Position numbers and translations under genes: made by a program
Shown here: piece after piece, positions 1 to 64,000 of the stretch
Position numbering within the stretch: the stretch's first letter is position 1
How the letters are laid out: each line of letters starts with the position of its first letter
The notes under the pieces: model-generated
Told to the model about the DNA's origin: nothing
The model's input: the letters and a program-made list of their open reading frames with translations, nothing else
The model's database searches: none
Source: Botryllus schlosseri
Lineage: Eukaryota
Assembly: GCA_051294905.1 (NCBI GenBank)
Contig: CM119379.1
Span: 11,036,001 to 11,100,000, forward strand
Length of the DNA: 64,000 bases
Direction: 5' to 3'

Positions 1-25
1 AATAAACTGAATTTAAAAATTTCAG

Positions 26-3000
26 CACCGATGTCGAGAAACGATCGGACATTGTCGCGAATCTTTGTGCCTCTCAGCTCCAGTGTGGTACTGCCGAAGA
101 TGTTCTGGAAAGAGTCAAGTCAGAGTTGAAGCACGTTTCTGAAAATGACGAAGTCCAAGCTGTTTATTATGAACTGGTGTTCCAAGCTTTGCAGATGGTT
201 AAAGGTGGAAGTGAAACCGCGAAATACGATGATCTGGTGGGCTACGCGATTGAAATAATATATAAATTTATATGATTCGGGTGTTTAGCATGATAGGATT
301 ATTTTGTTTCTGATTGCGAATCCCATGATGCATTTATGTGTCTTCAAAGTGCCACAAAATTTTTTATACCAAGCATATTATCCCAACCAATGGGGCACGT
401 TACTGATCACAATCAATACCCATAGTCTATTGATGGTGATATTTAGCTTAAGATTGATATCGTTTCTGCTCGGATACAGTGCACGAAATCCTTTGACATT
501 TTAAAATGCTCTCAATTAGTCGATGAAGTGCTCAATTAGCTCATAGCCTCGAAGTGATTTGCAAATCGCAAAATAGACCAATAAGCTTTGATCGCTTGGG
601 CACTCAGTGTGTCACAATCACGTTCCTGAAAACATGTTTTGAACAGGTCAATGAGGCATTCCGCCTTATCGAAGATGCTAAGCCACAGGACAAATCAGTT
701 TTGCAATATCTTCGATGTTATCTGCTGCATGTAAATCGCGATATGGAACTCGTACGTAGCAAACTGTCCCGTATACTGGACGCGTTTTCTAAATTGTCGG
801 AAAGTTTCCCAGAAGAATCTTTGCCGTGGGAGGTCATGTGCGAAGCTGTAATACAAAATTGTGAGTATTGTGTGTTGAATCTTCTTAATGGTTGGACATG
901 GTTATTTACAATCTATGCCAGCACTACAAATACCAATCAGTTCTTCAATACATGATTGCTGCATCTTAGCATGGACTTTTTATTTAGCTTTAATGCTATC
1001 CGCAGTGATGCGGTTTGAATTTATCATCCTGATATACGCAATGCGAGACTTATGTACCTACTTCTGCTCAGCTCCTTTTTTTGTAATGCAATGTTTTTTT
1101 TTTGCTGTAACGTATATTGCTCCATACCGTAAGCCAGTGGTGTGCAACCTTTTTAATAAGCGAGCCACATATAAGTAACTTGTAACCGTGGGCCGCGTAT
1201 TAGCTTACTAGTAGTTGCAAAACACATTATCTCATTAAGAATTGGTAGTGTCGAAAAGTCTGATCAATAAAGTTTGATCGGGGCCTACAATATCATAAGC
1301 CCCGGTTCAATATTGGACTGCACATAACACATACCCAGTAGCTAAATCCTGCTTGCAGCTTTCAGCTTGAAGATTAACCTTCAGGTTATTGTCACAAGTC
1401 GACATCTGCACCTTTTATTGTTTTTTTTTCTGCCCTCTAACAATTATGCTCTACAGGCAGCCAGTTGCATACCCCGCTGTAAGCAATGTATGCTGTGATG
1501 GATTTTTATGTGTCATATCTATCGTGATTCGCTGGATTAGTGCCTGTTATCTGACCCTAGAAAGCAATATTACAGGTTTGACTTCTACAGCAAGTTGTCG
1601 TCCGTAAACCCAGTTATTGGCGGTTCATTAGTGGAATGTTTACGTTGCCATTAGTGGCCATCATTTGAGCGAAGTGCGGCGTTGAAGTGATACTTGAAAT
1701 GGTTCTTGGCTTTGAGGATCAAAGCAATCGGTGGGAGTGATATCAACAAAATCACTAAACTCCAATCTAAGTTGTGTTTTGCATCTGAAACCGCTCATAC
1801 TTCATAACTTGTTTTATGTAATTTCTTTTTTTTTTCAGGCCACCAACCAGTACTGGATGAAGAATCGATAGCCTCCCATCTGAAACTTTGCGATAGCCCG
1901 TATGCCGAAATTTTTTCCGGACACGTCAATTTGAAATTGAAAAGTTTCGAAGAATCTAGCAACCAACTATCGACTTCGATGGCTGGATGCTCCAATTTCT
2001 TACCCGGCTGGGTTGATCTATGCGAAGCGAGTGTGATGTTGCGAAAATATGCAAACGTGAGGAGCTATGCCAGGTAATTGCCACTTATTAGGCCTACTAT
2101 GCCAACGCTTGAACTGGGCCCCCAATGAACATCTTTGCATGAAAGACAAATCAGGGAACAATCCATCGAACGCATCAGGACATGGGATGATTTTTTTAAA
2201 TAATTTGTCAACTCCAGTACATCAAGCGGAATTGTAGCTACTTCGTCTAACTTACCTTAACCTTTACTGAACGGCGGGCCTCTATGCAAAAATTTGGGTG
2301 GATTCACAAAAATGTTCATAAAATCCGAACGCCGGGACTTGAACCAACGACTAAAGTATCGCCAGAATATGCGTTTCAATACGCAACAAACTAAGCTAAT
2401 TTGACGGCGCTTGCGTTGGGATATCATGATGTAATGATCCCGAGTGTTCTCGATTTCTCATCTGAGAAAAGAGAAAATTGGTATTCATTTGGTCGTGACG
2501 CCATTTCTAATCCTTATTATGTTATAGTGATCGCTTGACCGAATTCTCAGCTATATCATCTCTCGAAAGAGTCCTGAGTGACGTGTTTACCTTATGTAGT
2601 TCTCTAGTAATGAACTCAGAAGTACATGCGATTTGAGCGTGCGTGTTGCGGTTTGCGTAAGATGACTCACACTGCGTGTCGATTACACGTGGCAGCCACT
2701 TCACAGTCACTAAGCTATTGTTTTTGTGATCAATGATAACTAATACAGCATTGTTATCCATGGCATTAGACATCTAGCAAATCTGCCGATTCGAAAGACA
2801 ATCATAATACAGGGTATATTGTCTCACATAGGTGACACGCGGGTGTCGTTTCTACGCAGTACAGTGATGTTTTCTTTCATATCTATATGAAAGGTAATAC
2901 ACATCACCACGTGCGATTTATTGGCGTCAATATGATCGGCATTTATCATTGGCGGGATTATAAATCTTATAAATGGCTGGGTGCATGTGTGTCGATAGAA

Positions 3001-6000
3001 GCCATCCACAGCACAGTACTGCAACATCATAAGACCATTATAACACATTATATCTCCGATTAGGTGTAGCGTGTACGACTGTACGTACAGGGAAGACTTT
3101 GCATGTCTGGTCTTGTCGACACACGCAAAATTCGTTTTTCTGTATTCTACCAGCATTTGAACAGGTTATACGTTGCTCGTTGTTTTGGACGACACGCCGG
3201 CAACCCCTAACATAGTCCAACCACTCACCTACGGTAACTGAAACCAATCGGCCCTTGTAAACTTCAATTATTTGTCTTTCAAATGAATCATAAATCGACA
3301 TTGTCACTGGTATAAACTATCACGCAAATCAAATCGACATGAATCATTTGTATCTCAGGTGAGTCATCCATCAGTAGGATGCCTGGTCATGACATATCCA
3401 TGGTCTGACTTCCTAATCGCAGACTTTCTAGCCCCTAAATTCAAAGTATCGCTACACACTTGGGTTCAATCGTGTTTTACCCACTGCAATATTCGTCCAC
3501 GATCCAATTTTTACACGGGACCATTAAAATGAGACGCTTACCATAAAAAAGCAGCTTGGGCATCTTTAACTTTGATTATACATGATGCGCAATGTGGTCC
3601 AATCTATCCATCTTTATTAAAAATTTGTGAAGGATAAATTTTCTAAATTTAATACATAAAATGTTTGTGACCGTATGCCCTGGTATCGCCATATTAATTT
3701 TAAATCGAATCTGTTTCCAGTGGCATATCGTGTCGATATGAGCAATGATAGCTTTTGCAACATAGGTTAGGCTACCAATCATATATTGCTGCGTTACACG
3801 ACACACGTAGTTCTATCTGGAAACGACATTTGATGATATTACGTTTAGGAGCGGTCTCGGAGAATACAAAGCCATTTCCAATGGGACACGTACTGGATGG
3901 CTGCTACGTGTGGCAAACATGGACAAAATTAAATTCAAACTTACAAAAAATCTTGCTGTCGGATTGTGTCACTCTCGTTACCCCGATGACTTTGCGAAAG
4001 GGATGGTAACTTTCGAAAAAGTAAGGTTATTCAGAAATTGTATATTCATAAACATCATTCTATTTTATTGACTAAATTTGCTATTTAAAAAATGGAGTGT
4101 TTATAGTATGGGGTATTCAAAATATGGGTAAGTAATGCAGGAACAGGCACAATTTAAAAATAAATCACATAGCCAGTGATTGAGAACTATATTCCGTTAT
4201 GTATCTGACAATATCAGTCCTGATACTGATCGCAAATACATTCATTTTTCTCTCTTATCTCGACAAGTTCCCTGGATCAAGGGACCATAGAACTCTACTG
4301 TTCGCATGGTTATGTAGCCTGATTGTTTTCAATAATTTATTTGGTTACTAAGTAATTTCTGAATTGTTGGGCTTGCTTGATTTATGTCAAAGTCAATCAA
4401 CTGCACAGTAATGTTATATTTACTGCCTGCTGCTTCATACACTCTTAAACTTCATAAATGCAGCGGCCCTTGCCTTTTAATCTGCAAGCGTGATTACATA
4501 AACATCGTCTGCGTGATTGCATAAACATCGTCTGCGTGATCTCAATCAGTACATAGCCTAAATGTCAATATGCCCATTCTATATATGTGGAACATGGGGA
4601 ATTGTAGTGCTGATAAAAGCAAATTTTGATTTATTAAGAATCCTAGTTGTGTATTTACTGAAAGGAGATGTCTTTATGAACATTGGGACTTGAAATCACA
4701 TCTGACCTCTAAATATTTACTGTTCTGTTCTTCTATGACCTGCCCTTGATGATATAAACCTGGTATTGCTTTGCTTCGAAATATATGGTAATTCACAATG
4801 AATAATATTCCAGCTATTAGCAATGGCACCCACCGACGCATCGCTGCATTTGGCTATTGGCGAAGGTCATATTTCACAAAGCGATTTCGCCAAGGCAATG
4901 CAATCAATGCTGAAAGCACAAGAATTGGATCCTAATCAGCAAGATGCTCAAGCCTGGATCGCGTATCTCGATACAAAGGTACCACAAAATATATCGATGT
5001 TGCTACTAGTGACACAGAGATCCTTTACTACATGGGAATCTGTATGCAGATGGGGAAAATGAAAGAAGAGGGAATCTCACTGTTACAATCCATGCAGCCT
5101 TCATCTTTAACCATGTATCTGCTTGGGAGAAGTATGTGGGAGGCTGATGGACATTACAGAAAAGAAAAAAAGAATTGCTTCACTGCGCTTGTGAAGGTTA
5201 TTTTCATGATTATCTTCACAGTCACTGTTTTTATTTGTGTGGAGTGACGATAGAATGCCAGTCCCTCATTCGAATCTATTTGTGCTCCAGGTCTGTTTTG
5301 GCGGTAATTTAGATTAGTTCCTGAGAAGTCGAGAATCATTTATTCAAACTTTTTCCATGAGTATACGAACATTCGATCTCTTTATCATTTCTTGCTCCAT
5401 CGATTATGAAAGTGTGGATAAGGAGTTCCCAAATTTCTTTGAGCGTAGACCCTTTCAAGTATTGTGGGTGGTTGTGCGTACCCCAAAAATTTCAGCCATT
5501 GATGACTGGATGATAATCACCTCAAGCTCTATTTCGGCTATTCCGTGCCTGAAATAAGATAACTAATGACTAAACCCGTTAGTCACATTCCCACTCAAGA
5601 CAACAAAGGATAATCTGGTTTTTTAGGCTAGTCTCGTATTGGCGTATTGCCCTTTTACAGACCCGCGATAAGTTTGTGGCCCCATAAAGGATCTGTGGAC
5701 CCCTGTTTAAGAATCCTGGTTTAGATGCAGTTCACTTACTTTACCTGTAGTACCTAGAAACATTGACCTCCATGATCATTTTTGTTAGTCTTTTCCAAGG
5801 CAATGGGAAATTTTTTGTTGCTCTCATTGAGCGTCTGCACACCAATTGCAAATCGTTGGAAAAGTAAGGAGAGTAAGAAAGCACAAAACGGCTCCATTTC
5901 CTATATTGTAAATTATACCAAAATTGCAATAAATGCCTAAATCTGGTATTCAATCAATGCTCCTTGTCAACGGCCCAGAATTCCCAACGTTATGCCTGAT

Positions 6001-9000
6001 ATGCTGATACACGAAGCAAGTCAATGATGCCAATTTCCTCTGGTAGCTCTGGCACTACACTCTTCAGATGACCGTGTCTCAGTAGGCCTATTTCACTGTC
6101 TTTTTCTTTAAAAGGCGGCCAAACTAGATCCATGGCGCGGAGACATCTTTTTCTTGCTTGGAAATTTTTACGCCAAAGTGCAAAAAGATAGTGCCAGAGC
6201 GAAGGGATGTTATCAAAAAGCCTACGCGCTCGACCCACAGCATCAGGAAGCGGCTGCTTGCATTGCGGACAGCTATGTGGATGATGGTATGTGTTTTCCA
6301 TTAGGGTAATCCAAGAAATTCATGTATTATACACTTGTAGATTATCACCCTTTGTGAATACTGGAAAGTAAAGATATAATAATAATAATCTTTTAAGACT
6401 GTAGAGAAGTAGTTCCCGATCAAATACCACATCCTCTTGTTTGATTGACCATTTCATCTGCTAGGAGTGGAGTTTATCTATTTGTAAACCAGTGATGTTT
6501 TGGCTGGTGAGAGTCTTAGCACCTTTTTGTCACGACTAACAATTTTTCTCAGCACTTTGTTTTGCTGCACTGGTGGTGGGGTGCCAGTGCACTGCCTCGA
6601 ATGATATTTTCATTTCTGTAACCAATGCAACAGTATATTTCAATGAATAGAAGTTCCGTTGACAGACAGCTTAATTACTCGGTGTTTTAGAATATTATGG
6701 TGCGGTGACAAATCTAATTGCTCCTTTTTGCTAATTAGGCTCAAGCATCCAGATTGTGTGCTTCAACTCATTCAGCAACGTGTTTTAGCCGCTGTTATAC
6801 TGGTAATGACAATGTGGGATTGAACATGAGGATTTTGTTTGTTCCAAAACACAGTATCAACACACAGTTTAGACCAGTGATTCCCAACTGCGGCCCCCAG
6901 AGAGCCTTCTTGCGACCCCCAAAATATAGTAAGAAATCGATTTATGACAAAAAAAATAAAACTTATATTTATAAAATACTCTTGCTTGGCTTGACCTCTG
7001 TAATTTTTGATTATAGAATTTCAGGAAGTTGTGAGTAGACTGCTAACGTTACGTCACTGCTGTTTCAATGCAATGTCCCCTAACTTTCCAGTTGAACGAG
7101 CAGTAGCTATAGATATATACATGTATTGATAACTTTCAAAACCAGAGGAAAATCCTGAAGAAAATGGTACATTTTTCCCACTTCATGGTTGCTTGACTAA
7201 AAAAGAAAAATAGGCTCAACTCCCAGAAAATCAGTTTTTCTTTCACATTAACAGGTGGTTGACTTAAAAAAGGTCTACTTTTCAGCCCAGCTCCCGAAAT
7301 AGCCGCCTTAGCGTTCCTACAGTGCTGACTTAATGTATATCAGTCGAATTTGCCCCTATATTCAACCAAAATTTTCAAAAAAGAAGACAAAATCTCACAA
7401 AAAGAAGACATTTGGGCGTCCTCCGAGGACACTTTCAAAAAATTAAAAAAGAGGACAAATTCTCCTAAAAGAGGACGTATGGTAACCCTATGATAACTAG
7501 ATGTGCGACACGTGACTCGCGGTTGAATATGCCGAGATGCGTACTGCTTACCCGGGTAAAAGCAGCATAATTGGTAGTCCTATAGCCAGGGCCGTAACTG
7601 CCGCAGTCCAAACCCCCCAATTGAGACGGGCCGAGCTCGCAGGAGGCCCACAATTCTTTTGTGAATTAGCATAATTATAGAGTAATTTTTAAAAATTTAT
7701 GCAACATTTTCAAAAATTGTTCGCGCTTGGCGCGAATTTAATTCGCCACATATCTTGATTATTGGGTACTCTTCCCCTTCAAAAAATTAGGCAAGATTTA
7801 TAGAAATAGGCATATCGGGGTTGGCCATTACCGCACCACAACGCACCAAGACATATAAAGTTTTAGGCCATGTAACATGCGACTCCAAGAAGTGTGCCAG
7901 AACGATCGGCAACGAGAAAACCTTGGCCGTAAAGGACTGCTTTTATGCTGATCAAAAACTTTGTTATATATACAAAATACATATAGGTTTAATTGTCCAT
8001 ATAAGCACCTAAATGACTGGCGCCGAATGTTCCTGTCTTGGCAATCTGAACCTGACAAGACAAATACCATCCCGCAGGGCAAATATATATGCCAGTGAAG
8101 AAATACCAATCTGAAATCGTGAGATCTTTCAGTTTAGTAGGTTTGGGCAATTCTACATTTTTTTGATATAGCAGACAGGAGGTCACGAAATAACATCATG
8201 TGAAGACGTCATACCAAGGGGTCCGCCCGCCCGAAGATGTTCAATTTTATGGGGTCTACAGTTTCAAAGACACCTCTCACTCAGCTCTACTGGTAAATCT
8301 GATTACGTGAGCAGTGAGGACAACCATGCAATTCCCGATCTTATTCACCGATTTGATCATGAATTATGGAAATATTCGCGCTTCGCGCTGGCTCACTAAA
8401 CAATACAACTTTAAGTTTGTGGCAAAAGCGAAAAACGTGATGCGGGGTCAGTTTATCACCTTTTTGGAGCCCGGGGGGCTGACGAAGTGCTGTTACATTC
8501 CTGCCAACGGGAATGCCCCGGATATATTTAATTATTATTGAACTATTATTATTTCAAACACACCTCACTCAGCTCTACCGGTAAATCATATTACGTGAAC
8601 AGTGACAGGATGAAAATTGATAGCAATATATGCAGTTCCCGATCAAATTGACCGATTCAGTCATGAAGTAAAGAAATTTTTCGCGCGTTCCCACGAGAAA
8701 AGCTGATTCATTCAATGGACACCCAATACAGCAGATAAGTAGCGGTAAACAGTGTACAGTTTTGAAATCTCGCCAGGGCAATAAAACTACTCCGAAATAG
8801 CCAGGTCGATTGTTCTGAACAATGGGAGCGGGGCAACACAATGACCATAACAATCGCCAATGGCGTCAAGCGATTGATCGGAACAATGCCAATTTTCATA
8901 TTTTGATGACTATTTGGTCCGTTTCATTGCCCTAGTATCCGTGCGGCCCCGACCGTACTCTGAAATTTTAAATTTGGCCCTCACACCGAAAAAGGTTGGG

Positions 9001-12000
9001 AACCACTGGTTTAGACCCTGCATTAAAACGTAACGAAGTCAGGTGCCATTACCTGGTAATCTTATTTCAAGAATGAATACAATGCTTGCAATAACCAGCA
9101 TTTTATAAAAATCTTGTTTGCGGCATGAAACATTCAAAAAGCAATAGCAGCGAGTCCGTGTATTTTACCTTCTCGCCGAGTGTTGGGAATTCATATTTTT
9201 CAGACATAATATCACGTCTGATTTCTAGGTCAGACCGAGCGAGCCATTCAGCTCTACGAGAATATAACCAAGGAGCTAGGGTCGGCTGGCGGAAAATGGG
9301 CGTGGCTGAGACTGGGATTGTACAAGCTCAAAGGGAAAGATATGTCAAACGCGATTCAGTGTTTCCAAGTCGCTCTGAGAATTGACAGCAATGACAGGTA
9401 CAAGCGATCTTTGCTTAGAATTATCGGAAATGATCAACATTGCCAATGGACCAAGAGTTCTTAACCTACCGTCCACGGACTAGTTTTAGGGGTTCCGTGC
9501 AGGGCAGGGTTAATGTTGAAACTGCAAACAATAAAGCTAATTACATTGTCCTTGTCACGGTAGCCACACTGACAATTCAAACACTAATAATTGCCTGCCT
9601 ACTGATAATCAGCCCGTTAACGAAAGCTAGTTGAAAGAGATCACCGTTTTTTAGTCAGCCGCCCAAATTTCGCAGTTTATCTACGTAGAATTTGACCGTG
9701 TTCGCGCAGTTCCAACAATGATCTTCGACTAGGTCACAGTAAGGCGCCATGCAACACCTTCCAAAATAATGTAAGGGTCATCGATAAAAAATGATAAGAA
9801 CCAGTACAATAGACCAAGGTTCACATTGGGAATGCATGAGACTAAAATGCATCTGATGACAAATTTTAGGTACATGTGAAATCACCCCTACTCTCAAGGG
9901 GCGTTGCTGATTGCCTCGTTAACCTATTCTATAACTAAACGAGCGTTTTCCTTTGTATAGCGTTTGTTGGGAATGCCTTGGCGAAGGTTACTTGCAGCGC
10001 GGCAGTTACACCGCGGCTTGGAAAGCCTTCGACCGCGCCAGGCAGCTCGAGCCGCGGTCTGTCTACTGTCTCTATCAGATCGCCAGAGTGAAACAAGTAC
10101 AAGGGCTCTACCCAGACGCGATTCAAGAATTCAAAAGCTTGCTGACGTTGTTTCCGGATTATGTTCCGGCTCTGAAAGGTGTCGTTGTCGGATTTTTTTG
10201 TCTGTAATTGTTTGGCAGCATTTCATGCCTTGCAGGGCTTGGGGAGAGCGAGTTGTGTCTGGCGAGGCACTTGTTTCACGAAGGTAGATACCGGACCGGC
10301 GTTGGCTGTATCGAGAACGCTATTGGGAGTTTGGTGACGGCATGTGCGTTGAGGTGCGTAGCTCGAATATGCCGATAATAATACTTCTGAGTGAAAGATT
10401 TTCACATTTCAAATGCCAAATCGATCTTGACCCATGCGTTGACTATTTGATATATTACTACCGTATCGAGATGAAAGAGCTGTGGTAATATTACGTAGCA
10501 GGGTTGTGATTGTAATTACTCCAGTCATGGCTGGACTCGAGTCGCAATTTTTCGTTGACTCAACTCGACTCGAGTCATAGCGCTTGACTCGACCAAGTGA
10601 TATCACTAAATACATTCTATATAACTTGGGTTACCATACGATTTGTCCTCCTTTTTTAAGAAATGTCCTTCCTTCTCCCAAAAGTCCTTCTTTTTGACAA
10701 TTTGTCTTTTTTTAGCCTAAAATCACCAAAAAGAAATTGTGGCCTAAAAGATAGACGATGGGTCGCGCCGGAGTAGAATCTGAAAAATGAATCTTTTTTC
10801 TCGTCACACTGGTGAAAGCGGGTGCTTCAGGAGTCAAATCGGGAAAATAACCGTTTTTTAGTCACCACAACAAGATTTTCAGTAAATATTTCAAATCAGC
10901 TGTTTTAAATTTCGGTAAAATATCTTCTATGATTTGTAAAAAGTGTATCTCGGGAACGATGCTCGCAGAATAGGAGCGTAAACCCTATTCTATCTGTTTG
11001 AATAAACATGTGGAGAGTGAGAAAAATTAGTATACCTAATTACTTATGAATGTGAGGACATCAATATCACCCCAGATTTTCACACTTAAGTGAGTTGAAC
11101 CCATCTTGATCTCAATAATGAACAGTGAACCCCATGAATAGGACTCGGACTTGACTCGGTGATGAAGGCGACTTGACTCGAGTCAAAACTATAAAAACAA
11201 AATGGACTTGCGACTCGGAACCTTGGGACTTGGTTACAACCCAGCTACGTGGTGATGAAATAATTTGTCTGGGGGCCGCCTACGATATAGAAGTTTTGAG
11301 ATACTACGGCATGGGCAAAAATCAAAATATATGTTGACCTTTCCACTAATCTTTACATGAAATCAATTTAATTATGTAACATCCTGATATATGATATCCT
11401 GTTTATATTCCATGTAGGACATATTCAGGGTGTTTGGACTATGAGTATTGTAGTCTTCTATTCATGTCTTCCAAAATCCCTGCCATATTTTGGAAAAATA
11501 TCAGCTCATAACGGCTTATACTCCAAAAACTACTGGCAAAATTTGAAAATTCCTGTAATGTACTACCAAGGGATCATTTCAAGCACAGAGTGTGCAGTGC
11601 AATGTGCATTTTCACCTTGCGTTTTGTTGTTTAGGACTTGAAAGAATTACTTGGTGATTTGTCTTCTAGGAAAGACTTATGCTGCCTGTGGAAACTTCTG
11701 GGAGATTGCTGCGTTCTTGTGCATTCCCTGAGTGATGAGGTCGCCGAGGTTTCCGTGCCTACCATTATCATGGGAGGAGACGCACACGGGAAGACTGTCA
11801 TTGAAAAGTCACAGGTTCACTTCTTAGAAATTGCTAGTTTATTCCGATACTGCTACCTTATCTAATTCCCGTTGATCTGCTGCTGAAGTATTCAACCCCT
11901 TGGTCAAATATACAATATAAATCTACTTTCTGAAGTAAGCCTACTTTCCAGACCTTTCATTTTGTACTGCCACATAAAGTAGTTTTGACATATCTTTATA

Positions 12001-15000
12001 ATTGTTACTTCTACCTGTAATTAACTAAAAAATTATGTAATTACTTCTGCTACAGCAGTGGTTCTCAACCCTTTTGTTTTCATGGAACCCCACTGACCCA
12101 TCAAGTTTTAGTTTTAATATAGCTCAATTATTTTGTAACCATAGTCTGTCTTGTGCAAATATGAACTGCAGGCTAGTGATATAGAGCAACAAAATGACTT
12201 TTCTTGTAAATAACATGTAGAAATTGGGAATACTGATTATTTTGTTGCTGCATTTCTTGAAATATGCGATCGTGTCCTTAAAAATCCGTGCCATCAATTT
12301 AATATGAACGAGTGCCGAAAATCCATTTCCGCAAAGATAGGTGGTGGCGCTTTTCCGCAAAGATAGGTGGTGGCGAATGTAATGTAAGTTTCAGTTTGTG
12401 CTGAGTTTGAAGTTTTAGCAGTTATGAAGTTAGACTGTCTCGTGATTTCTCTATTTTAAAAGAAATACAAATTAGGTTATCAACCATTTTGCAAATTTAG
12501 AGGTTTCGCGGACTCCCATGAAAATGTTTCGCGGAAACCCGGTTGAGAACACTGTACTTCAGCAACACTGACTGCTTTGACCACTTCCCGTCACACATTG
12601 AATGCCGTTAGTATACTTACAAACAGAATTTTCTAGACGCTTTCGCTTGCTGTGAGGTTCTACATCAGGTCGGTTGAATTGCAACCTGATAATGGATCGC
12701 TTTGGCACGATTTGGGAATCTCCTTTTTTCGCCAAGCCCAAAACGAGATGGATGAGGAACTGGCTGTTGATGCCGCTAGGAAATCGATGAATGTAATGAA
12801 TGTTACTCAAGAGCAATGTAGAATTTTGGGTTTAAGTTGTCTTTTCCATTTTCAGGCGTTAAAGAAAGCTCTCACACATGATCCGAAAAATCATGTCTTC
12901 TGGTGCAGTCTGGGAGTGGTCGCAGCGTCAAAATTTGCAAAGGTATCATCGTCCATATTCAATTACGCTTTTTGTGTGATTGGCTTGTCTGAAGTATTAT
13001 TGTTAGATCACGATGATATCTAGATGTTTGAGTCTATAGTATGAACCTGAGGCTACATCTCAAGCTAAATATACAGGCTATTTGTGGATAAAACAGGTTT
13101 TGATATCGTGAATTTTCTCAAGCTGGTCAATTGCTATTTCTTTCAAGACCCTTAGCATGGATTCTAATTATCTCCACAAATCAGGAAACTATTTGGCCGG
13201 CCGTACACACGCTGACAACATGTCCGATTAAGCATTGGTGTTGTTATTATTTTATTTTTGTTGCCAAATTTGTCTCTGTCACACAATTACCTGTACGTTG
13301 TTATATGCTGTTCTCTAGTCTGTTTTCTTGTCATCATTATGTTACAATGGCAAAATACTATATTTCGATTTTGGTGACCGTGTTTTCGTTCATTCGACGT
13401 TCGCTCCTCATGAGAGTCAGTGAGTTTGAGAGTGGAATAAATTCGGCCATATTGAACTCTGACATCGGACTTACTCCGGCACTTTCGTTAAAATTTCCAG
13501 GATCCTGCTTTGGCGCAACACTGTTTCCTGACTTCGATCAAGTGCGAACAGAACAACGTACAGGCCTGGAGCAATCTGGCGACACTGTATCTGGAACATG
13601 ATCACGTGAAAATGGCTCATGAAGCGTACAAAGTGGCGCAGAGCTTGGAACCTTCGTTCACAAACAGTTGGGTTGGACAGGTCTGTGTCGATAAATTTTC
13701 GCGCACAGTTTATATCTTGATACGACTTATCAAAGGTGGTAAGCAACAAAGTAGAGAGAATGGTTGTGTTTTCAAGCTACCAATGCCGTAGAGTCAATTT
13801 CAATTATTTACAGGCTATTATCGCAGAAACAATAGGTAGCAATGAAACCATGGACTTGTACCGGCACTCTACAGAACTGGGTCTGCAAAAACAGGGAAGC
13901 ACTGGTAGGCTTTGCAATTTTCTTTCTCGTTTTTTCCATTCCAATACAAGTCACGCTTGATTATAAAATAGGATATTTGCATTTCTTTTATAGGTTATTC
14001 TTCATGGGTGGCTAAAGTAATGAGAGACATATCAAACAGAAAATTAGGCATCTTCAAAGAAAATATCACAGACATGAATGCAGTGTCAACGGCTATGACT
14101 CAGATATCAAAGTCTTGCGCAAAGAATCCGAAATGGTACTGCTGCAATGTTTATGACGCCATCACCATCGTGTGCTAAGAGCTGTTCCTCTTGTGTCTCA
14201 GCCCTTGGTCATCCACCATACATGGATTTTTACTGGAACATTCTGGTTTGAACCAGTCTGCTGAAGCTTCCTATGGCCGTGCGTACAAGAGCTTGTACAG
14301 TCTCGGGTCTGGTAACGATGATATGCTAGGAAATAAAAAGAACATTGCTGCTTGTAACTTTGCGAGACTGCTCTGGTAAGTGTTCATTATAACTTTGTGA
14401 TGGTTTAACATTGATATATTCATAATCAACCATGATTTTTAGTAAAAACGGGAAGTACAAAGAAGCATGCTCGGCATACACTGAGCATTTGACATCGTTA
14501 GGTTTTTATGATACTTGCGGATTGGCCTTATCGTATTTCAACTTGGGCATGTATGAAAAGGCAGTGGAGTTTTATCAGATGGTAATTATGCTTTAACGCT
14601 TTCATTACTTGCTTTGATTCGCTGTAACAATTTCTCTTTTATCATAAGGCCGGAAGCAAGACTGCAGATGAAGCTGAGAAATCGCAAGTCATGGTGGCCC
14701 TTGCGATGGTTTATTGGAAAATGGGCAAAAAAGAGGAATCAAAGACAATGCTGTATCAATGCTTTCAAAATTCAAAACCAGGGCTGCAAGCTCTGTTGTC
14801 TTTCGGTGTGTTTTATGTATATGCATATGTTATTTGTATATGTCAAAAGTTTTTTATCCGACAAGATAGCGTAATGGTAAAGCGTCCGTCTTCTTGGTCG
14901 GCAGGTCGTTGGTTCGATCCCCGGCCAGGTCAGACCAAAGACCTGGTTAGTAACACTGGTATCCAATACTTCGCTGCTTGGCACTCAGCATTACCGGGAT

Positions 15001-18000
15001 AGCATGGAGGGGTGGTGAAAGATTTGGAAAGCCCTACAAGGCTAAATTTGCATCTTACTTGTCCAGCAGCATATGCACTCATGGTATGCATATGCACAGA
15101 TTGTGTGTATTTATATCATAAGTCAGTGTATATGCCGCAAAAACATGAAGGACAAAATGCATAACATCCTTTCCTTTATCATATTTTTTGTCACACTTAA
15201 ATATCATGTTCAAAATTGCAACTCGCACCGAAATAAATACTTTCTGTGGTGTAGCCAGGGGGAGGTAATCGGTGTCCGATATCTCCCCCTTTCGAAGCTC
15301 GAGTATCCTTCTTTGAAATCCAACATCTAGTTCTGATATATCTTGGTTAAAGGGGCACTGCACTCTTAAAATGTGATCTCAAATTGAAGGGCAAATCGAA
15401 ATAAAAATTTTGGCGGCACCCGTTTTCTTCAGAATGCCACCGTAATGGAGCTGCAATTTATTGAAATTTTGATAGCAACTTCACGCTCCAGCAGTCATGC
15501 GGAGATCAAACTTTATATCGTTGTCAGCCAATGTTATGAAGGAAATATGTCGTACACGCCAAGGTGGTTTAGATACCACGTTCAACGGAAGATGTTCAGT
15601 CAGGAGATTTATGTCAAAATCGGGCCCAGTGTATTCTATATCTTTAGGACATAGGGCGTGTACGACATATTTCCTTCATAGCATCAGCTGACAACTATAT
15701 AGAGTTCGATCTCTGCGTGACTGCTGGAGCGTGAAGTTGCTATTGAAATTTTAATAAATTGCAGCTCTATTACGGTGGCGTTCTGAAGAAAACAGCAGTG
15801 GCCAAAATTTATATTTCGATTCGCCCTTCCATTTGAGACCATATCATTTTTAGAGGGCAGTGCCCCTTTGAGTATTATACTTTCAATCTAGTTTCGTACA
15901 CTTTCCGTTTAATATATGCAGGCGTCTCTGCTGGTGATGACACATTGATTGCAGCGGCAGTCGGTGAAATTCTGAAGAAAATCAATGACTCCGTCGATGA
16001 AAGCGAACTGGTTGATGACTGTCTGCTAATTGCGGCCGCGGCCAAAGTCTTTGGAGACCCAAAAGTAGCTTTGATGGAAGTTCAAAAATCAATCCTACGG
16101 TATATCCGAAAATTCATTTTTGCATCGAATACTGTATAAAGCTATGTGTACCTATGGCATACCAGTTTATTTTCACACTTACTTTCTCACAACAGAAGGT
16201 GGTCTAAGCAGTTGATACTTGAAGTGGAATTTCAACTTCCTACAAGTTGAAGTAGCAATTCCAAAACTCTTTTGAACTATTTCCAGTGACAGTAGATAAT
16301 CAAGATTTTAAAATTGATGGAGCAAGTATTTCAAAAAAGCAGTTTTTGCTGAGGGTTCTGATACTGTCCAGCAGTTGATCAGAGGTGACTAAGTTCTAAA
16401 TTGCGTGTGATTCAGTGATGCAAACGCATCCTAACACTACTTTCTAATTTTAAAAAATTCAAAGTGTGAAAAACTAATTAGTTTTGCATCACTTCAGTAG
16501 GGAAAGTAGGCAATAACTACTTGAGTACTGCGAAAAAGTGGACATACTCTTTTGGTTACCACCTCTGGAGTAGTCAAATACAGAATATTGCTCCTCAGTC
16601 AACTCATATATGCAATAAAGTTGTTGAAATCTGCATCAAAATAGCGGGATTGGCTAGTATCGCAAAAAACTACTTGAAAGCAATTAATTTTTCCGTTCAA
16701 GATTTCTTATATAAGGTCGTCTCCATTTCGGGCTTTCCATTCTGTTGACATGAATATCAACTAGAGGACATGAATTTGCATTGGATAACAGCAGTCAAAT
16801 CACTTGTTGTGCATGCAAAGTAAATTTTGTAAATGTCGGTAAATATATTAAAATGTATGGTCAGTATAGGCCTGTGCAACAGCAATCTTGGTCGCATTCC
16901 AAGGTAATCTCTTCTTTCATTTAGAAATCCATCTTCTGCAAGGCTGCGAACTCTGCTGTGCCGCTTGCTTGTTGAATTCGGCATTGCCAGAGGCTTGTTA
17001 TCGACGCCAAAAGTAAGTGACGTGGCGGCAAAGTTGATGGAGAAAAAATGGATCGCAATGCCGCTGCATCGAGACAGTGAATTGTGGAGAGCGCCCCGGA
17101 AATTTGAGGAAGAGACAGTATTAGCTACGACAAGAGCGATATCGTCGCTTGCCGCGGGAAGCCATGAAGCAAGGTAGGATGGTTGCTAGCATTGCCCGTT
17201 GCTCCAGTAGCGGTAAAGAGGTAGCACCATGAATTTCTACTCAATTAAAAGTAGAAGTAGGAATTTCAATGACATGTCAAAACTACCTCAAGTAGAAGTA
17301 GTACATGAATGGTCTCGATATTACTCCAGTGATTAGTTTCCTGAAAGTAGATGTCATTGAAGGGGCACATACTTCAAATCTGCTGAGAATGCACCAATAT
17401 CAATCTTCACACTTCAATCATTTTTTTAAGCAAATTTCGATGTAACATCTGTAACATCTGAACTGAAGGAATTGTGTGTTTCCTCACAAAGTCCCACATC
17501 GACCAAATGCGTCCAAATCACATAATTTTGCTGGGCTTTTAAAGTTCGTAGCGTATTAAATCACCATATGCCTGTATGAAGATATCTACACTACTGTATG
17601 TTTCACAAGCACACGCAATCCAATTTACAGTGACGACGCAGTGATGCAAACGGCCGAACGCCTTCGTCAAGCACAAAAGTTTGCTCACATGCACCCATAC
17701 CAGGCCTCTGCATGGAGCATTTTAACTGCGGCTTGCCACACTAAAAATGTGTCCGACTGGTTCGTCTTGCAAAAGATTGTAGCGTATTACTTCGAACTTC
17801 CTATTAATTGAATTCAGGTTGCAAGGACGGAAGCCACTATTAACAGATTCGGTAATCAGAGTAGCCGATGCATCCGACGAATATTGTTCTAGTAAAGGCG
17901 TCCGCGATTGGAATGCTGAAATCCGTCAATGGATCGTGGCATTTTCCGATGAGCGTGTGCCTTTGCAGCACAGTGCCGATTCGAAGTTATCCAAGCTGCT

Positions 18001-21000
18001 ACTAACGGCGAGTGGGACCAATGACAAGGCCAGGCTGCAATCGATTCTGAAGGAGATCACCGGCATTCTGGGTGCTACACGTAATCCGGCCCAGTCATCC
18101 AAGGTATGCATGCCGTCATAATGAGCTTACGGTCGGTAAATCTTTCGGTCGGGAGTAGGGTTTGGCAATATCAAGTGAGCGAGTGACTCGATTTCGATTC
18201 GAGCATGTGACTTTGAGTCTGCTCGAGTAGTCAAGGATTCATTATTAGGATGATTTTTTTTTTGCCTAAAATACAGAAGATTTTTAAGCTGAAAAATCAA
18301 AATTTTTTGACATTTTTTACCACAAAAAACTTAATTTTCACAAAATTCTGACCTTGTGTAAGTAAATGAGGTGCTTTCGCACATAATGTTAGAATTTTAC
18401 TACTGATCTTCATTTCTACTATTTCGCTTCTGCGCAAGCTATGGTCATTCATTTGGCGAATGTTGACGAAGAAGTTAATGGTCACTGTCAACGTGACACC
18501 AAATTTACTATGAATCTACTATACTAGCTTCTTGTAGGTAAAGAACTTAACACACAGTTGAATAGAATATTGATATTGAAATGAGCCAAGAAGATGTTCG
18601 TCTACCATCTATCATGTAGCGTTGGGACCGCAGGAAATCCCGGGACTGGTCCCGATGAAATCCCGGGATTTGTGAACAGCATCTACCAAGGCTTATGTAG
18701 CGCCATATCTCTTATTTTGGTAATAAAGCAGTGTCACAAACTCGGCTGATTGTCTAGAACAGTGGCCTCAAACACGCCGCCTGCCAGAACTGTTTTTGCG
18801 GCCCACGTCGGCGTTTTGACTTTTCAAGCATTCGACAATAATAAATTCGAAAATTTCAGATTTCTGATTTGAGAACTTGAAATTTCATTCTGAAACCACT
18901 CCAAAAACCTGAATCGCTATCACACATCAAACGTCCACTAGCTGCTAAATTATAATGCGACAGCTTTTACAATGACACGATGCATTTGTCGTCTCGCATG
19001 GTTTCTAACTGTCTATATAACTCCTTATGTCACCAAATTATGCCAAGCACAACAATATTTTTAAATGATATTGAAAAATATGACTTTTTCGTGGCAACCG
19101 TGAATATTACAATGGTGTATTACATTTTCACAATGTGTATGGAATGCCAATCTGCAAGGTCCGACAAAAAAAGGCGTACTGGGAAATACATATTATACCC
19201 CTATTTGATGCTGCTGCCAGCCGCGTCATCAAAAACTACGAAATTGGCCCGCGATAAAATTGGAGTTTGGAACCCCTGATACAATCGATGATACTCTTGA
19301 TGCTCTTATGTTTTGCGTCAATTCAATATCACAAGGACTAAATTTTATTTGTGTAACCTGTATGTCTATTTTACTATTTTTCTAATCCCGGGGAATCGCA
19401 GGATTGAGGAGCGAAAATCCCGGGAAATCCCGATCCCTGGATTTCAAATTTGATTCCGAAGTCCCAACCCTACTATCAGGGCTGTGGAGTTGGTAAATTT
19501 TACCAACGACTCCAACTCCACACATTTTCAATGGACCGACTTCGACTCCTGAGTCTTTAAACGTACCGACTCCGACTCCAACCCCGGCTCCAAGAGTATT
19601 ACCAATTTACTTCAAAAACTATATGCCACAGTGACGGTTAAATGACTATCATATAATCATCAAACATATGCAAACATATGATTAACGATGGCTTACAAAA
19701 TTGATTGATTCATTCATTCATTCTGCTCACTATACTTCAGAATGCTGTTACGGTCCGGATTGTCATATGCCCGAAGCCGTATTTTTGCAATCACAGAATT
19801 TTGTAATTGCAATGGCACAGCCTTATGATGCGGGAGTGACACACATCTACTTACTTCCAATATTCTAATCTTCACGAAATGCATTCACCCTTATCCACTG
19901 AAATGCACACATTGTGTGCCCTTATAATCATGACTTCATAGTAATGGTAGACTTAGGGTAGGATCCAAATTCAAGCGTAGTCTAGTTGATGCAAGTTTCC
20001 GCCTTTACGCATAGGAATAGTTCTCTCCTCTTTCTAGTATTTCGGAGAACTCCTGGTTCATCGAAAGATGTATCAAGTAGCCCGGAAAATGTTCGAAAAG
20101 TCGCTAGCGCTGTATGGCGACAGCACGCAAAAGTCTTCATCACTGCTGCGTGCACTACAATTATCGTACCATCTGTGGACCGATACCCAGAACAAGAGCA
20201 AGGATGCAGATGACGCGCTGAGGGCAAAGCTGAGCGAAATGCTGAAACTCGACCAGAATTCATCGGTATTTGAACTCTGGCAAGGCCTGGTTTATAGATC
20301 GGATGGCAATCATAGGTAAAATTTGAGATACTCGTGATGGATACATGGAGAGAGAAAGTCTCTTCTTGCCTCAACCCTGCTAGGGCACTGGTTGGGTTTG
20401 CCAGCTGCTGGGTGTTCAGAAGACAGCTAACGGGAATTTTACCCATACCTTTGGTTTCGAGACGGACATATCACATTGATTCAGCTGAATTAGCAGATTT
20501 CAGTGTGATATCGTTTGAACTGTTGATTTTACATCAAATGGGTGTGTTTATTGAACCAGGAAGTTTTGCATACGGGCCAGCGTAATGGTAGAATGTGAGG
20601 CTTGTTGGTTGGTAGGTCGTAGGTTCGACCCTGCCATGGATAAGACCAGAGACTTGCTCGTAAAACAGCCATCCAGGATAGTGTGCTGGTGCTGACTTGA
20701 TAACCTTGCACTTCCATTGTAAAACCTGTATATTATAGCCATTTCTTAGTGCGCTAACTGCATTTTTGCCTAACGCTCTCGTTTTGTGAATTCTCTCATT
20801 CATGTTTCATGTATATTTGATAATTGGCAACTGTGCCTCAAGATATATATGCATGGATAAATACTAGTCACTGACACATTGTGTATAAGCAATACTAGAA
20901 ACGCTCTTTACGTTTAGAAAAGCAAAGTCCTTTTTCAACCGGATCGTGAACAGCACGAATGTGACATCCGATCGCTGTAGAAATATCGCTGTTTGGTATT

Positions 21001-22110
21001 TGTACCGGACTTTGCACGAGAGGGACGACTGGACGGAAATCGAGGTAATAATGGCCGCCAACATCTTTTTAATTATCTTTGCGGTAGTGAGGCTCAATAT
21101 TTTATGTTTGCTTGGCATAAATAACAGGAAAACCTGCATATGTAAGTGCACACGTGTAGTGTGGGCACATATTACGAAAGAAATGCTGTCAGCTTTTTAG
21201 TATACATATTGTATCGCACATCGTCTATTGTGGTCGCAGTTTGCGATGTAGCTATATTTTCGAATGACCGGGACAGCAAATATTTCTCTACGCAATGGCT
21301 GCTGTATACACTTCGCCGATCTGGTCTTGTAGTCCGTCCTGTCAAGTAGGGCTGCACAGTGCACACTAGGTACAGTCATTGTGGCCGTAGTTCAAAATAG
21401 GGAACCCGTGAATCTTGCAATGTCACTCGCGCACCGCAAATTTGGGGGCTTAAGGATATGATACAATCCGCTTTTCTGGGCGAACCTGTTGGCATATTTA
21501 CTGTGCACGTCTGAGATTTTACCATGTGTTACCTGTAAACCAGTAATTCTTATCCTTTTCGCTACCATCCTCGGGACACGATTTTAAAGGATGCGGAATG
21601 AATGGCCTAACAACATTCCAATATACCTCTCATTGCAAATACACATTTGCTCAAAATTATCGAATATTCAGATTTTTTGCTCGGGTTGGACTTGAGCTCA
21701 AAGGGTGATTTAGCAGTTTTGGTTGAGCATGATATTCATACAATTGATTTGTCGCCTATACATATACTGTACCGAAAGGTTAAGACCATGAAAACCTCTG
21801 AAAGAGGACCCTGCAAGATAAAAGGTAAGACACCACTTATGTAAACCATGCTGAATTTCTTCCCTGTAATTTGGAAGGCCTCCTGTTTGCTTTCAGGAAA
21901 TGCGGTGCAAAAACATAGGGGGCCTGTGGCGCAGACAGACTTTACACGTTATAAGTATAATGTCGCAATATTCCTAAGCTGCCTCCAACTTTCCGCAGTT
22001 TTTGTGTCCAATCATTGCACTTTTCATCGTAGAAACTGGCAGCCAAGGCGATGGAAAGTGGCGACGATACGTTGGCGAAGATTATGGGATTGCTTCCTCC
22101 CGTTTTGTGA
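26..22110 (+). CDS. SKIC3: Superkiller complex protein 3 (TTC37/SKI3, TPR repeat protein); 5' end lies outside the window; 26 exons reconstructed
   Basis: Phase-consistent GT-AG exons: 26-236, 647-860, 1839-2073, 3849-4020, 4814-4978, 5050-5196, 6115-6286, 9229-9397, 9961-10178, 10236-10353, 11670-11814, 12637-12792, 12856-12942, 13501-13680, 13814-13904, 13994-14135, 14202-14375, 14443-14581, 14649-14805, 15922-16099, 16925-17173, 17631-17759, 17818-18103, 20038-20315, 20918-21044, 22033-22110(TGA). Translations match remembered human TTC37 segments in order: KWAWLRLGLY, CWECLGEGYLQRGSYTAAWKAF, DYVPALKGLGE, CLWKLLGD, LWHDLGI, ALAQHCF..QAWSNLATLYL, ETMDLYRHSTEL, AVWYLYR. Confidence 0.96.
2330..2400 (-). 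mobile_element. Degenerate tRNA-derived SINE head
   Basis: Reverse complement reads TAGCTTAGTTTG...GGTTCAAGTCCCGG (A-box and B-box like); no full cloverleaf. Confidence 0.45.
2522..3563 (-). CDS. Candidate nested antisense orphan gene (4 exons, ~219 aa) in the SKIC3 intron 2074-3848
   Basis: Minus-strand exons 3563-3542 (MPKLLFY, donor GTAAGC), 3306-3229 (donor GTGAGT), 3146-2839 and 2773-2522 join three ORF-track frames in phase; introns 235, 82 and 65 nt. No recognisable domain. Confidence 0.4.
6875..9008. mobile_element. Charlie-like non-autonomous hAT element with nested insertions
   Basis: Termini CAGTGATTCCCAAC / GGTTGGGAACCACTG; perfect 8-bp TSD GTTTAGAC at 6867-6874 and 9009-9016. 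Confidence 0.85.
7587..8900 (+). repeat. Dispersed repeat family B, copy 1 (starts CAGGGCCGTAAC; internal ~290-bp duplicated module)
   Basis: Colinear similarity to 32718-33930 and 51765-53240 (e.g. CATGTAACATGCGACTCCAAGAAGTGTG, CTCACTCAGCTCTACCGGTAAATC). Confidence 0.8.
10498..11262. mobile_element. hAT-like MITE with GACTCGAGTC subterminal motifs and an inner insertion
   Basis: Termini CAGGGTTGTG / TTACAACCCAG; degenerate TSD TTACGTAG/CTACGTGG. Confidence 0.55.
12057..12556. mobile_element. Charlie-like MITE, related to 40765-41760
   Basis: Termini CAGTGGTTCTCAACC / GGTTGAGAACACTG; internal GAAAATCCATTTCC..GGTGGCGAATGTAAT shared with the 41.05 kb copy; TSD not matched. Confidence 0.7.
14864..15010 (+). 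mobile_element. tRNA-derived SINE family 1, 3'-truncated
   Basis: A box TAGCGTAATGG, B box GGTTCGATCCC, followed by GGTCAGACCAAAGAC..CTGCTTGGCACTCAGCA as in the 41123 copy. Confidence 0.8.
15351..15867. mobile_element. Foldback MITE with ~210-bp terminal inverted repeats, Kolobok-like
   Basis: TTAA|AGGGGCACTG ... CAGTGCCCCT|TTGA; the arm at 15351-15560 is the reverse complement of 15650-15867. A TTAA target with an AGG start is typical of Kolobok (established knowledge). Confidence 0.75.
18617..19472. mobile_element. hAT MITE with ATCCCGGGA motifs, containing a nested MITE (~18759-19279)
   Basis: Termini TAGCGTTGGGAC / GTCCCAACCCTA; TSD CTATCATG / CTATCAGG; same family as 50637-53675 in opposite orientation. 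Confidence 0.8.
20573..20670 (+). mobile_element. Diverged tRNA-derived SINE head
   Basis: CAGCGTAATGGTAGA (A box) ... GGTTCGACCC (B box) ... AGACCAGAGAC. Confidence 0.55.
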
Positions 22111-23314
22111 ATAGCGCAATTATAATCATAGCAATGAAAAGGTGTGGAGTGTAACGGTGTTACTTCATGATTTTTAGATCTAGAAAGAGTCGGTGTTTGG
22201 GCAGCAGCGTTTCACTTCACAAATCCGATATAGTCTCAGTTATGGTTGGATAGTTGGCAATAAAACGCTCTGTCAGTGTCAGTTGCCAGTGAATTGGGAC
22301 ATATATATATATAATTATGATGCATGGGTATGAATAATAAATAATAATCGTGGCGATTTTACGGAAATATCGATTAGAATTGCGGGTAGATTGTTCAGGT
22401 TCAGGCTACCGCAATGCTAGCATAGTATAGGGTTGCCATACGTCCGGAATTTCCCGGACATGTCCGGAATTTCACTGAAAAATCTGCGTCAGGGAGGAAT
22501 TTCTAAAATATGCCTAAATGTCCGGAAATTTGAAGGCTGGAAGCAGGCTCAAAAGTTTTTCGTAAATCAACATGAACAATATTATTTTCAAGCAGATTTA
22601 TGCTCTTCAGAATTGTTCTTCGCGCTGCGCGCGAGTTAATGCAACGTATAATGATATTAGTATGGGCACCAGGCACAACCCTCGCCAAAAAATGCAATCA
22701 AAATGAATATAAAATACCATCATTTACTGAAATAAGTCCGTTTGTAATCGCAATTATAAGCTAACGGTATATTCGTAGAGTTGGTTAAGGCCGATTGAAT
22801 GCTTTAATCACAGACAGTGGTTCCAAATCCTGGGATCGTGATGATATTGGACGTACTCAGCTTCCTAGGCCGTGAGTAAGTGTTGGCAAGCTGAATTGGT
22901 TTAGTAATCAGCTTATCAAGTTTTGAGCTTTGTCACGGAACATTTCAGTTGGGAAATGAGGTCGCTGCCATAAAAGGTTGGAAATCACCGGATGTGCAAC
23001 CTGCTGGTGCATTTTATAGTAGCCTATCGAATAATCAATATTATTGACAGAATTCATACATAAAATTTAACAGCCAAATGCATGTAGTAAGTGCCCAACA
23101 AGTTACATCGACTACCATATGGTGGGCCCAAGATCAGTGCTTTTTTTGGCGGAAGGGGGGGGGGAGAAAAATGTTATTTCGGACCTGGTTAAAACACATA
23201 AACAGATAACCACACCGACCTAACTGTATAGCAGGGCTGTCAAACACAATCCTGACAGGCCAGACACGGCCCGCCAGATGATTTCATCCGGCACGTGGAG
23301 GAATCTATTGCAAA

Positions 23315-24596
23315 TAGGGTTGGTTTATCCGGATAACGGTTAACCGGTTAACCGCAGGTATTTTTACTATCTGATATCCGGATATTTTTCTGCCGGTTAA
23401 CCGGATAAAAAAGAATCGTTGCTAATGCATTTTACACGTTTAAGTAAGCTTCAATAAGTCGTATTCAGTGTTGGCGCGGCCGATTAACGAGAAGCGTGTT
23501 GCCAATTAGCGAGATGCCTTTGTACACATTGCACAATGTAATGTGACGCGATCTCCTGCTGAGAAGATCGTTAAATTAGGTCATTGATTGCCGCGCGCTC
23601 GGCTATCGTCTCTGGCCTGATTTATCGCGTCTTCAACAAGCCGATAGTTCCACTGGATTGAAGAATCGCATCTGCAATAGGCCATGAGCAGTGTACACAC
23701 TATTCCATCGCTGGCCTGCGCAATCGCATCTTCATTGGCTTGGTGCTCACGATATTATCGTTGACCTACACAATCGCATCTGCAATAGGCCTACGAACGA
23801 TATAATCGCTGGCCTAACCATCTCGGACCCAGCATGCATTGGCTCCTATCTCTCCATGGCTTGTTGACGATATGACGTTAAGTGTATTCTAATTAGTGAT
23901 TCTGAGAGTGACACCGCGAAACTGAATGACATCGAATGTTCGCAAAAATGTGCGTGCGTGCAAGCGTAATTGATTTCCGCTGATGATTAATTCGAAAAAA
24001 CGATCGAAACCCCCTGATTTTATTTCAATCCCCCTACATTTTCGGCTGGCTGCGTGCCTGATCACGTGAATTAGAGCGAGGTATCATGTCGGCATCAATT
24101 TCAGTATCAGCTAGTCGTCTTTCTAGTACTCAAAACCTAAACATAAGGATGGTCAAAAGGATGTAAAGCCGTTGAAGTTTCCGGCGTACGACCTGCCAAC
24201 CTTTTGACTCTCTACGAAGCGCTGCTTTCTATTCAGCCCACTTCTGTGGAAGCTGAAAAAGCATTCAATGAACGTGGACTCTTTGTTACAAAATTCCGGT
24301 CCCGGCTACAGGATCCCACAATTGATGCATCTGTGCTTTATAGAGAGGGCATTGCAGAAGCAGTGAACATTAAATTTGCGTGGTTTTTCTCGTATTCGCT
24401 CATACTGCGCGCGTAGGTAGGTACTCTACAATAACACTGTGTAATGATTTTGCGATCCGTATTACATGCAGACCTAATGAAATCGATTGTCTCACTTAGC
24501 AGTTATTATCCGGTTAACCGGTTAGATAAATTCCAAAATATCCGGATATATCCGTTATCCGGATAGTGAAAATTATTGATATCCGAACTAACCCTA
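23315..24596 (+). mobile_element. Internally deleted hAT element retaining the transposase C-terminus
   Basis: TIR TAGGGTTGGTT / AACTAACCCTA; perfect TSD ATTGCAAA at 23307-23314 and 24597-24604. Confidence 0.9.
24204..24350 (+). pseudogene. hAT transposase C-terminal dimerisation-domain fragment
   Basis: LYEALLSIQPTSVEAEKAFNERGLFVTKFRSRLQDPTIDA matches the hATC pattern LSIPATSxxSERxFSxAGxxxTKxRSRL; no upstream catalytic domain. Confidence 0.85.
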
Positions 24597-26344
24597 ATTG
24601 CAAACCCTAGTTAGCAATCACCAGAACTCACATTACAGATGGCCCAATTCATGACCTATGTTCCACTTCATTCCTGTATAGTGTATATACAGTCGATTGG
24701 CAATGCTTTGCTAGTGTGACGTCATATTGACGGTCAATGTGTTGCACCTCATTTTAAAATCCGCTAGTGGGCGCTACAGAGTGTCCGGAATTTGCTTCAC
24801 AAAAATATGGTAACCCTAGCATAGTATTAATTTTAACTCTTCTTCAGTCAGAGCCCTTTTCTGAAATTTCATTCGTCTGGCGGCCCCCATTCTCTCAGGG
24901 TTGTACTAAATAGGTTGGGATCGGGTTCAAGTCTTCTTGGGTGTATTGAACTTCGCTATTGAAACTGTTTGGGCGTGGAATCGTGCAAAAGACCGCTTGA
25001 CGGGTGTTGCGGGTGTTATCGGACTAGTTGACCTCCAAGGTCGATCCGATCATTCCTATCTAGTACCGGATACTGTACAAGCGCATTTTCTGTATCACCG
25101 TCCTGCATTACTGTTGTCTACTTGTTATGTATATCGTCTGTATGAAAAATTCAAGCCTTTGAAGACTTAAAAGTCCTATATGGCAGGGGTGGATGGCCAG
25201 GAGAACGCATCTCCAAATATTTGAAAATCATGAGGGTAATGTACCAGAGTAGATTGGAGCTCAGATGTGTTAGCTGCTTATATGGCTCGAGTATCAAACG
25301 AGACAACCCACAGAATTATGATTTACTAGCGTAAATCTGTCCCCTGAAACTCACACTTTATTTGTCCTGCAGAAGCAGTATCAGTTTAAATCAACGAAAT
25401 AAAGCACTGCAAATTTTAATTAGAGTCCATTGATTAACTTTGGACTGCTTGTAGTTTTTGAAACGTTTCATACAATAAACACAAGATGTTAAAAATAGTA
25501 CTTTCATGTGGGTATGAGACAATGGGGTGGGTGCCTAACCAAAAAACCTAATTGACGTGGTAGGAAAAACGGAAGCCATTTTTGAATTCAGCGCCCACAA
25601 GTTAGTCGTAATCAAAGTCAACAAAAATTGTGTTTACCAGTGTAATCGGCAGAATATATTTTCATTTGAACAAGACATAGGCCTACACACAATGTACAAT
25701 GCGATGTAATGAACAGATAGGAGGATGCCGAACGACCATTTGCGCGCGAGGTCGCAGTTCCATTTTCGTACAGTATCTTCCGCGGCTCTTTCTTGCTCTT
25801 TCCATTCATTGTGAGTGTTCTCTTTCAGCAGGGCTTTTTTGTTGCCGTCAGAACAGCGACTCGGGGAATAGGAGCTTAGGATACGCGGAATCGAACCCGG
25901 GTCGCCTGTGCGATGGGCGCTTCCATGTTATGTCAGTTTGTCAATTCAAAATTTCGGACTTTGAGTACTGTATTTCGTCGTTGGCGAAAGATAACTCTTT
26001 TTGTCGACTTATTAATCAGTCATACTCCGAACTTTTGTGTAGATGAGTATGCGGCAGAAATGGCCACAGTCCGGTTCAGGAGCCGGAGCAGGATTTCATT
26101 GATTTTTTACCTGGCTGGACTGGATTCGGATTTTGAATTTAAACCTTGACGGTCGGATTTTAACCGGATTTTTTTGCTTCAATATGATTAATTAGCATTG
26201 TTCTGGCAGGATTTTTTCGGATTCCTAACTGGACCTTCACCAGCCGGATTTTTTCGGACTCTGAATTCCCACTTGCCAGCCGGATCCGGATAGATTCGGA
26301 TCCCGAAATTTGGGAATCCGGCCAACTCTGGTATGCGGCTATAG

Positions 26345-26715
26345 TAGGCTTACCATATTTTGGAAATCAAAAAAGAGGACACTTTTTCAGAAATTTGCAA
26401 CATGCAAAACCGGAGTGAAATTCTCAAAAAGCGGTTAATTTTACCCACTTTGCGATCGGTTGACTAAAAAAAAAAAAGGTCTTCACTTCTGCTCAGAGCT
26501 GAAATCACCGTTTTTCACTCCGAAATACCCGCCAGAGCTTCACTTCTGTGCTAATATGCGGCATATCACTAGCAATTTGCTCTACATCTGCCTAAATTTT
26601 CAAAAAAGAGGACAAAATCTCAAAAAAGAGGACAAAAGGGCGTCCTCCGAGGACACTTTCAAAAAAGTCAAAAAAGAGGACAAATCCTCTTAAAAGAGGA
26701 CATATGGTAAGCCTA
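26345..26715. mobile_element. hAT MITE (GAGGAC-motif family)
   Basis: TIR TAGGCTTACCATA / TATGGTAAGCCTA; perfect TSD GGCTATAG at 26337-26344 and 26716-26723. Partial relatives end near 7490, 31737 and 34300; full relative at 63328-63787. Confidence 0.9.
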
Positions 26716-28356
26716 GGCTATAGCCTAGGGCAGTGATTCCAAAAGTGGGCGCCAGCGCCCCCTGGGGGCGTTCGCGAGTATGAAATGGCGCTGGCCGTGA
26801 ATTGGGCGATTGTGGGCGCTGGCTATAAAATTGGCCGATAGGGGGAGGCGCTGAAAGCAAATGGGGGCGGTGTAGGTTTAGAAGGCAACTGCTGTGTATA
26901 GTGTCAAAACGATTGAATAAAGCAGCTAAATTCGCAGTAAAAAGGTGGAATAGATTTAGTTGCCTGAGGGCAATTTAGGGTCGTCCGTCTATTTATTCAG
27001 CTGTGCCGAAAAAGTCCATTGTTACTCGACAATCATGTTTCTCCTGCCCATCAATGGACCAATTTAGGAGCCGGCAGCATCCCCGAAAAGAGTGGTTCGT
27101 TGTTTGTTGTGAGAACTACGAAGTATTTTTGAGCAATGATTTCTCACCGCAAAGTGTGATGGCTTTTTGTTAGAAACTGTCTTGAGTGAATGTATTCTTT
27201 GTTTCAAACAATCATGGATTTTCCACAGCGCTGCGTCCGTGGCCTTCGACACGGCGTTCTCGTTGCGAGAAACGATATCGCTCGTACTTGGTGAGCATAT
27301 TTTCCAAAATTTACGAGGAGAATATATCCGTTCTTATAATGATGAAACCGTATGAAGGTGAAAATGGCACTGTCCGGATTCAGTGATACGCCCGTGATAT
27401 TTCAGTTTGCGACACGTGAACTAGCTGCTCCGCTTCTCAGGCTTGCATGAGCTTGCATGATTGCATTGTTCAGCTTGAATACAGGATTTTGATGGATAAA
27501 CATAAATAAATCATCTCACAAATTATGCTGATGTGATTCCAGGATATATTCCAATTACAAATTCCTCACCGGATAAGAATAATCAATCCATTCTGTGAAG
27601 TTTACGGACATGAAATGGTTGAGCAACTGATTACATTGTAGTGTGGAACAATTTCGAGTTCAACCCAAAGTTCAATATCTCCGATCAATCGTTGTGGATA
27701 ACAATCGATTTAGAAAAACACTCTCACTGGAGTCGGGTTGGCCTTTTCGTCGTTGTACTTCTCCACTCATATTTGATATAACGTGTTTTCAGTGCCATGA
27801 CAAAGTTTCTGATTCACAGCAGAAACCGACTTGACAGTAGACCTACATGAAGTGCATGGACACTGGAGATTTTAGACTGAGATTCTTCCTATCAAAACCA
27901 GAGGTGGTCAGTAACGAAGTACTTCTACTTTTTCGAAGTACTTAAGTAGTTTTCCTCTACTTCTGGTAAATAATCAAGTAGATATTGTTTCGCTACTTCT
28001 ACTTCTACTTAGTAATATTTTGTGAACTACTTACTTTTCGCTATTTTCAGTTTGTCAAGTAGAAGTAGTTTAATCCCCAAATAAGAATGATAGCCTAAGG
28101 AACTTCGGGGCTGTTTTCACGTAGTACCAAAATTTAATATTCATAAAAGTCATGCAATACCCAGAATTTTCGTTGCGCTTCGCGTACAGTAGATATGGCG
28201 TGACAAACGAAAAACGCTGACTATAATTTAGATACCGGGTTGCGTTCCCACCGCATTGTCGCCTATATCAAATATTTCATCACTATAGGCCTAAGTATGG
28301 CCCCCCATAACGTTTGAAACTACCACTTTGCTATCTAGCAATTACCTATTATACAT

Positions 28357-30499
28357 CCCAGGTAGCAAGCCTACTTGGGAACCACAAGGTATCCAGATAG
28401 GATGAAATGTGGTAAGTGGGGAAACCAACCAGGACCCTACCTTTATGGCCCCATATTACCGAGGTATTTTATGGGGTGCCATGTGGGTAACCCACGAAGC
28501 TGGAAGGGAAGCGAATAATATTTAGGGCTGGGCATAATGATTCGAGTACTCGAATCTGAATCGAGTAATAATTTTAATGATTCGAGTCGAGTAGTAAAAT
28601 ACGATTTTTTCGAGTACCGAAATTACACGCTCCTCGCCACTGAAAGTTATTTATCGACGAGAATTATAGTTTCGATACTATTTTCCACTGTGCAAGCCTT
28701 TAAACCTTAATTGACCGTAACGTAGCATGCGACACATATAGTACAAAGCTACAAACGTTACAGGAATTAACACATTTCTGAAGTCCTGACCAGCCCACAA
28801 CATTGTCACTAAGTGCAATGAAATCGGTAAGGTCGAAAAAATACCAAAGTATGTTTAATGTGATGGATAACAGGTATTATATTCTTTCGGGTGGCATGAA
28901 AGGTACATATTTGAACTTTGACATCTTCCATTCTATTATGACGTCATAATGAATGATGCTCGAATACTCGACTCGACTCGAAGCATAATACGTGATTCAG
29001 AATCGAATCACTCAGGTACTCGATTTTGCCCAGCCCTAATAATATTACGACCCCGGTCCTTGTAGCAGTGGCAGTGTATGTGGACCAAGAATTCGACGTA
29101 GACATGTGCTAAGGAGGTGTTAGATAAACCCTACACGTCATATATTTAACATTGTATACTATACAGTACATACCTGCTACCACTACCCACTCAAACCAAT
29201 ATATACGGCAATTTGAGTATATAATAACCTTTACTGTGGGTGAGTGCTGTCATCATTGTTTAAGTGTAATCGTTGAGTTATATTTTCAACTGAACAAGAC
29301 ACACACAATGTACAATGCGATAAGACACAAAGCGATGTAATGAACAGATAGGAGGATGCCGACCGACGCGCAGTTGTCGTCTTTTAGACTGACACTCGGT
29401 TTAGAGTGCCCGCCGTCACAGTTACTCTCGATGTTGATCATTTTCGAGGTCACGGCCCTTGCTAGCGCTTTCCATAAATTGTGAGTGCTTTCTTTCGTCG
29501 AGTCATCCTCGGGCCTCACGGCGGAAGAAGAGGAGCCCGGACAAATCTCCGACGGGAATCGACCGGGCCGCCCGATTCTTAGGCGCTTATCGTCACCACT
29601 ACCCGAATTCAATTCATATGGAGAAAGCAGTCTGGTGATGGAATTCAATTTGGAAATGTCCCAGCGACCATAATCGCAAATGAATAAATCGGAAACCGAT
29701 TATAATATGACTTTACAATACAGATCAACAAACCTTGCTGTAGGAAAATATAAAAGAAGCATCGATTGGGGAAAACTACTCGGTCGCATGTGGGAACCGT
29801 ATGGAAAATCGACACATCTTGATTGACAAAAATCACAAGTTCAAATTATTTGATCACAGAAATTTTACGAGTAAAATTAATCCTGAGTTAAAAATAGTAG
29901 ATACAGATAAGGGATAAAGGTAATGGGACCTACGCTAAAAAATTATATCGCAAGCTGTGAGGAATTGAGTACTCTAGCAAAGGAACTTTAAGTTCACTTC
30001 AGTGTGACAAACGGTCAATTTTAAACAGTTCAAATAACATTGACGAAGTAAAGCATGGTAGGGGTTTTAAAGTTCGATGTTCGAGGAACCAACAGGGATC
30101 GCATAATAGCTAGAAAACTTTACTACATACGGAACCACCTTATTATTCGATTAGATAAACCAAATAACATTGATGGAAAATAAGGTTGGTTCCTGTGTGG
30201 GTGATATATGGGAAATCTAAGCCCCTCTATATGTGGATTTCTCATGTTCCAAGATGATTTGATTACAAAAACTCAACAGGTAAAACTCCCCCTAGTTCAA
30301 ATTGATAGGTACAACGAGAAGATAGACTTCTTGCAATCTACCTGGGATTGGTATGGTATAACCAATAACCATGCATCTTTATGGATGGAAATCCCGCTTG
30401 GTTTCGATGTGGGTCACATGTTACTAACCCATTCCGTTTTTCCACCCCTCCTAACCACTTAAATTCCACTTGGATACCATGTGGGCGTGCTAGCTGGGT
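28357..30499. mobile_element. TIR element of undetermined superfamily inserted in 27899-31169
   Basis: Termini CCCAGGTAGCA / TGCTAGCTGGG; absent from the sister copy at ~46950, where the flanks are contiguous. Confidence 0.65.
28523..29038. mobile_element. 516-bp hAT MITE (TCGAGT-motif family)
   Basis: TIR TAGGGCTGGGCA / TGCCCAGCCCTA; perfect TSD ATAATATT; inverted sister copy at 45778-46292. Confidence 0.92.
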
Positions 30500-32717
30500 A
30501 GCAGCCCATGACGTGTCCTAATCTAGAAAAATAGAATTTGACTTTTTTCAACGTTCGACCTGTTTTAACAGACAGACGTCGAAACTTTCTGGACAAAAGA
30601 CATGAAATATATTTTCCGCTTTTTAGAGGTATTATTTGTATTTTTCTTTCAAATACGAGTATTGGGCCTATACGTCGAGTTCTAATTATAGTTTCAGTTC
30701 TTTTGTCTGTATACTAATCGCGCAAAGTGTTAAAGCGGTATCTTTCACAAATTTTCTGTATTGCTCTTCGACTGAACTAGGGGCCTTGTAATAAGGGGGA
30801 GGGTGCCATATCATGATATTCTCTACAATGGTGTGTTCGAGTAAACAAAGGATTAGTATCGCATTTCCTTATCAACACATCCCATGATGTGGACGACTGC
30901 TCCTGGGCTGCATCAATATGAATTAAGCTCTCTACACCTTCCGCATAGCTACATTCGCAGCTTTTGACAGTCCATACGAACGAATTACGATCGTTTTCAC
31001 AACTACTTGCTTACTTGAGTAGATTTAAAGTCAGTCAATTCTACTTCTACTTCAAGTAGTTTTAGGTTGTTTATGTGAAAAGTACTTCTACTCGTACTTG
31101 AGTAGATTTTTTTCGTCGGTACTTCTACTTCTACTTCAATACCTTTTTTTACTACTTTGACAACCTCTGATCAAAACTCAAAACCAATATGACGAGCATG
31201 ATGATAATAATAGGCCTACACCAGCTTAATCCGTCTCATTATTAGCTGTAATAAATGCAGAGCTACTTTGGTTTTATGATTTGTGCGTGTTGAGGGGGTG
31301 TCGGGCGGAGGCGGGCGGGTGGCACTTCATTTGTTGCCGAGGGGGCGGTAGCTCAAAAACGTTTGGGAAACACTGACCCAGGATTACTATACGTCCAGGT
31401 TTTTGAAAATGTCCTCCTTTACAGCTTCTACAGCTAGAGTAATGGACAGATTCGAGTGAAAGGAAATATAAATGACGCGAGATAGTAAAGACGGACGTTC
31501 GAGCGGGAAATTCGGGGTGCGATCGAAAGTGACGACCTTTTATTAGTCAACACCACTCAATTTAACTAAAACGTGTGTAAATCGGGAGTCGAACGAAAGT
31601 GATGACCTGTTTTTAGTGAACTCACCAATTTTACAGCAAAAAAAACGAAATCGGCTGTTTTCAATTTTGATCAACTTTGAACTTTTGGGATTTGGCAAAA
31701 GTGTTCCCTTTCCCGATTCCAAAATATGGTAACCCTATACTGTATAACTAACCCCTCATGACTACTGGATCACAATCTGGCATATATCGACCTCGCCTAC
31801 CGACACATACCGCATATATTTTCGTCGCTTCTTTTTTTGTTATACTTTAATAAACCCAGTGTACATGCCTCTTATTTACATGCTTTAGGCCAAGAGTTCT
31901 TAAACGGGAGTTTACGGACCCATTAGGGGCCCGTGAAATGTTAATATAGGCTTTACGAAACTACTAATCCAGATTATCGTTTGAGAATGACGACGATAGT
32001 GGGACCAGTCTACTACCTGTCTAGTCCTTGTACTTAAGCTTATTCAGCCTGGAATAACCTAAATAAAGTTGAATTTGATATGATGACCTTTCAGTCACCG
32101 GCTACTAAAATTTCGGCGGTAGGCCTACTCGCAAGTCGCAACCACCCACAAAATTTGAAGACGTCCGTGATCAAGAAAGTTCATAAACACCTTTGCTCTA
32201 GGCGACGGCGGGTGTCTGATTTAAAGACTATTAGCTACTCCAAGTCGATTCGGCACCCTTTCGTTTTTCCACTATATCGCAATCTTGTAGTGTTTTGATT
32301 TGATGAAAAGTTTCATACAGAAGATGATGATGAAGACGCCGTAGAAACTGCGATGCACGAAAGGTGAGAGCTCCGACTCAGACACTTCAAAACGTGGTAT
32401 AGTAGACATTCAACCCCAGACTACCATGACGTTGGGAGAGAATGAACCTACTGCACCAACTTCTGTGATTGTATAGAAAGTTATCGAAGAAATTGAGCCA
32501 ACCATCGCATTGCGCTTGGCTTTTGATTCGGGCAGATCTTGTTATCAGTGAAGCAATCTGCTTTTACAATTTAGGCGTCTCAGGTCAGATGCGGGTACTT
32601 TGGCATTTCAATTCATTAAGGAAAGGTCGGGCCCGAGTTCAAAAAGCGCTGCTACAGCAGCGGCAGTCTAAATGTCGACTGCCAATGTTTCCTATGCACC
32701 CGGGTCTGACATATATG

Positions 32718-33930
32718 CAGAGCCGTAACTTCCGCACCTCAAACCTCCCAATTGGGGAGGGGGCCGAGCTCGAAGGGGGCCCAAAATTATTTCGTGAATT
32801 AGCATAAATTATACAGTATTTTTTGAAAATTGATGCTATTTTTAAAAAGATTTCCGCGCGATTTCAAGTCACCAAATAGCTTGATTATTGGGTACTCTTC
32901 TTCCAAGAAAAGATACGCAGGATTTAGAGAAATAGGCATATCGGCGTTGGCCATTTCCGCGCCACGACGCACCGAGACATATCAAGTTTTATGCCATGTA
33001 ACATGCGACTCCAAGAAGTGTGTCAGAACGATCGGCAGCGACAAAACCTTGACCATTAAGAACTGCCTTATGCTGACCGCAAACTTCCCTACATTGGCCT
33101 ATACAAAATACGTAGAGGTTAAATTGTCCATAGGCGCCTAAATGACTGGCGCCAAATGTTCCTGTCTTGGCAATCTGAACCTCACAAGATAAATACCATC
33201 CCGCAAAATAAAAATAATACCAGTGAAGAAATACCAATCCGAAATCGTGTGATCTTTCAGTTTAGTACGTTTGGGCGATTCAATAGTCTTTAATTGATAT
33301 ACCAGACAGGAGGTGACGAAATAAAATCATGTAACGAAGTCATATCAACGGGTCCGCCCGCCTGAAGATGTTCAATTATTATTTATGGGCTCCACAGTTT
33401 CAAAGACACCTCACTCAGCTCTACCGGTAAATCTGATTACGTGAGCAGAGAGGACTAGAAATTGATAGCAATATATATGCAATTCCCGATCTAATTGACC
33501 GATTCTATCACGAATTATCGAAAATTTTCGCGCTGACTCGCTAAACAGTACCACTATATTTTCGTGGCTAGCGAACAACGTGATGGATGGGTCAGTTTAT
33601 CACCCTATGGGAGCCTAAGACTTAAGTTTTTTGGGGAAGGGGCCTGACAAAGTGTTGTTTCGTTCGTGCCAACGGGTATACACCCGGAGATGTTCAATTA
33701 TTATTGACGGGTCCAACCTTTTTAAACTCACCTCACTCAGCTCTAACGGTAAATCAGAATACGTGAGCATAGAGAGGATAAAAATTGATACCAACATATA
33801 CGCAATTCCCGATCATATTGACCGATTCAGCCATGAATTATAGAAATTTCTCGCGCTTTGCTTGTTTAGGCGAGAAATGTTGCCTCAATAAACGGACACT
33901 CAATGTATCACATAAGTAACGGTAGAAAGC
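32718..33930 (+). repeat. Dispersed repeat family B, copy 2
   Basis: Starts CAGAGCCGTAAC; colinear with 7587-8900; internal module repeated at ~33407 and ~33729. Confidence 0.8.
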
Positions 33931-35207
33931 GTATAGGCTTAGGGGGTGTGAGGGACTTTTTTTGAAACTGTCCTCGGAGGACGCTCAAATGTCCTCTTTT
34001 TGGAGAATTTTTATCACATTTAGGGCTAAATTCGACCGAGATACCGTAAATCCGCACCGAAGTAACGCTCCGGCGGATATTTCAAGATCTGAGCCGGGAA
34101 GTTGACCTTTTTTAGTCGATCAACGTAAAATGTGGAAGAAAAACTGGATTTCGGGAGCTGAGATGGTATGTTGACCTTTTTTAGTCAACTGACCACGAAA
34201 TGGGAAAAATTTACCATTTTTTAAGGATTTTCCTCCGGTTTTCACGTCTGAAAATTTTGAAAAAGTGTCTTCTTTTCCGATTTTCAAAATATGGTAACCT
34301 CATATAATTATACTATAATTGTGTAATTACTTTCGCAAAAGCATTTGGTATTAGCCTACAGACGGGTTGCACCCGATATAGTCGACGTATACTATATCGA
34401 ACGGCTACAACCATAGAGATCGTCGTCGGTTCAAAAGTTATGGCCCGTATAGATATCGATCATTGGCATGGAATGGATGTTTTGATGTTTATGACCAACG
34501 ACCGTAAATATGCTGCATAACGATACAGTTATGGAAGATATTTTTGTACGTTTATGACAGGGGTCGGAAGCCTTTTTCATGAAAGGAGGGCTCCGTATTT
34601 ACCCTATCTTTTCAACTGACAATGTAAATCTACTATGACGTCACAATTAAAGATTTGTGACGTCAAGGATATTAAAATAAGCAAATAAAACAGGTTATAT
34701 TTTAAATGCAGTCCTACTTAGGACGAAACTGGCCGCGTGCCGCACAAAATTTCGCCATCCGTCCGGCAGACCCTATTATGCACGCCGCCATATTATAAAT
34801 TATAGCCGATTTGTTCAACAATCAGCCGAGGGGTGGGCAAACTTTTCGGCCCCGGCTTAGTAGAGCTAAAACTTTAAATATTAAATAGTCAAAACAGAAT
34901 CTTTTATTTTGAAGGGATGGATAAGTGGGGATCTTGAATATGATAAACAAAAATATACATAGCCTGCATCATTTTTCGTACTTGTAGAAATAGAATGGTT
35001 TGTTTTAAATTTAATCCATTGAATACAGAGACCTGTTCATAAAACGTCGCCCATCTGCCCATCTGCCCATCTTTTTATTGAATGCAAGGCACTCATTAAA
35101 CTTTCAGCTTCTTAGATTGTTAGCTCATAACGGCTTTTCCTAAACACACGTGCCGTGAACGAATCTACCCAATGCGAACACGAGTCTTTTTCAGACTATA
35201 TGATGAG

Positions 35208-36073
35208 TAGGGCAATTTTTTTTAACCTAAAATCGAAAGTTTTTTACCTGAAAAATCAACATTTTGACATTTTTGACCTAAAAAACTTCATTATAACCAA
35301 ATTTTTACCGCACGTATGCAAATCAGTTGTATTCGCACATAACCTTAAAATTGTACTACTTATTTTCATTTCTGGTTGGAACAATCTGTCCTTGCGAAGT
35401 AGTTTGGCCGGAAAAAAAACGTTTTTGACTTAAAAACTGACAAATGTTTGCATGAAAAAAATGTATTTTAACGAAATCTGGCACTATGCCGAATTCCAGT
35501 AGTTATCTCACGCATAGTATGGTATAAATAATTAAAATTTGTTGTAGTACAACGAAAGATACTTTTCTGGATTGTCTGGTAAAAAGTGTCTGTCCTTACT
35601 ATGTAGCTCGCCAAGAATGGAAAAGTACGTTCAACATCAGCAGTTGTTGTTGGTTGACAACACTGAAGTTGTGCGTACACTGCTGGTGACACACCGTGTT
35701 GCTTCATTCTGACAATGTTGTCTACATCACAATTTTTCATCATGCGCTCCTTGATATAAGAACCATGCAATGCCCAAACAGTCTTGCTTCAGTTAGGATA
35801 TTGCGGTACATTGACCATAACACCATATACACCTATTTGTTTAATTTGATCGTTCATCATTCACAATGAGCAGACAATAGGCCTATAAAGTAGGCTAAAA
35901 GCTGTGCAAAATATCAAATGATAAGTTCAACGACAGTGCAAAATCTTCGATACATACGAAATGCAGGGGTACAAATTTTTTGACTTTGTAAACAATTTTG
36001 ACAATTTTTTTATCTAACGCTACAATTTTGACAAAATTTTGACTTATTGCGACATGTCAAAAAAATCGCCCTA
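35208..36073 (-). mobile_element. Deleted hAT-like element with frameshifted transposase C-terminus
   Basis: TIR TAGGGCAATTTTT / AAAAATCGCCCTA; TSD ATGATGAG / ATGCTGAG; minus strand reads YAQLQCCQPTTTADVERTF then, after a frameshift, LGELHSKDRHFLPDNPEKYLSLYYN (hATC-like). Diverged relative at ~18245-18500. Confidence 0.8.
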
Positions 36074-37347
36074 ATGCTGAGTAGTGACTGAGTACAGCAT
36101 TAGTGAGAAGGCTGACTTAGCAGACCTGCTAAAGAGCTACCTGTAGTTATGATGACAAATGAGGCCATTAGTCGGGAATTTCCGTCGTGATATTTCGATA
36201 GTGAAGCATTTTAAAATGTGACGTCGGGATTCTAGACCAGCAATTAAAGAAAGACTTTATACAATGCGATAATATGCTATTATTGATAGATTTGAAGATT
36301 TAATATTTCAAGGTACAGTTTCAATGCGTCACAGTAGCAATTCGATTTTGAATGACTTTCGCGGCCCGTACAAAAAGTGGCAGCGGGCCGCATATAATAG
36401 GTGAAATATTTTGGGGGGTAAGTAAAGCGGTACGCGTACGGCGGTAGGCGTAACTTCCCCTCTGGTGTTAATCGGGAGAATTCTCATGTTCGTCATCAGC
36501 AACCTCAAAAATCCTGAAAACATTCTTAGATGTTCTCCAAAAGATTTTTTTTCGTTTTGCTGTCTCTTGTCTTCATTTATCCTTCTCCATCACAACGAAA
36601 TCAGCGAGAGAGCGCTGCATTATTTATGACATCACACTCTTTTCCCTTGGTGATTTGGCTGACTCTTACACGACCTCCTTTGCACTTTGGGTTCAAAACA
36701 GTTCCGAATGCATGCAATATGTCCTATGCTATGATATCTTGCAAAACGAGAAATCCAGTTTGCAATGCTACAGATGGGCCACAAAAACCATATCGGAGAG
36801 AAAACGTGAAAGTTATCTAAATGTGAAATTAGACCAAATTAAATAATCTATTAAAAATAATGACAAATAATTGCTTATTTTACTCAGTCAAATGACGACT
36901 ATTATTGAGAGAGAGAGAGAGAAGAAAATAACATTAATGCATTAAATAATACCAAGTAACTTAACGGTGTAGGACAGGGTGTAATCGAAATGACTCTGAA
37001 TATAGGATCAACTAGTCTGATCACACCTTGCATCCAACAATTACAGGTATTCTTTATAAATTTGGTTGCAGTTGGTTGGGATTATTTAATTCAGCATATA
37101 GCTGAAATAAATAATAACAATAACATGGGAAAACTGGGGACAAGTGGGACAAGTGCAGTCAGTAATGGGAGATTAGGTGTCTTAATAATTCTTTTTTAAA
37201 TGAGTGATATGGACGGTCTCGTATAGATGTAGGTATAGTAGGCTATTCCAACTCAGGACCGGAAGATTCGATTGATTTTTTGTGAGGTTACTGGTGGGGG
37301 GCAGTAGATGGATGTTGCCCCTGGAAGAATAAGAAAGTCTGGTATAG

Positions 37348-37608
37348 TGAGAGAGAGAGGGTGAGAGATATGATATTCTTTTTCGCCTGCGCCATCGAGA
37401 TGCTTTGACGACGGAGTTGCGATACGGCCGTGAGGTCATCTAGTCGGCGCCCCCGTTTTTTTCTCTTCCATGCTATTAGTGATTGCTGAGCGCCTAGCAG
37501 GATAGCTGCGGATACCAAGTTCCGAGTCTTTGGTATGATCCGGCCGGGGATCGAACCCACGACCTGCCGATCGAGAAGCCTGACTCATAACCATTACACT
37601 ATCTCGCT
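37348..37608 (-). mobile_element. tRNA-derived SINE family 1, full length with (TC)n tail
   Basis: Reverse complement of the 41123-41390 copy over ~260 bp. Confidence 0.9.
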
Positions 37609-37642
37609 AGTGAGAGTGTACACTTCGAGCAAGCACGAAGAA

Positions 37643-38401
37643 ATGATTGAATGCAGGAGGTAAGTCATTCGAAAAATGTTGATGTATAAATTTTGCTACT
37701 TCAAATACGAATATATCATCAAATTTCAAGATTCTGTGTTTGCGTTAGAACTGGGATAGTCTGGTTCGAAAGGGCAAGATGGTCATCAAACGCATGGCTC
37801 GGTTTGGCAGGTTTCGAATCTTAGAGCAGAGGAGTAGTTAATAACGACGGTATGTCAACCCTGCCGATTTATCATTGTCAAACATGAATAATGCATGAAT
37901 TATTATTCCCGCAGGCATTAAGATCAATGACAACCTTAGAGGCAAAACGGCACCTATGCCGAGCGTAAGCTTCGAAAAGAAGAAACGCACGATTATCACG
38001 TACTGATTTCTATCACCAGGCGTCTATTTAGAATCTAGATTTTTCTATAGCACATCAGATCGCGTACCCTCGGGCAACGATTTCGCAGCCATATATCAAG
38101 CGTCTGCCGCCAGGAATATATTTACGGGTCTATTTCGGTAAAGTCAATTCATCGTCCGCTTCTGAAATCTTACGAGAATGTTACAATCCCATAGCACGTC
38201 CGTATTACCTGAGATATAGGTACAGTCATCTAGTAGCCTACCATTTCCAAGATATTTCATATTTGGTTCAGGCAGTCTGCTTATCCGATTCTGCGTGCTC
38301 TTGACAAAGAAGGTATCTTGCAAATGGCCACACTTTGCATGCAGGTTTCGATAGCCACATCGGCATCAGGCGCCAACGTGTCTTTAAAATCCGTTGGATA
38401 G
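37643..38401 (+). CDS. Candidate 7-exon micro-exon orphan gene (~126 aa)
   Basis: Exons 37643-37659, 37731-37758, 37825-37849, 37915-37964, 38032-38137, 38195-38219 and 38272-38401 join in phase; introns 71, 66, 65, 67, 57 and 52 nt with donors GTAAGT, GTCTGG, GTATGT, GTAAGC, GTAAAG, GTACAG. No domain recognised; could be non-coding. Confidence 0.4.
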
Positions 38402-38847
38402 CATTTTCCATAAACGCTAGTTTATGTTATGAAGTTATTTACGTTGATATATCATACCAATACGATTATACGTGATTTTCTGATTGAACTCTTTCTGTCT
38501 GGTTGGAAAACAACCACGATAATCGCTGCGCTGATTCTGTTGTGCATACAATTATTCTATAATTATTATTGTAATAGACTTTTCGCTCTCATCATGCCGG
38601 GATTTCACAACGGTCGACGCGGTGACATTCCTTACGAATCCTTTTTATTTACGGTCAAACGAATGACGTCACAGATTTATGTCGTCGTTAATTTGTTATT
38701 CTTCTCTTGTCAGAAATGTTATTCGCATTTCTGTCGCGATCCAGTCATGATATTCATCTGAGTTATTTGCATCTTCGCAGGGCGATTATAATTCTTAGAT
38801 AAGGATCTACCAAGAATATTAGGATATCATTATTAATTGTTCTGGGA

Positions 38848-41800
38848 ATGGCGATGCCCACGTGTCTTGCCGTATTTCTTTCTGTTGGACTTGCATCTGC
38901 AGGTGAATTTTATACGTTTTATTTTACGAACATGTTGCAATATCAAGCTTTCTCATTACGTATTTCTACAAACCAATGCTAACCGATATAGCTTCGTCAA
39001 ATTATCTGGTTAACTATGATTTATGCTTAGCTGTGTCCATTTCGTTTTCCAAAACCTCAAATAAAGTGCGTCTCATATAACATGTTTCTTCAAATCATTT
39101 GGATAAAGTTGAATTTATCAATGTATGCAATATCATCACGCTTGTAAAATATGAGACCACAAGTCATGGGATAGTAAACTTAAGCTCCTTGAATATTATT
39201 TTCATAAATTTCGAAATCAGTCGCATTGACGCATATCTCATTTTCACGAAGTCGAACAATCATCACGTCGCTTTTCAAACACCCGCCCGCCATTGAAAAA
39301 TTTAATCAGCCCTATGGAAATTCCTTCGTGAGTAGGCCTATATATGTCGTCCAGTGGCAACCTGTTATCTTTCACAAATTGTTATAACGGGATTTGCATT
39401 ATTGCTTATGATTATTTTCATTCTCAGGCGTCACAGAAGATGAGTCTGTTGGGACCGAAGAGGCCGACTGTCAGCCGCCGTTTTGGCACGGCAAATTGGG
39501 CGATAATTGGCCGCTTGCTGGTATCCTGGCTAAATCGAGGCCATCATTCCGACTCTCCGTCGGGAATACAATCAACGGAACATATTACAAAGCTAGAAAG
39601 CTGCATGGGGGTATAGAATCACAATTATACCTAATATCTTTTTTGAAAAGTCCCAGAAAAGTCTGATCTTCTGAAATATGTTTGCTGCATAGGCTACATA
39701 TTCCAAAATGGGAGTAGCGCGGGGGTCACCAACCTTTTCGAAACCAAGAGCTGCTTCTTGGGTAGGCCTACTGATTAATGCGACGGGCTACGAGCTACTC
39801 CCACCGTTTATCCGTGCTCAGTTGCGTTTATTCACTTAGACATGCAGAGCACTGGGCAGGGATCCCTCCCCTTACCAAGAACATAAAACTCTCACTCACC
39901 GGGACTCACACCAGCGTCTCCGGGCCCCGTTGCGTTACGTTATAATAATTATCTAGTCCCGTGTGGGCAAAGACGAGCAATGCCCGATCGAAAACTGCAT
40001 TCGAATGCGTCTTTGGGCCGACTGACCAATGTTTAACTGCTGCTCATATGAAACCCTTCTGCTTCAACCTTCAAATATCTCATTTGAATATTTGCCACTA
40101 CGGCCGCGGGCGTATTAATTGGTACTCGCGGGTTACCGGTAACCAATGGACATCGAGTTGGTGACCCTTGGAGTAGCGTAACGAACTTCGATTATATATA
40201 ACAATTCAAGTAGGCTATTAAGCTGCATTTTCACATGTAAGCACCAATTGTGTAATGTTGTTGTTGTTGTTGTTGTAACTGACCAAGAAAATGAATCTTC
40301 AGTACAATCACGAGATTACGACGCGAGCATATCCTTTTTATTACTGGCCTCAACTACTATGCAAGCAGCATCCGATACCCGATCACAATTCTTTCTGACA
40401 TCGTGACATATTTCAATAGTGACATTACTGGCCCTCCGTCCCAAGAAGAAATCATCGAAGAGAATACACGGGTTCATACTAAGTCAGACGACGGACACCG
40501 AGACTTGCGGATTGGGTGTTTTCAAGATAAGAAATGTCAAAAAGGCCGCGAATGCCACTGTCAGAGCGGACTGCGGGGATGTCATTTTGGATGGTGGTAC
40601 TGACGTCATAAAGGTGCGCGCTATTAAATGGAAGGCACCCAAATGTGGATGTGTCACGCTCAGGTGGGTGCTTAACTCATTATCTTCGTCAGAAGGTATG
40701 CGTAATTAATGGCACGGGAACCCATTTCGGATATGCGAGGATTCGACTTTAACAATGTCTAGCTCAGTGGTTCTCAACCTTTTTGGCTCCGCCGACCCCT
40801 TTTGGATCGTCACAGACTCCCGCGGACCCCCTCAAATTTTCGTTCACAGTTAGCTCAATTATCGTGAAACCGTCAACCGTCTGTTGCAAATAGTAAATAG
40901 TGATAAACAGCCATAAAATGACTTTTCTCGAAAATAACAGCACGCTATGTGTTGGAATTGGGTATATTTATATTATTTCGAAGGGAATTTTCCAGCTGTA
41001 TTTATTGCCTTGAAACTATGCGTCTTCGAAGTGATATGAATGAGTGCCGAAAATCCATTTCCACAAAAATATATTGGTGGCGAATGTAATATTAACGCGT
41101 AACGCTTCCGACGACAGCTTTTGGCGAGATAGTGTAATGGTTATGCGTCCGGCTTCTCGAGCGGTAGGTCGTGGGTTCGATCCCCGGCCGGGTCATACCA
41201 AAGACTTGAAAAATGGTATCCGCAGCTATCCTGCTAGGCGCTCAGCAATCACGGATAGCATGGAGGAGAAAAAAACGGGGGCGCAGACTAGATGACCTCA
41301 TGGGGCCGTATCGCAACTCCGTCGCCAAAGCATCTCGATGGTGCAGGCGAGAAAGAATATCATATCTCTCTCTCTCTCTCTCTCTCTCTCTTTGGTGTGA
41401 CTTTGAACATATCACGTCCAGCCAGTATTCATTTCTATCTAGCATCTCATAATCTCATATTGAAGTTCTTTAGTAGTCAGGACAGGCGAAAATGGATTTC
41501 GTGGCGCAGTCTTAATTCTTTCACTGGGACAGATTCGAAAAAAAATTCAGGAATTTCTATTTCAAACGACTGTTTACTAATCTGCTGAGACTGACTACTA
41601 CAAATCCGAAATGTTCTCCCGTTTGACCTTGCTATCTCCAACATTTAAGTTTTCCACAACCCCCGAAAAAATATCTCTATACAGCCATGTTTGCATCAGC
41701 AGGCTATTGGCAATTTGACCCCCTGAAAATGCTGCACGGACCCCCGGTTGAGAACCACTGGTCTAGCTAAAACCAATCGAGCCTGCTATGAGTAAAAGCT

Positions 41801-43515
41801 TATTACCATAGTGTCGTATATGGTGTGGACACAAGCAAATCTCACGGCTCAGTGAAATTGGTCTACTTATTTTGATACTCCAGAAAACAAGAAGTGTATC
41901 ATTGATTAATTAGAGCCAGTCGCCTAAAAAAAATTTCACAAGTCGATCGGAACCAACGACCACAGACTACAATGCAGCCGTTGCTAACGGTATCTTGGCA
42001 TTCCATATTGTCAAACACCAGCAATCATTCCTCTCCAACGATTGCACATCGCAATTGTCCAAAAAATATTCTCCGACTCCCACATCGCAAAAAAGTTTGC
42101 TTGGCCAGGACCAAGACTACAAGCATTGATACTGGAGTTCTTGCTCCATACGCCCCCCTCCCCCCCCCCAAAAAAACGATTTTGTCTGAACTTGGTGTAG
42201 AGCCTTTTTCCATCATGGTTGACGCCTATAATCGCAACCAGGTGAAAGAGTTTGGTGTATCACCCTATGGGTGGCCCAAGACCAACTTTTTTCGACGAAA
42301 AGTATGGGAAATGATATGACACGGCTTATATGAGTACAAAGCATGTACAAAAACGCTTTTTAATGCCAATCTAATTTTTCGACTGTCCTTATTTTTGGGT
42401 CCATGTCGATGGCAACCCTGCATATAGGACACTATACTATTACTAATAGTTAAACGACCTAATATAGTTTTGTTTGGCGATGCTGGGTTGAAATGAAAAA
42501 TTTTCGTAATGATCTTATGGAATTAATTTATATTATATCGTATCTGATAAAAGTAAAACTTCCCTGCCAAGGTTCGCATACCTTGGATTGTGAAGTAACT
42601 TACTCATGTAAAACGCTCGAATTGCATACGAAATAGTACATTTCTTTTACATAACTTGTTTGATATATGCACGGGTAATACGCAATACAAATGAACACTC
42701 ACACACCTTCAAACCTTGGCCTTTTATTACGTCATGAACATTCAACCTTTTCGGCTGAAGGTCCACATCTGGTGCAGTGGCGTAGCAGCATATGCTGTCG
42801 CCCCTGGCATTGCTATGATATGCATCTTGAACACATGTGAGCTGTAAGTAATATATCGATATTACCAGTCTAGCAGTGGAGGATGATTTTTCCAAGACTC
42901 CCTGTTGGGACGTCACGAAAATTGCCAATATTCTTTACCTCTAATGGCCGATACCGATATATCTTTCAAAGTGTGATATTGACTCGATAATATCGACGAA
43001 CCAATAATAATGACCATAATTATTACTATTTTCGGGCGGATTCTCGTGCAGATGACCTAAATTAATTCCATAGGCTATGGCTTCGGAGGCTTTAATTGCA
43101 TTACTTGCTGCGGCCAAAAAATCAAGTGTCGTCACGTGGTTACGAAAATATTTATTTTCAGCAATAAATATATATGGTTCAAGTAGATCAATAGTGTAAA
43201 AGTGGAAGAAGTTTCAGCACATCAAAAACTTGGAAACTGTTGACTGCTCCTTCGGCTATTGTACATGGTCAACAAGGATTCAATATGACATCCAACAACG
43301 TTCTCCCTGTGCAACCCAGTCGCAAAGCAATGGCTGAACATCGAAATAATCATTGTGGCTTAACTATGTTTCCCGATTTATTCAACAGAGTCGAAATCAA
43401 GTCAGCTGACAACATTATCTACAGCGATGATCCCGACAGTGAAGAAAGTGACGAATATCGAATTCTTACCAAGACACTGTGCCCTCCAGCGGTGGATTTG
43501 CCAACACCAGCATAG
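38848..43515 (+). CDS. Secreted stand-alone Reeler-domain protein (F-spondin N-terminal type), 202 aa, 4 exons
   Basis: Exons 38848-38902, 39428-39610, 40420-40663, 43389-43515. Signal-like MAMPTCLAVFLSVGLASA; SFRLSV..YY..VTL..IHGFIL..WKAPKCGCVTLR..NIIYSDD..LTKTLC parallels F-spondin FSLRV..FY..VTL..FRGFTL..WIAP..GCVILK..RIIYFQD..LTKKLC. Confidence 0.85.
39720..40170. mobile_element. hAT MITE in Reeler intron 2
   Basis: Termini CGGGGGTCACCAAC / GTTGGTGACCCTTG; perfect TSD GAGTAGCG at 39712-39719 and 40171-40178. Confidence 0.88.
40765..41760. mobile_element. Charlie-like MITE carrying a SINE insertion, in Reeler intron 3
   Basis: TIR CAGTGGTTCTCAACC / GGTTGAGAACCACTG; perfect TSD GTCTAGCT. 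Confidence 0.92.
41123..41390 (+). mobile_element. tRNA-derived SINE family 1, full length with (TC)n tail
   Basis: A box TAGTGTAATGG, B box GGTTCGATCCC, central GGTCATACCAAAGACTTGAAAAATGGTATC..CCTGCTAGGCGCTCAGCA, (TC)n tail. Confidence 0.9.
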
Positions 43516-44586
43516 ATGCTGTTTGGATGCAACCGACCAAGAGTGGATTCAGAAGCACCCGCTAAGAAAAAAATGAAATTATTGATCTAGGCCTACCGTA
43601 CATATGAGATGAAATCAACGATAATAATTGTTAATTTTGAGTGCATGCCTGATTTTGTGTGACGTCTTGATACTGATTTCATGTCTGCAAATACACGCAG
43701 GCCTGCCAGACCACTTTCCTCGTCTGAGTGTTGTGGTATGGGAAGGTCAATCCAGCTTGCTTCTACTTCGTTGTAACATTCATAGCCATGGAATTATCGG
43801 TAGAGATGGGCGCGATGATTCGAGTACTTGATCCAAATCCATTGCTGTGTTTTTGTTCTGTTAGTGGTGTCCATGGTGTTTAGACTATATACCATGATCA
43901 TTTTAGACCAGGCCGGTATTCATTATTTAGCTAGTTTACTGCTGCATGCTTTACAAAAGCATCAGATACATGAACCTGCAAACAGAAACATGTTGCATCA
44001 CCACGTGTTTCAGGGCATGTATGAATTAGCTAAGGTGTAGCCAACCAGTAATAGTACTTTTACCTGTCTTATGAAACACAAATACAAAAGGAAGTCATGC
44101 CGTACGTGATTTTATTGTATCTCTACCGCAGTATCTTTCAAGAGATCTCCAGGTTCCATTCCACAACAATGGGTTACGTGGCTTACGAGTGATTTCTATG
44201 GTGAATGTAGTGAGTGTAGTGACTACAGCTACTGCGACTGCTGTGCGCCTTGATCATCCAAAACTTGATAAAACCTAATATAGAATGCGACACTCACATT
44301 GTATGCAGAAGCGGGTGATATACTCCAATAATAATCCATAACCTGTATATAATTCCGCTTTTGTTGTTTAGTAACAATTAAATATGGCGTAAATGTATAA
44401 AATCTATGGTGGTAAATTTGGCGAATCATGGCTCATGCAGTGGCTGCTCGTGATGCCCACAAGAGGTCGCAAATTAGTTAACATGCGCTTTCTGTTTCGT
44501 CATCCGCGACAGTGAAATGTAGTCGTATTCGCGAGCGGTTTCTTCTCCTTGTTTAAGTCTGCGTACGGGCCAAAGCAATCGAAAGA

Positions 44587-44949
44587 ATGTCTGAAGTTAG
44601 TGGAACGGTGAAATTCTTCAACGAAGTCAAGGGTTATGGATTTATCACCCCTTGTGACGGTGGACCTGATATATTTGTTCACCACTCAGCCATCGCTGGA
44701 AGCGGATTCAAAACTCTGATAGAAGGCCAAACCGTTTCAGTAGTTCCCGAAAAGGGACAGAAGGGCCTGCAAGCAAAGGTTTGCATCCCGAATTCATTAC
44801 CACGTTGATCACCCACACGATGTCATTGGAAATCACATTCTTTTGATAGTATACTCGTACCGCAGATCTCGTATTCGACTTTTTGTTATCTGTCATATTT
44901 CGTGATACGATTGTTGAAATAGAATGTTCTTTCTGTTCTTTCCCCCTGA
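44587..44949 (+). CDS. Single-domain cold-shock protein of bacterial CspA type; preferred model has 2 exons (44587-44778, 44923-44949), 72 aa
   Basis: RNP1 KGYGFI, RNP2 IFVHHS, then [27 protein letters not shown]. Splicing AAG|GTTTGC...AAATAG|AAT gives [10 protein letters not shown] and restores the conserved AxNV. AATAAA at 45108. The unspliced alternative ends at 44808 ([11 protein letters not shown]). Confidence 0.88.
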
Positions 44950-45107
44950 CGAGTGCGTCAGCCGAAAATATTCGGGTTCATTTCAATATGAATATATTAT
45001 TCAATTGTATATTGAAGTTCTGTTCCTCCAAGAAGCTCTTCCTGTTACGTTTTTTGTGTATTTTTCCAAGTTTTATCTGCTGAATTATCATTGCTTATCT
45101 ATATCTG

Positions 45108-45113
45108 AATAAA
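45108..45113 (+). terminator. Putative polyadenylation signal of the Csp gene
   Basis: AATAAA ~160 nt after the modelled TGA (44947-44949). Confidence 0.5.
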
Positions 45114-45777
45114 TTTACCTTTTTAAACAAACTGGTCTCTCGTAGCTATGATGGGATAATTACTACAAGGTATAAACACATCGAGTCAACCGACCGGTGA
45201 CCTGCATGGTTTTCAGAAAGTTAGTTTGTCATGTAGCAGCTTTAAATCATAGAAACGACCTCCATAGGGTGACTGGAATAAGATCATTCTAAAAGTCAGG
45301 CGGAGTTACTTAATAGGACATTCAACTTTCGACATACGTAGCAAGCCTCCGGTAACGAACATTGTGAGATGGTCAGAGGTCAGGATCTGGTTCAGGGGCC
45401 GCATCGTAGATGAAAGAGTTCATCGATTTTTAACGTAGAATTCGGATGTTGAATTTGCATTGAAAGTGATATTTTAGCAGGATTTCTCCGTTTACAGATG
45501 AAAAAGATTAGCAGAACACCAGCCGGATTTTTCCGGACTCTGCCTTCCGGATTGCCAGCCGGCGCCGGCTGAATTAGGATTCCAACGAAAAATCCGACCA
45601 TTTCTGGAGATAGGACGAGTGGGAACAATTGTGTACGTACCAGTAACTCCATGTAATATCGAGTATTTGCTGGACTATTTTGTAGTGAAATTATCGGACA
45701 AAATGGGCGCGTCAAGGTGAGATAGGTTATCTTAATCCACCCGTGATGCATGTGAAATGTTACGTCATACAAACATG

Positions 45778-46292
45778 TAGGGCTGGGCAAAATCGAGTAC
45801 CTGAGTGATTCGATTCTGAATCACGTAATATGCTTCGAGTCGAGTCGAGTAATCGAGTATCACTCATTATGACGTCACAACAGGATGTACTATGTCGAAG
45901 TCCAAATATGAACCTTTTATGCCACCACAAAGAACGTAATGCCTGTTATCCATCACATTAAAGATACTTTGGTATTTTTTCGACCATACCGATTTCATTG
46001 CACTTCTTAACAATTTTGTTGGATGATAATGACTTCGGAAATGCGTTATTTCCAGTAACATTCGTAGCTTTAAACTGTGCCTGGTATGCTCAAACACGGC
46101 CAATCAAGGTTTCACGGCTTCCTCAGTGGAAAATAGTATCAAAACTATAATTCTCGTCAGTAAATTAACTTTCAGTTGCGAGGACCTTATAATTTCAGTA
46201 CTCGAAAACATCGTCTTTTACTACTCGACTCGAATCATTAAAATTACTACTCGATTCAGATTCGAGTACCCGAATCATTTTGCCCAGCCCTA
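45778..46292. mobile_element. 515-bp hAT MITE, inverted sister of 28523-29038
   Basis: TIR TAGGGCTGGGCA; perfect TSD CAAACATG at 45770-45777 and 46293-46300. Confidence 0.92.
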
Positions 46293-46619
46293 CAAACATG
46301 ATACAGAAAGGATGATGTGTTCGTGACTATTCGTACAACGCAACTTCACTGCAAGTCGGGTAGCGAATCGTTACCGGAATGTCTAAAGTCAAGCCAGATA
46401 TAATCAATACGTGAAACAGTAATGATGATATATGACATGAGTATTCGTATCACGCAACGCACGGCCGAATTGTATCAAACCGAACCAAGATATAATCAGT
46501 TCTGCCACTTGAGATTATAGACAAAAGTACACTGGTCTCAATATTTCGGCCAGGAATATTGCGGAAATCATTGCATTGATTAGCACCAATAACGTGATTT
46601 GGCAGAAGAAGATTTGGCA

Positions 46620-47714
46620 AATTTTATGAACTACCTACTTACTTTTCGCTATTTTCAGTGTGTCAAGTAAAAGTGATTTAATCCTCCAATAAGAAAGATA
46701 GCCTAATGAATTTAGGGGCTGTTTTCACGTAGTACCAACATTTAATTTTCATAAAATTCATGTAATGCCGAGAATTTTCGTTGCGCTTCGCGCACAGTAG
46801 ATATGGAGTGTCTCACGACAGTATCGCTGCATATACGGGGTTGCGTGGTTCCATTCACACCGCATTGTCGCCAATATAAAATATTACATTACAGTAAGTA
46901 TGGCCCTCATAACGTTTGAAACTACCGTTTCGCAATCAGGCAATTACCTGTGATACCTAGCCGCCCATGACGTGTCCTAATCTGGAAAAGTGGACTTTGA
47001 GTTTTGTTAACGTTAAACCTGTTTTAGCATACCACCGTTGAAACTTTCTGGACAAGAGACATGAAATATATTCTCCGATTTTTAGAAGTAGTTCAATTTC
47101 GAGTAGTATACGTTGAGTTCTAATTATAGTTTCAGTTCTTTTGTCCGGAGAACAAACATATGTGGAAGATGCAAGTGTAGTAAAGCCTTATATTTTTCGA
47201 AAATAAAGCTAAACTGTATGGCACGATCTGCCATATTTTTAATTAACGTTTACTAATCACGCAAAGAGTTAAAGCCGTATCCGACACAACTTCTCCGTAT
47301 TGCTCTTCGACTGAACTAGGGGCCTTATAATATGAGGGAGAGAGCCATGCCGTGATATTCTCTAGAACGGGGTGTTTGAGTAAACAAAGGATTGGTACCG
47401 CATTTGCATCCCTTGATGTGGACGACTGCTTATTCTGCCAAAAATTGACAACTCCTGGGATGCATCAATATGAATCAAGCTCTCTACACCTTTCGCATAG
47501 CTCTATTTGCAGCTTTTGACAGTCCTTGCGAACGTATTACGATCGTTTTCACAACTACCTACTTACTTGAGTAGATTTAAAGTCAATCAATTCTACTTCT
47601 AATTCAAGTAGCTTTAGGTTGTTTATGAAAGAAGTACTTCTACTCGTACTTAAGTAGATTTTTTCGTCGCTACTTCTACTTGAGTAGCTTTCTCGACTAC
47701 TTTGACCACCCCTG
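46620..47714. mobile_element. CTACTT-family hAT element, left end truncated
   Basis: Colinear with 28020-28350 plus 30500-31169; right terminus TTTGACCACCCCTG. Confidence 0.75.
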
Positions 47715-50636
47715 CAAACTACATGCTCAAAAGTGACATTGCGCGACAATTCTATATTACGAGTGCATCAAGCAGACAATATTGAATCCACAAAACTGAT
47801 GATTACAGAGTGGAAAGCGCTTATCCAATCAATAATTGTACTCGTAATTCTATTTCCAACAGCAGTGGTCCGGACATCGCATTGACTATAGCTCGCATCG
47901 CGACAATTGTATACTGACTATATTGGCGTTGTGGCCTGCTTTTTATGCATTTCCCGCGTTAAATTTGCAAATCATTACTGTAGAGATCATGCGCTGGAGT
48001 GAATTTCAATTCTTATGCACACACAATAACACACTGTCCACTTTCGTGGTATCATTAAAAAAACTATCAGCAAAGACGGTGTTTCGTGGCTTGTTCGCCT
48101 CCAAATCGACACGTACAGTAAGGCCACGTTTTCATTCCATGGCGTCGATTATATATTCGTCTGATTACTAATTAGTTAAATTACGCTATGCTCAGCTCAC
48201 ATATGCCTCAGTCCCAATTATTGTGAAATGCAGAGTGATCATTCATTTTCGAACCGCACAATTGGCCATCGGCGTTGTACTGAACAAAATTGCGGGTATG
48301 ACGAATGCCCATAATAAAGTAATTACGAAGTAAGCCGCGGCTAGCCTACCCTGGTTTGGCGACTATGTATGAACATGAACAATGTACACGGTTAGAAAAG
48401 GTTGTGCCTACGCCAGCTCTGCTGTAAATGCATGGCTCAAGGTCTCCGGCTCCTTGCTCTTGCTCCGGTTCCAAAGGCTTGGTTATAACTGCCCACAGTC
48501 ATATCTTATAGACACAATTTTAGAGATGTCTAAACAAGCGATATCAGTACAGCGACGTTTTACTGTGATAGTACTCGAATCTTATGCTTTCTTTCGTTCT
48601 GATAAGAATGTGTTTCTGAATTTCGTCAATATAATTATAATATAAATGCCATGATCCCACCATAAACGCGATTAGAACTGCGGGGCAAGTTCTGGTATTG
48701 CCAGAGAACGAATAATAATTCGACGAATTGAAGAGAACGAATAAATGTTCGTTGGTAATATTCAAAAACATATAGGCTATCAGTAATTGTTCGAAAGAGA
48801 AGCGGTATGGTGTTGAATAATATAATATAGGTTTACATATGTTCCTTTTGATTTAATCATGATAGGGTGTCTATCTTGCCTTAGCAACGACAACGTGAAT
48901 CATATAGTAGGCTACGTGGTGATCGTGAAAGTCTCGTCCTCCGTTTAATTACACGAGACGAGTTGCCAACTTTTCCACGGACAAGATGTCGAACCGATAC
49001 AACAAAGTAAAATCTTTGTGATATATGTAATATAATTCACTCACTGTATGTAGTGTCACTGTCATGAAGCAGAGTTTTCGGCTCTACCCTGGTTTTATGT
49101 CATGGCTATTTGGCGATTATTATTTTGACCAGTCAACAAAAGCAAAAAAAATGCAAGCTGTATTATCTTCGTGTCGCAGAGGTTGTAATGTATGCGAGAT
49201 TTTCATTTTACATTTTACACCTTTTAGTCTACTATTGTAGACAACCTATCGGTGTATCATAAACCCTTAAGTGGCTAAGCTACCCCCGGAATAAAAAACC
49301 AGTCATACACCCAGATCATTCAAACTAATGAAGAAATATTTCTGAAATGTGGACTCAAGGTGATATGGTGTACATCCTAATTTTGGTGACAATGTGGTGG
49401 AAAATCGTCGACGTCATAGTACTATGGACTGCTCCCGGATTGTACAAGGGCGCGTACTATTTGGCATGGTGGGAACTACTTTTATACGCAGATGGCACCG
49501 TGATCAACTAATCTGCTAACTAAAAATGGCCTTCCATGCTTATAGCACAGCGTTTCTCAACACCGAGTCCGCGGACTCAAATGAGTCCGTGGAAGGACCT
49601 GGGTGAGTCCGCAAGCACATGGATTTTAGGTAATTTAATCGGCAGACACGTTGAATGATTAGGTGATTCTTTATTGATGAAACCTTAAGAAACGATCATG
49701 GATCTTGATTTGTAGTTCTGCGGACATAGTTTTAGATTGAGAAAGTCGAAAATCCACGAAAACGTCAAAATTTGTAATTTTTTCTTCTACTTCCGATATG
49801 ATTTTGGAACATGTTATTGACGGAACAGCGGGGACCAAACTCATCACAGCCTCACGAAGAAAATAGCTTTTTGGTCGGAAAATGCATGATCCACGTGCTG
49901 ATCCGGGTGTGTGAAACTCAGATTTGAGACTTGGGCTTCGGCCTTGATGTTTGATTCGCAAAATACCACTTTAGAAATATTAGTCACCTTCATAGCTGTC
50001 ATATAAAATGCAAAGATACCTCAAATATGTGAATGGCGGTACTGAACTTGAATGGAGCTTTCAGAACAACATTCATTACGGTTGGATTTATTAACTCAAA
50101 GACTTTTCGTGTGCCCCTTATCAAGAATTAATGACACAGTAAGAAAGAAGGAGAAAGAGTTCCTGCACAATCTTTAAATATTCCAATAATATATACAGCT
50201 AATTGTCTGTGTAATGCAGTGGTTCTCAACCTTTTTGACCTCGCGGCACCCTTTGGAAATGAAAATAGTTTGCGGCACACCATCAGAGTGGTTCTGAACT
50301 TTTTTGGCTTACGGCATCTGCAAACTACCAGGATACTTATTAGCATCCAGTAATAACGCTGACTTATGTGACCTCCTCTGCAGTCAATCCAAAAACGTCT
50401 CGGCACTTCCTTTCTTTTGAAATAAACTTCTCGATTTTTATATTTCTATAAGTAAACTCAATGGTATATACATATATATCATTGGTGAACTTTTGTACGT
50501 AAAGCGTCCCTAATATAGCTTGCTAAGCCGTGATAGAAAGTCTTCGTTTTCCTTGGGCCAGAATATCGTTCCTTCGTGATTACAACAAACAGGGCGTATT
50601 CAGACGAAAGTTAAAGTGGTCATTTTGATATACAAC

Positions 50637-53600
50637 TAGGGTTGGGACTTCGGGATCAAATTTCAAATCCCGGGATCGGGATTTCCCGGGATTTTCGCTC
50701 CTCAAACCCGGGATTTACCGAAATTGGCAAAGTAGCAAAATGCACATACGACTACACAGACAACATTTATTTCGTGTAAGATTGACGCAAAAACATGCTC
50801 CCGTGAATACGAATGAAACGCAGCGATCGAAAGCCACCCGGATAATGAGCGTTTAAATTCATGTACCGCCTGCTTCGTGTAGGAGTTGATTTGTCCAACG
50901 TGATTGAAAAACGTCCATCATTCCGTTACATTGCCATAAGCTCTTCCTCCATACACTTGCGGATTTTTTTTTGTGCTCGATCACGAAGTCCCGAACCCGT
51001 TTGTGACATCTTGGCAAGTTATAGCCGTCAGCCTTTAAGGCCCGACGAATTTGCTCACTTTGGAGCAATTTATTTAAATGCTAGCCCGTCCACAGCAGTT
51101 ACCTGGCTAGAAAGTTCATTGAACCGAGGATTATGAGATTTATAAAAGGAATGATATTTTTTTGACTTGCCCGACTGAGTCGTGCGGGTTGATTTAATTA
51201 CTATCATGTGTACGGACCTTAAATGCGTTACCAGTCCCTTTGTGCTACACCAGTGGTTCCCAACCTTTTTCGTCTCATCGCCCCCTTATCAACCTCGACA
51301 CACATTTCCGTCCCCATCCCCTATCGCCCCATATTTACGGATCCGAAGAAGAGAACATATAGACGGGAAAGTCATTCACCTAACTACTTTGATCGCCAAA
51401 GAATTGAGTAAATAAAAAGGTAATTTTTCCGAGTAGGTGCTCCAAAAACCGGTTTCCGCCGTTATGTTGACCATTTTTTAGTCAACTTTGGCGTCGTATG
51501 CAGAATGAGCCACTGCTACGATCCGTAGACTACGACGGAAATGATGGTGCAGTTCATTTTATGCCATAGTTGGTTTTATTATCATATAATTGTGAATTGA
51601 TTTAGACCAGTGGTTCCCAACGTGGGCGATATCGCCCCCCAGGGGGCGATTTGTCGGTCCAGGGGGGCGAAAATAGCCAAGGGGGCGATAGGGGGCGAAA
51701 ACGGACGAAGGGGGCGATAGGGGGGCGATTGCGCGTTGAAATGGCTATATTGGCGTCCATGACCCCCACTGAGATGGGGCGGGGGCGAGCTCGAAGGGTG
51801 CCCACAATTTTTTCGTGAATTAATATTAATTATAGAGTATTCTTTTGGAAATTTCGGAAACTTTTTCAAAAAAATTTCGCGCCGCGCCCCATTTCGTGGT
51901 CACATATTTCTTACTTGTTGGATACTTTAACGAAATATATTGGTATAACGCCATTTTAATAATATTCAATAAGGAGTTGGTAAACCTTACGTATTTCCCT
52001 GAACTGAGACCCGATAAGACCTTTGTGAGTCGCATATTTTGTCGTGTGAACGTAGATAACAAAATATGAAATCGTACGGTGGTTTGTGCATGTACTCTCT
52101 CTCGTGGCTATGAGAGATATGCGTAGGTAATACCACGTAGAGACATTCATTCATACTATTTTCGATTGAGAAATTGGGAAGTACTGTTACGTTGCCGTAC
52201 GGGATTCAATAAAGTTACAAGTCGTGGAGACAGAAACAAAATATATTCGTCAGTGTGATCCATCGAATACGTGTGCAATAGACAGGCTTCGTGGTACGTC
52301 AGCCAACAAGGCCGTACGGCGTGGTTACGCCGGTTCGTCGAACGCAAGGGAACACGCTGCGAATGGTAAACGCAACCTTCTGGAGTCAGATAAAACACAA
52401 CTATAACATCTACAAACATTCTCTCTGCGTTATAGATACCCTTCCTCAAAGAAATAATGCGCATGAGGTATAGAAATGGGCATCTCGACGTCAGCCATTA
52501 TCACACCATGACGTACCAAGACATATGAAGTTTCACGCCATGTATAACATGCGACTCCGAGAAGTGTGCCAGAACAAGAAAACCTTGGCGGAAAAGGACT
52601 GCCTTTATGCTGACCGACTTCGATATATATACGATATACATATATATTAATTGTCCATAGGTGCCTAAATGGCTGGCGCCAAATGTTCCTGTCCTGGCAA
52701 TCAAACACCACAAAAAATGCCATCTCGCTGAGAAAAAAATCAATTGCCAGTGCAGAAATACCAATTTGAAATAGTGTGCGTCTTTTAGTTTAGTACGTAT
52801 GGGCGATTTGAATATCTTTTGACATAGCATACAAGCTACGAAATGTCATTACGTAACGAAGTCATTATACCCACGGGTCCGCCCAAATATGTTCAATTAT
52901 TATTTATGGGCCCTACATTTTCCAAGACATCTCACTCAGCTGTACCGGTAAATCTGAATACATGAGCAGAGAGAGGATAAAAACTTGACAGCAATATATA
53001 TGCAATTCCCGATCATATTGACCGATTGAATCATGAATGATAGAGATTTTTCGCGCTTGGCGCGAATTAAGCCGACTAACTAAAGAGTCCAACAATTTGT
53101 GCTGAGAAGTAGCGGTAAAGAGGTATCGGGGGAGTAGGGTCTGTGGGGTGCAAAAGTTTGCTTTATCGCCCTATGGAGGAGGGTCAAGACCAACGTATTG
53201 AAGGGGGGGGGGGGGCTGACGAAGTGCTGTTACGGTCCTTTGTGAATCAAGTCAGAGAAATCACCACTTTTGTTAGTCAACTCACCAAAATTTAGCTGGA
53301 AAGTCAACTCACCAAAATTAAGCTGGAAAAGTGTAATTTTGAGGTCGAACCGAAAAGCTGACTCTTTTCATTAGTCAACTCGCCGGTGATTTCAGTCTGT
53401 ATGCCCATTTTTTCGGTTCCCAATATTTGGGGGGCGACGATCGGTGTGGAGTTTGAAAAGGGGGCGATGAGTCGTAAAAGGTTGGGAACCACTGTTTTAG
53501 ACAATCAGCCGAGTTTGTAACACTGCTTCATTACCAAAATAAGAGACATGACGCTACGTAAGCCTTGGTAGATGATGTTCACAAATCCCGGGATTTCATT

Positions 53601-53675
53601 GCGATTAATCCCGGGATCGGGATTGCTTCGAATCCCGGGATCCCGGGATCGGGATTTCCCGGGGTCCCAACGCTA
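50637..53675. mobile_element. ATCCCGGGA-family hAT MITE with nested insertions
   Basis: Termini TAGGGTTGGGAC / GTCCCAACGCTA; perfect TSD TATACAAC at 50629-50636 and 53676-53683. Confidence 0.9.
51608..53494. mobile_element. Charlie-like MITE (GGGGCGAT motifs) containing family B copy 3 (~51765-53240)
   Basis: TIR CAGTGGTTCCCAAC / GTTGGGAACCACTG; TSD ATTTAGAC / TTTTAGAC. Confidence 0.75.
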
Positions 53676-53870
53676 TATACAACTTCACAGAAACTTCGGG
53701 CTTTCCTTACATAAATACTATTTCATTAGATTTGTGAGACAATAAATCTGCCCACTGCCGCATTGGGTCGAAGAGGTCAAGTACGTTCGCCGCTAACGAC
53801 TACGGAGGCGTAGAGGTGTATGCTATATACCAGACTATACAATGCATTTCCACGGAGATCGTGTAGCACG

Positions 53871-55189
53871 CAGAGGGGGTCAAAGTAGTCAAGAAAGCTA
53901 CTCAAGTAGAAGTAGAAGTAGCGACGAAAAAATCTACTCAAGTACGAGTAGAAGTACTTCTTCCATAAGCAACCTAAAACTACTTGAAGTAGAAGTAGAA
54001 TTGACTGACTTTAAAAGTACTCAAGTAAGGAAGTATTTGTGAAAACGATCCTAATTTGTTCACATGGATTGTATAAGGTGCAAATTGAGCTATGCGAAAG
54101 GTGACGAGCTTGATTCATATTGATGCATACCAGCAGGTATCCAATTTTCGATAGCATAGGCATTCGTCCACATCATGGGATGAAAATGATATGATTGATA
54201 TGGAAATGCGATACTTATCCTGTTTTCTCGAACAGCACGTTTTAGAAAATAGCATGATATGGCGGCATCCCCCATAATATAAGGTCCGTAGTTTAGTCAA
54301 AGAGCAATACGGAGCAGTTGTATAGGATACGGTGTAAACACTTTGCGCGACTAGTAAACGGTAATAGAAAATATGGTGGACCGTAAAAATGCTATATTCT
54401 GTAGCTTTATTTTCGGAAATTAAAGGCATTACTATACTTGCTTTTATGCTTCAACATGTATGTTATCAAAACAAAAGAACTGATAATAATTATAACTCAA
54501 AGTATATGATATTGGAAATTGAAAATGAAACATAAATACTAGTTCTAAAAGTGGAACACGTTTTTCAGGCCTTTAGTCCAGAAGGTGGTATGCTGAGACA
54601 GCTCTAAAACTAACAAAAAATGTCAGAGTCCACCTTTCCAGGTTAGGACACGCCATGAACATGCTGGACAATGTGATAAGTAAATGCTAGATTGCGAAAC
54701 ATCAGTTTCAAACGTTATGATGAGCCATATATACTGCGATGAATTCTTTCATATGGGCGAAGGGCGACAATGTGGTGTGAACTCAGATATATCTAGTTCT
54801 AGATGTCCCTTCGTGAACGGAATCACGCCAGCCCGCAACCTAAATTATATTCATCGATACTTTCCTGAAATCATACTGGTAACACCGTATCCCCTGTGCG
54901 CTAAGCGCGACGAAAATTCTGGGCTTTACTCAACTTTCATAGAAATTAAATGTTGATACACCGTGAAAACAGCCCCGAAATTCCTCAGGCTATCTTCCTG
55001 ATTGGAAGATTGAACTACTTCTACTTGACAAACTGAAAATAGCGAGAAGTAAGTAAGTAGATCACAAAATATTATGAAGTAGATGTAGAAATAGAAAAAA
55101 TCAGATCACCTTGAGTATGTACCAGAAGTAGAGGAAAACTACTTGAGTACTTCGAAAAAGTAGAAGTACTTCGTTACTGACCACCTCTG
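53871..55189. mobile_element. CTACTT-family hAT element, opposite orientation to 27899-31169
   Basis: Termini CAGAGGGGGTCA / TGACCACCTCTG; TSD GTAGCACG / GCAGCACG. Confidence 0.85.
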
Positions 55190-55357
55190 GCAGCACGCAT
55201 GAGGATACTATAGCCATACTTCAATAGCTCTACTGGCACTCACCCGCAATTTAATTGTACTTCCAACAAACCAAGCTTATAACCTCAGCGACGAAGAGGT
55301 TTGTTGACGAATAAAATTTGATGCACCTTACTTCTCAATTCTCATATTCGTCGACAG

Positions 55358-58300
55358 CAGTGGTGGCTTTTGGGGTAGGCGAGGTAGGCGGTCGCCTAGG
55401 GCCCCCCCTGGTTGATTTACGCGCTTTCGAGGGCCCCCCCTCCTCGGTTTACGCGCTTTTTCCAACTATTTCTCCAGTTTACGCGCTTTTTTTCAAGCAT
55501 TACCATTTTCTGAATAACCGCGGAATCCTTGTATCCATAAAGAATATGGTATTGTACCGTAATGACATCGAATCTCATTTTTTAGTAATCATTTTACGAA
55601 TAACCACAAAAATCCATGCGCCAATTTAGAATATGGTACCGTAAGCAGTAGTCGATCATTAAATTTCTGCGCTAGTTGCAAGAGCTCACTTTGATTTGAT
55701 GATCTCTATCTATTTTGCCATTAGCTAAAGGGCCCCCCCTCCTACATTTACGCAAATGTTATCATTTTGCAAATAACTGTGAAAATACATGTACCCATGT
55801 AGAATGTAATACCGCACACAGAAGTCAATCATTAAATTACTGCACCTGCTAAAAGCTTACTTTGATTTTATGAGGGGGGGCCCTTCTTCATTTACGCGAT
55901 TTTTGGTTATCATATTACGAATAACCGTGAAAATACATGTACCCATGTAGCATATGGTACCGTAAACAGTAGTCGACCATTGAATTTCTGCATCCGCTTG
56001 AAGAGCTTACTTCGATTTTATTAGCCCCCCCCCCTACATTTATGCGAATTTTAGTTATCATTTTGCGAATAACCGTGAAAATGTATGTACCGATGTAGAA
56101 TATGGTACCGTAAACCGTCGATCATTAAATTTCTGCATCTGCTAAAAGAGCTTACTTTGATTTTATGAGCCCCCCCCCTTATACATTTATGCGAATTCTA
56201 GTTGTCATTTTACGAGTAACCGTGAAAATATATGTACCCATGTAGAATATGGTACCGTAAACAGTAGTCGATCATTAAATTTCTGCACCTGCTAATAGAG
56301 CTTACTTTGATTTTATGAGCCCCCCTCCATTTATGCCAATTTTAGTTTATCATTTTGCGAATAACCGTGAAAATACATGTAGGCCTACCCATGTAAAATA
56401 TTGTCTTGTAAACGGTGTTCGATAATTGAATTTCTGTGCTTGTTAAAAGAGCCTACTTCGATTTTATGTTAATGAGGTCATATCGTAACATGGAATGAAT
56501 TATTATTGAGTATATATTTCCTAGTGGCAGCAGTGTATATTTCAGTGCATCAAAATTTTCCAGTATAAGTTTGTGAGATTCTACTTGCTAGCTCTTGATG
56601 CCAGCTTTCATATGATACCGTATGTTAATTGATAATGAACCGTGTCCACACTGAGCCTGAATATCCAAAATATCAAAGGAAATAGTCATTTGAAAGCCAA
56701 TGAAAGCATAGGCTATTATAGCCTATATATTGTTGTTTACTGAGCCATTCTCTTGACTCAACATATAAGTTGTGAATTTGGCCTTTTCTGAATGGAAATC
56801 CATTCTCAGGGTTGGCATGATGGTAAATTTGTTCATTTCTTGTCTGCGGATTAGCAGCGTATTTTCAAAGCTTTACCATGCTCAATGTGCACCCGGTACA
56901 GTCAGTCAGAAAGTGTTTATGGTGTTGTCAGAAAGTGTTTTTTTTATCACAGGTGGATGTCTTTTAATTGGTGGTGTACTATAGATAGATATGCAATACA
57001 TCTTGCATGCAGGAAAGTTTCTAGCGGCCTGATGCCTGATATTTTATGCCTCAAAAATCTATGTCGATACTTGAAAGGTTTGAATGGCTATCATTGAGAA
57101 AGGTGTACGAAAGGCTACATATATTCAATTTGTTGTGAGGTTGATAATTTAATGTGATGTCACAGAAAAAGACCAAATTGTGACCAAACAATTAGCAATG
57201 GAATCAATTTCAGCAGGGCAGAGGAAAGAATTAAATGATCACAAGGCAAGTTTTTGCAACTTTTTTTTTACAGCTTCTGGCAGCTTCCTTAATACTCGGA
57301 AGTTATGTAGTATGGTGTTTTAAGCTGTTTGGAGGAATCTTACATTGCGACTTTTCTTCATTTTTTCAAGCAACTTTTTGCAGCTTTTCGATTTTTCATG
57401 CAACTCACTTTTTACTGGAAATATTTGGTACTTTATGTAAATAGATCGCTTGATTATCATCACTGTCGTTTAAATTTGAGGTCATTTCTCAGTTGACATA
57501 CATTCAGGCTAGACCGCCGTAAATTATATTAGCCTACTACTGGGTCAATTTTTTCAGGCTATTGATTTTGTTGAAGGCGCCAACACTGAGTTTTGCGACA
57601 GTGCCTTGGATACGCATCGATTCGAGTATCTCATACCTTAATAATGTCATGAAACTTATCCATAAATGTACTTTTTTAGTGTAACTTTAGTGAAAATTAA
57701 ATAAAAAATAAATGCAACTTTTTACTTCAACTTTTATGAAAAATATGTGCAACTTTCCACGGATTTGACTGCAACCAAAATTTGCCCTAAGATCAGGTGT
57801 TGCATAAGACAATTTTGACCATTACACTCTTGAAATGGGCTACCAGTTCAATATAAATGTGACTCGGTAAACAGCATATTTAGTAAGGGGCACTCGTCAG
57901 TTGACAACCGTACCTTTCATTAGCTACGATGAGTTTGGTATCACTCAGTTATATGTTATGTTGTAATTGGTAGCATCAGTATCTCCTAATTACTGCAGTC
58001 AAGTATCTGTTACAATGCCGCGAGTACATGCTAAATGTAAGTCAGGATCTCAGAAAAGGAAGTGGTTCAGATTTGGAAAGAAAGTGACAATGCAAATTTT
58101 GAACTGCGACACAAATATTCAACCATCTATTTCAGCTCAGGAATGTTCTGCACAAATTGAGGATGATGCTGTTTTTCCACCAACTATATTGCCTTGTAGA
58201 CTTGAATGATGTAACAGTGCTTTCAAATACGTGTATTGTATTTGATTGTAGTGGTCTTTTGTCTATGCTAGTTGCGGCGTTTTAGGTTCAATCCAACCAG

Positions 58301-59227
58301 GCAAGTTCTTACAGACAAAATTTTTTTTTCTATAACTTACAATTTTTTCATTAGTGCGTGTTGTTTCGTGTGTGTAACTGTTTATTTACAAATTGCGCTG
58401 CTACTATAGTACCGTATGTCCGTATACTTCAAAGTTTGTTGTTGTTGTCATTGTTACAATGCGAATATCATGGTTTGTGATTTTGATTGTTGCGTCATAC
58501 TTTGCCGTTTTGATTTTGCTTTTAAATCAATTTAAATCCCTTAGGTGTGCAGTTAACTCTTGAAGAGAGGCACCCAAAAATTATCCGAGTTCAATAAATA
58601 TTATATTACAATGGATGTTGTATTGGAAGCTATATTCTTACAGATCATGCAACTAGCTCTTCACAGGTGATACCAGTACTGATGTGTTCCTGTGGTATTA
58701 CTGGTGTTGTACCACATTGCCGCACATTTTGCTTTTATGCCTTATCATGCAACAAAATCTACTTATAGCAAAAAGATAGGCCCAATCCAGCACCTGGCTG
58801 AAACCTTGACGTGGTGTGCTGGCTTATTACTAATGTCAGCCGACAGCTTTCCGGATTTAAGTGGTATATTTGGCGTGCAGTTGCCTTGTTATACTATTAT
58901 GTCATGCTACATCCCATAATTCTTCTACATAGGTGGGTCTGGACACGCGCTGTAGTTCACTCGAGTCACTTGTTTTCGAATATGCCAAGTCGATTATTGT
59001 ACTGTGGCATGACATTACAATTATTTTATATGCTGAAAGTTTCAACATGATGTACAGAGAAAGCACTACCGGAACAGTGTATACGTGGTGTAGAACAATA
59101 AATGTATCGTTAAGCGCTAGTGAGGGGGGTCTGGGGGGCGTAGCCCCCCAGAAGTTGCTATAATATAGATAAGGAGGGCCCCCCAGAAGTTTCGCCTAGG
59201 GCCCCCCCAATCGTAAGGCCACCACTG
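55358..59227 (+). mobile_element. 3.87-kb non-autonomous hAT element with a subterminal tandem array
   Basis: TIR CAGTGGTGGC / GCCACCACTG; perfect TSD GTCGACAG at 55350-55357 and 59228-59235; CGCCTAGGGCCCCCC at both ends. Confidence 0.9.
55500..56470. repeat. Tandem array, ~147-bp unit, 5 well-conserved plus ~2 degenerate copies
   Basis: Anchor TAAC(C/T)GTGAAAAT at 55774, 55922, 56070, 56217 and 56362 (spacing 148, 148, 147, 145). Confidence 0.92.
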
Positions 59228-59929
59228 GTCGACAGTAACACAACGTTGTGCTACAAGCCTATATTTTAACGGAACTTCCGGCACGATACCTAATAATCGC
59301 AATGTCGAATACCATACTTGTAATTCGAATTTGTAAACGCGAACGTCAATTCCGAAGCAGTTCATTTCTCGCTGGTGTCCAAATGTACCAACTTCACATC
59401 AAGCTCGATTTAGATTATTGATCGTTTGCTATAGACTAGAATTATTTTGCGCATAATTTCAAAATTTCAATAAACAAAACGCTGGCGGCACACTTGCGAG
59501 ACGTAAATGGCACCCTAGTGTGCCGCGGCACACCGGTTGAGAACCACTGCGCTAGTACAACGCTTGTGACCGACATCCAAGTATGTAGATCATGAACTAC
59601 TATGACGTGGCTCACGTGATCAGATTAACCCGTAGAGCTGATGGAGGGTGTTTTCGAAAATATTAGGTACAATATTAATGATGATGCATCTTGCGGTCCC
59701 TATTAATCATTTAGTTGCATGTTGTTATTTCTTGGCCTCCCACCAGGATTGTTTGTATTGTTATTAATAATATTTTATTACACATAATGGCAGTGGTGAT
59801 AATCGCCTGTTTAGAATTTGTGCGCCACGACAATGCATTTCCTAAAGTTTAGTATTTTTGCTTTGGGTAATGAGGACGACTTTTGCTTGCACGCGCACTC
59901 CCATTCTTCATTCTCTCTCGCTAACGTGC

Positions 59930-60120
59930 GTCCACTTTCAGGTCTTTGCTGCTGACTTTGAAGCTCGGTTAACTCTTCTTCTGTACTTTTCAAGACGCTA
60001 CGTTAAAAGGGGGTCGGCGACGAGGAGCCTAGATAAACCTCCGACACATAGAAACATGGCAGAACCGAGACTAGAACCAGCAACAATTGGTTACATAATG
60101 ACGGCCGCCAACGCACGCTA
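59930..60120 (-). mobile_element. tRNA-derived SINE family 2, copy 1
   Basis: Near-identical core to 62529-62600 (GAGGAGCC.AGATAAACCTCCGACACATAGAAACATGGCAGA.CCGAGACTAGAACCAGCAAC); B-box-like GGTTCTAGTC on the minus strand. Confidence 0.7.
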
Positions 60121-60744
60121 ATTTAAATATGTGTAGAAGATCGCAAAATTATGGTTATGCGGCTGAATGAGGCCGTACGTCCGCAGGTTGAGCACCCCTG
60201 ACGTAGCCGAAATAAGGATGGACATTTGAGCAAGGCTGCAACGTATAGTAAATGATAATACGAATAAGGGCTCGAGGTTACTGGACCACCATCTAACGCA
60301 GTGGTTCGCAAACTCGAGCCCGTGGCTGCGTAAGTAGGCTATGTATTCTGCACTATTCATAAGCTGGCCGCAGGAAGCACAAATTCAAAATTTCCGAGAT
60401 TTAGCGCTGGTTTCCTCGAGAATCATCAGACAGATACCGCAAGCTGAACACATGCTAACACCACCCTGCTCTACTCGAAAAGGAAGTAATAAGTCCATTA
60501 CCAAAGGTTGAATAATTAGAAACATTCGCTTATGACATCACATTGTACGATATTACACATCCAGTCATTCTGTTTTGAAGCATAAACTGACGTATTTTTG
60601 TGATGGCTATAGTCATCGTATCATCGGTTCATCATAATATGGATCTGGTACACCCCTGTACACCCCATCCGAGTGGTACACCCTTTGAAAATTCTGGTAC
60701 ACCCTCGGGTGTACGACAACCCCGGTTGAAGAGCACTGGATTAG

Positions 60745-61070
60745 TCAATCAAGGTATTCTCGATCACAAAATATTATGAAGGCCTTTCGAAAGACTTCTT
60801 TGACTCAATTTTGGGCAAATGTGCAGTCGATGAAGCAGAGTCTTTCAGAAATTTGCGAGCAAGCTGCAATAGCTCTTTTGCCATCTCCAACCATATATCC
60901 TTGTGTGAATCTGGCTTTTCAACTCTGACGATGATCAAAAGAATTAGCGCAATAGTCTTCAACCGTAAGATGACATCAGACGTAGGCCTTGACAACCATA
61001 ATTCCGGAATTCTATAAAATTGTCAAGCAAGTTGAAGGACAATGCTCTCATTGAGTGGATGTTGAGTGAA
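60745..61070 (+). pseudogene. Charlie/Buster-type hAT transposase C-terminal remnant, frameshifted
   Basis: Across frames: FRKTSLTQFWANV..EICEQAAIALLP.PTIY / LCESGFSTLTMIK / RNSLQP*DDIR / TTIIPEFYKIVKQVEGQCSH*. Confidence 0.85.
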
Positions 61071-62449
61071 AACATTGCTTGCTTTTTTCGTTGATTCCGT
61101 ATTAAACTATCTTGGATAGAAATAAAATAAAATTATTTTTCGGTAATACATAGCTTGAGTCCGCGGATATAAAGGCGAGCTTGAGATGAGTCCGCGGGTC
61201 AAAAAGGTTGAGAACCACTGTATAGCACAATCATGCTCATGCCGACATAAATATAAAAACGGACAACATGCAGCTCGTACCTACTTTGGCCTTAAATCAA
61301 GCTAATTGCAGGGGGAACCTGCCGCTCACAGGTCACAGGTAACAGGTCACAAATCCTACGATATATATTCACAAGCGTTACCGCATTTTCATGAATCAAA
61401 ATCCGGCGACTCTTTAGCGTCTGATAGCGGGATATAGAAAAAGGTATAAACTTATTGGTTAATATGACGTCACACTAGCAATGATTATCTGTCGATTGTA
61501 TACAAGAGTGGAATTTCCAACATGGTTCGTGAATTAACCAGGCTATTGGACCACCTCTAATTTGAGCTCTGGTGATTGCTAGGCTAGGTATTTTCTCATT
61601 TCGATTGCAACAGACTTCTCCACGGGTTAAATGAAATCGTCTGGCGGGTCGTATGTCTGATTGATGTTAGATTGGTGCAGTTCTGTGGTTGTGTGCTCAC
61701 CAGGACCGTAGCAACCCTTTGTCAGTCCCTACACCCCTTAAAACAAAGCACGCTGGTCTGGTGCCACCATAGGGCGATCGACACAACCTATGGGTACTTA
61801 CTATACATGCATCTAATTTCTAGTCGAGCCTGGCGCTAAAAATTGTTAAATATAGTGAATGAATTCTGTTAACAATATTGGTTCTGCCATATATTACTAT
61901 TAAATTTTGATCCCTTTCTCCGCCCACGTGATCTGAGTTAGCGGTAGATTTGGAGTGAGGACTTTGAAAATGCAGGACACATAATTCCAAATCATTATGT
62001 CATGTTCTTGTAACACGGATAACACTATTTATGGGCCGCAATATCTGGCATATCTGGCGCATATCTTTTTATGGTCGCGTCTCAATTCCCAATTTGAAAA
62101 TGCTCGGTGACCCCCCTCAAAGTTTAGTAAGCTAAATTCTAGAACGATAAGGTCACCGAATTGGTCCCGATTTATTCACTGTCTATTTTAAAAACTGATC
62201 ACGCGGCCTTCGCGATCCGTATGAAAAAGTAAGATCACCTTCAAGTCGAGTACCACTGTCTTTAATTAAAGCCGCCAAACGGCCTTAACAGACACTAGGA
62301 ATATACCGTTCTCCAATCATTGCGAATATACTTGGACTTCGTTTGTTTTGTTTTATTCACAACATTGGCCCTTATCGCCTATATGGTTATTTGCGCCCAG
62401 CAAATTAATTGCATTAACGCAATGTCTTTTGCGGTCTTGCTTCGTTTTT

Positions 62450-62642
62450 CTTGTCTTTAGCTGCCATCTTTCCCGAGTTCGGCTCTCTCTTATTCTGGGC
62501 TTTTCAAGGCGCTGTATTTACAGCGGGATCGGCGATGAGGAGCCCAGATAAACCTCCGACACATAGAAACATGGCAGAGCCGAGACTAGAACCAGCAACC
62601 ATTGGTGTCGTGGCTGCAGTGTTTAACCACTCGCCACTCGCT
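62450..62642 (-). mobile_element. tRNA-derived SINE family 2, copy 2
   Basis: Minus strand A box TGGCGAGTGG and B box GGTTCTAGTC; paralog of 59930-60120. Confidence 0.75.
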
Positions 62643-63327
62643 GTCTGTCGAAACGAGAGAGTAGCTCAAGAGAAAAAGAGCCAGACAGCATTGTTCAGCA
62701 TTGTTGCGTCCCAATGCCAATCTCCATAACAATGAAAAATTCGAGGCTGATTGTGGGAGTTCCAGGGCCACGAGCGGAATAAAATGTATATTTTCGTAAT
62801 CAGTGCAGAGTCAGCTTTCGATTGATACCCGTTTTACCAAATTTAATGCTCGGCAAGCCGGACAAAAATGACCGTCAAATTGCCTGTAGCCAAATGGAAA
62901 TTGTGACGTGATACAATTTCACTGAGGCGTGAGATTTGCCTGTGTCGACACCATATAGGACACTATGGTGTCATACACTTACCGCTCCGTATGGCGCACT
63001 AACAATAGGTTGAAACTATTCGATTTAAAAGGGGGCTTCCCAGAAGATACGACCACATACTCATAGGAAGCCCCTTGCAAGTCTCGCCTAGCAGGGCCAC
63101 TACTGCTTATGTTGTTATGTAAAAATAATGTATTGGACTGCGCCGCATGGACAATTGAAAATATAGTAGTTGAAGATGATGAGCGAGGGTTCTCGAAAGG
63201 AAACGGAATGACTAGTCCATTCTGGTTCAAATAAATTATAGACATGTGCTACACCCCTGATTAGACTGGATACATCCGTTCAAAAGCAATCGCTAAGATC
63301 AGTGGTTACAGTCGGTTCGGACTATAT

Positions 63328-63787
63328 TAGGCTTATCATACGTCCTCTTTTAAGATGATTTGTCCTCTTTTTTGACTTTTTTGAAAGTGTCCTCGGAGGA
63401 CGCCCTTTTGTCCTCTTTTTTGAGATTTTGTCCTCTTTTTTGAAAATTTAGGTCAGATTTAGAGGAAATTGCGAGTGAAATGTCGCAAATTAGCGCTGAA
63501 GTGAAGCTTCGGCGGGTATTTCGGAGGGAAAAGCGGTTATTTTAGCTCTGAGCGAAAAGAAGACTTTTTTTTTTTTTTTAGTCATCCACCTGGCAATGTG
63601 GAGAGAAAAACGTTATTTTGAGCTCTGAACGGAAGTGATGACCTTTTTTTATTTAATTTTTATTTTAGTCAACCGATCACGAAGTGGGAAAAATTTACCG
63701 GTTTTTGAGAATTCTTCTCCAATTTTGCATGTCTGAAATTTCTGAAAAAGTGTCCTCTTTTTACATTTCCAAAATATGGTAAGCCTA
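63328..63787. mobile_element. GAGGAC-family hAT MITE; its right TSD appears interrupted by another MITE starting at 63791 that runs off the window
   Basis: TIR TAGGCTTATCATA / TATGGTAAGCCTA; left TSD GACTATAT, right flank GAC then CAGGGGTTCTCAAC. Confidence 0.8.
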
Positions 63788-64000
63788 GACCAGGGGTTCT
63801 CAACTTCCCTCGTATAACGGGCCGCATTTTCACACTAAAAGACGCTGCGGGCCGCAGAAAATCATCACCATGTATTTGTGGGCTACTATTAAATTTAGGC
63901 CTATTTATCTATCAGTCTTATTCGGCATTTAGTAGCCTACATCTTTATGCATTCAAAAGCATTAATGGAGAGCGTTCGTAAGTTTGCAGTTGCTGTTTTT

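Follow-up and report, generated by a model that had tools for sequence, protein, structure and literature searches.

The window, that is, the whole stretch of 64,000 nt of Botryllus schlosseri DNA that was analyzed, carries an expressed gene for a bacterial-type cold-shock protein (Csp). Its coding sequence (44587–44808, + strand) is composed of 73 codons, starting with ATG, plus a TGA stop codon, and encodes a single cold-shock domain (CSD) with intact RNP1 and RNP2 motifs. We consider it probable that this expressed, uninterrupted gene belongs to an ascidian Csp family derived from one old horizontal csp transfer, and that the window copy is a dispersed paralogue. The initial annotation of this DNA had described a bacterial-type Csp gene that had gained a spliceosomal intron in an animal genome. 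This observation was partly confirmed: bacterial origin and residence in the host genome are supported, and the gain of an intron is refuted. Genes of this kind were reported earlier (Wei et al. 2020, PMC7540406), and the novelty lies in an additional, dispersed copy in the genome of another ascidian.

A minimal cold-shock domain of the CspA type

The 73-aa protein encoded in the window matches the Pfam CSD profile PF00313 with 74.5 bits (cut-off 27; E = 6e-21), residues 5–64 being aligned with positions 2–61 of the 66-position profile, so that one domain accounts for essentially the whole protein. RNP1 is represented by KGYGFI (residues 15–20) and RNP2 by IFVHH (residues 29–33). In an alignment of 45 sequences the window Csp retains 14 of 14 invariant columns, and its unusual residues include C23 and P27.

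The best match in the PDB is E. coli CspC (E = 7e-21), whose residues 1–62 align with residues 1–62 of the query without indels, with 37 of the 62 positions identical (~60%). The next matches are ~25 further bacterial Csp chains, with E-values from 1e-18 to 1e-12. Animal CSDs gave E-values of 2e-8 (CARHSP1, aligned over residues 5–51 alone), 3e-8 (YB-1) and about 1e-6 (LIN28). In the case of YB-1 (chain residues 8–72 on query residues 3–63) and LIN28B (10–75 on 5–63), the alignments contain an insert of 4–7 residues. The protein had initially been described as a single minimal CSD of the Csp type, and the length of 73 aa, the PF00313 E-value and the indel-free alignment with CspC confirm this. 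The reported lack of Y-box and LIN28 inserts, zinc knuckles and an N-terminal extension was also borne out, as the YB-1 and LIN28 alignments need extra loop residues and the protein is so short.

The best non-ascidian matches, identified in a collection of 5.8 billion proteins, were 68-aa Csps of uncultured Gammaproteobacteria with 70–75% identity. The best NCBIfam models were those of CspE, CspC and CspA, and all of them scored under their equivalog cut-offs (for CspE, 92.1 bits against 120, over the first 64 residues). As judged from its sequence, the window Csp belongs to the CspA family without being orthologous to any of the named E. coli paralogues. The structure predicted by AlphaFold2 (mean pLDDT 83) contains five strands, at residues 4–12, 17–22, 29–32, 49–56 and 61–68, and low confidence is confined to the last five residues. 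The coding sequence has a GC content of 0.46 and a GC3 of 0.41, the mean GC content of the window being 0.41. No second Csp copy was found within the 64-kb window.

The coding sequence is not interrupted by an intron

The initial annotation had placed a 144-nt GT-AG intron at 44779–44922 (+), followed by a second exon at 44923–44949 (+) with the nine-codon frame NVLSVLSP*. The GT at 44779–80, the AG at 44921–22 and the NVLSVLSP* frame are indeed present in the sequence, as is an AATAAA hexamer (45108–45113, +), a candidate poly(A) signal; the splicing itself did not hold up, and there is little RNA coverage around the hexamer. The proposed intron is unspliced: its first 30 nt contain the last nine codons and the stop (VCIPNSLPR*), and the remainder is 3′ UTR. 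The proposed second exon likewise is 3′ UTR, located beside or inside a repeated element.

A 471-nt RNA contig from run X3 (depth 62) is colinear with positions 44514–44984, with 0 mismatches and 0 gaps. The depth of this run was 0 over 44140–44421, and the contig therefore represents transcript and not DNA carry-over. Among the raw reads of run X23, 47–58 carried window-specific letters at positions 44590, 44754 and 44778, and the mean depth in a bin inside the proposed intron (44798–44891) was 29 + 26 = 55. This depth equals that of the reference allele over the coding sequence, and retention is therefore essentially complete. The 44778>44923 joint was not among the RNA joints listed (15 of 56). 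The donor, GTTTGC, is weak, and a pyrimidine tract is lacking before the AG. In addition, the DNA word depth was 1e5–2e5 at positions 44901 and 44922, and other genomic copies skip 44916–44997, which places the supposed acceptor and second exon in repeat-derived sequence.

It had been argued that the unspliced ORF loses the last beta strand, and this was found to be incorrect. The LQAKVCIP stretch of the window protein aligns gap-free with bacterial LQAxxVxx in the 45-sequence alignment, and the AlphaFold2 model predicts the read-through tail to form strand 5 (residues 61–68). The likeness of the alternative QAKNV to CspA extends to two or three residues only. The C-terminus of all five ascidian-type proteins reads QA-x-x-C-x-(P/V), with up to five more residues after it, one of the tails being TECTVLP. 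The read-through tail is kept in four other ascidian homologues, two of them in transcript contigs. In contig L001 (run SRR32906209), ATT is found at the position of the window's donor GT; we infer that L001 is a transcript contig, because the sibling run SRR32906210 gives a contig with an uninterrupted acid-lipase ORF. Contig L082, which also has the read-through tail, is a spliced transcript, since it contains an uninterrupted 475-codon animal acid-lipase ORF. Intron gain after the transfer is thus refuted by the colinear RNA, the ATT at the donor position in L001 and the tail common to all ascidian copies, and the protein is encoded by a plain 73-aa ORF.

Transcription of the window gene and of a diverged second copy

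The Csp transcript has a 5′ UTR of 73 nt (44514–44586, +): the X3 RNA contig starts at 44514, and the X23 depth rises from ~1 to ~280 per direction at bin 44516. The Csp ATG has an A at position −3. A minimal ATG-TAG uORF (44517–44522, +) lies three bases past the apparent transcript start. The 3′ UTR (44809–45079, +) extends to the point at which RNA depth drops to ~5 per direction (bin 45080–45173); no clear 3′ ends were reported for the Csp transcript, and repeat-derived reads swamp 44957–45079. A poly(A) remnant after the AATAAA, which is a hallmark of retroposition, is not visible in the sequence. Because RNA depth is near zero between the upstream host transcript and the Csp transcript, Csp constitutes its own transcription unit starting at ~44514. 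Of the words sampled from 44300–45300, about half were present in 14 RNA runs belonging to four studies.

Most of the Csp reads in X23 do not originate from the window gene. About 95% of the RNA reads matching the coding sequence (44583–44790) represent a diverged second copy with ~8% nucleotide differences. This copy has a 5′ UTR of its own, marked by a loose end at 44582, and its tail, VCIPDPQPH, ends with TGA at the same codon position (loose end at 44790). Positions that distinguish the two copies include 44590, 44599, 44607 and 44627–28, and both UTRs differ as well. At position 44590 the window copy contributes ~56 of ~1,500 X23 reads (~4%) and is ~20 times below its diverged sister copy. 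The excess of diverged Csp reads fits the presence of paralogues in the same animal. Given the low expression of the window copy, together with its long terminal branch (0.51) and odd amino-acid composition, constraint on this copy may possibly have been relaxed after duplication.

Residence in the host chromosome

In DNA contigs of run X28, the word depth was about 11–18 across the Csp gene and its flanks, compared with 18.7 on the neighboring host exon; the contigs spanning the promoter-CDS and CDS-tail boundaries had depths of 17.9 and 12.8. Organism B, a close relative (1–3% divergence), provided abutting contigs over 43200–45777, including one of 775 nt (43987–44761), and its contigs bridge 43987–44761 and 44762–44945.

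The last exon and 3′ UTR of a strongly expressed host gene are located upstream (43389–43760, +), after the acceptor ttattcaacag (AG at 43387–88), which is followed by A. Only the first 188 nt of a 632-nt RNA contig map here, and the exon is therefore spliced to an exon elsewhere. It ends ~750 nt before Csp on the same strand. The C-terminus encoded by this host gene is acidic and serine-rich, and several SNPs and one-base deletions were seen in its exon in an RNA run, which is consistent with a highly polymorphic species.

Host repeats flank and enter the Csp transcript. The 3′ UTR includes a very high-copy repeat (44957–45040), with a DNA depth of 1e5–1e6 in organisms A and B, loose ends at 44957 and a second copy at 18526–18603. 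Further downstream lies a high-copy MITE-like repeat (45778–46071), of which a copy with 88% identity is found at 28745–29038. Elsewhere in the window, 37182–37560 and 41044–41588 are opposite-orientation copies of one repeat, by appearance a SINE or other interspersed element; their translations share AAILLGAQQS..., RKKRGRRLDDL and a CT-rich LSLSLS run.

The initial annotation had placed the gene near an intron-bearing host gene and among host repeats, which agrees with the spliced and expressed upstream exon and with the flanking high-copy repeats. Its argument against contamination also stands, given the host-level DNA depth, the surrounding host repeats, the transcription and a homologue in the chromosome-scale assembly of Styela clava. 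The data support integration of the window Csp in the host chromosome at host copy depth.

Ascidian relatives and linkage with an acid lipase

An intact 71-codon Csp ORF was identified in S. clava (GCA_964204865.2, OZ123514.1; L083:8472–8687, +). It is located 1.3 kb upstream, on the same strand, of an intron-bearing gene encoding a lysosomal-acid-lipase-like protein (L083:10001–14151), and the window Csp is ~60% identical to its product. This ORF is missing from the called genes of the assembly. Botryllus and Styela both belong to the Styelidae. Three further proteins, P0001, P0121 and P0122, were found by profile search and share the peculiarities of the window Csp. The exact 73-aa ORF was absent from a collection of 15 billion proteins, in which the cluster of P0001 has one member.

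The acid lipase encoded by L082 is 79% identical to the lysosomal-acid-lipase-like protein of S. clava, with those of Clavelina, Phallusia and Ciona next at 44–46%. This identity, together with the Csp-lipase pair of S. clava, indicates that the relatives of the window Csp come from ascidians. The Csp-lipase order of S. clava is also found in L082 and, according to its gene list, in the 6-kb contig of P0121. On L082 the Csp ORF (136–348) is followed 775 nt downstream, on the same strand, by the complete spliced acid-lipase ORF (1123–2550). The presence of both genes on one RNA-derived contig could be due to a polycistronic transcript of the tunicate style, to read-through or to UTRs that overlap. 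The lipase transcript of another species (L086) begins only 37 nt ahead of its ATG and is separate from Csp. No acid lipase was found in the 64-kb window by tblastn, and the window Csp is therefore a dispersed copy that has moved.

A Csp of an Endozoicomonadaceae MAG (P0119) has an 11-residue stretch identical to residues 6–16 of the window protein, including the Phe in place of Trp. P0119 was placed outside the ascidian clade in the tree described below. A study of torpor in Botrylloides reported a strongly induced ‘Endozoicomonas’ cold-shock gene (PMC10264598), and in that case reads of host and symbiont Csp genes may have been cross-mapped.

Phylogeny and origin

A maximum likelihood tree was constructed with IQ-TREE (LG+C20+F+G4, PMSF) from 177 sequences and 68 alignment columns. 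It was built without a eukaryotic CSD outgroup, and the distinction from animal CSDs is drawn from the E-values and indels of the PDB search. The window Csp, P0001, P0121, P0122 and the S. clava ORF form one clade (UFboot 100, SH-aLRT 95) nested in bacterial Csps, and the bacterial protein P0071 is its sister (98/84). In the MAG of origin, the gene for P0071 is flanked by hisG and a SIS-domain gene, a his-operon setting that is usual for bacteria. The window Csp has a terminal branch of 0.51 in this tree and an odd amino-acid make-up. Derived states common to the ascidian clade are the replacement of W by F in VKFF (strand 1) and of V by C in strand 5. The horizontal acquisition of a bacterial-type minimal Csp put forward by the initial annotation agrees with the nesting inside bacterial Csps in this 68-column tree without a eukaryotic CSD outgroup, and the presence of such a gene in an ascidian genome through horizontal transfer is supported.

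Pairwise comparisons of the ascidian copies by the Nei-Gojobori method gave saturated pS values of 0.70–0.91 and pN values of 0.18–0.23. The ascidian Csp copies are old and constrained, that is, they are under purifying selection. A scan of GTDB genomes identified Csps with 50–66% identity in many Gammaproteobacteria, Alphaproteobacteria and Actinomycetota. These matches are spread over many taxa and point to no single donor species; the best sister, P0071, comes from a MAG. Proteins of Ciona, Phallusia and Clavelina, whose proteomes are in the database, were not among the 120 best listed matches of either Csp search. One well-supported clade, a lipase linkage in three sources and saturated synonymous sites point to an older, shared acquisition kept by selection. 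This suggests that the family arose once, with the lipase linkage conserved since then, and that the transfer is older and wider than published.

Alternative explanations

The bacterial affinity of the gene would also be expected if the Csp segment lay outside the animal genome, as a result of bacterial contamination or a chimeric assembly. The closest non-ascidian relatives are bacterial, with up to 75% identity, and Endozoicomonas-type symbionts with similar Csps inhabit ascidians (P0119; PMC10264598). The probability of this explanation is nevertheless practically negligible, given a DNA word depth of 13–18 across the gene that matches the adjoining host sequence, independent contigs of a sister taxon that bridge 43987–44761 and 44762–44945, host repeats inside the 3′ UTR, a GC3 at host level, the position of the S. 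clava Csp, next to an acid-lipase gene with introns in a chromosome assembly, and the fact that the ascidian copies constitute their own diverged clade. Vertical descent, in which a minimal CSD protein of ancestral eukaryotes would have survived in these ascidians alone, conflicts with the 70–75% identity and gap-free colinearity with gammaproteobacterial proteins, with scores of animal CSDs that are poorer by at least 13 orders of magnitude and alignments that require loop inserts, with the nesting of the clade within bacterial sequences, next to a supported bacterial sister, and with the lack of Ciona, Phallusia and Clavelina proteins among the 120 best listed matches of either Csp search. 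Small CSD proteins are known in some eukaryotes and the tree was built without a eukaryotic CSD outgroup; vertical descent is, even so, very improbable, and horizontal transfer is the preferred origin.

The product of the gene would differ if a 144-nt spliceosomal intron had been gained after the transfer, as the mRNA would then encode a 72-aa protein ending in KNVLSVLSP. The presence of GT and AG at the two borders, in phase 0, a spliced tail (QAKNV) like the AGNV of CspA and the statement of Wei et al. that, among the three Csp genes of S. clava, two ‘had introns’ (PMC7540406) are compatible with such a structure. It is extremely improbable in view of an RNA contig colinear over 44514–44984 with 0 mismatches, a depth in the segment (~55) equal to that of the reference allele over the coding sequence, a weak donor (GTTTGC) without a pyrimidine tract at the other end, the ATT at the donor position in L001, the x-C-x-P tail kept in five proteins, an acceptor and second exon within repeat-derived sequence, and the absence of 44778>44923 among the joints listed (15 of 56), with which rare splicing would be compatible. 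The uninterrupted window copy might instead be a transcribed but decaying duplicate, with the highly expressed paralogue doing the job. The paralogue letters in ~95% of the X23 reads matching the coding sequence, the long terminal branch (0.51), the deviant amino-acid composition and unusual residues such as C23 and P27 point in this direction, and the intact ORF with all 14 invariant columns, the stop at the codon position of the paralogue, steady transcription in many RNA runs from several studies and the confident fold model point away from it. We regard decay as unlikely and favor an intact, dispersed paralogue.

Proposed history and function

One old transfer of a bacterial csp gene would have given rise to the ascidian Csp family, the donor gene being Csp-like, with its closest relatives today probably among uncultured marine Proteobacteria. 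The window copy would be a dispersed paralogue, away from the acid-lipase gene that accompanies the Csp genes of S. clava and two other ascidian copies. Transcription from ~44514 produces a short, unspliced mRNA whose 3′ UTR has apparently absorbed a host repeat. Binding of single-stranded RNA and DNA and RNA-chaperone action are established for the CspA family. The predicted five-stranded OB barrel of the window protein may bind single-stranded RNA or DNA via the aromatic/basic face of RNP1 and RNP2, as in bacterial Csps, and its RNA-chaperone action may keep RNA unfolded at low temperature, countering cold-stabilized secondary structure. By analogy with these proteins, we infer that the window Csp binds nucleic acids and plays a part in cold tolerance.

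We lean slightly toward a more detailed scenario, in which one acquisition took place at or before the base of styelid (perhaps stolidobranch) ascidians, with insertion just upstream of the acid lipase; the gene would then have been kept by purifying selection and have given rise to dispersed paralogues whose expression levels differ greatly, and the protein may have been adjusted to the eukaryotic cell by the lineage-wide replacement of Val with Cys in strand 5 and of Trp with Phe in strand 1. If this is true, ‘symbiont’ cold-shock transcripts in studies of botryllid torpor could be partly host-encoded.

Functional gene transfers from bacteria to animals are few, and the ascidian Csp paralogues constitute a tractable set for studying the role of a bacterial RNA chaperone within a chordate. 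The corrected gene model is a plain 73-aa ORF, and the gain of an intron should not be propagated. The published account treats the Csp genes of S. clava as an adaptation at the level of this one invasive species (PMC7540406); with the family present in a second ascidian genome, the evolutionary reading shifts toward an older, shared acquisition.

Comparison with known systems

The animal proteins CARHSP1/CSDC2, YBX1-3 and LIN28 share the OB-fold CSD with the window Csp, and its GFITP-DGG-DIF stretch resembles CARHSP1. However, the E-values of CARHSP1, YB-1 and LIN28 (2e-8, 3e-8 and 1e-6) contrast with 7e-21 for CspC, CARHSP1 was aligned over residues 5–51 only, and the window Csp is devoid of the N-terminal extension, zinc knuckles, C-terminal tail and loop insert of this group.

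With the bacterial CspA family (CspC/CspE/CspA), the window protein has in common its length class, gap-free colinearity, RNP1 and RNP2, and the predicted five-stranded barrel, at 60% identity to CspC and up to 75% identity to Csps of marine Gammaproteobacteria. It differs in being encoded in an animal chromosome by a eukaryotic-style transcript with a 73-nt 5′ UTR and a host repeat in the 3′ UTR, in scoring under the NCBIfam equivalog cut-offs (92 versus 120 bits for CspE), in the replacement of the Trp of VKWF by Phe and of the Val of strand 5 by Cys, and in a C-terminal extension of five residues that is predicted to be disordered.

The classic bacterial-to-tunicate transfer is that of cellulose synthase (CesA), which occurs throughout the tunicates and has gained introns. 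The Csp case resembles it in that a bacterial gene was fixed in tunicate genomes and is expressed by the host. In contrast to CesA, members of the Csp family were observed in this analysis only in S. clava and in ascidian-type contigs close to it, and the coding sequence is uninterrupted. The ascidian CesA is also cited as a bacterial-to-tunicate transfer in the work on S. clava (PMC7540406).

The closest known system is that of Wei et al. (2020, Mol Ecol Resour; PMC7540406), who described three horizontally transferred Csp-like genes on one contig of S. clava. Their top BLAST matches were all bacterial, a neighbor-joining tree placed them with bacteria, their read coverage equaled that of the surroundings, two of the three ‘had introns’, and the genes were up-regulated at 12 and 2°C in qPCR (PMC7540406). 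Beyond this paper, our literature search gave no publication linking horizontal gene transfer in ascidians or tunicates with cold-shock genes. The window copy differs in its location in B. schlosseri, its identity of only ~60% to the S. clava copy identified here and its lack of lipase linkage, a linkage that was observed in the present analysis and does not belong to the published description; cold induction is known for the S. clava genes only (PMC7540406). Both are bacterial-type single CSDs of ~70 aa encoded in the genome of a styelid ascidian, and the window Csp shares with the S. clava copy identified here a clade, the W-to-F and V-to-C replacements and the extended tail.
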